From the NCBI GenBank assembly GCA_031367385.1, contig JANLPS010000527.1, positions 1 through 59,458 of the forward strand: a stretch of DNA of 59,458 nucleotides. The letters run 5' to 3'. This stretch comes from Archangium sp. Its GTDB lineage: Bacteria > Myxococcota > Myxococcia > Myxococcales > Myxococcaceae. A program made the translations under genes and the position numbers. Positions 1 to 59,458 of this stretch are shown here, piece after piece. The notes below the pieces were generated by a model. The model saw only the letters and a program-made list of their open reading frames with translations. It ran no database searches and was not told the origin of the DNA. Positions within the stretch are counted from its first letter, which is position 1, and the number at the start of each line of letters is the position of its first letter.

Positions 1-505
1 CGCGTTGGCGAATTCGTCAGACGCGTTCTTGTTGTTGCGGGCGAAAGAGTTGGGCGTGTCAGACGCGCTGCTGCCGGTGCTGTGGTGCGCGCTGAGCGTG
101 TCGAAGATGGTGTGGTCGGTGCTCGGTGGCGCCTGGAGCGACCGCATGCCCCGCCATCGCTTGGTGCTGATCGGCTGGGGAGTCTACGTGGCGACCTATG
201 TGGCGCTCGGGTTCGCGAATTCAGCGTGGCAGGTGTGGGGGCTCTTCGTGATCTACGGCGCGTTCTACGGTTTCACCGAGCCGGTCGAGAAGGCGCTGAT
301 CAAAGACCTGACGCCCGAGCCGATTCGCGGGCGCGCGTTCGGGGCGTACAACGCGATGCTCGGGCTCTCGTCGGTGCCGGCCGGGTTGTTGACCGGAGCG
401 CTGTGGCAGAACTTCGGAGCGCCGACGGCATTGTGGGTCGGCGCCGGAGTGGCGCTGGTGGCGGCGGTGCTCCTGACTGGCTGGTCACGGGCACGGGCTG
501 CATGA
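1..505 (+). CDS. MFS transporter, C-terminal part (truncated by window start)
   Basis: Several TM helices; GGAWSDRMPR (MFS motif A-like) and PEPIRGRAFG loop motifs. Confidence 0.85.
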   Translation, partial: ALANSSDAFLLLRAKELGVSDALLPVLWCALSVSKMVWSVLGGAWSDRMPRHRLVLIGWGVYVATYVALGFANSAWQVWGLFVIYGAFYGFTEPVEKALIKDLTPEPIRGRAFGAYNAMLGLSSVPAGLLTGALWQNFGAPTALWVGAGVALVAAVLLTGWSRARAA

Positions 506-545
506 GAAAGGGCAACAGGCTTCGGCTCAGCTTGGCTGTGCGCGC

Positions 546-808
546 GTCTCGAATTCAAAGCTGAACGAAGCGCCCAGCCCTCAACGTGACTCCAGTTCAG
601 AAAACGGCTGAAAACGTGGCCCCGTGCACGTGTCGAATTCACACCTGGTTGAATCGCCGAGCCCTGAGGGTGTCTCGAATTCAGAAATGGGCGAAAGTCG
701 AAGCCCTCAGACGTCTCGAATTCACCCGTGAAGTGGAGCCCGACGGCGCGGAGCGTGTCGAATTCAGAATTGGGTGAAGTGCTTGAGCGTGATCTGCAGT
801 CGAATGGC
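546..808. repeat. Degenerate tandem array, 7 units, 42-bp period, core GT(C/G)TCGAATTCA
   Basis: Cores start at 546, 588 (degenerate GACTCCAGTTCA), 630, 672, 713, 755 and 797 (degenerate CAGTCGAATGGC); spacings 42,42,42,41,42,42. Confidence 0.9.
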
Positions 809-939
809 CGAGCACTCGAAGTCGCGCCCGCACAGTTGAGACGACGCATTGGTTCCCGCTCGAATGTTCGACACGATTTCTGCCGCGGCATCTTCTTGAT
901 TTGAATTGAGTTTGTGCGGTTCTCTGAAAAAGAATTTTT

Positions 940-964
940 GGTGTCGCAATCGGTTTTCGACACC
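940..964. promoter_or_regulatory. Inverted dyad GGTGTCGCAA-N5-TTTCGACACC upstream of the 1021 gene
   Basis: 9/10 inverted match; half-site resembles the array core GTGTCGAA; follows an AT-rich tract at about 890-940. Confidence 0.5.
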
Positions 965-1020
965 GCGCGTGTGCATCGATGCGACGCACATCTCGTGCGC
1001 CGCACACACAGAGGCAGCTC

Positions 1021-1770
1021 ATGTCGAAAGGTCAATCGGTCGTCGGTGATGCGTTGTTGTTTCTCGCGAACAGCATTCGTGCGGAGGACGTCGTTCAGCT
1101 CGCGTTCGACCCGCTCCATGCGAAGCGCATCTGCGGAGAGGGTTTGTCGTTTCTCGACAGACACCGTGCCGCGCTGCAGAAAGAACACCCCAACCTCGAT
1201 CTGGCTGAGGTCGACGCGTTGCCTGAGCTGTGCGACCGCATCTCGCGCGCCCAGCGAGAGACCGACAACCTCCGGCGAGAAGAAAACCCAGCGCGCGAAT
1301 TGACTGACGATGCGTTGGAGTGGCGGCGCCGCTTGCTCCCTATGGCCGACTCGCTGGTGGCAAGCCACGCGCTCGATGCATCGATCGTCGATGGAATTCG
1401 TACTGGTCGAGGCGTCGCCAATCACGTGCAAGACGTCATCGACCTGACGCTCGCGCTCGAGCCTCATGAAGCGGTGGTCGCCGCGGCGTTCGGCAAGGGC
1501 GCGCTCGAGAAGGCGCGCAAGGCGGCTGATGCAGCCATCAAGTCGATGGGTGCCAGGTCGCAGTCGAAAACCGAAGCGTCTGTCAGTGCCGACCTGCGCG
1601 ACCGCTACGCGACGATGGTGATTCAGCGGCATGATCGCTTGCGCGTGGTGGTGGCGTTGGTCTCTTCCTTCAAGAAGGCCCAGCGGGTGGTCGCTGGCCT
1701 GCGAGGGGCAGGTCGTCGCAAGGCGAAGACGCTCGTGCCACCGGTGACCGAGCCGGTGATGCCTTCGTAA
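1021..1770 (+). CDS. Hypothetical all-alpha protein with basic C-terminal tail, adjacent to the array
   Basis: GAGG at 1011 before ATG 1021; amphipathic helical pattern; LRDRYATMV..RHDRLR and GRRKAK tail. Confidence 0.8.
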   Translation: MSKGQSVVGDALLFLANSIRAEDVVQLAFDPLHAKRICGEGLSFLDRHRAALQKEHPNLDLAEVDALPELCDRISRAQRETDNLRREENPARELTDDALEWRRRLLPMADSLVASHALDASIVDGIRTGRGVANHVQDVIDLTLALEPHEAVVAAAFGKGALEKARKAADAAIKSMGARSQSKTEASVSADLRDRYATMVIQRHDRLRVVVALVSSFKKAQRVVAGLRGAGRRKAKTLVPPVTEPVMPS

Positions 1771-1783
1771 GGTGACGCGGTAC

Positions 1784-1814
1784 GCCGGCTGGGGCCAGGT
1801 CGAGCCCAGCCGGC
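1784..1814 (+). terminator. GC-rich hairpin after the stop codon (possible terminator, no clear U tract)
   Basis: GCCGGCTGGG (1784-1793) / CCCAGCCGGC (1805-1814), perfect 10-bp stem. Confidence 0.5.
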
Positions 1815-1932
1815 CTGATTCATGTGAAGTTTTCAGTATTTACAAAATCGACCGATGCCTCGCAGGGTCCAGTGAATACGCGCGCGCCGGCTTTCGTCAG
1901 TCGCCAGGCCACCCGCCGACCTGGAGCCCGCC

Positions 1933-3237
1933 ATGTCACACGCCGCGCATTTTCTGACCCGCCTCGAACGCCTCGCCGCGCCCGAAGTCGACCTCGCCCT
2001 GGCGCTCTACCGCGACCCCCGCATCGTCAAAGAGCTCATCTCGACCGTCTGCGTGAGCTCGAGCGACCGCGCTGCCCTGGCGTTGACCGCTGACCCTCAA
2101 GGCCCGCACCTGATTGTTGGCGGCGACGGAGGCTTCATCACCTGCCTTGCGCGCGGCATGGGCCTGAACGGCACCCGACGCATCGAGCGTCGCGAGGTTC
2201 AAGCGGCGCTCAAGAACAAGGCTCTCGTGAGCCTGGGCGATGAGCTTCTGCAGGAGCACCCCGCGCTGCTGACGATGCTCTCGAAACAGGCCGTCATCTC
2301 CCGCGAAGAATTCTCGGTCATTGCCAAATTCCAACCGGCGCTCGAACACCTGGTCGTTGATCAGCTAATCAAAGACGTCGAGAAGACCTTCTCGCTGCGA
2401 GAGCGGTGGGAAGAAGATCGGCTCTCGCTCAAGGGTCTCGAAGCCTACTGGCGTGCGGTGCAGAAGCACGGTCACCTGGCGAGTCTGCTCGGCATGTCGG
2501 GTCGCCGCTTCGATGGGCTCGACCGAGGGGGTGTCGCGAAGGTCTGCAACAGCGTGCAGACCGAAGCCTTCACCCATGGCGCGATGTCGACCTGCGCCCG
2601 TGCGCTCTGGGCCTCGGCCCGCTGGGGGTGGCCGCGCATCGAAGCCCTGCGCAACGCACGAGGCGAGGCGCCCTCCGCGACCCTCGCCATCGGCCGGCTC
2701 TTCGAGGTCGCGGTGTTGGGGTTGTCGCACCCGACCTTCTTCGATGAGGCCCGCACGTGGCTTGGTCTCGACGCCGGCTGCACACCAGCGCGAGCGCGAA
2801 TCGCCCAGGTGCAAAAGGCCTTGCTGGCGATGTTCGACGCACCGCTGGCCGCTCTCCAATCACTCGAAGACGAGGGGCAGCGGCTGATGCGCGCGTACGC
2901 CGTGCGCAGTGATTCACGGTTCGAGGCGCTGCAGTTCGCCATTCTGCAGCCGGCGAACCTCTGGGAGCCCGACTCGCGAGCGTTGACGCGGCTGGCGCAG
3001 GCGCTGCCCTTCATCGCGCATTGCAAAGCCGAGGAGCTGTACCTGCCCGACGCCGTGCTGGAGATGTCGGGTCTTCGGCAGATCAGCTTTGGTGCCATCG
3101 AGGCCAGCCTCACCGCTGTGTGTGCTCAGAACACCGATGAACACCCCCTCGCCCGGCAGCCCCGGTTGGGCCGCAACGAGCCCTGCGGCTGCGGCAGCGG
3201 CAAGAAGCACAAACGGTGCTGCCTCGCGACGGTGTAA
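1933..3237 (+). CDS. SEC-C motif domain-containing protein
   Basis: C-terminal LGRNEPCGCGSGKKHKRCC zinc-binding SEC-C motif; GGAG upstream. Confidence 0.85.
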   Translation: MSHAAHFLTRLERLAAPEVDLALALYRDPRIVKELISTVCVSSSDRAALALTADPQGPHLIVGGDGGFITCLARGMGLNGTRRIERREVQAALKNKALVSLGDELLQEHPALLTMLSKQAVISREEFSVIAKFQPALEHLVVDQLIKDVEKTFSLRERWEEDRLSLKGLEAYWRAVQKHGHLASLLGMSGRRFDGLDRGGVAKVCNSVQTEAFTHGAMSTCARALWASARWGWPRIEALRNARGEAPSATLAIGRLFEVAVLGLSHPTFFDEARTWLGLDAGCTPARARIAQVQKALLAMFDAPLAALQSLEDEGQRLMRAYAVRSDSRFEALQFAILQPANLWEPDSRALTRLAQALPFIAHCKAEELYLPDAVLEMSGLRQISFGAIEASLTAVCAQNTDEHPLARQPRLGRNEPCGCGSGKKHKRCCLATV

Positions 3238-3246
3238 AAGAGAGCC

Positions 3247-4296
3247 ATGAGCGCTCTCCCGGCATGCCCAGCGACGGTTCATGACCCCGAGGGCACGCCC
3301 CGCTTCGGCACCTTCGAAGGAGGCCTCGCCTCGCTGAGCCTCGAGTCGCTGCGAGGCCGTCACCAGCTGGGCCGCGTGGGCAAGCTGCGCAGCCACAAGA
3401 AATGGCTCTACACCTTCGTCGCCACGCCCCAGGTCGCAGTGCTGATGGCGGTGGTCGACTTGAACTACACCTCGAATGCCTTCGTCATGGCGGTCGACCT
3501 GGGCAGCAAGCAGGTGCTGGTCGACGAGAGCTTTCTGGGGCCTCCGCGGCCGCTGACCCGGGTCAATGATCTGCCCAACGAGGGCCTCGACGTGTGGTTT
3601 CGCCGCCCCGGCGCCGACTTCAGTGCGCAGCGCTCCTCGGGAGATCAGCGCTACCACCTGCGCGCCCGCCTCGGCCCTCCGGTGCCGCTCGCCCGGCCGA
3701 CGTTCTCACTCGACGCGGCGCTCCTTACCGCGCGGGCGTCTCCGGCGTTGACGGTCATCGCTCCGGTCGACGGAGGCATCGTCAACGTCACCCAGAAATG
3801 GGCGGGCCTGCTCTCTTTCGGCCAGCTCGAGGCCAACGGGCGCCGCTACATGCTCGACGGCGGAGTCGGCGGCCTCGACTCGACCCATGGCTATCTCGCT
3901 CGAGAGACCGCCTGGCGCTGGGCCTTCGCCTGCGGGCGCCTGCGCGACGGCACGCCCATCGGCATCAACCTGGTCGAAGGCTTCAACGAGACCCGCGACG
4001 ACGTGAGCGAAAACGCGGTCTGGCTCGGCACCGAGCTGTACCCCGTCGGCCGCGCCCGCTTCGAGTGGAACAAGAGCGACCTGCTCGACCGCTGGCACGT
4101 CACCACCACCGATGGCGCGCTCGACCTGCACTTCACGCCGATCGCCGTGCACCGTGAAGAGCGAGACCTGAAACTGGTCGCCAGTCACTTCGCACAACCC
4201 CTCGGGCTCTGGCACGGCACCGTCACGCTCAACGGCGTCACCCATGAAATTCACGACGTGCCCGGGGTCACCGAAGATCAGGCCGTGCGCTGGTAG
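3247..4296 (+). CDS. DUF2804-family protein
   Basis: HKKWLY, LDSTHGYLARETAWRWA, ENAVW and HFAQPLG..GVTEDQAVRW resemble DUF2804. Confidence 0.75.
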   Translation: MSALPACPATVHDPEGTPRFGTFEGGLASLSLESLRGRHQLGRVGKLRSHKKWLYTFVATPQVAVLMAVVDLNYTSNAFVMAVDLGSKQVLVDESFLGPPRPLTRVNDLPNEGLDVWFRRPGADFSAQRSSGDQRYHLRARLGPPVPLARPTFSLDAALLTARASPALTVIAPVDGGIVNVTQKWAGLLSFGQLEANGRRYMLDGGVGGLDSTHGYLARETAWRWAFACGRLRDGTPIGINLVEGFNETRDDVSENAVWLGTELYPVGRARFEWNKSDLLDRWHVTTTDGALDLHFTPIAVHREERDLKLVASHFAQPLGLWHGTVTLNGVTHEIHDVPGVTEDQAVRW

Positions 4297-4336
4297 CGCT
4301 ATGTGTTTTGCCCACCGGCGGGTAGAAGCCGAAGCC

Positions 4337-4747
4337 ATGCGCCGACTCTTCACCACCGTCTTGGTTCTTGGGCTCTCCACCGGCTGCGCCCTTCGGCCGC
4401 GGTATCGCGACTTCGTCTCTGAGACGACCCCCGGGCCCACCACCAAGCTCGTGCTTCGTCAGAAAGACAGCGACACCACGCTGGGCAACGTGAAGCTCGA
4501 GATGAGCGAGTGGAAGAACAAGGTCTTCGTGACCACCGCGGCCGACGGCACCTTCGCGCTGCCGGTCGAGAAGAAGTACCTCGATGAGAACCCCGTCTTG
4601 GTGGTGCTGCTCCCCGCCGGTGTGCCTGGGTACCAAATTGACCCGGCGCCGCCCGGCGCGGTCGCACCTGCGCCTACCTCGATGCCCGAAGTACCCGCGA
4701 AAATCGACGCCCCCGCCTCTACGGCGTCGCCCATACCGAATAAGTAA
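4337..4747 (+). CDS. Hypothetical lipoprotein
   Basis: MRRLFTTVLVLGLSTG-C lipobox; Pro-rich tail. Confidence 0.7.
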   Translation: MRRLFTTVLVLGLSTGCALRPRYRDFVSETTPGPTTKLVLRQKDSDTTLGNVKLEMSEWKNKVFVTTAADGTFALPVEKKYLDENPVLVVLLPAGVPGYQIDPAPPGAVAPAPTSMPEVPAKIDAPASTASPIPNK

Positions 4748-4770
4748 AAGGAGCCCCCGTCTACACCACC

Positions 4771-5355
4771 ATGATGCGCGCTCTTTTCACCGTCGGTTGT
4801 CTGGTTGCCAGCTCGGCCTTGGCTCAGGTCGAGACGTTTCACGGGTGGTCGAAAGACGGCTCGTACCTGGCCTACCAAGCGCCCGGTAACAACGACCTCA
4901 TCGAGCTGTTTTTCTGCCAGACCGACGCGGCGGTGAACGCGACCTGGCCCGCGAGCTTGAACGAGCTCGAGCGCACCGATGAACGAGGCCTCTCGTGCGT
5001 GCGCCTCATCGACGTGAACAAGGCCCCGTACCAGTGGAAAAACGCGCTCGTGTTGCCCGCGCCGGTGACGCAGAACAACGGCATCGCCGCCCTCTCTGAG
5101 CTCGTCACCGACGGCGAGAGCCCGGGCATCGTGCTCGAAGCCGCTGGCAAGAAGCAGAGCTGCTACGTCTCGGGCCTGCACGAAGATTCGAAGCTGCAGA
5201 AGACCTGGTGGCACCCCAACGGGCACTTTCTCGCCGCGCTCGTCGATGGCCGCTTTCTGCACTGCGTGGTGACCTTGAAGGGCGCCAAGGCCGTACCGCC
5301 CCCGAAACCTGCCCCGCCGATCAAGCCACCGGGCAAGCCGGGCAAGAAGAAGTAG
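4771..5355 (+). CDS. Hypothetical secreted protein
   Basis: Signal peptide ending ALA-Q; AGGAG upstream; Pro/Lys tail. Confidence 0.7.
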   Translation: MMRALFTVGCLVASSALAQVETFHGWSKDGSYLAYQAPGNNDLIELFFCQTDAAVNATWPASLNELERTDERGLSCVRLIDVNKAPYQWKNALVLPAPVTQNNGIAALSELVTDGESPGIVLEAAGKKQSCYVSGLHEDSKLQKTWWHPNGHFLAALVDGRFLHCVVTLKGAKAVPPPKPAPPIKPPGKPGKKK

Positions 5356-5623
5356 CCCACGCCCCGCGTTCGCAAACTCTCAAAAGTGATCTGACCTGCG
5401 GCCGAACACGGCACGCCACGTCACTTCAAACGCCAAATATTCGTGGAAACCGTCTCGAATTCTCGGCGCTTGAGAATTCGACGGCCGATCTGACGGCGCG
5501 TGTCGAAAAAGAAACAGAAACGCTCTGGCCCCCTTCCGTCGCGAACGACGAGTGGCGTATATCCCGCGCGCACTTGAACGCAGGTCCTCACACATTCGCA
5601 GCACTTTCCGCAGTGGAGAACAC

Positions 5624-7933
5624 ATGAACTGGACTCAAAAAGTCGCAGCATTCGCAATGGGAACGATGGCCCTGGTGGGCGGAGCGGGTTGCGGCGACGC
5701 GACTGCGACGACCTCACCTGACGAGACGGCTTCGACCACCAAGCCGAAAGACCCGCTTGCCACTGGGTCGAGCTTCGCCGCGCTGACCCGCGACGTGAGC
5801 GCCGACATCATCGGCCAGCGCGAGCGCGCTTTGGTTGCGTCGGGTGCGAACAAGGCCAAGGTTGACTCGAGCTCGAGCTTCTATTTGGCGATCAGCAAGA
5901 AATCGATGACCCAGAAATGGTTCTTGTCGACCTACATCACCCAGTTCTTCCCGGGCGCAGTCTCGGGCGGCGCGGCCCGCTCGATGGGCACCCGCGTGGT
6001 CAGCTTTCAGGTTCAGAACGGCAAGCTCTTCATGTTCGACGCCAGCTCGAACAACGCGACCTCGGGCACGTTCAACCCGCAGGTGTTGCTCGACGCGTAC
6101 CCGATTGTCACTGACAACGCGGCGTTCAACGCCTCGGCCAACGCGAAAGACTACGTCATCTTCGACCCCTCGTCGGGCCTGAACAAGTTCAACTTGTTCA
6201 CCGACTGGTTCGGCGGCGCGGCGTTGCCGATGAACATCGACGTCAGCTTCTTGCAGAACTTCCGCTCCATCAGCGATGGCGCGACCTGGGAGCAAGTCTT
6301 CACCGGCACCAGCAACGTCGCGATCAGCGACGGCACCGTCGACGGCAACGTGCTCCGCGCCTCGGGCACCTTGGGCATGTCGCTGCGTCACTACACCGAA
6401 GGCACTGGCTTCACCGAGACCGAGCTCCCGAAAGAAGAGTACTTCTTCCGCTCTGATTCGCACCTGGTGCCGAACTCGGGTGGCTCGCTTCAGACCGCCG
6501 CCAAGTGGAACATCTACAAGGGCATGAAGCCCATCACCTGGAAGATCGCGAAGAGCGTTCTCGACGTGCAGAACGACCCGTACTTCGGGCAATACGACAT
6601 CGTCGGCTCGCTCAAGGGCGCCATCGAGAGCTGGAACAAAGTGTTCGGCTTCGAGGCCTTGCGCGCTGAGATCGCGACCGAGACCGACTCGGCCGGCAAC
6701 GACGACACCAACTACGTGCTCTTCGACGAAGACCCGAGCTACGGCGCGGCCTTCGCCAACTGGCGCAGCAACCCCAACACCGGCGAAATTCGCGGCGCGT
6801 CGATCTACTTCAGCTCGCTCTGGCTCTGGGAAGCTGACGGTTCGTTCAGCGATGACCCGGGTCTCGCTCCGTCGGTCAAGGGCACCCGCCCGGCCGCTGG
6901 TGCGGCGATTACCGCTCCCCGCAAGGCTCAGACCACGCCGATGATTGGCTGGCAGCCGATGGCCGAGAAGCCGTTGTGCATGATGTGGGCGCCGCAGTAC
7001 GCCCGTGGTGGCGCAGACGCTGCTGAGCTCGCTGCGGCGAACGCGGCAGTCGGTCACATGGTGGCGGGCTTGACCAAGAAGCAGAAGGTCGAAGCGCTGC
7101 TCCTGCACATTCTCGCGCACGAAGTCGGTCACACCCTCGGTCTGCGTCACAACTTCAAGGGCTCGCTCGTGCCGCCCACCAGCTCGGTGATGGACTACAC
7201 CGGCTACGAAGACGCGGCGATCGCCCCCGGCCCGCAAGCCTACGACGACGTCGTGGTGAAGCTGCTGTACGGCCTCGGCAAAGACCTGCCCACCATGCCG
7301 TTCTGCACTGACGACAGCGTTGGCATCGACCCCGACTGCACCCCCTACGACGTTGGCGCTGACCCGCTGACCGAGACCTACGGCAAGGCGTTCTCGACCG
7401 TGAAGGCCGACTTCTTGTCAGGCAAGAGCGGCACCGCCCCCAACACCACCGCGAACAACCTGCTCAAGTACGTGCGAGCCGGTACGCCTGCCCAGGCCGA
7501 GTACGCGTGGAAGCTCGCGTTCGACGGTATCTCGGCTCCGATCAGCTCGACCTTGCTCTCGTCGAGCCCGGTCTATGGCGCCGCTGCAGACGCGTTGTCG
7601 AAGCGCCTGCTCAACCGCATGTGGATCGATGACCCCACCCTGCGCGGCTCGTTCAAGGCTGACCCGCCCCGCACCGCGTTCATCATGGTGAACTCGCTCA
7701 ACGAGCTCTCGGGCAACCTGAACAACCTCGACGGCGTTCGCTCGTTCGCGAACCGCCGCTCGAACGTCGACATCCTCAAGTACTTCCAAATCGTTCAGGC
7801 GTACCAAATCTTGAGCGATGCGAAGGCGAAGATTGCCTACGACGCGACCAAGTTGAGCGGCCAGCCGTTGTTGCTGACCCAAGACCTGCAAGCCCGCATC
7901 GACGCGGCGATCAGCCCGTACTTCGTGAAGTAA
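5624..7933 (+). CDS. Zinc-dependent metalloprotease lipoprotein (metzincin, EcxA/DUF4953-like)
   Basis: GGAG before ATG 5624; lipobox GAG-C; HEVGHTLGLRH plus Met-turn SVMDY. Confidence 0.88.
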   Translation: MNWTQKVAAFAMGTMALVGGAGCGDATATTSPDETASTTKPKDPLATGSSFAALTRDVSADIIGQRERALVASGANKAKVDSSSSFYLAISKKSMTQKWFLSTYITQFFPGAVSGGAARSMGTRVVSFQVQNGKLFMFDASSNNATSGTFNPQVLLDAYPIVTDNAAFNASANAKDYVIFDPSSGLNKFNLFTDWFGGAALPMNIDVSFLQNFRSISDGATWEQVFTGTSNVAISDGTVDGNVLRASGTLGMSLRHYTEGTGFTETELPKEEYFFRSDSHLVPNSGGSLQTAAKWNIYKGMKPITWKIAKSVLDVQNDPYFGQYDIVGSLKGAIESWNKVFGFEALRAEIATETDSAGNDDTNYVLFDEDPSYGAAFANWRSNPNTGEIRGASIYFSSLWLWEADGSFSDDPGLAPSVKGTRPAAGAAITAPRKAQTTPMIGWQPMAEKPLCMMWAPQYARGGADAAELAAANAAVGHMVAGLTKKQKVEALLLHILAHEVGHTLGLRHNFKGSLVPPTSSVMDYTGYEDAAIAPGPQAYDDVVVKLLYGLGKDLPTMPFCTDDSVGIDPDCTPYDVGADPLTETYGKAFSTVKADFLSGKSGTAPNTTANNLLKYVRAGTPAQAEYAWKLAFDGISAPISSTLLSSSPVYGAAADALSKRLLNRMWIDDPTLRGSFKADPPRTAFIMVNSLNELSGNLNNLDGVRSFANRRSNVDILKYFQIVQAYQILSDAKAKIAYDATKLSGQPLLLTQDLQARIDAAISPYFVK

Positions 7934-7964
7934 TCGCTTCCCCGAAGAAGTCTTCGATGTGAAT

Positions 7965-8011
7965 GATGCGAGTGAAGGGCCCTCAAAAGCCTCTCACTCG
8001 CATCTTTTTTT
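7965..8011 (+). terminator. Rho-independent terminator
   Basis: GATGCGAGTGA (7965-7975) / TCACTCGCATC (7994-8004) followed by T7. Confidence 0.85.
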
Positions 8012-8028
8012 GAGCACTTGAGCGAACC

Positions 8029-9093
8029 ATGACCCTGGGCAAGCGAATCGAAGCTGCGTCCGTCACGGTCGGCTTGTTGAGCCTGTGCATCGCGCTGTTC
8101 ATCGTGGCCGAGCTCAATGGCGATACGCACACCAATGAGACGCTGCTTCGCTTCGGGGGCGTCTGGCGCGGCAAGGTGTGGGAGGGCGAGTATTGGCGTC
8201 TGGTCACCTCGATGTTTCTGCACATCGGCGCCCTTCACCTCGTGTGGAATGTGTTTGGCGGTTTCGGGCTGTGCGCGCAGTTTGAAGAGCGCCTTGGCAA
8301 GGCTCGATTTCTGCTGCTGTATCTGGGCAGCGGCATCGCGGGGTCGGCGCTCTCAATCATCTGTCAAAACGCGGTGAGCGCTGGTGCTTCTGGCGCGATG
8401 TTCGGGTTGATCGGTGGCCAGCTCGCGATCTGGGCGATGGGCGCACGCGACCTGCGCGCGCTGCTGGGGCAGGTTGAATTTCAACGACAGGTGCGAACGA
8501 TTGTCATCTGGTTCGGGGTGGGCGTCATCGCGCACTTCGACAACTACGCGCACTTCGGAGGCATGGTCTTCGGAGCGGCCTTCATCTGGTCGCTCGAGGC
8601 CAGCCCGTGGCGCCGTGGGGTGCCGCTCGTTGCGCTTTTCGCGATCGTGGCGCTGAGTGTTCGGCCATGGCCGATCATTCACCCTGACGCCAGGGCAGGC
8701 CGAGATGCCACCGAAGCGATGCACCGGGGTGACGCTCACGCCGCGCTCGCCGCCGCCAAAGAGCGCCCGGAGCTGCTGCACATTCGCGTCTGGGCGCATA
8801 CGCACCTCAAGGAGCTCGACACCGCGCTCGCCGAGGCTGATCAACTGGTGGCGGTCGACCCACGGTATGCGAGTGGGTTCGAGATGCGCGCGTATCTGCA
8901 TCTGCGTTTGGGCCATTTTCAGCAGGCCGCCGACGACTACACGAAGTACTTCGAGCTCGGCGGCACGAACGCCACTGCCCACGCCGACCGAGCCAAAGCG
9001 TTCAAGATGCTGGGGCGTGTCGAAGACGCCATTGGTGACCTGACCATTGCCGTCTCGATGAGCCGAGACGGCGGGCCGGCCTCCTGCGAGTGA
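8029..9093 (+). CDS. Rhomboid intramembrane serine protease with C-terminal TPR repeats
   Basis: EYWRLVTSMFLH, HLVWN, GASG catalytic Ser, AHFGG catalytic His; TPR-like helices at C-terminus. Confidence 0.9.
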   Translation: MTLGKRIEAASVTVGLLSLCIALFIVAELNGDTHTNETLLRFGGVWRGKVWEGEYWRLVTSMFLHIGALHLVWNVFGGFGLCAQFEERLGKARFLLLYLGSGIAGSALSIICQNAVSAGASGAMFGLIGGQLAIWAMGARDLRALLGQVEFQRQVRTIVIWFGVGVIAHFDNYAHFGGMVFGAAFIWSLEASPWRRGVPLVALFAIVALSVRPWPIIHPDARAGRDATEAMHRGDAHAALAAAKERPELLHIRVWAHTHLKELDTALAEADQLVAVDPRYASGFEMRAYLHLRLGHFQQAADDYTKYFELGGTNATAHADRAKAFKMLGRVEDAIGDLTIAVSMSRDGGPASCE

Positions 9094-9115
9094 AAGCCCG
9101 GTCGGCCTCCGCGCA

Positions 9116-11413
9116 TTAGAACACGAACTCGCCGCCCTGGGCCCGCAGCGCGGTGACCGCGGCCAGGTTGACGATCTCTTGCACGCCGGCGTTCTGCTGC
9201 AGCACGTTGACCGGTTTGTTCATGCCGAGCAGAACCGGGCCGATGACCTCGGCGCCTCCGAAGCGCCAGAGCAACTTGTAGGCGATGTTGGCCGCGTTCA
9301 AGTCGGGGAAGACGAGCACGTTGGCGTCGCCCTTGAGGCTCGAGAACGGGTAGCGGCCTTCACGCTCTTCGCGCACCAGGGCCGCGTCGACCTGCATCTC
9401 GCCATCGAGCTCCAAGTCGGGGCGCAGCTGCCGGGCGAGCTCGACCGCCTTGCGCATGCGCGAAGGTGAGGGCCCTCCATTGGCGTCACCGAAGTTCGAG
9501 TAGCTCAAGAAGGCCACGTGGGGCGTGAGGTCGAATGACTTCGCCAGGTCGGCGGTCGCGATGGCGATTTGCGCCAGGTCTTCGGGGCCCGGCTCGGGGT
9601 TCACGGTGCAGTCGGCGAAGAGCTTGAAGTCGTTGCGGGTGATGACCAGGTACACGCCGCCCGCCTTGCGGCCCGAGCGGGTACGAATCACCTCGAGCGG
9701 AGCGCGAATCGCGTCGGCGTAGCTGTCGGTCAACCCCGTGACCATGCCGTCGGCGTCGCCCAGGTGCACCATCAGCGAGGCGAAGTAGCCCCGGCGTCGA
9801 ACCCGAACCTGCGCGGTCTCGTGGTTGATGCCGCGGCGTTGGCGCAGGCGGTAATACTCTTCGGCGTAGCGCTGCTCGAGCTCTGGGCTCTTCGCGGGGT
9901 CGATGATCGAGACCCCCTTCAGGTCGTCGGCCAGCTTGTGCTCGGCCATTGCCTTCTCGATGGCCTCGCGGGTGCCGAGCAGAATCGGCTCGCACAGGCC
10001 CTCGTCTTTCAGAATGCGGGCGGCCTGCAGCACGCGCACGTGCTCTCCGTCGTTGAAGACGATGCGGGTGGGCTTCTTGCGGGCCTTGGTGAACACGGTC
10101 GACATCACCTGGTGGCTGCGCGACTGCATGCGCTGCAAGCGCCCCAGGTACTCATCGAGGTCGACGCTGATGCGGGCCACGCCGGTGCGCATCGCCGCCT
10201 CGGCCACCGCCGGAGCGACCGAGAGCAGCACCCGCGGGTCGAACGGCTTGGGGATGATGTAGTCGGGGCCGAAGGTGAAACGCTCTCCGCCATAGGCGTG
10301 CGAGACCGACTCGGGCACGTCTTGCCGGGCCAGCGCCGCGAGAGCCTTGGCGGCGGCGAGCTTCATCTCTTCGTTGATCTGCCGGGCGCGTACGTCGAGC
10401 GCCCCGCGAAAGATGAAGGGAAACCCGAGCACGTTGTTGACCTGATTCGGGTAGTCGCTGCGGCCGGTGGCCACGATGGCGTCGGGCCTCGCCTCGCGGG
10501 CTTCGTGGTAGCCGATTTCAGGGTCGGGGTTGGCCAGCGCGAAGATGATCGGCTTCTTCGCCATGCGCTTGAGCATCTCGGGCGTCACCAGCCCTTTGAC
10601 CGAGCCTCCCAAGAACACGTCGGCGCCGTCCAAGGCATCGGTGAGGGTGCGGGCGGTGGTCTCGCGCACGTACGGCGCCTTCCACGGGTTGAGGCCGTCG
10701 GTGCGGCCGGTGTGCAGCACGCCCTTGGTGTCGACCATCAGCACGTGCTCGCGCTTGACGCCCAGGGTGACCCAGAAGTTGGTGCAGGCGATGGCCGAGG
10801 CGCCGGCGCCCGAGACGACCACCTTGACCTGCTCGATTTTCTTGCCCTGCAGCTCGAGGGCGTTGAGCAGGGCCGCTCCGCTGATGATGGCGGTGCCGTG
10901 CTGGTCGTCGTGAAAGACCGGTATCTGCATCTCTTTCTTGAGCCGGTCTTCGATGATGTAGCACTCGGGAGCCTTGACGTCTTCTAAGTTGATGCCGCCA
11001 AAGGTCGGCTCGAGCGCTTTGACCACCGTGCAGAAGGTCTCGATGTCTTTCGCGTCGAGGTTCAGGTCGAACACGTCGATGTCGGCGAACTTCTTGAAGA
11101 GCACGCCTTTGCCCTCCATCACTGGCTTCGCGGCGTAGGGGCCGATGTCACCCAGGCCCAGCACCGCGGTGCCGTTGGTGATGACCGCGACCAGGTTGCC
11201 GCGCGCGGTGTAGGTGTACGAGAGGTCGGGGTCTCGGGCGATCTCTAAGCAGGGCTCGGCGACCCCTGGCGTGTACGCGAGGGACAGGTCGCGCGCCGTC
11301 GCCGCCGGCTTGGTGGGGATGACCTCGATTTTTCCGGGGCGGCCGTGAGCGTGGTACTCGAGTGCGTCTTCTTTGCGCACTTTCTTCGACATCGGCGTGA
11401 AGCTGGTAGCCAT
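9116..11413 (-). CDS. maeB: NADP-dependent malic enzyme (malic enzyme + PTA-like domain)
   Basis: [29 protein letters not shown] and [12 protein letters not shown] motifs; C-terminal PTA-like domain; start could be 11392. Confidence 0.97.
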
Positions 11414-11488
11414 GGTTTTTCGGTTTCTCTTGGTGCGGTCAATGAAATGGGCGCGCAGCATCGCACTGTTTTACGCTTGGGCCCTGCC

Positions 11489-12211
11489 ATGAAAGTGATG
11501 ACGTGGAACGTGCTGCATCGGGTGCACGCCGAGAATTACCGGGAGCCGGCGGTCACGCAGTGGCCAGATGAGTCAGCCCGCGTCAAAGCGGTGTCGGCGC
11601 TGGTGCTCAAGGCCGTGACGGCCGACGGGTGCGACCTGGTGCTCCTGCAAGAGGTCAGCGGAGACGTTCTCAACGAGCTGCGTCATCGGCTGCCGCCCGA
11701 GTTGAAGATCTGCTCCCACCAGGTGCCGCGCATGCCCAAGCTCAAGGTCGACACCAAGGCCTCGCTGTATGACTCGAGCGAGCATGTGGTGGTGATTGGG
11801 CCTGGCACGTTGCAGACCGTGAGGGCCCAGACCGCGGCTGACGATGGTGGCAAGGGGTTCATCGCGGCGCGGGTGAATGAGGGGTTGGTCGCGATTTCGA
11901 CGCATGTGAGCTGGGGCTCGAAGGGCCTCGCGCAGCTTGGGGCGCTGCACCAGGTGATCTCAGCGCTGCCAGGCACCGTCGTGCTCGGAGGCGACTTCAA
12001 CGCCGACCGCGACGAGGTCACCCGAGGGCTGGGCGACGGGTATGTGGTGGCCGAGGCGCCGGCAGGCTCGCGGCGCACCCGGCAGAGCCCCGATGGCGAG
12101 GGTGCCGACATCGACCACTTGCTGGTTCGCGGAGCCCGGTGGAGCGAGGCGCAGGTCGCCGAGCAGCACGGGTTGTCTGACCATTCTCCGCTGATCGCGA
12201 CCTTCTTCTAA
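11489..12211 (+). CDS. Endonuclease/exonuclease/phosphatase (EEP) family protein
   Basis: MTWNV, LLQEV, GGDFNA, IDHLL and SDHSP motifs. Confidence 0.9.
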   Translation: MKVMTWNVLHRVHAENYREPAVTQWPDESARVKAVSALVLKAVTADGCDLVLLQEVSGDVLNELRHRLPPELKICSHQVPRMPKLKVDTKASLYDSSEHVVVIGPGTLQTVRAQTAADDGGKGFIAARVNEGLVAISTHVSWGSKGLAQLGALHQVISALPGTVVLGGDFNADRDEVTRGLGDGYVVAEAPAGSRRTRQSPDGEGADIDHLLVRGARWSEAQVAEQHGLSDHSPLIATFF

Positions 12212-13300
12212 GTGAGACGCATTCACTTCTACAACGGCGGCATGGTTCGCCAGCGCTTCACTGGCGATCGCTGGGCCGGCACCATCGACCCGTTCATCGA
12301 GCGGCCGAACCAGGCGATGACCTGGTTTCTGCTCTGGTCAGAGCTCAACGCGTGGGACAGCTTGTTCGACCGCACGGGGGCCCTGCCGCACCCGCTGCGC
12401 ATCGAGAACCTGCGGCCGATGCCCGCGGTTGATCAGTCGTTCGCCGCGCCGCTGGAGTCGATCTGTCTCGAGCGCGCCCGCGAGCTCGCCGCCGAGGGCC
12501 GACCGCTGCGGGTGTTCTGGTCAGGCGGCATCGACTCGACGCTGGTGGTCTGCTCGTTCTTGATGGCCGGCGTGCCGGTTGATCAGCTCGAGCTGCTCTA
12601 CACCGCCGACTCGATGATCGAATACCCGGAGTTTCTCACCCGGTCGGTGCCACCAGGCGTGAAGCGCACGCAGATTCGCGCGTTTCCCCATCACAACTTC
12701 GTGCCTGACCGGCAGGCCCACGCGTACCTCGAGCTGCCCTGCATGGGAGACTTCATCGACCCGGCGCTGCTCAACGTGACCGGGGGCCTCGGTGACAAGC
12801 TGTTCAACTCGCACACGCTGCTGACCCGCTTCGGCTACGACAAGGCCTTCAGGCGCTATGACGAGGTGCTGCCCAAATCGCTGCTCTGGGTGACCGAGCC
12901 GCTGGTCGCCGCGTGCCCGTTGCCGACGGTCAGCCTGTCGCAGTTCATCTGGTGGGTGTACTTCGCGCTGTACTACCAAGACGAGCTGCTGCAGGTGCTT
13001 GGTGGGGTCAGCGACGCGTCAGTGGCCGACAAGCGCGACGCAACGCGGGTGTTCTTCGATTCACCGGCCTTTCAGCAGTGGGCCCTTCACCACCGAGACC
13101 GGGTGGCGACCGACGACCCTGCCAAGCTCAAGCTCGACGCCAAACAGTTGATCTTCAAGCACACCGCAGACAGCGAGTACCTGCACACCAAGCTCAAGGC
13201 CGGGTCGCTCAAGTTCCGAAAGACCCCAAACGTGGCGTGGGACACGCCGATTCTCTTCATTCTCGACGACGGGTCGGTGGTTCGGGCCAACGACGAGTGA
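12212..13300 (+). CDS. PP-loop (adenine nucleotide alpha-hydrolase-like) hypothetical protein
   Basis: VFWSGGIDST PP-loop and TGGLGDKLF motif; start may be ATG 12242. Confidence 0.75.
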   Translation: MRRIHFYNGGMVRQRFTGDRWAGTIDPFIERPNQAMTWFLLWSELNAWDSLFDRTGALPHPLRIENLRPMPAVDQSFAAPLESICLERARELAAEGRPLRVFWSGGIDSTLVVCSFLMAGVPVDQLELLYTADSMIEYPEFLTRSVPPGVKRTQIRAFPHHNFVPDRQAHAYLELPCMGDFIDPALLNVTGGLGDKLFNSHTLLTRFGYDKAFRRYDEVLPKSLLWVTEPLVAACPLPTVSLSQFIWWVYFALYYQDELLQVLGGVSDASVADKRDATRVFFDSPAFQQWALHHRDRVATDDPAKLKLDAKQLIFKHTADSEYLHTKLKAGSLKFRKTPNVAWDTPILFILDDGSVVRANDE

Positions 13301-13344
13301 GCGGCCCTCGCGCGCGGCGGGGCGGTGTTTTAAGGTGCCCAGCC

Positions 13345-13986
13345 ATGCGGTTCGCACTTCTGACGCTGTGTTTGGTGGGCTCCTCGGGGTGGGCGCAGCC
13401 GCGCTCTGGCTCGTGGGGCGGGTATGTGAGCGGGTGGGCGGCTGATCAACAACGGCCGTCGTTTTACATCGGCAATCGCAACCTGGCGGCCGAGTACGCG
13501 CCACGGGTTTCGGTGCTCACGGTGAACCCGTACTGGGCGGCCCAGGCCGTGGCGGCGCAGCAGCTCATCGTGCAGCAGACCTACGTTGAGGAGCAGGCCC
13601 GGGTGGCCCGGCGTGAGCGAGAAGCCAGTGAGCGGGCAATGCTGGCGCAAGAGCAGCTCGCCGCTGAGCAGCAGGCATTGGCTGATCAACGGGTGCAGTT
13701 GGCCCAGCAGCAGCGGCTGATCGCCGAGCGTGAATTGGCCGCGCAGCAGTTGAAGTTGGCCTACGCGCAAGAATCGGCTGCGCAGCAACTGGCCGCCGCG
13801 GCAGAGCAGCAACGGGCCGCCGCACAACAGGTGGCCACAGCGACCGCCGCTCGCCAGAAAGAGAGAGAAGACGACGAGCGCAAGGCCGAGCTGGCCTCGA
13901 AGCCCCGAGAGAAGGGCCCCGACATCTACCGGTGGACGGATGATGAAGGCGTGGTGCACCTCTCGACCAAGCCCCCGAAGCGCTGA
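13345..13986 (+). CDS. Secreted coiled-coil protein with C-terminal DUF4124-like motif
   Basis: Signal peptide; Q/A/E-rich helix; IYRWTDDEGVVHLSTKPP. Confidence 0.75.
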   Translation: MRFALLTLCLVGSSGWAQPRSGSWGGYVSGWAADQQRPSFYIGNRNLAAEYAPRVSVLTVNPYWAAQAVAAQQLIVQQTYVEEQARVARREREASERAMLAQEQLAAEQQALADQRVQLAQQQRLIAERELAAQQLKLAYAQESAAQQLAAAAEQQRAAAQQVATATAARQKEREDDERKAELASKPREKGPDIYRWTDDEGVVHLSTKPPKR

Positions 13987-14017
13987 GGCGGGCAGGTCGT
14001 GCGGCCGAGCACCACCC

Positions 14018-14969
14018 TCAGGGTGCCGTGAAGGCGAGCGACAGCGCAAGCGGAGTCGCGCCGACTTCCACCGCTCTCTCCGGAGGGTAATCAAGCAGCA
14101 CTCCGGTCGGAGCGGCGTTCGTGATTTCGTTGAAGGCTGCTCTCATTCGGTAGCAGCCGCTGGCCACGTTGGAAAACGTGTACGTGCCGGTCGAGCAGAG
14201 AACCCCGTTGGGTGTTGTAGGTGACGTGCCCGTTGACCTCATCGAGCCGTGGCACGACCACGCGAACGTGCGTCATGTCTCCACCGCAGCTGCTGGCTGA
14301 TGCGGGCTGGCCATTCACGGTCCACGTGAAGGTGACGCTGGTTCCGGAGCCTCCATCGAAGGGCATGAAGGCCCCGCCATCCGCTCCGAGGCCGCACCCG
14401 GACCCCGCGCCGACGCCAGCGTCGATGCACCCGCGTCGTTCTGGTTGAAGACCAGCATCACCGTCTGGTGCTCATTCGGTGAGCAGACCCCGTACGTGGC
14501 CGTGATGGTCGTCGTGCCAATCGACACGCCGGTGGCGATGGCTCCGGCTCCGGTACCTGCGATGGTCGCAACCCCGGGGTTCGAGGGTCGAGCAGAATCA
14601 GGGCGTTGAGGCACGTCTGAGGTCGGCCTCGTTCACGCCGGCAGGCACGCTCGCCGTCTCGTACTTGATGGCAATCGTGACCGGCTTGCTGAAGGTCAGC
14701 CCATCAGGCGCAAAGGCGTAGGTCGCCCCTGGTATCGCGCCCTCGGCTTGCGATGGCGTGACGGTGATGATCTTCGGCCCCGAAAGAGCCCCCGGAGGAA
14801 TGGTGACGGACACCCTCCCATCTGGGCTGGTGATGGTGCCGCCGTTCGAATCGACGCTGCCGGCCGGGGCGCCCGACCCAGCGCACGACGCTGCCAGAGC
14901 GGCACAGGCGAGCAAGCACGCGATGCGCAACGAACCCGATCGAGTTGGCTTCTTGTGCGCCGTGCTCAT
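14018..14969 (-). pseudogene. Fragmented surface lipoprotein (ZU5-like + Ig-like group 2 remnant + C-terminal domain)
   Basis: Lipobox AAS-C and GGTITSPDGRVSVTIPPGAL..PDGLTFSKPV; then SNPGVATI..ATGVSIGTTTITATYG in another frame; frame changes near 14600, 14430 and 14210. Confidence 0.7.
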
Positions 14970-15107
14970 TCTGGACCTCGATTCGAGTGACCGCGTTCGC
15001 GCTCCTTACCAGCTCGGGCCGGGCTTGAGGAGACCGCCCGGCGCCGCGTTGAGCGGCTGCTTGTCAGACCCCTTGTGTATGAGCCTGTTCGGGACAAAGG
15101 GGCGTGT

Positions 15108-16472
15108 ATGGCGAAGTCGAAGACGCATTTCACCTGTCAGGCGTGTGGGCACCAAGCCCCGAAGTGGATGGGCAAGTGCCCCGAGTGCGGCACCTGGGGG
15201 TCGCTCGTCGAAGAGGTCGCGCTGAGTGACGCGTCGCAGTCGCGCCCGGCGTGGGGCTCGTCGACCGGGCAGAGCAAGCCGGTGTTGCTGCAAGACGTGA
15301 CGGGTACCAGTGAGGCGCGGCAGTTGACCGGCATCGCCGAGCTCGACCGGGTCTTGGGCGGTGGGGTCGTGCAGGGCTCCCTTGTGCTCATTGGTGGTGA
15401 CCCCGGCATCGGCAAATCGACGCTGCTGCTGATGGCGATTGACGACCTGACCAAAGACCGACCGGGGCTCTATGTGTCGGGTGAAGAGTCGCTCAAACAG
15501 ACCCGCATGCGGGCTGACCGCCTCGGCGTGAAGAGCTCGAACCTCCACCTGTTTGCCGAGACCGACCTCGAGAAGGTGCTGCAGGCGGCCGAGAAGTTGG
15601 CGCCCGCGACGCTGGTGATTGACTCGATTCAGACGATGTTCTTGCCAGAGCTCGGGTCGGCTCCGGGCAGCGTGAGCCAGGTGCGCGAGTGCGCCGGGCG
15701 GTTGATGGCCTACGCCAAGAAGACCGGAGTACCGACCTTTCTTGTCGGCCACGTCACCAAAGAGGGGTCAATCGCCGGGCCGCGAGTGCTCGAGCACATG
15801 GTCGACACAGTGCTCTACTTCGAGGGAGAGCGGGGCCACCCGTTTCGCTTGCTCCGCGCTCACAAGAACCGCTTCGGCAGCACCAATGAGATTGGCGTGT
15901 TCGAGATGAAGGGGTCGGGGCTGGTGCAGGTGCCTGACCCGTCGGCCCTGTTTCTCGCCGAGCGGCCGAAGAACGCCTCGGGCAGCGTGGTGACCTCGAC
16001 GCTCAATGGCACCCGGCCAATTCTGGTCGAGGTGCAAGCGCTGGTGGCACCCACCGGCTACGGCACGGCGCGGCGAACCGCGATGGGCGTCGACTCGAAC
16101 CGGGTGGCCTTGCTGGCCGCCGTGCTCGAGAAGAAGGAGGGCGTTCAGCTGATGGGCTGCGACATCTTCGTCAACGTCGCCGGTGGCATGGAGCTCTCAG
16201 AGCCCTCGAGTGACCTGGCGGTCGCGGCGGCGCTGGTGTCGAGCTTGAACAACCGGGCGATTTCGCCGCACACCTTGATTCTGGGTGAGGTGGGGCTGGC
16301 CGGTGAGGTGCGCGCGGTCTCGCAGATTGAGCCGCGGTTGATTGAGGCGATGAAGATGGGTTTTCGGCGAGTGATTCTGCCTTCGGGCAGCGCGAAGCGG
16401 CTCGAGCCGATGAAAATCGAGGTGATGGGCGTCGAGACCTTGGGTCAGGCGCTCCAGCTCGCGTTGGATTGA
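15108..16472 (+). CDS. radA: DNA repair protein RadA/Sms
   Basis: C4 zinc finger CQACG..CPECG; Walker A GDPGIGKST; KNRFG motif; Lon-like C-terminus. Confidence 0.98.
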   Translation: MAKSKTHFTCQACGHQAPKWMGKCPECGTWGSLVEEVALSDASQSRPAWGSSTGQSKPVLLQDVTGTSEARQLTGIAELDRVLGGGVVQGSLVLIGGDPGIGKSTLLLMAIDDLTKDRPGLYVSGEESLKQTRMRADRLGVKSSNLHLFAETDLEKVLQAAEKLAPATLVIDSIQTMFLPELGSAPGSVSQVRECAGRLMAYAKKTGVPTFLVGHVTKEGSIAGPRVLEHMVDTVLYFEGERGHPFRLLRAHKNRFGSTNEIGVFEMKGSGLVQVPDPSALFLAERPKNASGSVVTSTLNGTRPILVEVQALVAPTGYGTARRTAMGVDSNRVALLAAVLEKKEGVQLMGCDIFVNVAGGMELSEPSSDLAVAAALVSSLNNRAISPHTLILGEVGLAGEVRAVSQIEPRLIEAMKMGFRRVILPSGSAKRLEPMKIEVMGVETLGQALQLALD

Positions 16473-16516
16473 GGCGATGACTGCGCGGTGACGGGCCTTC
16501 GGCTATGGGAGGGCCG

Positions 16517-17173
16517 ATGGATGCAGCACTGGCGTCACCAATCGAGAAGGTCAAACCCAAGCTGCGCGGGGTCTCGCACTTCTTTGGCTTTTTTCTCTCA
16601 GTCGGGGCAACCGTGTTTCTCGCGATGGCCCCGGCGACCGGGTTTCAGTACCTGGCGGGCGTGTTGTACGGCGCGAGCCTGTGCCTGATGTTCGGTGCGA
16701 GCGCGCTCTATCACCGCCCCACCTGGAGCCACCGCGCCCGGCAGCGGCTGCGCAAGGTCGACCACTCGGGCATTTTTGCGCTCATCGCGGGCACGTACAC
16801 GCCGTTGGCGGTGTACTCGGCGCACGGCGGCTGGTCGGGCTCGTTGACGGTGATGTGGCTCGGCGCGATCGCCGGGGTGATCTTCATGGTGGGGTGGAGC
16901 TATGCGCACCGGGCGTTGCGAGCGGGCGTCTATGTGGTGCTGGGGCTCTGGGCGACGCCGATGGTGATTGGGCTCTACGGCGTCATTGGCCCGACCTTGA
17001 CCGGGCTGCTGCTGCTCGGCTCACTCGTCTACATCGTGGGGGCGGGGGTGTACGCGCGACGCTGGCCCAACCCTCGGCCCGAGCTGTTCGGGTACCACGA
17101 GGTGTTTCACGTGATGGTGATCGCGGCGGCTGCGCTGCATTTCAGCGTGGTGCTGACGCTGCAGTATCGCTGA
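16517..17173 (+). CDS. Hemolysin III / PAQR family membrane protein (TrhA-like)
   Basis: SALYH, DHSGIF..AGTYTP and GYHEVFH motifs; GGAGG before ATG 16517. Confidence 0.92.
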   Translation: MDAALASPIEKVKPKLRGVSHFFGFFLSVGATVFLAMAPATGFQYLAGVLYGASLCLMFGASALYHRPTWSHRARQRLRKVDHSGIFALIAGTYTPLAVYSAHGGWSGSLTVMWLGAIAGVIFMVGWSYAHRALRAGVYVVLGLWATPMVIGLYGVIGPTLTGLLLLGSLVYIVGAGVYARRWPNPRPELFGYHEVFHVMVIAAAALHFSVVLTLQYR

Positions 17174-18006
17174 GGTCGCTCGGCCACGCCGGTGGAACAT
17201 CAGACGTTACAAAGTTGGAAGTGTGATTGGGGTTCGCGCACTGGTGACGTGTGTTGCTTGGGAGCGGGCCAGCGTCAGGGCGTCGGAGGCAGTGCTCGAT
17301 GAATTGACCCCTGATTCGTCACCCAGACTGACGTTCTCAAACCACCGGGAGCCCCCGGGGTACCTCGAGCTCTTCAAACCCATTGTCATCGTTGAAGGCC
17401 CGCGCTCATCACCCAGTTTGAGGTCTGGCGCGGACCCCGGCGGCACACAGATCGTCACCCAACCTGACCATCGCCGCACATCGACGAGCCGCCTCGTCAC
17501 CCAGCGCCTGGCGACAAGCCAGCTCATCGCGACGAGCAGTGAGCCCGCGGCGACCCGGCCCCCGCCCGGCTCAAGAGCGGCGGTGGACGCCTGAAGTCAG
17601 CGAGGTGCTCGCCGTGCAGCAGCTCAGCGTCGTGAGTCGATGCCGTTCGCGGTCGCACCAGCGCGCGCGCAGAAGAGTGAGCTCGTGATGCCCAGCTGCT
17701 CAGCCACCGACGCACGGGAGCTCGCTTCGCGTGCACGACCCCGAGCAGTACCCCATGCCTGGAGGGCTCAATTCGGAGCCCTTGGGCATGCTCGCGTCGC
17801 GGAGGCAGATGTTTCCGTCGCACTCCGCAGAATTAATCGAAACGAGCGTTCGTACCGTGCCCGAGCCGAGCTCAGCGCGTGCGCTCTGAACCTCACCCTC
17901 GCTGAAGAACGCGCCCGGCTGATCGCTTTGTGAAAGGCGCAGGGCAGGTTCAGAGAACGCACAATGCCGTTGCGGTTTTCATCGGGCGGAGCCTAACACC
18001 GAGCCC

Positions 18007-18750
18007 ATGCCATCGACGCTCGTCATCGTTCGCCACGGCGAAAGCACGTGGAACGCCAAGAACCTCTTCACCGGCTGGGTCGACGTCAACCTGAGTGAAA
18101 AAGGCGAAGCCGAGGCCCGTCAGGCTGGAAGATTACTGGCCGCCTCGAAGCTCAGCTTCGACACCTCACACACTTCAGTACTCACCCGAGCGGTGCGCAC
18201 CGCGAACCTGGCCCTCGAAGAGTCAGGGCAGGTGTGGCTGCCGGTCAACCGCACGTGGCGGCTCAACGAGCGGCACTACGGCTCGCTGCAAGGCAAAGAC
18301 AAGAAGCAGATGACTGATCAATTCGGTGCTGATCAGGTCAAGCTCTGGCGCCGCAGCTACGACGTGCCGCCGCCGCAGGTCACGCCCGACCACGAGCACC
18401 ACCCCAGTCACGACCCCCGCTACCGGCTCCTCGCGCAAGACGCGCTGCCCGCCGGAGAATGCCTCAAAGACGTGGTCGCCCGAGTGCTGCCCTACTGGTT
18501 CGACACGGTCGTGCCGCAACTCCGGAGCGGTCAGACAGTGCTCATCGTCGCGCACGGCAACTCGCTGCGCGCGCTGGTCAAGCACCTCGAGAAGATCCCC
18601 GACGACGCCATCACCGAGCTCAACATCCCCACCGGCATGCCGCGCATGTACACCTTCAACGACGACTTCACGCTCGCCTCGACCCCGAAGTACCTCGATG
18701 AAGCCGCCGCCGCCGCGGGTGCCGCTTCGGTTGCCAAGCAGGCCGGGTAA
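18007..18750 (+). CDS. gpmA: 2,3-bisphosphoglycerate-dependent phosphoglycerate mutase
   Basis: RHGESTWN, LNERHYGSLQG and AHGNSLR motifs. Confidence 0.97.
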   Translation: MPSTLVIVRHGESTWNAKNLFTGWVDVNLSEKGEAEARQAGRLLAASKLSFDTSHTSVLTRAVRTANLALEESGQVWLPVNRTWRLNERHYGSLQGKDKKQMTDQFGADQVKLWRRSYDVPPPQVTPDHEHHPSHDPRYRLLAQDALPAGECLKDVVARVLPYWFDTVVPQLRSGQTVLIVAHGNSLRALVKHLEKIPDDAITELNIPTGMPRMYTFNDDFTLASTPKYLDEAAAAAGAASVAKQAG

Positions 18751-18753
18751 TCG

Positions 18754-19164
18754 CTACTCGCCCATGATCTTCACGATGACGCGCTTGCGGCGCTGCCCAT
18801 CGAACTCGGCGTAGAAAATCTGCTGCCAGGGCCCGAGGTCGAGCTGCCCCTTCGTCACCGGCACGATGACCTGGTGGTGCACCAGCATCGACTTGAGGTG
18901 TGCGTCGCCGTTGTCCTCGCCAGTCGCGTGGTGCCGGTAGTCGGCCTCGGGGGCGAGCTTGCCCAACCAGGCCCAGATGTCTTCGAACAAACCGGGCTCG
19001 TCGTCATTGACGAACACGCCCGCGGTGATGTGCATCGCCGACACCAGCGCCATGCCCTCTGCGATACCGCTCTTCTTCACCAGCTGCGCGACGGTGTCGG
19101 TGACGCGAACCAGCTCGCGCTTCTGTGCGGTCTCGAACCACAGGTACTCGGTGAGGGTCTTCAC
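18754..19164 (-). CDS. yjbQ: YjbQ / UPF0047 family protein
   Basis: [20 protein letters not shown] and [14 protein letters not shown] motifs. Confidence 0.93.
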
Positions 19165-19165
19165 G

Positions 19166-20485
19166 TCACTTCTCGGCGAGCACCGGCTGCCCGGTGCTGA
19201 TGCGCAGCGAGGCCCGCGCCGAGGCCAGCTCGGTCATCGCCTGAATCTGGGCGACCTCGGCCGAGAACACATCGCGCTCGCTTTGAATCACGTCGATTTG
19301 CGTGGCGACACCGCCCTCGTAGCGGTCGCGCGCGAGCACCAGAGCCCGCTGTGCCGCCAGCACCTGGGCGCCGGTCGCCTGCACCTTGATGATGGTCGAC
19401 GAGATGCGCTGCCAATCGGAGTGCACCTGATCTCTGGCCGCCAGCCGGTTTCGCTCGACCGCCAACACCGCGACGTTCTGCTGAGCCTGCGAGATGCGCG
19501 GCGAGACGATGGTCGGGCCGTCGAGCCTCCAGACCAGGTTGACGCCGAAGTTGTACGAGGTCACCTGCCCCGTGAAGCCTGTGGCGTTGCTGAAGCGCTC
19601 GGTGAATTGGGCACCCACGACCGGCACCAGGCTCAGCTTCGAAAGCGTCTCATTCTGGCCCGCGGCCTCGGCGTCTTTCTCGGCGGCGCGAATCAACGGC
19701 AGATCTTCGATTTTCGCCTCGAGCTCGGCCAGCGGAGCCTCTGCGTGCAGCGAGTCGGTTGGGAGCCCAGCGATGTCACCTGGCTCAACGCCGCTCAAGG
19801 TACGCAGGCTTCGCGCGGTCGTGGCGACCATCGCCGTCGCGTCTGCCACGCTCTGCCGAGCTCGCTCGACTTCGGCCTTGGCACGCATCTGGTCGAGCTC
19901 GGTGACGACACCTGACGCGACGCGAGTCGTCTGCAAATCGAGCTGCGCCTGTGCAAACGACATCGACTTCTGCGCCGATTGCAGAAACGCCTTCGCGGCC
20001 GCCAGTGAATAATACGTGCCGACCACTTGGCGCTTCACCTGCTCGCGCGTCGCCAGCTCGCGTTGCTCGGCGGCTTGAGCGTTCGCATCGGCCGCGAAAG
20101 TGCGAAACCACCGGGTGGTGTCAATCAAAGGCAAGTCGACGCGCAAGATACCGTCGAGCTGGTCTTCGGGGGTAATCGTCGCGCTCTTGGTGATTGGCAT
20201 GCCCGTCGGGCTCACCTGCCCGGTCGGTATCGAGACCACCGCCGGGTATTGGTTGTGCGTCCATGAGGCTTGGGCGGTGAGGGCCGGCAGCATCGAGGTC
20301 CACGCTTGGGTCAGCTGCGCGGCGGCTCCGATGCGCTGCTCGGCGCTGATGCGGCGGTCGATGTTGTGCTGGTCGGCAGCGTCGAGAAAGTCTTTCAGGC
20401 TCGAGCCAGTCGGAGTCTGGGCCAGAGCAGTCACGCTGACCGCCAGGCCCGTGAGCAACGCGATGCGATTCATTGGGGCTTTCAT
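19166..20485 (-). CDS. TolC-family outer membrane efflux protein
   Basis: Signal peptide; two OEP repeats ([12 protein letters not shown]); immediately downstream of the RND permease. Confidence 0.9.
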
Positions 20486-20486
20486 A

Positions 20487-23400
20487 TTATTTGCCCAGCT
20501 CGCCGGGCACCGGAGCAATGACGGTCTTCTCTTGCGACTCGGCCACATGGGCCTTGCCGCGAAACACCCGACGGAAGAATTGCTGGAGGTCATCGAAGAA
20601 CGAGTACGCCACCGGCACCGCGAGCAGGGTCAGAATCAGCGACATCGACTGACCACCGACGACCACACCGGCGGTCGCGCGAGAGAACCCGGCGCCGACG
20701 CCCTTGGCGGTCACCAGCGGCAACATGCCGGCCACGAAGGCGAGCGTGGTCATCAGAATCGGCCGCAAGCGGTCTTTGTTGGCCTGCAGAATCGCCTCGA
20801 GCCGAGGCATGCCCTGCTCTCGCAGTTGATTGGTGTGGTCGACCTGCAAAATCGCGTTCTTCTTCACCACGCCGAAGAGCACGAAGATGCCGAGCAGCGA
20901 GAACATGTCGAGCGCCTGGTTGAAGATCACCACTGAGGCCACCGCGAAGGGCAGCGTGAGCGGCAGGGAGATTAAGATGGTGAGCGGGTGAATCCACGAC
21001 TCGAACTGCGCGGCGAGAATCAGGTACATGAAGACGAAGGCCGCGAGCAGCCCGTACCCGAAGCTCTTCGCCGTCTGCGCCATCAGCTTGGTCTGACCCA
21101 GGCCGCTGACATGAAACCCCGGAGGCAGGTTCTCTTCTTGTGCGGCCTTCAAAATTGCCGCGCCGATTGACGACTCGTCGACACCAGGAGCCGCGTTCGA
21201 CGTCAACGTCACCTGACGCTCGCGCTGGTACCGGTTGATGGTCGACGGCCCGCTGCCCGCCTTGAATTGCACCACGTCAGCGAGGGTGACCTGCCCGAGC
21301 CTGCGTGACGGTATGGTGATCAGCTTGAGCGCCTCGGCTTGGTCTCGGTACTCCTGCTTCGAGCGCAGCCGCACGTCGTATTCTTCACCGTGCTCTTCGT
21401 AGTTCGACACCTTCGCGCCGCCCACCAGAAGCTGCAGCGCCTGGGCAATGTCGGCGACCTGCACACCGAGATCAGAGGCCCGTTCGCGATCGATGAACAC
21501 CCCGACCTCGGGCTTGCCCAAGATTAGCGTCGAGTCGACGTCGACCGCGCCTGGAGTCGCTTTGATCTTCTCCAGAATGTGCCCGGTGGCGACCTCGAGC
21601 GTTCCCAAGTCGGGCCCTGAGAGCACGTACTGAATGCGCGCGGTCGATTGGCCTCCGCCGAACTCGTTCACGTCGGCGACCAGGGTGCGCAGCTCGGGCG
21701 ACAGCTTCGAGAGCACCTCTTTGCGAATCATGTCTTTGACCTCGTCTTGCGATTTCGCGCGAGCGCCGGGGTCGACCAACTTCACGTAGATGCGCGCCAG
21801 GTTCGGCGTGCGGCCCGGGTCGTCACCAATGGTGAGCAACGTCGCCGTCACCTCGGGAAAGTCGCGAATCTGCCGAGCCACCCGCTCGCCGACGATGTCG
21901 GTCGCCGCCACGCTGCGGCCTTCGGGCAACCGCACCGTCACCTCGAACTGCGCCTTATCATCGATGGGTATGAAGCCCTTTCGAGCCGCCTTCGCCATGG
22001 GGAAGCAGGAGGCGATCGCGATCAGCGACGCCATCACGATGACCCAGCGGTGGCTCATCGAGAAGCGCAAGACGACCATGTAGGCGCGCTCGACCGGCCG
22101 GTACCCGATGTCGACGATCTTCTCGAGCCAGGTCTTGTGCGGCGCACCGGTCTTCTTGGCCTGCAACCAGCGCGAGGCCAGCATTGGGGTCAAGGTGAAT
22201 GAGACGAACAGCGAGACCGCGATCGCGAACGACATCGTGATGCCGAAGCTCGCCAAGAACCGCCCGGGGATGCCGGCAATGAACGCAATCGGCACGAACA
22301 CCGCGATCAGCGAGAGCGTCGTCGCGAGCACCGCCAAGCCGATTTCCTTGGTGCCGGCCACCGCCGCCGCCTGCGGTGAGTAGCCCTTCTCTTCGACGTA
22401 CTTGAAGATGTTCTCGAGCACGACGATGGCGTCGTCGATGACGATGCCCACCGCCAGCGCGAGCGCGAGCAAGGTCATCGTGTTGAGGGTGTAGTCCTTC
22501 ATGTACATCAGCGCGAAGGTGCCGATAATCGATGTGGGTATGGCGACTGCCGCGATGATCGTGCTGCGCAGGTTGCCCAAGAAGACCAACACGATGAGGG
22601 CCGCGAAGAGCGCGCCGAGCACCAGGTGCTCCTTGACCGCGTCGACCGCGGTACGAATCGAGCCCGAGGCGTCACGCTGAATTTCGAGCGCATACCCGGC
22701 CGGCAAGTCTTTCGAGATTTCCTCGACCCGCTTGAGCACCGCGTCAACGACCTGCACGGTATTGGTACCCGATTGTTTGCGCACCGTGAGCAGCACGGTC
22801 GGCTCGCCATTCCACTTGGCGGAGGTCTCGGCCTCTTCTTTGCCGTCTTCGACCGTGGCGAGCTCTGAGAGTCTGACCTGCCGGCCGTTCTGCTCTTTGA
22901 TCACGATGTTGCTCATTTGCGCGATGTCGCTCACGCGCCCGTAGACGCGCACGGTCAAGAAGTCGCGGCTGGTGTCGACGCGCCCACCTGGCAACGTCAC
23001 GTTCTGCGCGTCAATCGCCCGCGACACTTCGGCCGGCGCGATGCCGAGCGCCTTCAGCTTCACCGGGTCGACCCAGATGTTGATCTGCCGCTTCTGGCCA
23101 CCGATGATTCGCACTTCGCCGACGCCGTTGAGGCTCTCGAGGCGGCGCCGCACGGTGCGGTCGGCCAGCTCGGTGATGTCGCGCACGCCTTTGCCCTTGC
23201 CCAACAGCGCCACGTACAACACCGGCTGCGCGTCGGGGTCGATCTTGCTGATCACCGGCTGCTCGACGCCCTTGGGCAGCTCGGGCATCACCGCGCTGAC
23301 CTTCTCGCGCACCTCTTGCGCCGCCACGTTCACTTCTTTTTCGAGCACGAAGGTGACGATGACCTGCGAAACACCTTCTGACGACACCGAGCGAAGCTCG

Positions 23401-23636
23401 TCGATGCCGCTGATGGTGTTGACCGCGCCTTCGATCTTGTCGGAGATCTCGGTCTCGACGTCGGCCGGCGAGGCGCCCGGCAAGCGGGTGACGATGGTGA
23501 CCGCAGGGAAGTCGATTTTTGGAAACTGGTCGACGCCGAGCTGCGTGTAGAACGCACCACCGACGACGAGAATCACCAGCGACAACACGGTCGCGAAAAT
23601 CGGGCGCTTGACGCAGAGCTCAGCGAGCCATTGCAT
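20487..23636 (-). CDS. RND efflux permease (AcrB/AcrD/AcrF family)
   Basis: 1049 aa; [22 protein letters not shown] and RLRPILMTT motifs. Confidence 0.96.
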
Positions 23637-23666
23637 GGGGGTTCTCCTGAAGAGTGTTACGCAAAA

Positions 23667-24734
23667 TCATTGAAGAATCGCCGAGCCATCGCGCAGGCCT
23701 TCGGGCGGCTTGACGACCACCTTGGTCGAATCGGCTAGCTTCTCGAGCACCGCGATTCGCCCGTCTTTGGTCGAGCCGGTCTGCACCACCATCTCGATCG
23801 CCTTGTCGCCTTCGACGATGAACAACCGCTTGGTCGTGCCGTCGGCGCGAATCGCCTCGACCGGCACGGTGGGCTGCGCGGCTTCTCCGACCACCAACCG
23901 CACGGTCGAGAACATGCCAGCCTTGAGCGAGCCATCGGTGTTGTCGACCATCGCTTCGATCAGCAGGTCGCGGGTGGTGGGTCGCAAGTTCGGCGCCACG
24001 AAGCGCACCTTGCCGGGGAACATGCGGTTCTCGAAGGCGCTGACCCGTACCTCGACCGATTGGCCCTGTTGCACGGCGCCGACCGCGGTCTCGGGTACCG
24101 AAATCTGCACCCGCACCGGGTTCACCGAATACACCGACGCCACTCGGCTCGGAGGCTGCACGTATTCACCGACGTTGACGAAGCGCTCGCCAATCGTGCC
24201 GTCGAATGGCGCGCGAATCACCGTGTCATCGGCCAGCTTCGCCGCCAGCCCAGCGTTCGACTTGGCCGCCTCGGCCGAAAAGACCTGCGCGCTGCAGGTC
24301 GACTTCAGCCGGTCGTACTCTGACTTGGCGATCGCGCCCTCTTTGAAGAGCTTGTCTGACCGCTCGCAGTCGGTCACCGCCAGCGCGAGGTTGGTCTCGG
24401 CTGCGCGCGCCTGCGCCGAGGCCGCCGTCGCCGAAAAGGTGGCGCCCTTCGCGTCGACCAGGGCCAGCGCCTGCCCCTTCTTTACCGTTTGCCCACGCTC
24501 GACGTAGGTCGCCACGATTCGGCCCGACACGTTGGCCGCAACCTCTGACTGCTGATCAGCCACGATGCTGCCGGTCAGGGTGAGAAACTGCGGCACGTTC
24601 ATCGTCTCGACCGCTCCGACCTCGACCTTCATCGGCGGGGCAGGAGGGGCTTTCTGCGCCGCCGCCGCTTCGGGCTTCTTGCAGGCGGCGAGGGTCAGCA
24701 AGGTGAGGCACGACACCAGAATGATTCGCTTCAT
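23667..24734 (-). CDS. RND periplasmic adaptor (membrane fusion protein), lipoprotein
   Basis: Lipobox LAA-C; lipoyl halves VERGQTVKKGQAL and IRAPFDG. Confidence 0.93.
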   Translation of the reverse strand: MKRIILVSCLTLLTLAACKKPEAAAAQKAPPAPPMKVEVGAVETMNVPQFLTLTGSIVADQQSEVAANVSGRIVATYVERGQTVKKGQALALVDAKGATFSATAASAQARAAETNLALAVTDCERSDKLFKEGAIAKSEYDRLKSTCSAQVFSAEAAKSNAGLAAKLADDTVIRAPFDGTIGERFVNVGEYVQPPSRVASVYSVNPVRVQISVPETAVGAVQQGQSVEVRVSAFENRMFPGKVRFVAPNLRPTTRDLLIEAMVDNTDGSLKAGMFSTVRLVVGEAAQPTVPVEAIRADGTTKRLFIVEGDKAIEMVVQTGSTKDGRIAVLEKLADSTKVVVKPPEGLRDGSAILQ

Positions 24735-25409
24735 TTACGTTCTCCGAGAGCTGCGCGCGGGGCGCGAAAGGGGAGCCTGCCGAGTCGCGACCCGAGGTCG
24801 ACGCAGCCGGTCGAGCGTGGGGGTCAGCGCTCGCACAAAAAAGTCTGTCACTGAGTTCAAGAAGGCGCGTTCGGTGCCGCGCAACGGCAGCCCGACGAAC
24901 AGGTGCCGCATGTGCGAGCGCGCCGAGACGGTCGACACCAGCGAGAAGGCCAGCGTCTCGGTGTCGAAGTCGCTGGTCACCAGGCCGCAGCTCCTGGCTC
25001 GTTGCAGCCACTCCGCCACGCCGCGCTTGATTCGAAGCGGGGGCGGCTCGCCATCTGATGGAGGAAAAACGTCGCACATCGGAATACCGCTCTCGCGGAG
25101 CGCGGCGATGCGAGGCGCGTTTTCCTCGAAGTACGCCGAGAGCCACGAGACCACTTCTTGAAGCTGCTCTCGAAGGGGTCGCCCGTCGGGCCCGGCGCGC
25201 AAGAGCGCCGCGTGCGCAGGCTGGGCGGAGGGCTTGAGGGCCGCGACCATCAGCTCTTTTCTCGAGTGAAATCGCTTCAGCAACGCCGGCTGTGAGACCC
25301 CCAGGTTGCCCGCGATCACATCGAGCGAGACCCCAGGCCCGAACTGGCTCACCGCCGAGCGCGTGGCGGCCAGAATCTGCTCATCGCTGATCATTCGGGG
25401 TCGCGCCAT
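24735..25409 (-). CDS. TetR/AcrR family transcriptional regulator
   Basis: MARPR..ILAA..SLDVIAGNLGVSQPALLKRFHSRKEL HTH. Confidence 0.92.
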   Translation of the reverse strand: MARPRMISDEQILAATRSAVSQFGPGVSLDVIAGNLGVSQPALLKRFHSRKELMVAALKPSAQPAHAALLRAGPDGRPLREQLQEVVSWLSAYFEENAPRIAALRESGIPMCDVFPPSDGEPPPLRIKRGVAEWLQRARSCGLVTSDFDTETLAFSLVSTVSARSHMRHLFVGLPLRGTERAFLNSVTDFFVRALTPTLDRLRRPRVATRQAPLSRPARSSRRT

Positions 25410-25417
25410 GGGGGTTG

Positions 25418-25437
25418 GTTAGTAAGCGCTTACTAAC
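25418..25437. promoter_or_regulatory. Putative TetR operator
   Basis: Perfect 20-bp palindrome GTTAGTAAGCGCTTACTAAC, 8 bp upstream of the tetR start codon. Confidence 0.85.
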
Positions 25438-25552
25438 AAAACCGCCACTCGCTGACGTATGAAGAAGTTTGAAACCTGTGATGAGGCGTAGGCGCGAGTA
25501 TGACCCAGCGCCACATAACGTTAATGAATTCAATTGCTTGGCGAAATGCTCA

Positions 25553-26212
25553 TCACTCCTCACCGAAGCGTACGGGCAATCGAAAGCACGCGCCGGCGGC
25601 CTTTGCCGGCAGTGGGTTCGCGCTTTGAACGACGCAGTCGGTAGCAGCGCGATCGAGCAAGGCCGAGCCGCTCGAAGTGCCGAGGGTGACCACGTCAATC
25701 GAGCCCGTCGCGCTCGCGCAGAACGAGACGCTCACCACGCCGCGTTGCCGAAAGCGCTGTGCAGCGGCCGGGTAGCACTTGGCCGCGCCGCGACCCAGCC
25801 GTGCTTGCACCAGCGCAATCAGCTCGGCTGACGGGCCAGTCTCGGCGACCTCCACCGGGTGCTCGGGCACGACCTCGGCCGTACCGGCGAGTTCGACGGG
25901 TACCGCATCGACCCCGGGCCGACCCGCCTTCGCGTCGGCGGGTGCCATCGCGGGCGGAGCAGCAGCAGGGCCGACGCCTGGAGTGACCGGGCGCGCACGC
26001 TCAGGAGCCGCTGCCGCGGCTCTCGGTACCACTCCCACCCGAATGAATTCGACCTGCGTCGACGGCGGCGGGGCCGCGGCCGGAGGCGCCTTGGCCGCCG
26101 CCTCGGCTGCGTCTGCACGCTGCGCGCGCGCGACCAGCACTCGAAACCCGATGATCAACGCCACGTGAAACGCGGTCGAGACGACGACGGCGAACACCCA
26201 CCTGCGTCTCAC
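25553..26212 (-). CDS. TonB-family energy transducer
   Basis: N-terminal TM helix with S-x3-H (STAFH), Pro/Ala linker, TonB_C-like YPAAAQR..GVV..SSGSALLDRAA. Confidence 0.8.
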   Translation of the reverse strand: MRRRWVFAVVVSTAFHVALIIGFRVLVARAQRADAAEAAAKAPPAAAPPPSTQVEFIRVGVVPRAAAAAPERARPVTPGVGPAAAPPAMAPADAKAGRPGVDAVPVELAGTAEVVPEHPVEVAETGPSAELIALVQARLGRGAAKCYPAAAQRFRQRGVVSVSFCASATGSIDVVTLGTSSGSALLDRAATDCVVQSANPLPAKAAGACFRLPVRFGEE

Positions 26213-26955
26213 GCGGGGCTCCAGCCAGCGACTTGCCGCATCGGCACCCCATACACGTCGCTCAGCAACCCGGGTGTCAGCACCTCGGGCGAGGGCCCCG
26301 AGGCGAGCACCCGGCCCTCTCGCAGCAGCATCACGTGGGTGGCGAACCGGGCGGCCACATTCACGTCATGCAGCACCGCGACGACCCCCAACGTCGAAGA
26401 GACCGCCTTGCTGACCACTTCGAGCGCCTCGACCTGATGTCGCACGTCGAGAAACGCGGTCGGCTCATCGAGCACCAGCAGCTTCGGCGCCTGAGTCAGT
26501 GCCCGCGCCAGAAATATTCGCCGCCGTTCACCGCCCGACACTTCGCCCAGCGGGCGATTGGCGAGCTCTGCGACCCCCAGCTGCGCCAGCGCGCCCAGCG
26601 CCTTGTCGACGTCGGCGCGGCCGGCCAGCCCCCACGGCCCCAGGTGTGGAGTTCGCCCCATCAGCACCAGCTCGAGCGCGGTGAACCCCGAGTCATCGGG
26701 CATCGTCTGCGGCACCCACGCGACCTCGCGCGCCAGCGCATTCGGCTCGCTGGTCGCCGCGTCGAGACCACACACCGTGACGGTGCCCGAGCGGGCCCGC
26801 AGGGCTCCGACCATCAGCTTGGCCAGTGCGCTCTTGCCCGCACCATTGGGGCCCAGCACCGCCCACAGCTGGCCAGCCTCGACGGCCATCGACACATCGT
26901 GGAGCACCAACGCCTGGGCATAGGCCGCGTCGACGTGCTCGAGGCGCGCCAGCAT
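26209..26955 (-). CDS. ABC transporter ATP-binding protein (Fe-siderophore/cobalamin type)
   Basis: GPNGAGKS, VSGGE, LVLDEPTAFLD and VLHD motifs. Confidence 0.92.
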   Translation of the reverse strand: MLARLEHVDAAYAQALVLHDVSMAVEAGQLWAVLGPNGAGKSALAKLMVGALRARSGTVTVCGLDAATSEPNALAREVAWVPQTMPDDSGFTALELVLMGRTPHLGPWGLAGRADVDKALGALAQLGVAELANRPLGEVSGGERRRIFLARALTQAPKLLVLDEPTAFLDVRHQVEALEVVSKAVSSTLGVVAVLHDVNVAARFATHVMLLREGRVLASGPSPEVLTPGLLSDVYGVPMRQVAGWSPA

Positions 26956-28935
26956 CTACTCTTGCTTCTCGAGCGCGGCGCTCACGTTGGCGTGCAGCGC
27001 ATCGACGGCTCTCACGAACGCCGTCTCATCGGCGGGGCTGTTGACCTGTGCCGCCAACGCATCGACCTCCGCGCGAAACCGCCGCTGCGCCGGGCCATTG
27101 GGCAGCCGCTCGTAATCGCTCTTGAGCGACGCGAACGCCCGGGCCGCTTTCGAGGCCTTGGGTTTCTTGGGCGGCGTCTGGCCCGACCCCACCTCGAGCT
27201 GCGCCTCTTTCAAGCGCTCGGTGTACAGGTCCCACGCGATGTAGCTGCCGACCGCCACCACGGCGAGCACCGGCAACACCAGCCACACCATCGACGAGCC
27301 TGGCCGCCTCTTCGCGGGCGCCTTTGCCGGCGTCTTCACCGCCGAGCGCTTCGGGTCAGACCTGACGCGGCCTGACGGGTTTGCCGGGGCGCGGGAGACG
27401 CCTCCGCGAGAGCCGGACAGCCGCTTGGGTGTCGGGGGCAGCGTTGGCGCCCTGTCGTGCTCGTCGAACTCGACCGCGGGCATGGCGGGCAAGGTCTTCG
27501 CACCTCGAGAATCATCGGGCGTCGGCAGCGCTTCAACGCCGTCGAGCACCACCGAAGGCGCGCCCGTCACCGGGTCGAGGCGCTCATCCGTGTCGCGCGT
27601 TCGGAGGGGAATGCTCGGGTGCGTATGCGATTCAGCGTCTTCGTTCTTTTTCTCTTCGCTCCTCCGCACCGCCGAGACGCTCTTCTTGGTCGGCTCGAAT
27701 GAGAGGGCGGTCGGCTCGAGCGAGAGCGCCTCGGTCAGCGCGGTCGAGCTGTCGTCGTCAGCCTCTGGCTCGGCGTGCGCGCCCTCGAGGCCCATCGGCT
27801 CAGGGTGAATCACCGCGGGTACCGCCATCGGCTCGGGCAGTCGCAGGGCTTCATTCAGGTCGGTCTTGGCCCGAGTGGCGTCATCGGCGATCTCGGTGAC
27901 CTCGTCATCGTCATCACCATCGTCAAGGCTCTTCGCCTGCTCCTTGAGCGCCGAGAGCATTTTTCGCTCGGTGCCGTACTCCGAGGCGAAGGCGTCGCGC
28001 ATGAAGCGCCGGGCCGTCTCTCCGCCGGCCGATGGGTCGAGATCATTCAAGATCAGCTGCAATCGGCCGCGAAACTCTTCAGCCGTCTGCCACCGCTGCT
28101 CGGGGTCGATGGCCAGCGCCTTCATCACCGCGTCGCTCAGCGGCTGGGGGCACATCGGCTCGACCGAGTTGAGCGGGGCGATGCTCGGCGCCGCCACTTT
28201 GATCATCAAATCGCCCGGGGGCACTTCATCGAACGGGCTGTGCCCGGAGATCAGCTCGTACAGACACAGGCCCACCGAATACAAATCGCTGCGGCGGTCG
28301 GCCTTTTGGTGCCGCGCCTGCTCGGGCGACATGTACATGAACTTGCCCAAGATGATGCTCGGGTTGGTCTTCGCGTTCGAGAGCGTCGACTTGGCCAGGC
28401 CGAAGTCGATCACCTTCACCTCGCCCTCGTAGCTGATCAGCACGTTCTGCGGGCTCACGTCGCGGTGCACCAGATTGAGCTCGCGCTCGTCGTCTCCGAC
28501 CTTGCGGTGCGCATACGCCAGCGCATCGAGCACCCGGGTCATCACGAACAACACGAACGAGAGCGGTATCGGCAACTGCCGGTCGCGCATGCGCGCCAAG
28601 ATTCGACGCAGGTCTTTGCCGTCGATGAACTCGAGCGCGATGTACGGGGCCTTCTCGAACAGCCCCATGTCGAGCACCTGAGCGATGTTGCCATGCGAGA
28701 GCTTGACCAGCACCCGTGCCTCGTTGACGAAGCGCTCGGTGAATTCAGGGTCTTCGGCGAGGTGCGGCAAAATCTTTTTGATCACGCACAGCTTGTCGAA
28801 CCCATGGGCGCCCTCGAGTCGGGCCAAGAACACCTCTCCCATGCCACCCGTCGAGATGGGCATCAGCAAGGTGTAGCGACCAAACCGCTGAGGTTTGAAG
28901 GGTCGCAATCGCTGAGAAGGTAGGCCCTGGCTCAT
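26956..28935 (-). CDS. Membrane-anchored Ser/Thr protein kinase
   Basis: GGMGEV, VIKK, HRDVSPQN, DFG and YMSPEQ motifs; C-terminal TM helix. Confidence 0.95.
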   Translation of the reverse strand: MSQGLPSQRLRPFKPQRFGRYTLLMPISTGGMGEVFLARLEGAHGFDKLCVIKKILPHLAEDPEFTERFVNEARVLVKLSHGNIAQVLDMGLFEKAPYIALEFIDGKDLRRILARMRDRQLPIPLSFVLFVMTRVLDALAYAHRKVGDDERELNLVHRDVSPQNVLISYEGEVKVIDFGLAKSTLSNAKTNPSIILGKFMYMSPEQARHQKADRRSDLYSVGLCLYELISGHSPFDEVPPGDLMIKVAAPSIAPLNSVEPMCPQPLSDAVMKALAIDPEQRWQTAEEFRGRLQLILNDLDPSAGGETARRFMRDAFASEYGTERKMLSALKEQAKSLDDGDDDDEVTEIADDATRAKTDLNEALRLPEPMAVPAVIHPEPMGLEGAHAEPEADDDSSTALTEALSLEPTALSFEPTKKSVSAVRRSEEKKNEDAESHTHPSIPLRTRDTDERLDPVTGAPSVVLDGVEALPTPDDSRGAKTLPAMPAVEFDEHDRAPTLPPTPKRLSGSRGGVSRAPANPSGRVRSDPKRSAVKTPAKAPAKRRPGSSMVWLVLPVLAVVAVGSYIAWDLYTERLKEAQLEVGSGQTPPKKPKASKAARAFASLKSDYERLPNGPAQRRFRAEVDALAAQVNSPADETAFVRAVDALHANVSAALEKQE

Positions 28936-29022
28936 GTTCGAGAAATCTTCGTGCCATTGAACACCACGCGGCCGCCAGGTACCAATACCGATTCTTGAGG
29001 CTGAGGTAGGGTGTCACGGCCG

Positions 29023-29832
29023 ATGAGCGCTCCCACCCCAGGCAGAACTGTCGTGGTGACTGGAGCGACCGACGGCATCGGGCGTCAAACCGCCTTCGAG
29101 CTTGCCCAAAACCACGCTTTTCATGTGCTCGTGCACGGCCGTACCCAGCAAAAGGCGCTCGACGCCTGTCAGGCGCTCAAAGTCTCGGCGGTCACGCCGG
29201 TGTGGGGCGATTTCTCGGTCTTGGCCGAGGTGCGGTCGCTGGCCGAGCAGATTCGAGCGGCCGCGCCGGTGCTCGACGTGTTGGTCAACAACGCGGGCGT
29301 CTTCATGAAAGAGCGCACCGTCACCGGCGACGGGTTCGAGACCACCTTTCAGGTCAACCACCTCGCGCCCTTCGCGCTGACGCACCACCTCCTGCCGGCG
29401 CTCAAAGCCTCGAGCGCGGCGCGAATCGTCAACGTGTCATCGAACACGCACCAACGCGGGCGCGTCGACCTCAAAGACCTGAACCTCGAGCAGCGCTTCG
29501 ATGGCTACTCGGCGTATTCGACCTCGAAGCTGATGAACGTGTACTTCACCCACGAGCTCGCCCGACGGCTCACCGGCGTCGTGAGCTGCGCGCTTCACCC
29601 GGGCGTCATCTCGACCAAGCTGCTCCAACACGGCTGGGGCAGCAGCGGGGCGTCGTTGGTGGCGGGCGCGAAGACCAGCGTGTTCTGCGCGACCTCGCCC
29701 TCGGTGCAGGAGAGCGGCACGTATTACAGCGACTCGAAACAGACGCCGTGTGCCCCGCACGCCAACGATTCGAAGCTTGAAAAGGCGCTCTACCTCGAGA
29801 GCTGCCGCCTTCTGGCAATCGCGCCGCTGTAG
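29023..29832 (+). CDS. Short-chain dehydrogenase/reductase (retinol dehydrogenase-like)
   Basis: TGATDGIG, NNAG and YSTSK motifs. Confidence 0.93.
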   Translation: MSAPTPGRTVVVTGATDGIGRQTAFELAQNHAFHVLVHGRTQQKALDACQALKVSAVTPVWGDFSVLAEVRSLAEQIRAAAPVLDVLVNNAGVFMKERTVTGDGFETTFQVNHLAPFALTHHLLPALKASSAARIVNVSSNTHQRGRVDLKDLNLEQRFDGYSAYSTSKLMNVYFTHELARRLTGVVSCALHPGVISTKLLQHGWGSSGASLVAGAKTSVFCATSPSVQESGTYYSDSKQTPCAPHANDSKLEKALYLESCRLLAIAPL

Positions 29833-29839
29833 CACCCGG

Positions 29840-30856
29840 CTAGGTCGGCAGCGCCTCGAGCTCGGAAACCAACCGCGCCGCCTCGCGAAAGCCTGCGTCG
29901 CCAAACCCGTGCCAGTCTTTGATCAACGCTTGCCCCTCGGCGTAGTCGTCGTCCAGAAAATGCATCGCGCGATGCTCAGCGTCCCACCCCTGCAGCCGGG
30001 CGATGGCGCGGAGCAGCGACGCCGCGCTCTTGCGGGCCTCCATTCGCTCACGCAGCGGCGCGGTTGCGTTCATCGCCGTCGTGTAGTCATTGGCGGTGCG
30101 GGGCGTCGACAACCACTGCCCAGCGGCGTCGATCAGAAAGCCCGCCAGCCTCCGCGTCTTCAGCGAGCCTTCGATCGCGTCGAGGTACCAGTGGCTCACC
30201 GCGGCCTGTGCTTCACCCACGCGACGCAGCACTTCGGGGCGATCGATTTCACGCTTGGCCGACTCATCGAAGGCCCACGACTTCGCCATCACGTCTCGAA
30301 GGCCGGCCAAGTACACGCCGTGGTCTTCCAACCGAACCACTGGAGGTTTGGCCGGCAGCGAGTGCGCCAACGCCAACGTGCCGGTGTGGGCGAGCACCAC
30401 CAGCGCAGAGGTTCGCAGCGCGGCCTGCTTCGCCAAAGCGGCTTCGCACGCCGTGCCCTTGACCCGCTCGAACAACAGCACCGCGAACAGCTCTTCGGCG
30501 GGGGTCAGCGGCCCCTCAATCACCAGCGGCGAAATGTCGTGCTCGGCCAGCGGCGTCTTCAGCACCCACTGCAGCAACCGTATGACATTGTTCGTGAATT
30601 CGAGCTTCGGAGGTGACTCCCGCTCCCACAGGCGCCCGTGGTGGCCCTCGGCCCAGCCGCCTCCGCGAGCCAGCGCCAGCACCGAGCCTCGAGCCAAGGT
30701 GTCTTGCAACACGCCGCGCGCCGTAGGCCCCAATTTCGAAGGCGCCGTCACGCTGGTCACCAACAACCGCTGCACATCGGCCGACCCGGAGACCCCCAGG
30801 GTGGCCCGCGCCAGCGTCAGCAGCGAGGCCTCGGGCAGGGTGACCTGGCCGCTCAT
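29840..30856 (-). CDS. Hypothetical protein resembling FtsH ternary system domain X6
   Basis: QDTLARGSVLALARGGGW..GRLWER and HFLDDDYAEGQ..DW resemble that family as I recall it; not verified by HMM. Confidence 0.55.
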   Translation of the reverse strand: MSGQVTLPEASLLTLARATLGVSGSADVQRLLVTSVTAPSKLGPTARGVLQDTLARGSVLALARGGGWAEGHHGRLWERESPPKLEFTNNVIRLLQWVLKTPLAEHDISPLVIEGPLTPAEELFAVLLFERVKGTACEAALAKQAALRTSALVVLAHTGTLALAHSLPAKPPVVRLEDHGVYLAGLRDVMAKSWAFDESAKREIDRPEVLRRVGEAQAAVSHWYLDAIEGSLKTRRLAGFLIDAAGQWLSTPRTANDYTTAMNATAPLRERMEARKSAASLLRAIARLQGWDAEHRAMHFLDDDYAEGQALIKDWHGFGDAGFREAARLVSELEALPT

Positions 30857-31443
30857 TTGACCCCTCGCATCGCGTCGGCGGCGGCGGGCCAGCCGTTGAC
30901 GGTCAGCCGGCCATTCTCGAACCGAAGCTCGACGGTGTTCGCGGTTGAGAATCGAGGCTCGCTCGGGCTGTAGCGGTCGCTCAGAAAGTGCATCACCTGG
31001 TTGCTCGAGCCCAACCAGCGGCGCTGTTTCTCGGGCTGGCCCTGCTCGAAGCGGCCATCGACGAGCAGATCAATTTCACCCAACAACGCGCTGATGCCCT
31101 CGGTGCGGGTCGCTCGCGCCTGCAGCTCAGCCAGGGTGAAGCCCGAGTAGATCATCACTGACAAGCCCGCCGCGCGAACCCGCTTCGCGACCTCGAAGAC
31201 GCCGACGGGTTGCTCGAAGGGTTCGCCGCCGAGCACCGAAATGCCTTCGATGCCCGGAGTCGCGATGATGCGCGCCGCGAGCACCTCGGCGTCGATGCGC
31301 TGGCCGCCCTTGTTCGGCGCGAACATCTCGGGGTTGCAGCACCCGGGGCAATGCAGCGTGCAGCCCTGAACCCAGAACGCGTAGCGCTTGCCGGGCCCTT
31401 CGGCCTCGGTGTCAGGCACTTCTTGCGCCAATCGCAGCTGCAT
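30853..31443 (-). CDS. NrdG-like radical SAM (4Fe-4S single cluster) protein
   Basis: EGPGKRYAFWVQGCTLHCPGCCN (CxxxCxxC), LGGEPF, DLLVDGRF and WLGSSNQ motifs. Confidence 0.9.
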   Translation of the reverse strand: MQLRLAQEVPDTEAEGPGKRYAFWVQGCTLHCPGCCNPEMFAPNKGGQRIDAEVLAARIIATPGIEGISVLGGEPFEQPVGVFEVAKRVRAAGLSVMIYSGFTLAELQARATRTEGISALLGEIDLLVDGRFEQGQPEKQRRWLGSSNQVMHFLSDRYSPSEPRFSTANTVELRFENGRLTVNGWPAAADAMRGVK

Positions 31444-31445
31444 CT

Positions 31446-31964
31446 TCAGCCCGGCCCCACCAGCCAGGTGGCGTCGGCCTTGGCAACGATGTCGCCGGCC
31501 TCATTCTTCAGGTCGGCGCTGACGGTGTATTCGCGGCGCTCGGTGGAGCTGGGCAGCTCGCACGAGCACTCGGCGGTGATCGGCCCGCGGGCCTTCTTCA
31601 AGTAGCTCATCGACAGCTTGGTGATGATCGCCCTCGACCCATCAGGCACCGAGACCAGCATCGCCGTACCGGTCGACACCTCACCCAGGTTCATCAAGGC
31701 AATCGCGTGCACCGACCTCAAGTGGTTGCGCACCCGGGGGGTGTCATTCATTCGCACCTTGGCGTACCCCGGCGCGAGCGCGAGAATCTCGGGGCGTATC
31801 GTGCCGGTGTACGGCGCCATTCGGCCGATCAACCGGCCCATCAGCACCCCGCCGCCCGGGGCCTTCTTGAGCACCTCCCAGGTCGAGCGGAGGCTCGAGG
31901 GCGAGACCAGGTTCTGCAGCAGCGTCTTGGCTGAATCGAAGATCGAGCGCACGGGGGCTTTCAT
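31446..31964 (-). CDS. Hotdog-fold thioesterase (PaaI/DUF4442-like)
   Basis: APYTGTI, NHLRSVHAIAL.NLGE and YLKKARG motifs. Confidence 0.85.
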   Translation of the reverse strand: MKAPVRSIFDSAKTLLQNLVSPSSLRSTWEVLKKAPGGGVLMGRLIGRMAPYTGTIRPEILALAPGYAKVRMNDTPRVRNHLRSVHAIALMNLGEVSTGTAMLVSVPDGSRAIITKLSMSYLKKARGPITAECSCELPSSTERREYTVSADLKNEAGDIVAKADATWLVGPG

Positions 31965-31996
31965 AACCCACTTGGCCTTGGGCCGCGCTGCCACGC

Positions 31997-33379
31997 TTAG
32001 CCCAGTGAGGTGTGCCCCAGCGCCAACGGCGCGACGCCGACCGCAGCCGGCTGGGCCTCGGGCGTGGGCACCTCACTGGAGGGGATCATGGTCGTCATCA
32101 GCAGGCTGAAGCAGGCGCCAGCACTCGCAACGTTGCTCGCGCTCAGGGTGGCTCCGAAGCTCTGCGCGTATTCGCGAGAGAGCGCCAGGCCCAACCCGGT
32201 GCCTTTGCCCGGCGCCTTGGTGGTGAAGAAGGGCTCGAAGAGGCGTAGCAGCACCTCTGGCGCGATGCCCGGGCCGCTGTCGATGACGTCGATGCGCACG
32301 CAGCCCGGCAACACCGAGGTGGTCAGGCTGATGGTGCCCTTGCCGTTGCAGTGCTCTTCGAGCGCGTCGCTCGCGTTGATCAGCAAATTGAGCAGCACCT
32401 GCGAGAGCTTGCGCCGATTGGCCTTCACCAGCGGCAGGCCCTCGGGCACCACGACCTCGAGCTGCAGCTTTCGCGACAGGCGAACGTGGGCCAGCCGCAG
32501 CGTGGCCCTGACCACGTCAGCCACGTCGACGGCCTCGACCTCGCTCTTGTCTTCGCGGGCGATCGACTTGAGGTCAGAGACGATCTCGACGATGCGCTCG
32601 ACGCCCTCGAGGGTTTCTTCGAGCATCTCACCCAACTCTTGCGGCGAGAAACCCACCGCGCGCGGGTCGAGCAGCTCGCGGTGCAAGGTGGCGACGTTCG
32701 CCTTCACATAGGCCAGCGGGTTGTTGATCTCATGCGCGACGCCGGCAGCCAGGCGGCCCACGATGGCCAGGCGCTCTGATTGAGCCCGGCGGTTTTCAGA
32801 CATTCGCAGCGCCTGATTTCGCTCACCTTCAGACTGCATCTCGAAGGCGCGCGAGCGGTGATTCGCCCAGGCCGCCAGCACCGCGATGCCGTACATGCCC
32901 GCCATCAAGACGATGTACGCGAGCAGCTCACTGGGTTGGTGGTCGAGCAGCGCCAGCGCCAGCACGCCATTGCCAAGCAGCCCAGCGGCCGAGACCGCGA
33001 CCACCACGTAGAAGCGGTCGAAGAACAGCACCGTCACCACGAGTGGAAAAGCGAGCACCGTCGACGCCAGTGAAACCCGCGCACCGTCGAGCCGCAGCAG
33101 CAATGGCACCGCGAGCGCCAGGCCCACGCCGAGGGTTCCCATGATGGCGTCGACCCGCGCCCGTTTCGCGTTTCGAAGCGCCAGGCCGGTCGTGATCAGC
33201 ACCGCTCCGGCGCCCAGCCCCCACGCCCACTGGGCCACAGGGCTCTCGCGCATCAGGGTCAGCGTGAGCACCGCCAACAGCAACAAGCCGCCCGTCGTCA
33301 CGAACACGGTCGCTCGCAGCTTCTGGTCAGACGTTTGCACTGTCTGCGCCTCTGCAATTCGAGGTCCGAGATAACCCAT
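31997..33379 (-). CDS. Membrane sensor histidine kinase (NtrB-like)
   Basis: About 5 TM helices; [12 protein letters not shown]-box, [19 protein letters not shown] and GTGLGL motifs. Confidence 0.93.
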
Positions 33380-33416
33380 GAGTTTGTTTACAGGAACCCT
33401 GGGTCAAAAATGCATC

Positions 33417-33767
33417 TTAGGTCGCTGGTGACCCGGTGTGAGCGGTCAGAAGCTCGAACAGGCCGGTCAGCTTGGCTTCGCCGCGCAGGGTCGCCCGCAG
33501 GTCGAGGCTCACCAGCACGTTGTAGCCGCGTCGTTCGAAGCGCAACCACTGGCCGACGCGCAAATCGGGAGGCACGAGCTGGCTCCACACCCACACCGAG
33601 TCTTCGTGCAGCAGCAGCTCAACGGCTCCGTCGATAACCGACTCGACCGATCGCCAGGCCACCAGTTTGAAACCGAAGAGCACCGGCAGCTCGAGCCCGC
33701 ATTCTTCAAGCGCCCGCCCGGGGACCGTGATGCTTGCCGCCGTTGATGTGAGAAGCAATCGAGACAT
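33417..33767 (-). CDS. Small hypothetical protein, possibly DUF3006-like
   Basis: V..IDGAVELL..LVPPDLRVGQWL..LDLRAT..L..LFELL pattern loosely resembles DUF3006. Confidence 0.5.
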   Translation of the reverse strand: MSRLLLTSTAASITVPGRALEECGLELPVLFGFKLVAWRSVESVIDGAVELLLHEDSVWVWSQLVPPDLRVGQWLRFERRGYNVLVSLDLRATLRGEAKLTGLFELLTAHTGSPAT

Positions 33768-34066
33768 CGTGTATCATTCTCGTGGTCGAGGCCCTTTTAG
33801 TTGCGTGTCAGTTCTCGCCTCAGGGCCTTGAATTCTGGCGGGTTGCGCAAGGGTCTGGTTTCAAGTGATCAGCTGCGGATCGACCTCGTCTCGGTCACCG
33901 TGTGCCGTGCATGTCGCAGCGCAGTGGCTCCTCAGGCGAAAGGGCCGCCCCGCGCACCCGCCGAAGCGCCTGGCGTGAGCCACCAAAGGACTGGTTCATT
34001 GCAGAATCGCCGCGGGTGTGGAGCGCGATTACAAGGTAGGTTCCGGCGTTGCAGGAGGCCTTCCCC

Positions 34067-35188
34067 GTGTTTGAGCGACTTCGACCCCGCTGGTTGCTTG
34101 GTGCCGTGCTCGCGCTGAGCTGCGCGTGCAACCAACCCAAGTTGCAGGCCGCGCTGCCTCCCGATGTGCGCGTCGACACCTACACCCAACAGGCCGCCTC
34201 GAAGATCGACGTGCTCTGGGTCATCGACAATTCGGGCTCGATGGCCCCCCGCCAAGAAAACCTGGCCAAGAATTTTCAAGCCTTCATCAATGAGTTCACC
34301 ACCAACTCCGTCGACTTTCGCATCGGCATCACCACCACCGACATCTTCAAAGAAGCCGGCAAGTTCGTCGGCACCCCCAAGGTGCTCACCCCGCAGACCG
34401 CGAACCTGGTCAGCGCGTTCGCCGCGAACGTGAAGGTCGGCATCACCGGAGCCCCGTACGAAGTCGGCATGGAGGCGGCCCGCATGGCGCTCGAGCTGAA
34501 CATCGCGCAGAACGCGGCGGCGGTGACCAACTGCAAGAAGGCCTGCGTCGCGGCGGTGCCCAGCTGCCCGAGTGACTGCGAGACCAAGACCCAGTTCACG
34601 TTTCTGCGGCCCGACGCGTACCTGTACATCATCTTCGTGAGCGATGAAGACGACAAGAGCTCTGAAGACACGCGGTTTTTCTACCGGTACTTCGAGACCA
34701 TCAAGGGCATCGGCAACGACGGCACGGTGGCGACCGCGGCGATCATGGGTGACACCCCCACCAACACCTGCGGAGCGGCGCCCGGCCTCAAGTACCGCGC
34801 CCTCTCTGATCTGACCGGCGGCGAGGTCGGCAGCATCTGCGACGGCAATTTCGCGCTGACTTTAAAGAAGCTGGCCTCGAACGCGGTGGGCCTCAAACGA
34901 AAATTCGCGCTACAGGTGAAGCCCAACCTGGCGACGCTCAAGGTGCTGGTGAAGTACCCCTGCAACGCGGCCGCTTCGGTGACGGCCATCTGCACCTCCG
35001 TCGACAAGGCCTTGTGCGAAGGGGCCGCTCCCGATGCCGTCAATGCGGTCTGCACCGTGCCTCAGGGCGGCACCGATGGGTGGAGCTACGAAGAGACCAA
35101 CAACGTCGTCTTCTTCTCTGGCGAATCGGTGCCGGGGCTCAACTCGCAAATCGAATTGCAGTATTACGAAGAAGGCAAAGGCCCGTGA
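34067..35188 (+). CDS. vWA-domain lipoprotein
   Basis: GGAGG before GTG 34067; lipobox-like LSCAC; IDVLWVIDNSGS (MIDAS DxSxS) and FVSDEDD. Confidence 0.85.
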   Translation: MFERLRPRWLLGAVLALSCACNQPKLQAALPPDVRVDTYTQQAASKIDVLWVIDNSGSMAPRQENLAKNFQAFINEFTTNSVDFRIGITTTDIFKEAGKFVGTPKVLTPQTANLVSAFAANVKVGITGAPYEVGMEAARMALELNIAQNAAAVTNCKKACVAAVPSCPSDCETKTQFTFLRPDAYLYIIFVSDEDDKSSEDTRFFYRYFETIKGIGNDGTVATAAIMGDTPTNTCGAAPGLKYRALSDLTGGEVGSICDGNFALTLKKLASNAVGLKRKFALQVKPNLATLKVLVKYPCNAAASVTAICTSVDKALCEGAAPDAVNAVCTVPQGGTDGWSYEETNNVVFFSGESVPGLNSQIELQYYEEGKGP

Positions 35189-36630
35189 TGCGGCGGTGGG
35201 TGTTGCTGACGGTCACCGCGTTGCTCGCATGCCCGGGGCCGACGGTGAATCGGGTGCAGCCCCAGCTGCGGGTGCCTGAAGCTCCCATCGATTTCGGCAC
35301 GTTGCCGGTGCTGAACCAGAAAAAGCTCGAGGTGCCGCTCCTCAACGTCGGCCGCGCCACGCTGAAGGTCATCGCCGTCGCCCTCGCCACTGAAGACGGT
35401 ATTTTTCACCTCACCCCAGCACCGGTCGAGGTCGCCAGCGGCAATACCGAGAACGTGGTCGTGACGTTCACGCCGGTGAAAGAGGCGCCGTATGCGAACA
35501 CGCTCATCATCGACACCGATGATCTCGACAACCCCCACCTCGAGCTGCCCTTGACGGGCGCCGGGCTCACCGCCGCCAAGCTGGGCTTCATGCCGGCGAT
35601 GCTCGACTTCGCCCGGGTCGCGGAGTGCGCGGGCACGGTGGCGCAGGTGACGCTCACCTCGGTGGGCACGGCAGATTTGATCATCACGGAGATCGGCTTC
35701 ACCACCGAGACCTTCTCGGGGTTCGGCTTCGTCGGCTCGACCAAGACTCCGGCGACGGTGAAGATCACGGGCGCGAATGGCCTGCCGGGGCAGATTCAAT
35801 TGACGGTGCGGCTGACCGTGCCCGCGGGCACCACGGGGCCGGTGACCGGCGGCATTCACCTCAAGACGACTGACCCTGATCAGGTCGACGTGGTCATCCC
35901 CATGACGGCGACGATCAACCGGGCCCCGGTGGGCGTCATCGCGATGCTCGGCAACAGCTCGCCGGGTGAGTTGGTGAGCCTCGATGGCAGTGGCTCGAGC
36001 GACCCCGACGGTGATTCGCCCATCACCTTCAAGTGGACGATTCGGTCGAAGCCGCTCTCGAGCACGACGGCGATCAACGAGCCGACCCGGGCGCTGACCT
36101 CGATGCGGCTCGACCCGCTGGTACCGGGCGCGTACGAGGTGCAGCTCGATTTGACTGACAGCACGGGCGTCAAGTCGTGCACTCCGGCGCGGGCGACGGT
36201 GGTGGCGGCTCCGGCGCAGAAGTTGTTGGTCGAGATGTTCTGGGACAACCCGGGCACCGACCTCGACTTGCACGTGCTCAAGGCCGAGGCGAGCGGGCTG
36301 TTCTCGGTCACCGATGATTGCTTTTTTCAAAACCGAAAGCCGATGTGGGGCGTGACCCCGGCCGATAACCCCGAGCTGGTTCGCGATGCCCTGACCGGCT
36401 ACGGGCCCGAGGTCTTCGGCTACCAGAACCCGATCGACTCGACCTACCGCGCGGTCGTGGTGTTCAACAGCGAGCTGCTGTCGGCGACTCCACAGAGCAA
36501 GGCGACGGTGCGGGTGTACGAGTTCGGCGTGCTCAAGGGCGAATTTTCGAAGACGTTGACCAAGGCCAACGAGGTCTGGGAGGTCGCGTTCGTGACCTGG
36601 CCCTCTGGCGTCATTCGGGAGATTCCGTGA
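35188..36630 (+). CDS. Lipoprotein with choice-of-anchor D/ASH Ig domains, PKD-like domain and YfaP-like C-terminus
   Basis: Lipobox LLA-C; IDFG..LLNVGRATL; LDGSGSSDPDG; WDNPGTDLDLH..GYGPE; TGATG overlap with the upstream gene. Confidence 0.82.
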   Translation: MRRWVLLTVTALLACPGPTVNRVQPQLRVPEAPIDFGTLPVLNQKKLEVPLLNVGRATLKVIAVALATEDGIFHLTPAPVEVASGNTENVVVTFTPVKEAPYANTLIIDTDDLDNPHLELPLTGAGLTAAKLGFMPAMLDFARVAECAGTVAQVTLTSVGTADLIITEIGFTTETFSGFGFVGSTKTPATVKITGANGLPGQIQLTVRLTVPAGTTGPVTGGIHLKTTDPDQVDVVIPMTATINRAPVGVIAMLGNSSPGELVSLDGSGSSDPDGDSPITFKWTIRSKPLSSTTAINEPTRALTSMRLDPLVPGAYEVQLDLTDSTGVKSCTPARATVVAAPAQKLLVEMFWDNPGTDLDLHVLKAEASGLFSVTDDCFFQNRKPMWGVTPADNPELVRDALTGYGPEVFGYQNPIDSTYRAVVVFNSELLSATPQSKATVRVYEFGVLKGEFSKTLTKANEVWEVAFVTWPSGVIREIP

Positions 36631-38081
36631 AGCGGGCGCTTGGTGGCCTGATGCTGGTCGCGCTGTTGAGCGGCTGCCCGAAGACCACCACCAAGGTCGA
36701 TGCTGGCCGGCCGCCGGAGTGCACGACGCGCGCTGAATGCGATGCGGGGCTGATCTGCACGCCGCAATCGTATTGCGAGGGCTGCGGCTCGTCGGGGCAG
36801 TGCAGCGTCAAAGAGACCTGCTCGAGCGACACCCGCTTGTGCGCGCTGAAGGCAGGGTGGGGCACGCAGTGCATTCGCAACGAAGACTGCCAGGCGGGCA
36901 GCTGGTGCAAGCAGGGCCTGTGTCTCGAGCGCTCTGAAGTCTCACTCTGCCCGTTGGGCACCAAGGCGGAGTGCCCGCAGGGCCTTCGCTGCAACGTGGT
37001 GACGACGGTGTGTGAAGAAGACCTGGGCTGCTCGACCAACGACGACTGCTCTGGCGGAGAGCTCTGCAACCTCGGCAGCCGGGTCTGCGTGCCTCGCTGC
37101 ACCGTCGATACGCAAGCCTCGGTGTGCGCGGCCGGTGAGCGCTGCGTCGAGGAGCGCTGCGTGCAATGCGCCACCAACGCCGAATGCGGAGTCGGGTTGA
37201 TCTGCAACACCTCGGGTCAGTGCTCTGCGGGAGATCGCTGCTACACCGATCGCGACTGCATGGTGCCGCTGACCTGCTTCGTGCAGACCGGCGCGTGTCT
37301 GCCCAAAGCGCCTCCGTGCATCTCAGACGATGATTGCACCTCGGTGCAGCGGTGCGAGGTGAACAGCGGGCGGTGCGTCGCGAAGACCTGTCAGCCCGAC
37401 CGCTATGAGCCCAACAACAGCGACACCAAGGCCTTCACCGTGGCCGCGGGGGCCTATCGAGACTTGACGTTGTGCGAGGCCGACGTCGATTGGTTCTCGA
37501 TTTCGCTCAACCGCGGAGATCAGCTCGGGGTGAATCTCGACGCCGACCCGTTCAGTGAAAATGCGTACACCACGGTGATCAAAGACACGACCGGGCGAAC
37601 GCTCTCGGGCGGGCACTTGCTGGTCAGCTACGTGGCGCCGCTGACTGCGAAGTACTTCGTGGTGATCAGCGCGACCGATGCGTTTCAAAGCTACGATTCG
37701 ACGTTCTTGGTCTCGCGCGGCACGCCGTGTGACGATGACGCGAACGAGGCCAACGACGACGCGACGCACGCGACCGCGCTCAACAGCTCGACCCACATCG
37801 AGGGCGCCATCTGCCCGCAAGATCAAGACTGGTTCCGCGCGACCGTGCCTGCTTCGAGGGGCGCCAAGGTGTCGTTGACCAACTACGACTCCAGCAAAGG
37901 CCTGTTGCGGTTGTGCGTGTTCTCGAGCGATGGCACCTCGCAGCTCGGGTGCTCAGACGACGTCGCGCCGGTGGTGATGGCCTCGTCGGCACAGATCAGC
38001 GGAGCCACCGTGCTGGTTCGCGTGATCGGCAGCACCGATCGCATCGCCAACCCGTACACGCTCCAGGTGGAGTACCCATGA
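36627..38081 (+). CDS. Cys-rich repeat lipoprotein with two PPC-like domains
   Basis: Lipobox LSG-C; many C-x4-C-x5-C repeats; DRYEPNNS..DVDWF and DANEAND..DQDWF. Confidence 0.85.
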   Translation: MKRALGGLMLVALLSGCPKTTTKVDAGRPPECTTRAECDAGLICTPQSYCEGCGSSGQCSVKETCSSDTRLCALKAGWGTQCIRNEDCQAGSWCKQGLCLERSEVSLCPLGTKAECPQGLRCNVVTTVCEEDLGCSTNDDCSGGELCNLGSRVCVPRCTVDTQASVCAAGERCVEERCVQCATNAECGVGLICNTSGQCSAGDRCYTDRDCMVPLTCFVQTGACLPKAPPCISDDDCTSVQRCEVNSGRCVAKTCQPDRYEPNNSDTKAFTVAAGAYRDLTLCEADVDWFSISLNRGDQLGVNLDADPFSENAYTTVIKDTTGRTLSGGHLLVSYVAPLTAKYFVVISATDAFQSYDSTFLVSRGTPCDDDANEANDDATHATALNSSTHIEGAICPQDQDWFRATVPASRGAKVSLTNYDSSKGLLRLCVFSSDGTSQLGCSDDVAPVVMASSAQISGATVLVRVIGSTDRIANPYTLQVEYP

Positions 38082-41000
38082 GACACGTTCTTCTCACCGC
38101 GATGGCGTTGGCCTTGGCGACGGCGAGCGCATGCAGCTGCGGGCCAGTCAAGACGGGTACCGACGGTGGGTCGGGCCTCGATGCGTCGGTGCGAGACGCA
38201 GGTGAAGTCGACGCAGGGCTGGGGACTCGAGTCGACGCGGGTCGGGAGCCGACGGCCGACGCGGGGTTGCCGCCTGAGCTCAAGATCAGCCGCGTGCTCC
38301 CACCGCGCGCGCCCTCGGCTGGCGGCGTGAATGTGCTGGTCGAAGGCTCTGGTTTTCTTCACAATTTCGCCGGGTCGGGCACGCAGGCCAAGCCGCTCAC
38401 CGCGCTGAAGTTCGGCTCGAACACGGTCATCGATTTTCAGATCATCGATGATCAGACGCTCGAGGCCCGAGTCCCTCCGGGCGCGACTGGCAACGCGTCG
38501 GTCTCGATTCAGAACCCGAACGGCCGCCTGGTTTGCAACAACTGCTTCACCTACTTCGATGAGCTGGTGGTCACGGGCTTCACGCCCAAAGAGGGTGTGC
38601 TCGCCGGCGGCAACGAAGTCACCATCACCGGCACCGGCTTCACCAGCGATGTCGAGGTGCTCTTCGGTGGCCGCTCGAGCCCGAGCATCACCCTGGTGAG
38701 CGCGACGCAGCTGAAGGTCATCGCCCCTGAGGGTGCCGCGGCCGACGTGGTCGATCTCTCGGTGTACAACAAGAACGGCACCTCGACTCAGCGGCGCGCG
38801 TACCGTTACACCGGCGACCTTCGCGTCTTGAACATCGCCCCGCTCACCGGGCCCCTCGCGGGAGGCACCTCTGTCACCCTGACTGGCTCGGGCTTCACCG
38901 GCGCCACCGAGGTGAAGTTCGGAGCGAACGCAGGCACCGCGCTCACCGTCGTCTCTGACTCGCAGCTCACCGTCACCACGCCCGCGGGCACGGCCGGGGC
39001 GACCTCGGTCACCGTCACGACGCCGCAAGGCACGTTGACGATTCGAAACGGGTTCACCTACTTCGCTGCCGCCGGTGCTTTCGCCGTCTTCGGTGTGTAC
39101 CCGCACGTGGTTCGCCCAGGTGAGGTGGTGACCGTGACCGGCCAAGGCCTCGACGCCGCCGTGCTCACCGCGAGCATCGGCGGAGTGCCTGCCACGGTCG
39201 GCATCAAGACCTTCTCGACGGTCACCCTCACCGTGCCCGCTCGAGGCGCTGCGCCGAGAAAGTCAGATCTGCTGATCAACTCGGCGACGTTGCCCGCGGC
39301 CATCACCTGGGGACTCGACGTGTTGAGCGTCACGCCCCCCACTGGCCCCTCGGCGGGCGGCACCGCCATCGCGGTGACCGGCGCTGCGTTGCCCGCTGAC
39401 GCTGAGGTCTTCGTTGGGTCGCAACGCGCCACAGCCGTCACTGTGGGCAGCGAGACCAGCCTCACCGCGGTGACTCCGCCCGGCGCTGGTGGCGCTGCGA
39501 GCAGCGTTCGAATTCGCGAAGCCGCCGACCCCGAGAACGAAGCCAGCCTCTCGCAGGCATTCACCTTTCTCGAAGCGTTGGCGATCGGCCGCGTGCAACC
39601 CGACCGCGGCGCCATCGCTGGCAACACCCTGGTCACCGTGCTCGGCGCTGGGTTCGGCGACAGCACCGTCATCGTCTTCGCGAACAACCGCGCCAAAGAC
39701 GTGAAGATCGTCGACTCGCATACGCTCACCTGCCGCACTCCGACGGGCGATGTGGGCACCGTCGATGTTCGAGCCGAGCGCCTCACACAGAGTGACAATT
39801 TGCCGGGTGGTTTCAGCTACTTCGACCCACGCAGCATCTCAGGGGGCGCCTCCGGTGGCCCGCTCGTCGGCACCTTGAACATCACCGTGCTCGACTCGAC
39901 ACAGGGCAACTACGGGGCTCCGGTGTCGCAGGCCAACGTGCAGCTGGGCCTCGACTCAGCGACTCCGTTTCAAGGCATCACCGATGCGCGCGGGCAGGTC
40001 ACGTTTTCCGACCCCTCATTGGTCAAGGCGCAGACCGTCACCGTGTACAAAGACCTCTTCGAATCGGTCACCGTCACGCAGGTGGGCAGCGAGAACCTCA
40101 CCGTGTTCATCGCGCGTACCGGAGGAGGAGGCGGCGGCTCGGGCACGGGCGCTGGTGGCACTCCGGCGTCGACCATCGCGGGGCGGGTGACCGGCTTCAA
40201 GGCCCCTCGCGTGCTCGCGTCGAATGAGGCGCTCGAGGCGCGGGTTTTTGTCGCGCAGACCTCGCTCTTCGGCGGCGCTCCGTTCGGTGGTTTTTCAACC
40301 CGCGCGGGCGAGAAGTGGCAGCTGACCTCAGACGGCGCGTCGTACCTCGTGGCCACCGGCGCGGGGCTGCACGCGGTGTACGCGGTCTTGGGCATCGTCG
40401 ACTCGAGCACGATGAAGTTCACGCCGGTGACGATGGGCGTGAAGCGCGGAGTGACCACCTCACCCGACGTGCCCGCGACCGGTGAAGACATCGTGCTCAA
40501 CATGCAGCTCGACCTCACCGTGCCGATCATCATCGACACACCGCTGACCTTCCCTGATCAGTTCGGGTTCGAAGTGCCTGCGAGCAACAAGGTCTACGCG
40601 TGGCTCGACCTGGGCGCTGAAGGCTTCATCCCCAACCCGAACAACTGGTCGACCGGCAAGGGCTTCTCGTCGTCGGTTCAATCGAGCGGCACGATGCTCA
40701 GCTTCCCCAACTTCCCTCAGCTCGACGGGTCGAACTTCGTGTTCTTGAACGAGGCCACGGCCACGACCGTGTACCCGGTGAGCTATTACTTTCGGAGGCA
40801 ACCGGGCCCGATGACCGCCGGCGTCACCATCGGGCCACTGCTGCCTGCTCCGAGAATCGCACCGCTGGCTGACTTCAACGGCACCATCTCGTGGACGCTC
40901 GCCCCCGGCGCCGTGCCCGATCTGTTCAATCTTCAAATCGTTCGCCAATCGAACGCGGGGTCGATCACCGTGTGGGAGATGGTTTTGCCAGGCACCGAGA

Positions 41001-41194
41001 CCGGAGTGGTCTTGCCCCCGAGCGCGGTCACCAAGCTGAAGACCGAAGAGCAGGGCAACACCCTGGTGCTGGTCATGTACGGCAGCCGCTCTCCGAAGTT
41101 CTCGTACAACCAGTGGACGTATGACTCGCTCTCGGGCGTGAGCTGGTCGAGCTTCACGCTCACCGTGACCGACGCGTTCAAGACCGCGCCATGA
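38078..41194 (+). CDS. IPT/TIG repeat lipoprotein
   Basis: ASACSC lipobox; about 6 repeats of P..GP.AGGT.VT.TG.GF; ATGA overlap. Confidence 0.88.
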   Translation: MRHVLLTAMALALATASACSCGPVKTGTDGGSGLDASVRDAGEVDAGLGTRVDAGREPTADAGLPPELKISRVLPPRAPSAGGVNVLVEGSGFLHNFAGSGTQAKPLTALKFGSNTVIDFQIIDDQTLEARVPPGATGNASVSIQNPNGRLVCNNCFTYFDELVVTGFTPKEGVLAGGNEVTITGTGFTSDVEVLFGGRSSPSITLVSATQLKVIAPEGAAADVVDLSVYNKNGTSTQRRAYRYTGDLRVLNIAPLTGPLAGGTSVTLTGSGFTGATEVKFGANAGTALTVVSDSQLTVTTPAGTAGATSVTVTTPQGTLTIRNGFTYFAAAGAFAVFGVYPHVVRPGEVVTVTGQGLDAAVLTASIGGVPATVGIKTFSTVTLTVPARGAAPRKSDLLINSATLPAAITWGLDVLSVTPPTGPSAGGTAIAVTGAALPADAEVFVGSQRATAVTVGSETSLTAVTPPGAGGAASSVRIREAADPENEASLSQAFTFLEALAIGRVQPDRGAIAGNTLVTVLGAGFGDSTVIVFANNRAKDVKIVDSHTLTCRTPTGDVGTVDVRAERLTQSDNLPGGFSYFDPRSISGGASGGPLVGTLNITVLDSTQGNYGAPVSQANVQLGLDSATPFQGITDARGQVTFSDPSLVKAQTVTVYKDLFESVTVTQVGSENLTVFIARTGGGGGGSGTGAGGTPASTIAGRVTGFKAPRVLASNEALEARVFVAQTSLFGGAPFGGFSTRAGEKWQLTSDGASYLVATGAGLHAVYAVLGIVDSSTMKFTPVTMGVKRGVTTSPDVPATGEDIVLNMQLDLTVPIIIDTPLTFPDQFGFEVPASNKVYAWLDLGAEGFIPNPNNWSTGKGFSSSVQSSGTMLSFPNFPQLDGSNFVFLNEATATTVYPVSYYFRRQPGPMTAGVTIGPLLPAPRIAPLADFNGTISWTLAPGAVPDLFNLQIVRQSNAGSITVWEMVLPGTETGVVLPPSAVTKLKTEEQGNTLVLVMYGSRSPKFSYNQWTYDSLSGVSWSSFTLTVTDAFKTAP

Positions 41195-42312
41195 GGGCTT
41201 TGGGGCTGCTGCTGATCGCCGCCGCGCTCTGCGACTGCCGCGCCACCAAGCTCGGCACCAAGGGCTGTCAGCAAGACTCCGACTGCGGCAGCCCAGCGAC
41301 CTCGTACCGGTGTGAGCCCCAGACCGGAGTCTGCTACTGCCGCACCGACGACGCGTGCCCGGGCTCCCAGTTCTGCAACACGGTGGGGTTCTGCCAAGAC
41401 CGCGCGGGCTGCGAGGTGAATGCCGATTGTCTCGACGCCACCCTGACCTGCGATACCTCGAGTGGCTCGTGCGTGGCCAAGGGGCGCTGCAGCTCTGACC
41501 TCCAGTGCGCTCTGGGGCAGGTGTGCGACACCGCGAAGTCGAGCTGCGTGGCGGGGTGCCGAACGAGCGGCGACTGCAGTGGCTCTGCGTGCCGATGCGG
41601 CGAGGTCGCGTGCAGCTGCACCGGTACGACCCCCGAGGAGCGAGCGCGGTGCTCGATTGGGGTCTGCGACGCGTTCTTTTGTGCCGGCGCCGAGTTCTGC
41701 CGCTACGGAGAGCGGTGCGCTGCCCTCGACGGAGGCCGCGCGAGTTGCGTCAATGATTATGACTCCGACCTGCGCCCGTACTGCGACCGGTGCACCTTCG
41801 GCGGGGGCTTGAGCATCTGCGGTACCGGCGCGAATTATTGCCTCATCGATACCCGACACCAGGGCAGCAATTACTGCGGCACCGACTGCAGCGAAGGCCA
41901 GAGCTGCCCGCGCGGGTATGCCTGCCAAGACGTGATCGTCGTGAGCTCGCAGCAGCAATGCAACGCCGCCAGCCCGGCGTGCCCCGCGAACCCCGCGTTG
42001 CCGTGCACGACTGACACCGACTGCAAGCGCGGAGGCTCATGCGTCAAGGCTGTGGGCGCGGCGACCGGCTCGTGCGCGGGCAAGTGCGGCATCGACGAGG
42101 GCGACACCACCGGGTTTTGCACCTGCCAGGTCGACGCAGACTGCGCGCAAGAGACCTGCAGCACCGGTGAATGCAACATTTCGCGAAAGAAGTGCGTCAC
42201 CGACGGTGACTGTCGAACGATTCGCTGCGTTGATTTTCAGGGCGGCGGCGGGTGCTTGATAGGCCAGAACTGCGCGCCTGATCAGGGGCTGTCGTGCGTT
42301 GAAGTGAGGTGA
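41191..42312 (+). CDS. Cys-rich (Dickkopf-like repeat) lipoprotein
   Basis: Signal peptide followed by Cys; dense CxxDxDC repeats; ATGA overlap. Confidence 0.85.
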   Translation: MRALGLLLIAAALCDCRATKLGTKGCQQDSDCGSPATSYRCEPQTGVCYCRTDDACPGSQFCNTVGFCQDRAGCEVNADCLDATLTCDTSSGSCVAKGRCSSDLQCALGQVCDTAKSSCVAGCRTSGDCSGSACRCGEVACSCTGTTPEERARCSIGVCDAFFCAGAEFCRYGERCAALDGGRASCVNDYDSDLRPYCDRCTFGGGLSICGTGANYCLIDTRHQGSNYCGTDCSEGQSCPRGYACQDVIVVSSQQQCNAASPACPANPALPCTTDTDCKRGGSCVKAVGAATGSCAGKCGIDEGDTTGFCTCQVDADCAQETCSTGECNISRKKCVTDGDCRTIRCVDFQGGGGCLIGQNCAPDQGLSCVEVR

Positions 42313-42329
42313 GTCGCTCCAGTGCAAGC

Positions 42330-42358
42330 AGGGTCCTTCGAGTCCCTCAGGACGAACG
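42330..42358. repeat. Solo REP-like element
   Basis: AGGGTCCTTCGAGTCCCTCAGGACGAACG is 27/29 identical to 51100-51128. Confidence 0.8.
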
Positions 42359-42438
42359 GCAAGGCCCTAAGGTACGGTCGGCCCGCCTTGCGCTCGCGAT
42401 TTTTTCACGCTGACTTCGGTGTCGCCCCTCGATGGAGC

Positions 42439-45400
42439 GTGGGACTCGTGTTGCTCGCGACCCTGGCCTCCGCGGCACCGGGTGGTGATCAGAACACCAG
42501 CTCCGCCCCGGTTCGGCTCAGCCAGTACGCCCGCCGCACGTGGACGGGCCTCGACGGCTTGCCTGAAAACTCCGTCGCGGCGATGGCCTCGAGCGCCGAG
42601 GGCGCGGTGATGGTTGCCACCGAGATCGGCCCGTTTCGCTTTGATGGCATGCACTTCGTCCCCCTCTTGTGGGACCGCGAGTCGTGGGGCCGAATCGCCT
42701 CGTCGATGGTGACCCGCGGCGATGAGCTGTTCGTCGGCTCTGAGAGCGCGCTGGTTCGGTTTCGCCCCGCCCAGACCGACGTGATCGCCCTGCCAGACGA
42801 CTGCAGTGGTGCGATCGCCCTGGCCATCGCCAGTGACAGCGCTCCGTGGCTGGTGTGCTTTCGCGGCGGCGTGATGCGGCTGGGGTCGAAGGGGCTCGAG
42901 CCCGTACCGACTCCCGGCGTCGCGCGGGGCCTCTACCAAGACGCCGATGGCACGATGTGGCTGGCCTCTGACGAAGGCGTGGTGGCCTTTCGAGACGGCG
43001 TCGCCACCCGCACGTGGACCGAGGCCGAAGGCCTGCCAGGCCGAGCCGCGCAACGCGTCACCCGTCGCCGGGCCGGAGGCGTGTGGGTCGGCACCAGCCG
43101 GGGCCTGGGCTTCATCGATGAGAAGGGTGTGGCCCACGTGGCTGGCCTCGAAGGGCAAGCCATCGGCGACGTCATCGAGCGCGCTGACGGGTCGGTGTGG
43201 GGCGCCCTGCTGCCAGGTGGCCTGTTTCGCCTCGAGGGCACGCACCTCGAAGAACAGCTCGCAAGCCAGGTGCCCGCCTGGGCCAACATCACCCAGTTTC
43301 TCGAAGACCCCGAGGGCTCGCTCTGGGTGAGCAGCTCGACCAATGGGCTCACCCGGCTTCACGTCGGCGTGGTCACTCCGATGGGGCTCGACGAGGGCTT
43401 GCGCTCGGCGATCTCGTGGTCGGTCGACGTGGGCTCCGACAACAGCACCTGGCTCGCGACCGATTCGAACGGCGTGTGGCACGACCAGAACGGCCTGTTC
43501 ACCCACTACGGCGCCGAGAGCGGGTTGGGCAACCTTCGCCTGTTCGCGGTGCACGTCGATGAACTAGGCACCCTCTGGGTCGGCGCACAGGAGGGCCGGC
43601 TGTACCGCTTCGATGGCACCCGCTTCGAAGAGCGCCGCCGCGACCTGGCTCACCCAGAGAGCGCGGTCAGCGCGATCACCTTCGACCCGAAAGATCACAC
43701 GCTGATCATCGGCACCGACTCCGGCGTGCTGCGCGAAGAGAAGCCCGGCGTGTTCACCGCCCTCGAGGCGCCGCTGCGGGTCGAGGTCACCGATTTCACC
43801 TGGGCGAAAGACGGCACGTTGTGGGTCTCGAGCTCGCGCGGCTTGTGGCACGTCGAGAATCAAAAGCTGGTTCGGGTCGTACCGGCCTTGCGAAGCAGCC
43901 TCTCGGCGCTGATCGAGCGTGATGACGGCTCGTTCTGGGCCGCGACCAACGACCGGGGCATCGCACGCATCGACCCGCGCACCGGGTCGGTGACCACCTG
44001 CGGCGAAGCGCAGGGCCTGCCGCACAACAACACCTGGTCACTGGTGCGCGATCACCTCTCTCAGTTCTGGGTGAGCTCGAACTTTGGCATCTGGTCTGCG
44101 AATGAAGCCGACCTCGACGCGTGCCTGACACAAGGCGCTCGGCTGAAGCCCTCTCGGGTGCTCGGTGCCGGCGATGGCATGCGAGACCGCGAGTGCTGCG
44201 GTGGCTACCAGTCGCCCGCGGTGGTCGCGCCCGATGGCCGAATCGTCTTCGCCTGCGTGCAAGGCGCGATGACCGTGTGGCCCAAGCACACCACCAACCT
44301 GGTGAAACCGTCGTTGCGCATCGACCGGGTCGACGTCGACAGCGTGCCCACCCAGAAGACCTCGTCAGTCGTCACCGGCAGCCGGGGCCGCGTGGTGTTC
44401 GCCTTTTCGGTCTACAGCTACCGTGACCCCTCGGCGGTGCGCGCGAAGTACCGGCTCGAGGGCTTCGAGCAAGAATGGACCCTCGCCAGCGACGACCGCA
44501 CCGCGCAGTACACGAACCTCCCGCCGGGCCGGTACCGCTTTCACGTCATCGGGGCCAACGAAGACGGCGTGTGGAACGACGAGGGCACCTGGGTCGACAT
44601 TTCGATTCCTCCGCGGCTGTGGGAGCAGTGGTGGTTTCGCAGCCTCGCGGTGCTGCTGGTACTGCTGGTCGTCGGCACTTGGGTTCGCGTGCGTGAAGCC
44701 CAGCTCAAGACCCGTGAAGCCGAAGTCGCGCGGCTGGTGGCGCAGAAGACCGAAGAGTTCGAGCGCGCGAAGATCGAGGCAGAGCAGACCACCCGCGCCA
44801 AGACCGATTTCTTGGCCAACATGTCGCACGAAATTCGAACCCCGCTCAACGCGGTGATCGGCGCCTCAGAGCTCTTCGACCTCACCTCGTTGACGCCTGA
44901 TCAACGCGAGTACCTTGACTTGATTCGCACCAGCGGAGACGCACTGCTCTCGCTAATCAACGACGTGCTCGATTTGTCGAAGATCGAGGCGGGCAAGATG
45001 CAGCTCTCGACCTCGCCCTGCGATGTTCGGGTGTTGGGTACGCGGGTCACCGACCTGCTGGGCCTCACCGCGCGAAAACGAAACCTGCTGCTCTCGTACG
45101 ACTGCACGCCCGAGGTGCCCCGCTGGGTGATGATCGACGAGGCCCGGTTGCGGCAGGTGCTGCTCAACCTCATCGGCAACGCGATCAAGTTCACCGCGCA
45201 GGGGGCGGTGGTGGTGGTGGTGAATTCAGAAGGGCCCGCGCGGCTGCGGTTCACCGTCATCGACAGCGGCATTGGCCTCAGTGAAGAGCAGCTCGGGCGC
45301 CTGTTCAAAGCCTTCAGCCAGGCCGACACCTCGACCTCTCGGCGCTATGGCGGCACCGGGCTGGGCCTGGCCATCTCTGAACGGCTGGTCACGCTGATGG

Positions 45401-45891
45401 GGGGCCGCTTCGAGGTCAGCAGCACGCTCGGGCAAGGCAGCCGGTTCTCGTTCGAGATCAACGCGCCCCCGTGCGCGCCTCCAGGGGTGACCGTTGGCCC
45501 TGACGACGCGCTGCCGGCGCTCAAGGTACTGCTGGTCGACGACAACCTGATCAACCTGCGCGTCAGCTCAGACCTGCTGGTGCGCCTGGGCATGGACGTG
45601 GTGCGCGCTCAGTCAGGTGAAGAGGCGATCGCCTGCGCCACCCGCGAATCGTTCGACCTGGTGCTGATGGACCTGCAGATGCCGGGGATGGACGGGCTCA
45701 CCGCGACCAAGCGCTTGTTTGAGCAGGTGCCCAACCCACCAATCGTGGTGGCGCTGACCGCCAACGCGCTCGAAGAAGACCGCCAGGCCTGCCTTCAAGC
45801 GGGCATGCGCGACTACCTCACCAAACCGGTCAGAAAAGACGCCTTTGCGAAGCTGATTCGCAGCCTCTTTGTTCGACCAGAGCGGGTATAG
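42439..45891 (+). CDS. Hybrid sensor kinase: beta-propeller + Y_Y_Y + TM + HisKA + HATPase + receiver
   Basis: GLP.N.V/LWVGT propeller repeats, [30 protein letters not shown] and [11 protein letters not shown] motifs; start uncertain (42439 or 42448). Confidence 0.93.
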
Positions 45892-45898
45892 CGCTGCC

Positions 45899-48172
45899 AT
45901 GCGCATTGCCTGCATCGGAGCCGGCCCGGCTGGCCTGTACTTCGCGGTGTTGATGAAGAAGGCCTTCCCCGACTCCAGCATCGACGTGTACGAGAAGAAC
46001 CGGGCTGAAGATGCTTTCGGCTGGGGCGTGGTGTTCTCACGCGAGACGCTCGGCAACTTGAAAGACGCCGACCCCGAGAGCTACGCCGCCATCGAGTCGC
46101 GCTTCGCCTATTGGGACGACATCGAGACCTGGGTGGGCCGCGAGAAGACGGTCTCGACCGGTCACGGTTTTTGCGGCCTGGCGCGCCGCGAGCTGCTCGA
46201 AATTTTGCAACAGCGCGCCGAAGCGCTGGGCGTGCGCCTGCACTTTCAAGCCGAGGTGCCGACCGAGCCGCTGCCCCAGGTCGACCTGATCATCGGCTCC
46301 GACGGCGTGCACAGCCCGCTGCGAGAGAAATACGCCTCGGTCTTCAAGCCCAGCATCGAATGGGGGCAGTGCAAGTTCACCTGGCTCGGCACCACCAAGC
46401 CGCTCCAGGCCTTCACCTTCATCTTCAAGCAGACCCAGTGGGGGCTCTTCGCGGTGCACGCGTACCCGTTCACCCGCGAGCCGATGCAGCCCTCGGGCGC
46501 GCGCTCGACCTTCATCGTCGAGTGCCACCACGACACCTGGCAGAAGGCCGGCCTCGAGCACATGACCGAGGCGCAGTCGGTCGACTTTCTGCAGCGGCTC
46601 TTTGCCGACGACCTGGGCGGTCACGCGCTCTGCCCGAACAAGAGCATCTGGCGCACTTTCCCCACGGTGAAGTGCGAGACCTGGCGTCACGGCAACCTCG
46701 TGCTGCTGGGAGACGCCGCGCACACCGCCCACTTCTCCATCGGCTCGGGCACCAAGCTCGCGCTCGAAGATGCACTGTCGCTGGCAGCGCTGTTCGTGAA
46801 GCACGGCGCGGGCGCTGTCGAGCCGGTGCTCGCGGCGTACGAGACCGAGCGGCACGGTGAGGTGGCCCGAATTCAAAAAGCCGCGCAGACCAGCCTCGAG
46901 TGGTTCGAGCACACCGCGCGGTACTCGCAGCAGACCCCGCTGCAGCTGACCTTCAACCTGATGACCCGCAGCAAACGAATCACCTGGAGCAACCTGCGCC
47001 AGCGCGACCCCCGCCTGGTCGAGCGCATCGACAGCTGGTTCGCCGAGCAGCACGGCACGACGCGAAACTCCGATGGGTCGGCGCCGCCACCGCTGTTCGC
47101 GCCGCTCACCTTGCGTTCGCTCACCTTGCCGAACCGGGTGGTGGTCTCGCCGATGTGCCAATACTCCGCCACCGACGGGGTCATCGACGACTGGCACCTG
47201 GTTCACCTCGGCAGCCGTGCGGTCGGCGGGGCGGGCCTGGTCATCACCGAGATGACTGACGTGTGCCCCGAGGGCCGAATCACTCCGGGCTGCGCCGGGG
47301 TGTGGAACGAGGCACAAGCCTCGCAGTGGAAGCGGGTGGTCGAGTTCGTTCACCGGCACTCCAGCGCGAAGATCGGCATTCAGCTGGCGCACGCCGGTCG
47401 CAAGGCCGCTCGCGGTCTGCCGTGGCAAGGCGAACAGGCGCTCGACGCCGCGCACACCTGGCCCATCGTCGGGCCCTCGGCGATTGCGTTCTCGAAGGGG
47501 TATCAAACGCCCCGCGCGTTGACCGTGGCCGAGCTCACCGTGCTCACCCAGCAGTTCGCCGACGCCGCCAAGCGAGCCGACTGGGCCGGGTTCGACCTGG
47601 TCGAGCTGCACGCCGCCCATGGCTACCTGCTCTCATCGTTTCTCTCGCCGCTCTCGAACGTGCGCACCGACGAGTACGGAGGCTCGCTCGAGAACCGCAT
47701 GCGCTTTCCGCTCCAGGTGTTCGACGCGGTGCGAGCGGTGTGGCCTTCGCACAAGCCCGTCTTCGTTCGCATTTCAGCGACCGACTGGCTCGAACCCGAC
47801 GGCATGACCACTGAAGACTCGGTCGTCTTCTCTCGTGCGCTCAAGGCCCACGGCTGCGACGTGGTCGATGTGTCGACCGGAGGCAATGTGCCCGACTCGA
47901 AGCCCGATTACGGCCGCATGTACCAGGTGCCCTTCGCCGAGGCGGTGCGCTTCGGGGCCGGCATCACCACCATGACCGTCGGCGCCATTCTCGGAGCCGA
48001 CCACGCCAACACCGTGCTGGCCGCTGGCCGGGCCGACCTGTGCGCCATGGCCCGACCTCACCTGACAGACCCCTACCTCACCCACCAGCACGCCCAGGCA
48101 GAGGGCGTCGATGGGCTCGAATGGCCCAAGCAGTATGAGAATGTTGCGCCCCGTTTGAAGGCTCAGCGGTGA
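45899..48172 (+). CDS. Bifunctional salicylyl-/anthraniloyl-CoA monooxygenase + Old Yellow Enzyme-type oxidoreductase (AbmA-like)
   Basis: GAGPAG, FGWGVVFS and GDAAHTAHFSIGSGTKLA; second half NRVVVSPMCQYSA and HAAHGYLL. Confidence 0.92.
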   Translation: MRIACIGAGPAGLYFAVLMKKAFPDSSIDVYEKNRAEDAFGWGVVFSRETLGNLKDADPESYAAIESRFAYWDDIETWVGREKTVSTGHGFCGLARRELLEILQQRAEALGVRLHFQAEVPTEPLPQVDLIIGSDGVHSPLREKYASVFKPSIEWGQCKFTWLGTTKPLQAFTFIFKQTQWGLFAVHAYPFTREPMQPSGARSTFIVECHHDTWQKAGLEHMTEAQSVDFLQRLFADDLGGHALCPNKSIWRTFPTVKCETWRHGNLVLLGDAAHTAHFSIGSGTKLALEDALSLAALFVKHGAGAVEPVLAAYETERHGEVARIQKAAQTSLEWFEHTARYSQQTPLQLTFNLMTRSKRITWSNLRQRDPRLVERIDSWFAEQHGTTRNSDGSAPPPLFAPLTLRSLTLPNRVVVSPMCQYSATDGVIDDWHLVHLGSRAVGGAGLVITEMTDVCPEGRITPGCAGVWNEAQASQWKRVVEFVHRHSSAKIGIQLAHAGRKAARGLPWQGEQALDAAHTWPIVGPSAIAFSKGYQTPRALTVAELTVLTQQFADAAKRADWAGFDLVELHAAHGYLLSSFLSPLSNVRTDEYGGSLENRMRFPLQVFDAVRAVWPSHKPVFVRISATDWLEPDGMTTEDSVVFSRALKAHGCDVVDVSTGGNVPDSKPDYGRMYQVPFAEAVRFGAGITTMTVGAILGADHANTVLAAGRADLCAMARPHLTDPYLTHQHAQAEGVDGLEWPKQYENVAPRLKAQR

Positions 48173-48246
48173 GGTGTTGGGCCGTATCCCCCCCGAATTG
48201 ATCAGAAAATTCGTGCTCTGGGCTGACGCCTGTCTAGAGTCAGGGT

Positions 48247-49602
48247 GTGTCTTTCAGTGGTCTCGTGGGTGGTCGCTTCGTGGTCGGCCCCACCATCGCT
48301 TCCGGTGGCATGGGGAAGGTGTATCGAGCGCAAGACCAGGAGACCGGCGGAGAAGTAGCGCTCAAAGAGCTGGCCTTAGACGGTGAAGAGGCCGCTGGGC
48401 GCTTCGAACGCGAGGCTGTGATGCTCAGCGCCCTCGAGCACCCGAACATCGTTCGCTACGTCGCGCACGGGCAACACCAGGGCCAGTGGTACCTGGCGAT
48501 GGAGTTCGTGCCCGGAGAGCCGCTGAGCGCGCGCATTCAACGCGAGGGCCTGACCATCGACGAATCGGTTCTCGTCGCAACGCAATTGGCCCGGGCGCTT
48601 GGCGCACTGCATGCGAAGGGCTTGGTGCACCGCGACATCAAGCCTCCGAACTTGATGGTGCCGACCAACGGCATCGAGCCGCTCAAGCTCGTCGACTTTG
48701 GCCTGGTGCGCAAAGGCGAGGGGCTCTGGTCGCTCACGCGCACCGGCGTGGCGGTGGGCTCTCCCGGGTACATGTCTCCCGAGCAGGCGCGCGGAGACAA
48801 GACGCTGATTGCGTCGTCTGACGTCTACGCGTTGGGCTGCGTGCTGTATCTGTGCCTCACCGGGCACCGACCCTTTCCCGGCGACCATGCGGTGGCGGTG
48901 CAGGCGAAGATTCTGGCCTACGACCCGCCGGGGCCGATGCTGCGAAACTCCGAGGTGCCACCCTCGCTGTCGGCGTTGGTGATGCGCATGCTCTCGCGCG
49001 ATCAGCAGATTCGGCCGCAGACGGGCAACGAGGCGTTGGCGCTGCTCGAGCAGATACCTCCGACCGGTTCGACGACCAAGACGCGGCTTCGGCTGCGCAC
49101 GCCGTCGATTCGGTTCACCACGCCGAGCGATTCGACCGCCGAGGTCATCATTCGGGCGCGCACCTTTGCGATCGCCGCGACGCCGCTGTCTGAGAATGAA
49201 GATGGCGAGCCTTTCGAGCACCCGCCTGAGGTGCTCAAGGCGCTGCAAGACCTGGCCAACCAGCACGCCGCGAACCTGGCGGTCATGCCCGATGGCGCGT
49301 GTGCCTTCGTGGCCCGTTCGGTCGATCGTGGCCTCGATCGGGTGATGCCGGCCTGCCAGCTGGCCCTCGAGACGGCGCGGCGTTTTCCTGACTGGGTGGT
49401 GGCGATGGCGCTCGGTGGCGAGGCCGCCGACGAGGTCGTTGACCGGGTGATGCACTTGTTGGCCGCCGAGCAGATGCAGGCCTATTTGTCTCAAGGCGGC
49501 GGAGGCGTGCGCACCGACGAAGAGAGCGTTCGCCGCGCCGGCCCGCTGATGGAGTGCATCAATCGGCAGGGCAAGCACTACCTCATCGCCTTGCGTGCCT
49601 GA
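48247..49602 (+). CDS. Ser/Thr protein kinase (cytoplasmic)
   Basis: GGMGKV, VALK, HRDIKPPN, DFG and YMSPEQ motifs. Confidence 0.93.
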   Translation: MSFSGLVGGRFVVGPTIASGGMGKVYRAQDQETGGEVALKELALDGEEAAGRFEREAVMLSALEHPNIVRYVAHGQHQGQWYLAMEFVPGEPLSARIQREGLTIDESVLVATQLARALGALHAKGLVHRDIKPPNLMVPTNGIEPLKLVDFGLVRKGEGLWSLTRTGVAVGSPGYMSPEQARGDKTLIASSDVYALGCVLYLCLTGHRPFPGDHAVAVQAKILAYDPPGPMLRNSEVPPSLSALVMRMLSRDQQIRPQTGNEALALLEQIPPTGSTTKTRLRLRTPSIRFTTPSDSTAEVIIRARTFAIAATPLSENEDGEPFEHPPEVLKALQDLANQHAANLAVMPDGACAFVARSVDRGLDRVMPACQLALETARRFPDWVVAMALGGEAADEVVDRVMHLLAAEQMQAYLSQGGGGVRTDEESVRRAGPLMECINRQGKHYLIALRA

Positions 49603-49673
49603 GCGCCGCAGTAAATTCAGACGCTTGGCTGAGGTTGTAAGAAATATTGCGCCGAATTAGGGCCAGAGGCGTC

Positions 49674-51014
49674 ATGCACAGCATGGACTCGAACGACACG
49701 CTTGATCGCTGGCTGCAAACCGTCTCCGACGAGGAGGCGATTCGCGCGCTCACCCACGCCTTGGCGGTGGTGAAGGTGCGCGCCGAGCTTCGTCAGCAAC
49801 AACACGTATCGACGCCGTCGCCGGTGCCTGCAGCGCCTCCGCCCGCGACCATCGAGTCACCGGTCGACGCCGCGTCGATGCGCAAGCCCTCACTCGAGCA
49901 GGCGCTCTCGGTGCAATTGCAGCCCGAGCCCGCGGCTGATCAATCGCGCATCGCGGTGCCGGTGGCCGAGGCGGCGGTCGAGGTCGTCACTGCGCAGGTG
50001 CCGGTGCCGACGGTGGTGGTCGATGATCTGCAGAACACGAAGACGTTGGTCTCAGCGCTGACCGAGGCCACGCAGCCTCCGGTGGTGGCGGTCGAGACCG
50101 ATTCGTCGGTGGCGTCGACGTTCAACCGGGCGACCGCGAAGACGTTGGTGTTCGACCGTTCGACGATGAGCAGCGACGAGATCAAGCCCGAGGCGGCGGC
50201 TCAGCCCGAGGCGAGCGAGCCGGTGGCGATTGATCAGGCGTCGATGGGCAAGACGATGCAGTTTGGGGTGATCACGCCGGTGCCGGCGGCGGTCGAGACC
50301 TCGGCGTCTGTTGCGAAGACGCTGTTGTTCACGGCCCCGGCTGCGCAGACCACCGCGATGATGCCGCGCCGCGACTCGATTGAGGAGTCGCTGCTGGTGC
50401 CGCAGCGAAACAAGCTGGCGGTCATCGCGATGCTGGCCGCAGGCGCGCTGCTGCTGGTCGGCCTGGGTGCGTTGGTCGCGGCGGTGTTGAGCCCGAGTGA
50501 GCCGGTGGTGGTGGTGGCTCCGAAAGAAGATGAGCCGGTGAAGGCGGCTGCGGCCGAGGGGGTGACTCCAGTACCGGTAGCCGCGCAGATGACCGCGCAG
50601 CAGACGCAGGAAGCAGTGCAGCGGGCCAGGGCGGCGGCTGAGAGCGCGGCCGAGGCGAAGCGCGTCGCGGCTGAAGAAGATGCCGAGCGCATGGCGGCTG
50701 CGAAGGCGCCGACGTTGGCTCCCGCGCCGGTGGTTGAGGCGAAGAAGGTGGCGCGCACGGTGGCAGAGCCGATCTCGGCTGAGAAGCCGGCGATGGTGGC
50801 GGTGTCTCCCAAGGCGGTCGTGCCTGCGCCGGCTCCGGCTCCGGTGGTTGCTCCGAAGAGTGTTGCCGCGCCCGCGCCCGTGATGGCCGCGTCGGCGAAG
50901 ACGGTGGTGGCGCCCGCGCCGGTGGCTGCGAAGCATGCGGCGCCTGCGCCGGTGGTTGCTCCCGCTCCGAGGCGCGGCTCGCAGTCGGCTGACCCGCTCG
51001 ATTCGCGACGCTGA
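49674..51014 (+). CDS. Ala/Pro-rich single-pass membrane protein
   Basis: Central TM helix; repeated KT(L/M) motifs before it and PAPVVA repeats after it. Confidence 0.72.
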   Translation: MHSMDSNDTLDRWLQTVSDEEAIRALTHALAVVKVRAELRQQQHVSTPSPVPAAPPPATIESPVDAASMRKPSLEQALSVQLQPEPAADQSRIAVPVAEAAVEVVTAQVPVPTVVVDDLQNTKTLVSALTEATQPPVVAVETDSSVASTFNRATAKTLVFDRSTMSSDEIKPEAAAQPEASEPVAIDQASMGKTMQFGVITPVPAAVETSASVAKTLLFTAPAAQTTAMMPRRDSIEESLLVPQRNKLAVIAMLAAGALLLVGLGALVAAVLSPSEPVVVVAPKEDEPVKAAAAEGVTPVPVAAQMTAQQTQEAVQRARAAAESAAEAKRVAAEEDAERMAAAKAPTLAPAPVVEAKKVARTVAEPISAEKPAMVAVSPKAVVPAPAPAPVVAPKSVAAPAPVMAASAKTVVAPAPVAAKHAAPAPVVAPAPRRGSQSADPLDSRR

Positions 51015-51200
51015 GCGCGCAGTCGAAGGACGAGCGAGGCGCCCCCGTTCATCCTGAGCGAAGCCCGGAGGGCGCAGTCGAAGGACCCACGTCGAGTCGA
51101 GGGTCCTTCGAGTGCCTCAGGACGAGCGAGGCCACCCGTTGATCCTGAGCGAAGCCCGGAGGGCGCAGTCGAAGGACGAGTCTCTCAGGACGAGCGGGGT
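51011..51200. repeat. REP/REPIN-like palindromic repeat cluster between convergent genes
   Basis: 43-bp direct repeat at 51044-51086 and 51135-51177 (1 mismatch) with inverted CCTTCGA..CTCAGGACGA units. Confidence 0.85.
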
Positions 51201-51216
51201 GGGCCCCAACAGATTC

Positions 51217-52713
51217 TCAGTTCCACCGTCGCCATTCGTCTTCGTAGTAGCGAACGAGCACCTGGTTGTTGAGCCGATTCACCTCAGCCGGCACCTGGCT
51301 CATGTCTTTCGCGAACTGAAACAGGCTCGGCATCGTCGGCTCATCGAGAAAGCGCAGCCCGTCGGGCAACGCATGCCGAACCTCGAGTGGCGCGAGCGAC
51401 GCCAGCACGTACCCCCACTCGCCAAACGAAGGCACCCACACATGGTACGGCTGCGTGACGAACCCCGTCGCCCGCAGCGTCGCGTCGATGCACCAATAGC
51501 TCTGCCGCGCGAACAACGGTGAGGTGCTCTGAATCACGGTCACCGCTCCGGGCGCCAAGTGCGACTTGAGCAGCCCGTAGAACCGCGTCGTGTACAGCTT
51601 GCCGAGCGAAAAATTATTCGGGTCTGGAAAATCGACGATCACCACGTCGAAGCGCTGATCATGCTCGGTCAACCACTGCATCGCGTCGTCGTTGATCAAA
51701 TGCATCTTCGGGCTGTCGAACGAGTGCCCGTTGAGCGTCGCCAGCTCTGAGTACCCGACCGCCAGCTTGGTCACCGCACCGTCCAAATCGATCAGGGTGA
51801 TCGATTCGACCTCGGGGTAGCGCAGCACCTCGCGCGCCGCCAGCCCATCTCCGCCGCCCAAAATGAGCACCTTCGCGCGATTGAGCGCGGCCCGAAACGC
51901 CGGGTGCACCAACGACTCATGATACCGGTACTCGTCGACGCTCGAGAACTGCAAGTTGCCGTTCAAGAAGAGCGAAAACCCGCGGTGCCCCCGCGTCACC
52001 ACGATGCGTTGATATGGCGTCGACTGCGCGTGCACGATCTCGTCGTTGTAGAGCTGCTCTTCGAACATCGTCGTCATCGTCTCGCCAAAGGCGAACGCGA
52101 TGATCAACACCGCCGAGACCACCACCGCCTTGATTCGCAGCCGAATCACCGGGCCGATCACGCTCTCGAGCAACCAGGTGCTCCACAGCCCGACCAGGGC
52201 GTTGATCAACCCGAACAACAACGACGTGCGCACCAGCCCCAGCCGCGGCACCAACACGATGGGAAACAGCAACGAGGCCACCAGCGAGCCCAGGTAGTCG
52301 AAGGTCAGCACCCGGCTGACCAGGTCTTTGAACGCCAGCTGCCCCTTCATGATGCGCAGCAGCAGCGGTATCTCGAGCCCGACCAGCGTGCCCACCAGCA
52401 ACACGATGCCGTAGAGCGCGACCCGAAACGACGCGCCGCTGCTGAAGGTCGCGAAGAGAAAGGGCGCCGAGACGCCGCCCGCCAAGGCCACCGCGAGCTC
52501 GATCTCGACGAAGCGTTGCCCAAGGCCCTTGTCGATGAAGCGCGAGAGCCACGCGCCGATGCCCAACGCCGAGAGATACACGCCGATGACCGTTGAGAAC
52601 TGGGTCACGCTGTCGCCCAGCAGGTAGCTCGCGAGGGTGCCGACGATCAGCTCGTAGACCAGCCCGCACGTCGCGATGACCAACACCGTCAAGAACAGCA
52701 GCGAGCGATTCAC
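51217..52713 (-). CDS. speE: Polyamine aminopropyltransferase (spermidine synthase with N-terminal membrane domain)
   Basis: ATCGLVYEL, LFLNGNLQFSSVDEYRYHE, ILGGGDG and VDFPDP motifs; GGAG before GTG 52713. Confidence 0.92.
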   Translation of the reverse strand: MNRSLLFLTVLVIATCGLVYELIVGTLASYLLGDSVTQFSTVIGVYLSALGIGAWLSRFIDKGLGQRFVEIELAVALAGGVSAPFLFATFSSGASFRVALYGIVLLVGTLVGLEIPLLLRIMKGQLAFKDLVSRVLTFDYLGSLVASLLFPIVLVPRLGLVRTSLLFGLINALVGLWSTWLLESVIGPVIRLRIKAVVVSAVLIIAFAFGETMTTMFEEQLYNDEIVHAQSTPYQRIVVTRGHRGFSLFLNGNLQFSSVDEYRYHESLVHPAFRAALNRAKVLILGGGDGLAAREVLRYPEVESITLIDLDGAVTKLAVGYSELATLNGHSFDSPKMHLINDDAMQWLTEHDQRFDVVIVDFPDPNNFSLGKLYTTRFYGLLKSHLAPGAVTVIQSTSPLFARQSYWCIDATLRATGFVTQPYHVWVPSFGEWGYVLASLAPLEVRHALPDGLRFLDEPTMPSLFQFAKDMSQVPAEVNRLNNQVLVRYYEDEWRRWN

Positions 52714-52817
52714 CAGAGCGGTGTCTCCCAAACCTTGAGCAAGTTCAAAGGCTTTCGCTGTCGCCGCCAGTGCCCTTGTTTGGCGCAGTTGAAATCGGGG
52801 CGTGCCGATACCCCAGC

Positions 52818-55682
52818 ATGCACACTCCACTTTCTGTTTCGCGTGCGATGGCAACCCTGACTGCGTCGCTGGTGCTGCTGACCGCCTGTGGCACCGACAC
52901 CGTGATGGTCAAGACCAGCCTGGCAGGTGACGAGCCCTTCGTTCGCGTCGCTCGCTCGGCTCTCAGCTCGGGCAGCGATGGAGGCACCAACGCCGACGGC
53001 TACGTGAGTGGAGACAACGAGAGCTTCTACCTCGCCATCAACAAGTCACAGCTCGGGCAGCGCTGGTTTCTCTCGGCCTACCTGACGCAGTGGCACCCGT
53101 CCCAGAACATCCCCGTGCGTACGCTGGGCACCAAGGTGGTCAGCTTCAAGGTGCAGAACGGCAAGCTCTTCGTCTTCGACACCACCGACGGCAAAGCCTG
53201 GAGCGACGTGCTCGACCCCTCGGTCGTCGTCGAGGCCTACCCGCTGGTGACCGACTTCGCGCCCTTCAACCAGCTCACCGGGAGCGGCAACTACGTGCTC
53301 TTCGACCCGTCTGCGGGGCTCAACCGCTTCGACGTGGTGGGCGATGACCTCGCCGCCAGCCGCTCGACCCGGTTTCAAATCGACCTGTCATACCTGCAGC
53401 GCTTTCGCAGCCTGAGCGACGGCATCTCGTTCGACCAGGTCTTCACCGGGTACACCGAGACCGCCATGCCGGGAGTCACCGGCTTCGAGCAACCCTTTCG
53501 CGGCTCAGGCACCGTCTCGATTGCCCTGCGCAAGTACACCGATGGCGCCGGGTTCGTCTCGAGCGAGCTCGTCAGCAACAACTACTTCGGCAGCACCAAC
53601 GTGCAGTACGTGAAGAACGCGGGCGGCCAGAAACAGAACGCCGTGAAGTGGAACATCAAGCCCGGCATGCAGCCGATACCGTGGCGGCTGACCAAGAGCA
53701 TCGAGCGCCTCAAGGCCGACCCCCGCTTGGCTGGCATCGACATCGAGGGCGCCTTCGCCCGCGGCATCACCGGGTGGAACGACGCATTCGGGTTTCAGGT
53801 GTTCAAGGTCGAGCCGGGCCAGGCTTCAGACTCCTTCGGCGACGACGACAAGAACTTCGTGGTCATCGACACCAACCCGAGCATGGGCTTCGCCTTCGCC
53901 GATTGGCGCGAGAACCCGAACAGCGGCGAAATTCGCGGCGCCTCGGTGTACTTCTCGAGCGTCTTCATCGAGGGGGCGATTCAATCTGCTCCGGTCGACG
54001 TCGACGGTGGCACGACCGACCCCTTCCCCTTCCCCTGGCCGACCGGTGACGCCGGAGTCGGTGGGACCGATGGCGGCAGCAGCTGCGCAGCTCCGACCGG
54101 TTTGGTGCTCAGCGCGGTCTTCGGAGGCCAGTCGGCCTCGGGCCCGCGCAACCAAGACTACGTCGAGCTTCACAACCGAGGCCCCAGCGCGGTCTCGCTG
54201 AGCGGCTTGTCACTGCAGTACGCCTCGGCGAATGGCACGGCCTGGCAGGTGGTGCCGCTCAAGGGCGCCATCGCGGCCGGCGGGTTCTACCTGGTCGGCT
54301 TCGCGGCGGTCTCTGATGGCGGAGTCGCCCTGCCCACGGTTGATCAGACCAGCCAGATCAACCTCTCTTCGGGCTCAGGCAAAGTGGCGCTGACCACCGG
54401 CACGACGCCGCTCACCGGGGCGTGCCCCGGCGTCTCGACCGATGGCGGCTTCGGCAGCGCTGCATTGATCGATTTTCTCGGGTACGGCTCAGCCAACTGC
54501 AGCGAGGCGATGATGCCGGCACCGATGGCGTCAATCGCCTCGGCGGTGGTGCGCAGCGACGTGTGCGTCGACGACGACATCAACTCGTTCGACTTCGCGC
54601 TCCAGCCGCCGAACCCCCACACCTCGGCCAGCGCCCCGGTGGCGTGTGGCTGCACGTCGACGGGTCCGACCGGTCCAGGGACTCCGCATGGCAGCGCTGA
54701 TGGTGGCACTACGATCATCGCGCAGCCTCATGCGTTGGTCGCCCCGTCACTCCGCTGGAGCTCGCTGAAGAGCCCGACGGTCTGCGCGCTGCCGCCGCAC
54801 CCCAAGAAGGCGCTCACGGCCGGCCTGACCCGAAAAGACTTCATCGAGAAGATCATCACCCACACCCTGCTTCATGAGATTGGGCACACGCTGGGCCTGC
54901 GTCACAACTTCAAAGGCTCGTTCACCGACTCCTCGGTGATGGACTATTTGCGCGACGAAGACGCGGTGTTGCTCAGCTCACCGGGCACCTACGATGTCGC
55001 CGCGGTGAAGTTCTTGTACGGCCTCTCGCCGTTTCCTCCCTCGAGCGACTTCTGCACCGACGAAGACACCGTGGTCGACTCGGCCTGCGCGCAGTTCGAC
55101 GCCAAGGCCAACCCGCTGACCGACGACGCGACACCGGCCTTCAAGCGTGCCGCTCGCTCGTTCATCAGCGCAGGCAACGGGCTGAGCTACTGGGCCATCT
55201 GGGGCGTGAGCCGCTTCGTGCGGGCCCCCAAAGACGACGCGCAGCGAATCGAAGCGCTCAACGCGTTGATGTCAGATGTGGCCCCGCCGCTGAGCCCCGA
55301 GGTCTTGGCGCTCTCACCCACGGCCGCCGCGCACGCCGACTACCTGGCCGCGCTGCTGCTGCAGAACCTGTTCACTTCGACGTGGCAGTACCGAGATGAG
55401 ATCACCCTCAACCCGGCGATGACCGACCCGGCCTTCGCGCACCAAGTGGCCGCGATGGCCAAGAACATCATGATCAACAGCGATGGGCATCGGTCACTCG
55501 ACACACGCTACAGCATGGTCGCCGTGCTCAAAGAAATGCAGAGCGTCGCGGCCTACCAGGCGCTGGTGAGCGGCCGGGCGGCGTTGGTGACCGAGCGGGC
55601 TGGCTACACGCCAGAAGACCAAGCGTTGATCGACGACTTGATTCGACGCATCGACCTCGCGAACTCGCCCTACTTCAGGTGA
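52818..55682 (+). CDS. Zinc metalloprotease lipoprotein with inserted lamin-tail-like domain
   Basis: Lipobox LTA-C; paralog of 5624-7933; HEIGHTLGLRH and SVMDY; insert DYVELHNRG..VSLSGLSLQYAS..IAAGGFYLV. Confidence 0.87.
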   Translation: MHTPLSVSRAMATLTASLVLLTACGTDTVMVKTSLAGDEPFVRVARSALSSGSDGGTNADGYVSGDNESFYLAINKSQLGQRWFLSAYLTQWHPSQNIPVRTLGTKVVSFKVQNGKLFVFDTTDGKAWSDVLDPSVVVEAYPLVTDFAPFNQLTGSGNYVLFDPSAGLNRFDVVGDDLAASRSTRFQIDLSYLQRFRSLSDGISFDQVFTGYTETAMPGVTGFEQPFRGSGTVSIALRKYTDGAGFVSSELVSNNYFGSTNVQYVKNAGGQKQNAVKWNIKPGMQPIPWRLTKSIERLKADPRLAGIDIEGAFARGITGWNDAFGFQVFKVEPGQASDSFGDDDKNFVVIDTNPSMGFAFADWRENPNSGEIRGASVYFSSVFIEGAIQSAPVDVDGGTTDPFPFPWPTGDAGVGGTDGGSSCAAPTGLVLSAVFGGQSASGPRNQDYVELHNRGPSAVSLSGLSLQYASANGTAWQVVPLKGAIAAGGFYLVGFAAVSDGGVALPTVDQTSQINLSSGSGKVALTTGTTPLTGACPGVSTDGGFGSAALIDFLGYGSANCSEAMMPAPMASIASAVVRSDVCVDDDINSFDFALQPPNPHTSASAPVACGCTSTGPTGPGTPHGSADGGTTIIAQPHALVAPSLRWSSLKSPTVCALPPHPKKALTAGLTRKDFIEKIITHTLLHEIGHTLGLRHNFKGSFTDSSVMDYLRDEDAVLLSSPGTYDVAAVKFLYGLSPFPPSSDFCTDEDTVVDSACAQFDAKANPLTDDATPAFKRAARSFISAGNGLSYWAIWGVSRFVRAPKDDAQRIEALNALMSDVAPPLSPEVLALSPTAAAHADYLAALLLQNLFTSTWQYRDEITLNPAMTDPAFAHQVAAMAKNIMINSDGHRSLDTRYSMVAVLKEMQSVAAYQALVSGRAALVTERAGYTPEDQALIDDLIRRIDLANSPYFR

Positions 55683-55686
55683 GTCG

Positions 55687-56871
55687 TCACGAGAGGTGAT
55701 CGATGATGCCGGTCACCGAGTCGCCCGGAAACTGCTTCATCAAAATCGCGAAGCGGTTCGGGTACATCGCGCGGTACTTCTCGAAGCGAGGCGTGCCGCG
55801 GGTCGACAAGAACATCGCGGTCGACTCGGCGACGTCTTCACGCAGCGACGACTTGCCGTAGTCCGAGACCGGCAGCCCATCAGCGGCCACTGCCTTTCGC
55901 CAGGGGTCCCACAGGGGCCCGTTTTCGTCGTCGCCCCACAGCTTCAGGCTCCAGACGTGACCGGCCTCATGGTTCAAGTTCTCCATGATGTTCTTGACCG
56001 GGTTCGGGTCGCGCGTCGGGTAGATGTCGAGCGTGCCAACCGAGTCGCACGACATGAACGAGGTGAAGCCACTGGTGCCGTAGATCTTCGCCCAGGCCGC
56101 GTCATCGGGGTTGGCGTCGGGGTTGAGCCTGATCGAGCTGACCAGCGCTCGGCTCTCGCGAGGCAACGCGGCGACGGCGGAGGCCACTTCGTCGGCAGTG
56201 TGCTGATGGGGGCGGCTGTAGACCTTGTCTTGCGGCTCGTAGATCGAGATGTGGCTGTCATTGCCGGCGACGGTCAGCTTGTACTTGCTCGCGTCGGTCT
56301 CTTTGGTTCGAAACTTGAAACCAGGCACCAGCGTGCCCACGTCGAGAAAGTACCTGAGCGGGGGGCGAGTCGAATCGCTCAGCTCGAGCGCGATGTTACC
56401 GGGCAGCACCGGCGTCGATGACAGGGCTTCGAAGAGTCGTTTCGCTTGTTCTTGCGGCGTCGCGTCGGCAAAGCCGCCCACTGTGGTCTTGTTCATCAGA
56501 CCCCAGCGGGTCAGCTTCGAGCGCATGTCATCGCCGGTCAGCAAGGCATCGAGCTGGGTTTTCTGCAGGGGGGTGAGCGCACCCCACACGGGCATCGCTT
56601 TGATCGCGGTGAGGGTGAGCCCACCCTGGCTCGATTCGTTCACCACGCCCAGGCGTCTTGCCCGCTCAGGGCTGGCATGCACGTTCACCGCGGCGGCGGG
56701 CAACGAGACATTGGTGAGCCTGGGCCGGGTGCCCTCACCGATTTGCGCCAGCGGGTCGAACCCGTCGCCCGCGAGCTGCACCTCGTTCGAAGAGACCGTC
56801 GGCTTCGTCTGATCAGTCTCGCGACCGAGGTTCACTCGGCTGAGGCTCTGAGGTGAATTCACCGAAGGCAT
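55687..56871 (-). CDS. Zincin-like (HExxH) metallopeptidase-domain protein
   Basis: NHEAGH plus VSDYGKSSLREDVAES..YPNRF; probable start MPSVNSP at 56871. Confidence 0.72.
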   Translation of the reverse strand: MPSVNSPQSLSRVNLGRETDQTKPTVSSNEVQLAGDGFDPLAQIGEGTRPRLTNVSLPAAAVNVHASPERARRLGVVNESSQGGLTLTAIKAMPVWGALTPLQKTQLDALLTGDDMRSKLTRWGLMNKTTVGGFADATPQEQAKRLFEALSSTPVLPGNIALELSDSTRPPLRYFLDVGTLVPGFKFRTKETDASKYKLTVAGNDSHISIYEPQDKVYSRPHQHTADEVASAVAALPRESRALVSSIRLNPDANPDDAAWAKIYGTSGFTSFMSCDSVGTLDIYPTRDPNPVKNIMENLNHEAGHVWSLKLWGDDENGPLWDPWRKAVAADGLPVSDYGKSSLREDVAESTAMFLSTRGTPRFEKYRAMYPNRFAILMKQFPGDSVTGIIDHLS

Positions 56872-57017
56872 ACAGGGTATTCGCCCGCCCCCAGTGGAAG
56901 TTGCCCAAGGAATAATGACCCTTTGCGTTACCTGTAAGGGCGCGGGGTTCAGGGGGGAGGTGAAGACAGGCGTGATGAGCTTTCCCAATCGCTGAGAGAC
57001 TCTCAAACTCCACTTAC

Positions 57018-58129
57018 ATGCGAATTCGTCGAGCGATGGTGTTGGCGGTGTTGGCGTTGCGGTGCGGCGGTCTTGTTTCAGGCGGGCCGCAACCGGTTCT
57101 CGATGCCGGGAGCCAGGCCACGATCGACGGGGGCTCCACCGGCAGCGATGCGGGTACGGGCTCCGGGTCAGACGCCGGCGTGAATGACCCGTTCGACGCA
57201 GGCCCGTCGCCCGGCCGCATGGTCTGGGTGGTGACCGGCCAAGACATGCGGCACATGGTCTCGTTCGACGGGCTGACCTGGGAGCACGACGAGTACATCG
57301 CGGCAAACGGTCTCGACAACGCGTTCACCGGCGTCGCCATCGGCAACCACGCCATCGTCATCTCGGGAGACCCCGGCATCTACCGCAGCACCGATGGCAT
57401 CAGCTACGCGCTGGTGTTGCCCAAGACGAGCATGTACGGCTTTCACTCGTCGCAGGCGCTCTACGCCAACGGGTACTTCATGGTGGTGGCGGGCGCGTGG
57501 TCGTTTCGCTCGGTCGATGGCCTGACCTGGGAGTCGAAGAAGGGCACCGACGGCGCCTCGGGGCATTGGCATGGGTTGATCTTCGCCACAACCAGTGGCT
57601 CGCGCTGGGAGATCAGGTGCGAAAGCTCTCTGACAACGGGCTCGACTGGCACGACGTGGCGGCGTTCGAGAAAGACACCTTTCAAGACGTCGCGTACGGC
57701 AACGGCCAGTACCTCGCCGTGGGCCGGGTCGACACCACCGTCGACGGAGGGCCCGCAACCGGCGCCGGGTGGATCGCTACGTCGACCGACGCCAAGACGT
57801 GGTCGCGCAAGCCAGACCTCGCGACGGTGTACAACACGGGGCTCGCGACGGTCGCGTTCGGCAACGGCATGTTCTTCACCCGGCGCGCGGGCGACGTGAT
57901 GCGCAGCCCCGACGGTGAGAGCTGGTCGTTGTTCTGCAAACCGGCATCACCGGCCGGGCTCACCTTCGAGAACGGGCAACTCGCCTCGGCCGGGTGGCGC
58001 ACCGAGGCCGCGCTCTACTCACCCGATGCGGGCCGGTTCATCTCTGGCTACACCGGCACGCACCCCAACCGCTACGACGACGCCGGCATCGAGCCCTGGT
58101 TCACCGGCTTCGCGATGGGCGAGCTGTAG
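57018..58129 (+). pseudogene. Beta-propeller (BNR/YVTN-like repeat) lipoprotein split by one frameshift
   Basis: S.DG..W repeats continue across ORFs 57018-57899 and 57497-58129; adding one C at 57586-57587 restores LIFA-HNQW. Confidence 0.75.
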
Positions 58130-58231
58130 GTGGGTGATCGAAAGACCATGTAATCGTTTGGGTTTGTGCTTGTGCTTCGAGTTCAGCGCGGAGAATAGTT
58201 TCCGTCCCGGCCGGACCTTCGAAAGACCCCC

Positions 58232-59458
58232 TTGAACCAACGAACTGCGGTGCTGCTCGGCGTAGCGCTGGTGGCGCACGTCGCCTCTGCTGAGACGTAC
58301 TACGGCCGCAACCCGGTCAACGAAGGCCACCTGACCATGGTCGGCTACCAGAACGGCACCACCTTCGAAGTGCGGGCGCTGCCGTCGAACACGTTGGTGC
58401 AGGGCGGCACCGTCAATCAGCTGAGCCGCGTGCAGCTCACCCTGGGCGCGACGCGCGAATTCAAGCTCACCACCTCGCGGCCGTTGCTCGCGCTGCTCGA
58501 GTACGACTGCTGCAACTACTCCGGCAGTTGGTACTACCCCACGACCGACGGGCGAAAATTTTACGGCCGAACCTTCTACGTCACGACCGTCGCCAACGGT
58601 GGCGCGCAGCAGTGGGTGTACACGCGCGATGCCGCGGTGGTGACGGTGCGCGACGCCTTCGGCACCGTCGTCGCGACCAGCCCCGCGCTCGCCGCCAATC
58701 GCAGCTGGGCAATACCCGGGCTCGTGCCGGTGCAGACCTACAGCATCACCTCGACCGGCAACATCACGGTCGCGACCAACTCGGGCAACGGCTTCACCGA
58801 GGTGCCGCCAGTGCCGAAGGTGGTCGGCGGCCAACTCGAAGACTGCAACAACGACGAGGGCCTCACGTTCAATTTCGCCACCTACAACTGGTCGCGCGGC
58901 ACCATCGCCGTGTTCAACCGCGGCGCGTCGGCGGTGACCTTCAGCTTGACCAGCTTGGCTGACGGCTCGCCCATCGCCGGGTACCAGAACATCAGCGTGC
59001 CGGCGGGTGGCTTTCTGCACAACGCCGGTCTGCCCGACCTGGGCACCGCGACGTATCAGCTCATCGCCACCGGGCCGGTCACGCTGTGGGCCGGCGACCA
59101 AGAAGGCGGAGGCACCATCGCCGACATGGGCGACGACGTCACCATCACCCAAGGCGCCAGGGGGCAGGCCTTTCTCGTCGACACCGCCACGCAGGGCGCG
59201 ACCCTCTTCGCGTTCGAGCCCAACACGGTGGTCACGTATTCAGACGGCGTCACCAGCACCACGGTCACTCTGGGCACCGATGGCTTCGTGAGCCTGACGG
59301 CGGCTGCGCAGCTCAACACGCTCTTCACCGTGACCGCGAGCAAGCCTTCCGCCGCGCAGGTTACCGGCGGCAACGGGCTCAACGACTGGGGCGTGCAGCT
59401 GCGCCCGGCCACCAGGCTCGACACCGATGGCAACGGCCTCGACGACTGGTCTGAAGGC
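58232..59458 (+). CDS. Large secreted protein (IgGFc-binding-like N-terminus, Ca-binding DxDxD repeat), truncated by window end
   Basis: Absent from the ORF track because it has no stop. TTG 58232 gives MNQRTAVLLGVALVAHVASA-ETYYG; the same frame ends LDTDGNGLDDWSEG at the window edge. Confidence 0.75.
   Translation, partial: MNQRTAVLLGVALVAHVASAETYYGRNPVNEGHLTMVGYQNGTTFEVRALPSNTLVQGGTVNQLSRVQLTLGATREFKLTTSRPLLALLEYDCCNYSGSWYYPTTDGRKFYGRTFYVTTVANGGAQQWVYTRDAAVVTVRDAFGTVVATSPALAANRSWAIPGLVPVQTYSITSTGNITVATNSGNGFTEVPPVPKVVGGQLEDCNNDEGLTFNFATYNWSRGTIAVFNRGASAVTFSLTSLADGSPIAGYQNISVPAGGFLHNAGLPDLGTATYQLIATGPVTLWAGDQEGGGTIADMGDDVTITQGARGQAFLVDTATQGATLFAFEPNTVVTYSDGVTSTTVTLGTDGFVSLTAAAQLNTLFTVTASKPSAAQVTGGNGLNDWGVQLRPATRLDTDGNGLDDWSEG

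Follow-up and report, generated by a model that had tools for sequence, protein, structure and literature searches.

The window, the whole 59,458-nucleotide stretch of an Archangium sp. contig (JANLPS010000527.1) analysed here, carries a tandem repeat between an MFS transporter gene and a gene for an uncharacterised all-helical protein of 249 residues with a basic, proline-rich tail (1021..1770, + strand). The array begins 40 bp past the transporter stop codon and ends ~205 bp ahead of the 249-residue gene; an AT-richer spacer lies between array and gene (870..960, no strand assigned; GC 0.42 versus 0.65 for the window). It comprises six full units, also without assigned strand (545-586, 587-628, 629-670, 671-711, 712-753 and 754-795). 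Their measured lengths of 42, 42, 42, 41, 42 and 42 bp agree with the first-pass annotation of this DNA, which had described a period of 42 bp with one unit of 41 bp. A partial, degenerate seventh unit follows (796..815, no strand assigned), with GTCGAATGG at 799-807 and 11-18 of 42 positions matching the other units. GAATTC or a degenerate form of it is found where it had been placed, at 551, 593 (CAGTTC), 635, 677, 718, 760 and 802 (GAATGG). The unit core is TCGAATTCA, and the five exact copies of GT(C/G)TCGAATTCA that had been counted were located at 546, 630, 672, 713 and 755; the core of unit 2 is decayed. The window contains no other exact core, and the whole 7.97-Mb genome contains 10, of which five lie in this array and two in a related array on contig C367. 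When 208 genomes of the family were searched with the core pattern, two matched besides the host, both in prophage tail genes and by chance.

The 42-bp repeat is real and non-coding. Autocorrelation over 541-815 reaches 0.425 at lag 42 (z 5.7) and 0.466 at lag 84 (z 6.5), values that none of 5000 dinucleotide shuffles matched at either lag; across 1000 shuffles, no lag whatever exceeded 0.421. The window array has no 21-bp half-period (lag 21, z -0.5). A 7-bp sub-period, suggested by lag 7 (z 2.5) and lag 49 (z 3.8) in the window array, is missing from pooled arrays and was rejected. The interiors between cores had been described as differing, and they do, but they are not unique spacers: pairwise identity over units 1-6 is 41% (range 14-66%) against 27% expected from composition. 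The positional sub-motifs TG at +5, GAA at +10 and AGCCCT at +19 were likewise seen in the alignment of units 1, 3 and 4. The units of the window are degenerate copies of a single 42-mer rather than a repeat alternating with unique spacers.

Several other searches of this region were negative. Tandem Repeats Finder did not report the array, Rfam gave nothing near a gathering score, no sigma-70 promoter was found, and no terminator-like site lies between array and gene. Predicted RNA folding of both array strands is no better than that of shuffles (z 0.61 and -0.77), as is the best dyad symmetry in the window unit (p = 0.76), where the 6-bp GAATTC is the only palindrome; C/G skew is absent (0.05). 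One promoter-like match lies inside the array on the minus strand (CTGAATT-N15-CGTC, 742..767, score 15.1). It may be a chance match; genome-wide, a -35 element ending in T shows no enrichment of a -10 (10/1389), and the other arrays have no counterpart.

Because 42 is divisible by 3, we considered a decayed or frameshifted 14-amino-acid coding repeat. The earlier argument that the 41-bp unit breaks any reading frame fails, as a minus-strand ORF (265..1632) runs through the entire array without a stop. The claim that the array is non-coding nevertheless stands, since this ORF has no coding signature: its codon score is -0.24 (+0.10 to +0.24 for neighbouring real genes), 16% of shuffles have some open frame across the array, and most of the changes that two diverged metagenome contigs show in it alter the amino acid (4 synonymous to 13 non-synonymous, and 2 to 5). 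Both frames that read a 14-codon repeat in register meet a stop in units 1-2, and the listed differences of the diverged contigs do not include these stops. The longer contig aligns over 577-759 with 27 differences and zero gaps; the 41-bp unit is therefore conserved. Pooled arrays have no 3-bp periodicity, and sister arrays include periods of 41 and 43 bp and some with stops in all six frames. The coding-repeat reading is thus largely refuted, and we regard it as very improbable. The same contigs, at a depth of about 3, provide modest evidence that the core is conserved: the two of them, from two studies, carry the consensus core in unit 2, and in the longer one 0 of 27 bases changed in the cores of units 3-5 versus 12 of 85 elsewhere (p = 0.03, one contig at depth 3.2 with 19 of its 27 differences listed).

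The array belongs to the 249-residue gene, which defines our family A. Its product matches no Pfam, NCBIfam, PHROG or PADLOC family above cut-off, and no DNA-binding domain was recognised in the family proteins. AlphaFold2 models it as an all-helical rod (pLDDT 83) with helices of up to 54 residues and no β-strands. A second family, B, was found via the promoter-like motif described below; it has eight intact genes of 216-225 residues and one broken copy in the host, and its model is also all-helical (pLDDT 89). A fold search against the PDB and viral models gave no match at E ≤ 0.001 for the 249-residue protein; the best matches of family A (Z 7.7, rmsd 4.0, 173 aligned) and family B (Z 10.3, rmsd 3.9, 131 aligned) are generic helical bundles. 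Similarity between the two families is at best marginal (probability 4.6%, E 0.009). Both are basic, with a median net charge of +6 in family A and +4 to +14 in family B, and Arg102, Arg193 and Arg195 are invariant or nearly so. The broken family-B copy (L144, G000:C433:27657-27923, - strand) has an internal stop and lacks its 3' part; a motif variant lies upstream of it, and an obvious array is absent.

Family A has 1379 relatives at E ≤ 0.001 among representatives at 50% identity and was matched in 74 of 401 genomes of the phylum; the named relatives are Myxococcota/Myxococcaceae records, two of them genomes of the host's own family. There are 14 family-A and 9 family-B matches in the host genome (G000) and none to either family in a congeneric genome (G001, 87% complete), which has no synteny with the locus, so that no empty site can be defined. 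No family-B relative was found in viral contigs and no plasmid homolog of a family-A protein was found. The PF19775 (DUF6261) profile has no match in the host genome; language-model similarity to DUF6261 genes (0.81 and 0.87) is a lead only.

The promoter-like motif is bipartite, GTGAATA-N15-CGT(C/G), with 34 exact matches in the genome at a spacer of 15 and 0-5 at each of the other spacers (11-14 and 16-20). The exact motif sits 49-81 bp before the start of 18 of the 21 family-A and family-B genes, between array and gene. Arrays track the gene families: 14 of the 18 motif-bearing family genes have one, versus 2 of the 16 other genes with an exact motif (Fisher p = 0.0002). At the window locus, CGCAATC-N16-CGTG (945..971, + strand), read by eye against the 61% identical homolog L041, which has GTGAATT-N15-CGTC at the equivalent place, is likely what remains of the family motif; the motif matrix finds no good site on the + strand of the window (best -1.1; true sites at least 15.5). 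Elsewhere in the window, GTGAATA-N16-CGTC (1872-1898, + strand) lies ahead of the SEC-C gene (1933-3237), preceded by an AT-rich stretch and no array.

From its sequence, we infer that the motif is the promoter of an ECF-type sigma factor, on the basis of a CGT -10 pattern that we take to be that of ECF promoters. None of 63 sigma region-2 matches has the motif upstream, as an autoregulated sigma factor would (best 7.2; site minimum 15.5), and no paper confirming the motif as an ECF promoter was found. The 16 non-family sites include several before predicted secreted or envelope proteins, among them, by eye, a Skp/OmpH-like protein (C495), a cytochrome c (C362) and lipoproteins. Together the motif sites form a candidate envelope-stress sigma regulon. 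We rejected a role of the arrays as sigma decoys or as divergent promoters in tandem: heptamers resembling the -35 element recur in only 4 of 21 upstream regions, without -10 matches.

Comparison across the host genome places the window array in context: it is the upstream, non-coding part of a dispersed multi-copy cassette whose order is repeat array, promoter-like motif, helical-protein gene and terminator-like hairpin. At the 21 assessable host loci (13 family-A and 8 family-B), the best upstream period is 41-44 bp in 17, compared with 78 of 720 control upstream regions, and 15 of the 21 exceed the 95th percentile of controls; this test is conservative, since family members and orphan arrays are among the controls. 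Pooled autocorrelation of the family upstream regions peaks at 42 and 84. Unit sequences are wholly different in distant paralogs and are shared by close ones only, and near-perfect, young arrays exist alongside heavily decayed ones. The first-pass suggestion that a period near four helical turns matters is strengthened by this, as related arrays keep 41-43 (44) bp despite wholly different sequences. The arrays lie directly upstream of the motif and would therefore not be on the mRNA of the gene. In the window the cassette closes with a terminator-like hairpin (1772..1823, + strand; -28.3 kcal/mol for the first 70 nt) that lacks a long U run. A hairpin ends most cassettes, and in two of three recent duplicate cassette pairs homology stops at the equivalent hairpin. 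No terminal inverted repeats or adjacent transposase were seen in the cassettes and orphans examined. The neighbours of the window cassette encode an MFS transporter, a SEC-C protein and a DUF2804 protein, and other cassettes have unrelated chromosomal neighbours. A general dyad symmetry of the arrays was rejected as borderline only: 5 of 31 units reach p < 0.1 (combined p = 0.059), and 63 dyads were observed versus 41 expected in nested counts.

Arrays of this kind also occur in other genomes. We compared 76 family-A loci from genomes other than the host in which the upstream DNA was long enough; they were chosen as best-scoring and multi-copy matches and not as a random sample. Of these, 13 have an array and 63 have none detectable; 15 had been flagged, and two (L024 and L122) were dropped by eye as coding repeats. 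These outside arrays have periods of 42 or 43 bp, some near-perfect, some of mixed 42 and 43 bp, and several with stops in all six frames. Among the array-less loci are a conserved group of single-copy orthologs and a subfamily whose upstream gaps are short; the array is thus not obligatory for the protein. Family B was matched in 9 of 300 other genomes of the order, and 6 of 12 loci examined there carry 41-43-bp arrays, one of them weak. Periods of 41, 42 and 43 bp and mixed runs of 42 and 43 bp, a tolerance of ±1 bp, fit a constraint on phasing rather than on codons.

Six intergenic arrays in the host genome resemble cassette arrays and have neither motif nor gene. The one on C367 is ~72% like the window array and is its sole other copy in the genome; the match covers the array alone. 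Five of the six gene-less copies reach to within ~15-55 bp of the expected motif start. Each of the six faces a converging gene, with 14-85 bp between the stop codon of that gene and the gene-proximal end of the array, a polarity with p = 0.016 at 50:50 and p = 0.0014 when set against the 7 of 21 intact cassettes with convergent downstream neighbours; a simple operator model does not predict it. In 24 of 35 arrays the gene strand is C-rich (p = 0.04; 49% in controls), a count that includes non-independent kin arrays. The commonest periods of intergenic tandem repeats in the host genome are 7 (24 arrays), 21 (20), 42 (16) and 23 bp (15), and periods 21 and 42 dominate these repeats generally, REP-like ones included.

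The explanation that we tentatively favour, and to which we would give somewhat under an even chance, is that the array is a helically phased DNA binding platform for the cognate cassette protein. We infer that the period reflects helical phasing and that the units are bound by the product of the neighbouring gene. The array would act as double-stranded DNA, presenting binding sites about four helical turns apart; the elongated, basic helical protein of the cassette itself would probably bind the units cooperatively, and the bound array would control or organise its locus, with each paralog reading its private site sequence. What favours such a platform is the constant length of about four turns (±1 bp), the position upstream of the motif and the link to basic, rod-shaped proteins. 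It counts in its favour, too, that the period is kept when sequence is not, that arrays follow the genes and not the motif, that RNA folding is not in excess, that the cores of units 3-5 are unchanged and the unit-2 consensus core is present in two contigs, and that the rods consist of long helices with the three conserved arginines. Counting against it are the lack of a DNA-binding domain, known family or structural match, the existence of array-less homologs and gene-less arrays, a dyad symmetry that is not general, and the frequency of 21- and 42-bp periods among the intergenic repeats of this genome.

That last observation bears on a different reading, in which the array, as a selfish or minisatellite-like repeat, accompanies or seeds a mobile cassette; its period would come from the generating mechanism, without need of a sequence-specific reader. 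The dispersed and patchy cassettes, abundant in the host and absent from the congeneric genome, the coexistence of near-perfect and heavily decayed arrays, gene-less copies that span exactly the array, and the intergenic period peaks at 7, 21, 23 and 42 bp are what it would lead one to expect. We still consider it doubtful, as the cassettes and orphans examined have no visible terminal inverted repeats or transposase, the cores are better conserved than the interiors, and two families of at best marginal similarity independently keep period, distance and motif. The orphan polarity bears instead on an array acting in transcription or RNA opposite to the gene, as a divergent non-coding RNA, a protein ligand or a polar element of pausing, termination or stability. 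Action in the opposite orientation would allow gene-less copies to survive in the 3' regions of converging genes, and the main support for it is that all six abut such ends; the C-richness of the gene strand in most arrays and the minus-strand promoter-like match in the window point in the same direction. Against this, excess RNA structure is absent, the window array has no C/G skew, the promoter match is not general, the orphans number six in a single genome, and the skew count includes kin arrays; we therefore judge this, too, unlikely.

A 12-bp core that is conserved between more variable interiors, beside a single small gene, recalls a CRISPR- or TIGR-like guide array that yields ~42-nt RNAs with variable targeting segments, and the first-pass annotation had offered a transcript processed into short RNAs as one possibility. 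This does not survive comparison: the interiors are mutually homologous, many sister arrays are near-perfect with nothing variable in them, folding is not in excess, the array precedes the promoter-like motif, and there is no match to a Nop or Cas family and none in Rfam above gathering. We give a guide array next to no credence. Comparison with phage and plasmid DNA gave chance-level matches only (best E 3 and 0.2), in databases that hold few myxobacterial phages. A CRISPR array consists of near-identical repeats parted by unique, unrelated spacers; in contrast, the window interiors are related and sister arrays near-perfect. For CRISPR and REP elements alike a defining feature is absent, and the array is neither, as the annotation had held. 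Plasmid iteron and parC centromere arrays are direct repeats in helical phase with an AT-richer stretch after them, and the array resembles them in both respects; no Rep, ParA/ParM or other replicon gene was found next to it, and the neighbours are chromosomal housekeeping genes. The label "iteron-like", taken as a replicon origin, is not supported, the copies being chromosomal and dispersed.

Among the systems with which we compared the cassette is KfrA of plasmid RA3. This alpha-helical protein binds a promoter repeat array cooperatively and is autoregulated, its operator, part of a plasmid stability module, consisting of five 9-bp repeats that overlap the -35 and -10 elements (PMC7783346). 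The cassette likewise has a helical-protein gene with a repeat array near a promoter-like motif (compare PMC7783346), and the best explanation would work like the KfrA operator without membership of its family, the KfrA family having no Pfam or NCBIfam match here. The cassettes differ from what is described of KfrA in that the units are 41-43 bp and wholly upstream of the motif, the location is chromosomal, and more than 20 paralogous cassettes have differing unit sequences. TIGR-Tas pairs a Nop-domain protein with dual edge and loop repeats bearing UG...CCA boxes, variable spacers and 36-nt RNAs (PMC12045711). It shares with the cassette a short-period array beside one small gene and repeat sequences that vary among loci; it is unlike the cassette in that the latter has a 42-bp unit with one core, TCGAATTCA, in a continuous degenerate consensus and no dual edge and loop repeats with UG...CCA boxes around variable spacers. 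The Pfam Nop domain matches none of 117 family members, the model of the 249-residue protein consists of long helices only, and the fold search lists no Nop protein, which is weak by itself.

Type III toxin-antitoxin systems (ToxIN/CptIN/TenpIN) are ordered promoter, repeats, terminator and toxin (PMC3401426). Both place tandem repeats of comparable size ahead of one small gene; the cassette is distinct in having the motif between repeats and gene, no terminator between them and an all-helical rod as product, and no ToxN/CptN/TenpN endoribonuclease was matched by Pfam, NCBIfam or PADLOC. BrickBuilt, a minisatellite MITE of Porphyromonas gingivalis, is a single 23-nt sequence that has a leader, a tail and inverted ends and lacks a partner gene (PMC4596501). 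It too is an intergenic tandem repeat in many dispersed copies with a possible effect on neighbouring transcription (PMC4596501), but each cassette has its own 42-mer, shows no inverted ends by eye and is tied to two gene families. CGTC/GTAG REP elements carry a tag with a 6-13-bp stem and loop after it, the stem being 8-9 bp in CGTC REPs (PMC3733652). Some units start with CGTC, and the gene-less copies lie just past stop codons as such REPs do (PMC3733652); unlike them, the array has a 6-bp palindrome only and no stem-loop, with 10 exact cores in the genome.

A literature search of partial coverage found no description of the cassette, and the multi-copy array-gene cassette is apparently undescribed. 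Its architecture fits no known family tested, and its mechanism may prove a variant of the repeated operator. A bolder proposal, to which we attach a minor but appreciable probability, is a widespread, undescribed class of bacterial cassette in which a rod-shaped protein without a known nucleic-acid-binding fold would read its own array by both length and sequence, using a ruler of two or four turns; paralog-private sites would co-evolve with their proteins, and the array, possibly by way of the protein, would be copied alone to other sites with fixed polarity. If true, the cassettes would represent either a novel family of re-targetable, phased DNA-binding modules or a novel type of mobile element. 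A fixed period without fixed sequence, in at least two unannotated families and more than 20 copies in one genome, points to an unknown mode of protein-nucleic acid recognition. Because many arrays occur with their proteins as natural pairs in one genome, swaps among them would test specificity and phasing directly, and the candidate regulon of ~34 sigma sites, with its envelope-type genes, suggests when the cassettes turn on.

Further repeats and genes were observed along the way. The window also encodes a predicted secreted zinc metallopeptidase of 793 residues (5552-7933, + strand; DUF4953 Met-zincin). The 23-bp repeats form an AT-rich class that recurs at many loci, and a separate REP-like family with periods of 20-21 and 40-42 bp is present at C203, C90, C301, C388, C447 and C376 of the host genome (G000), the C388 array following a gene that resembles a GIY-YIG nuclease by eye. 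More intergenic arrays of 41-42 or 21 bp without an adjacent family gene occur on C494, C544, C69, C425, C552, C7, C471 and C165; those of C494 and C544 are alike, as are those of C69, C425 and C552, and the C552 array lies ~500 bp from a family-B gene with other sequence intervening. A third uncharacterised helical family with basic ends, in which no similarity to family A was detected, is encoded at L157 (G000:C415:7849-8772) and L159 (G000:C331:7158-7970), with a 21-bp array ~100-250 bp upstream at C415 and ~1.2 kb upstream at C331.
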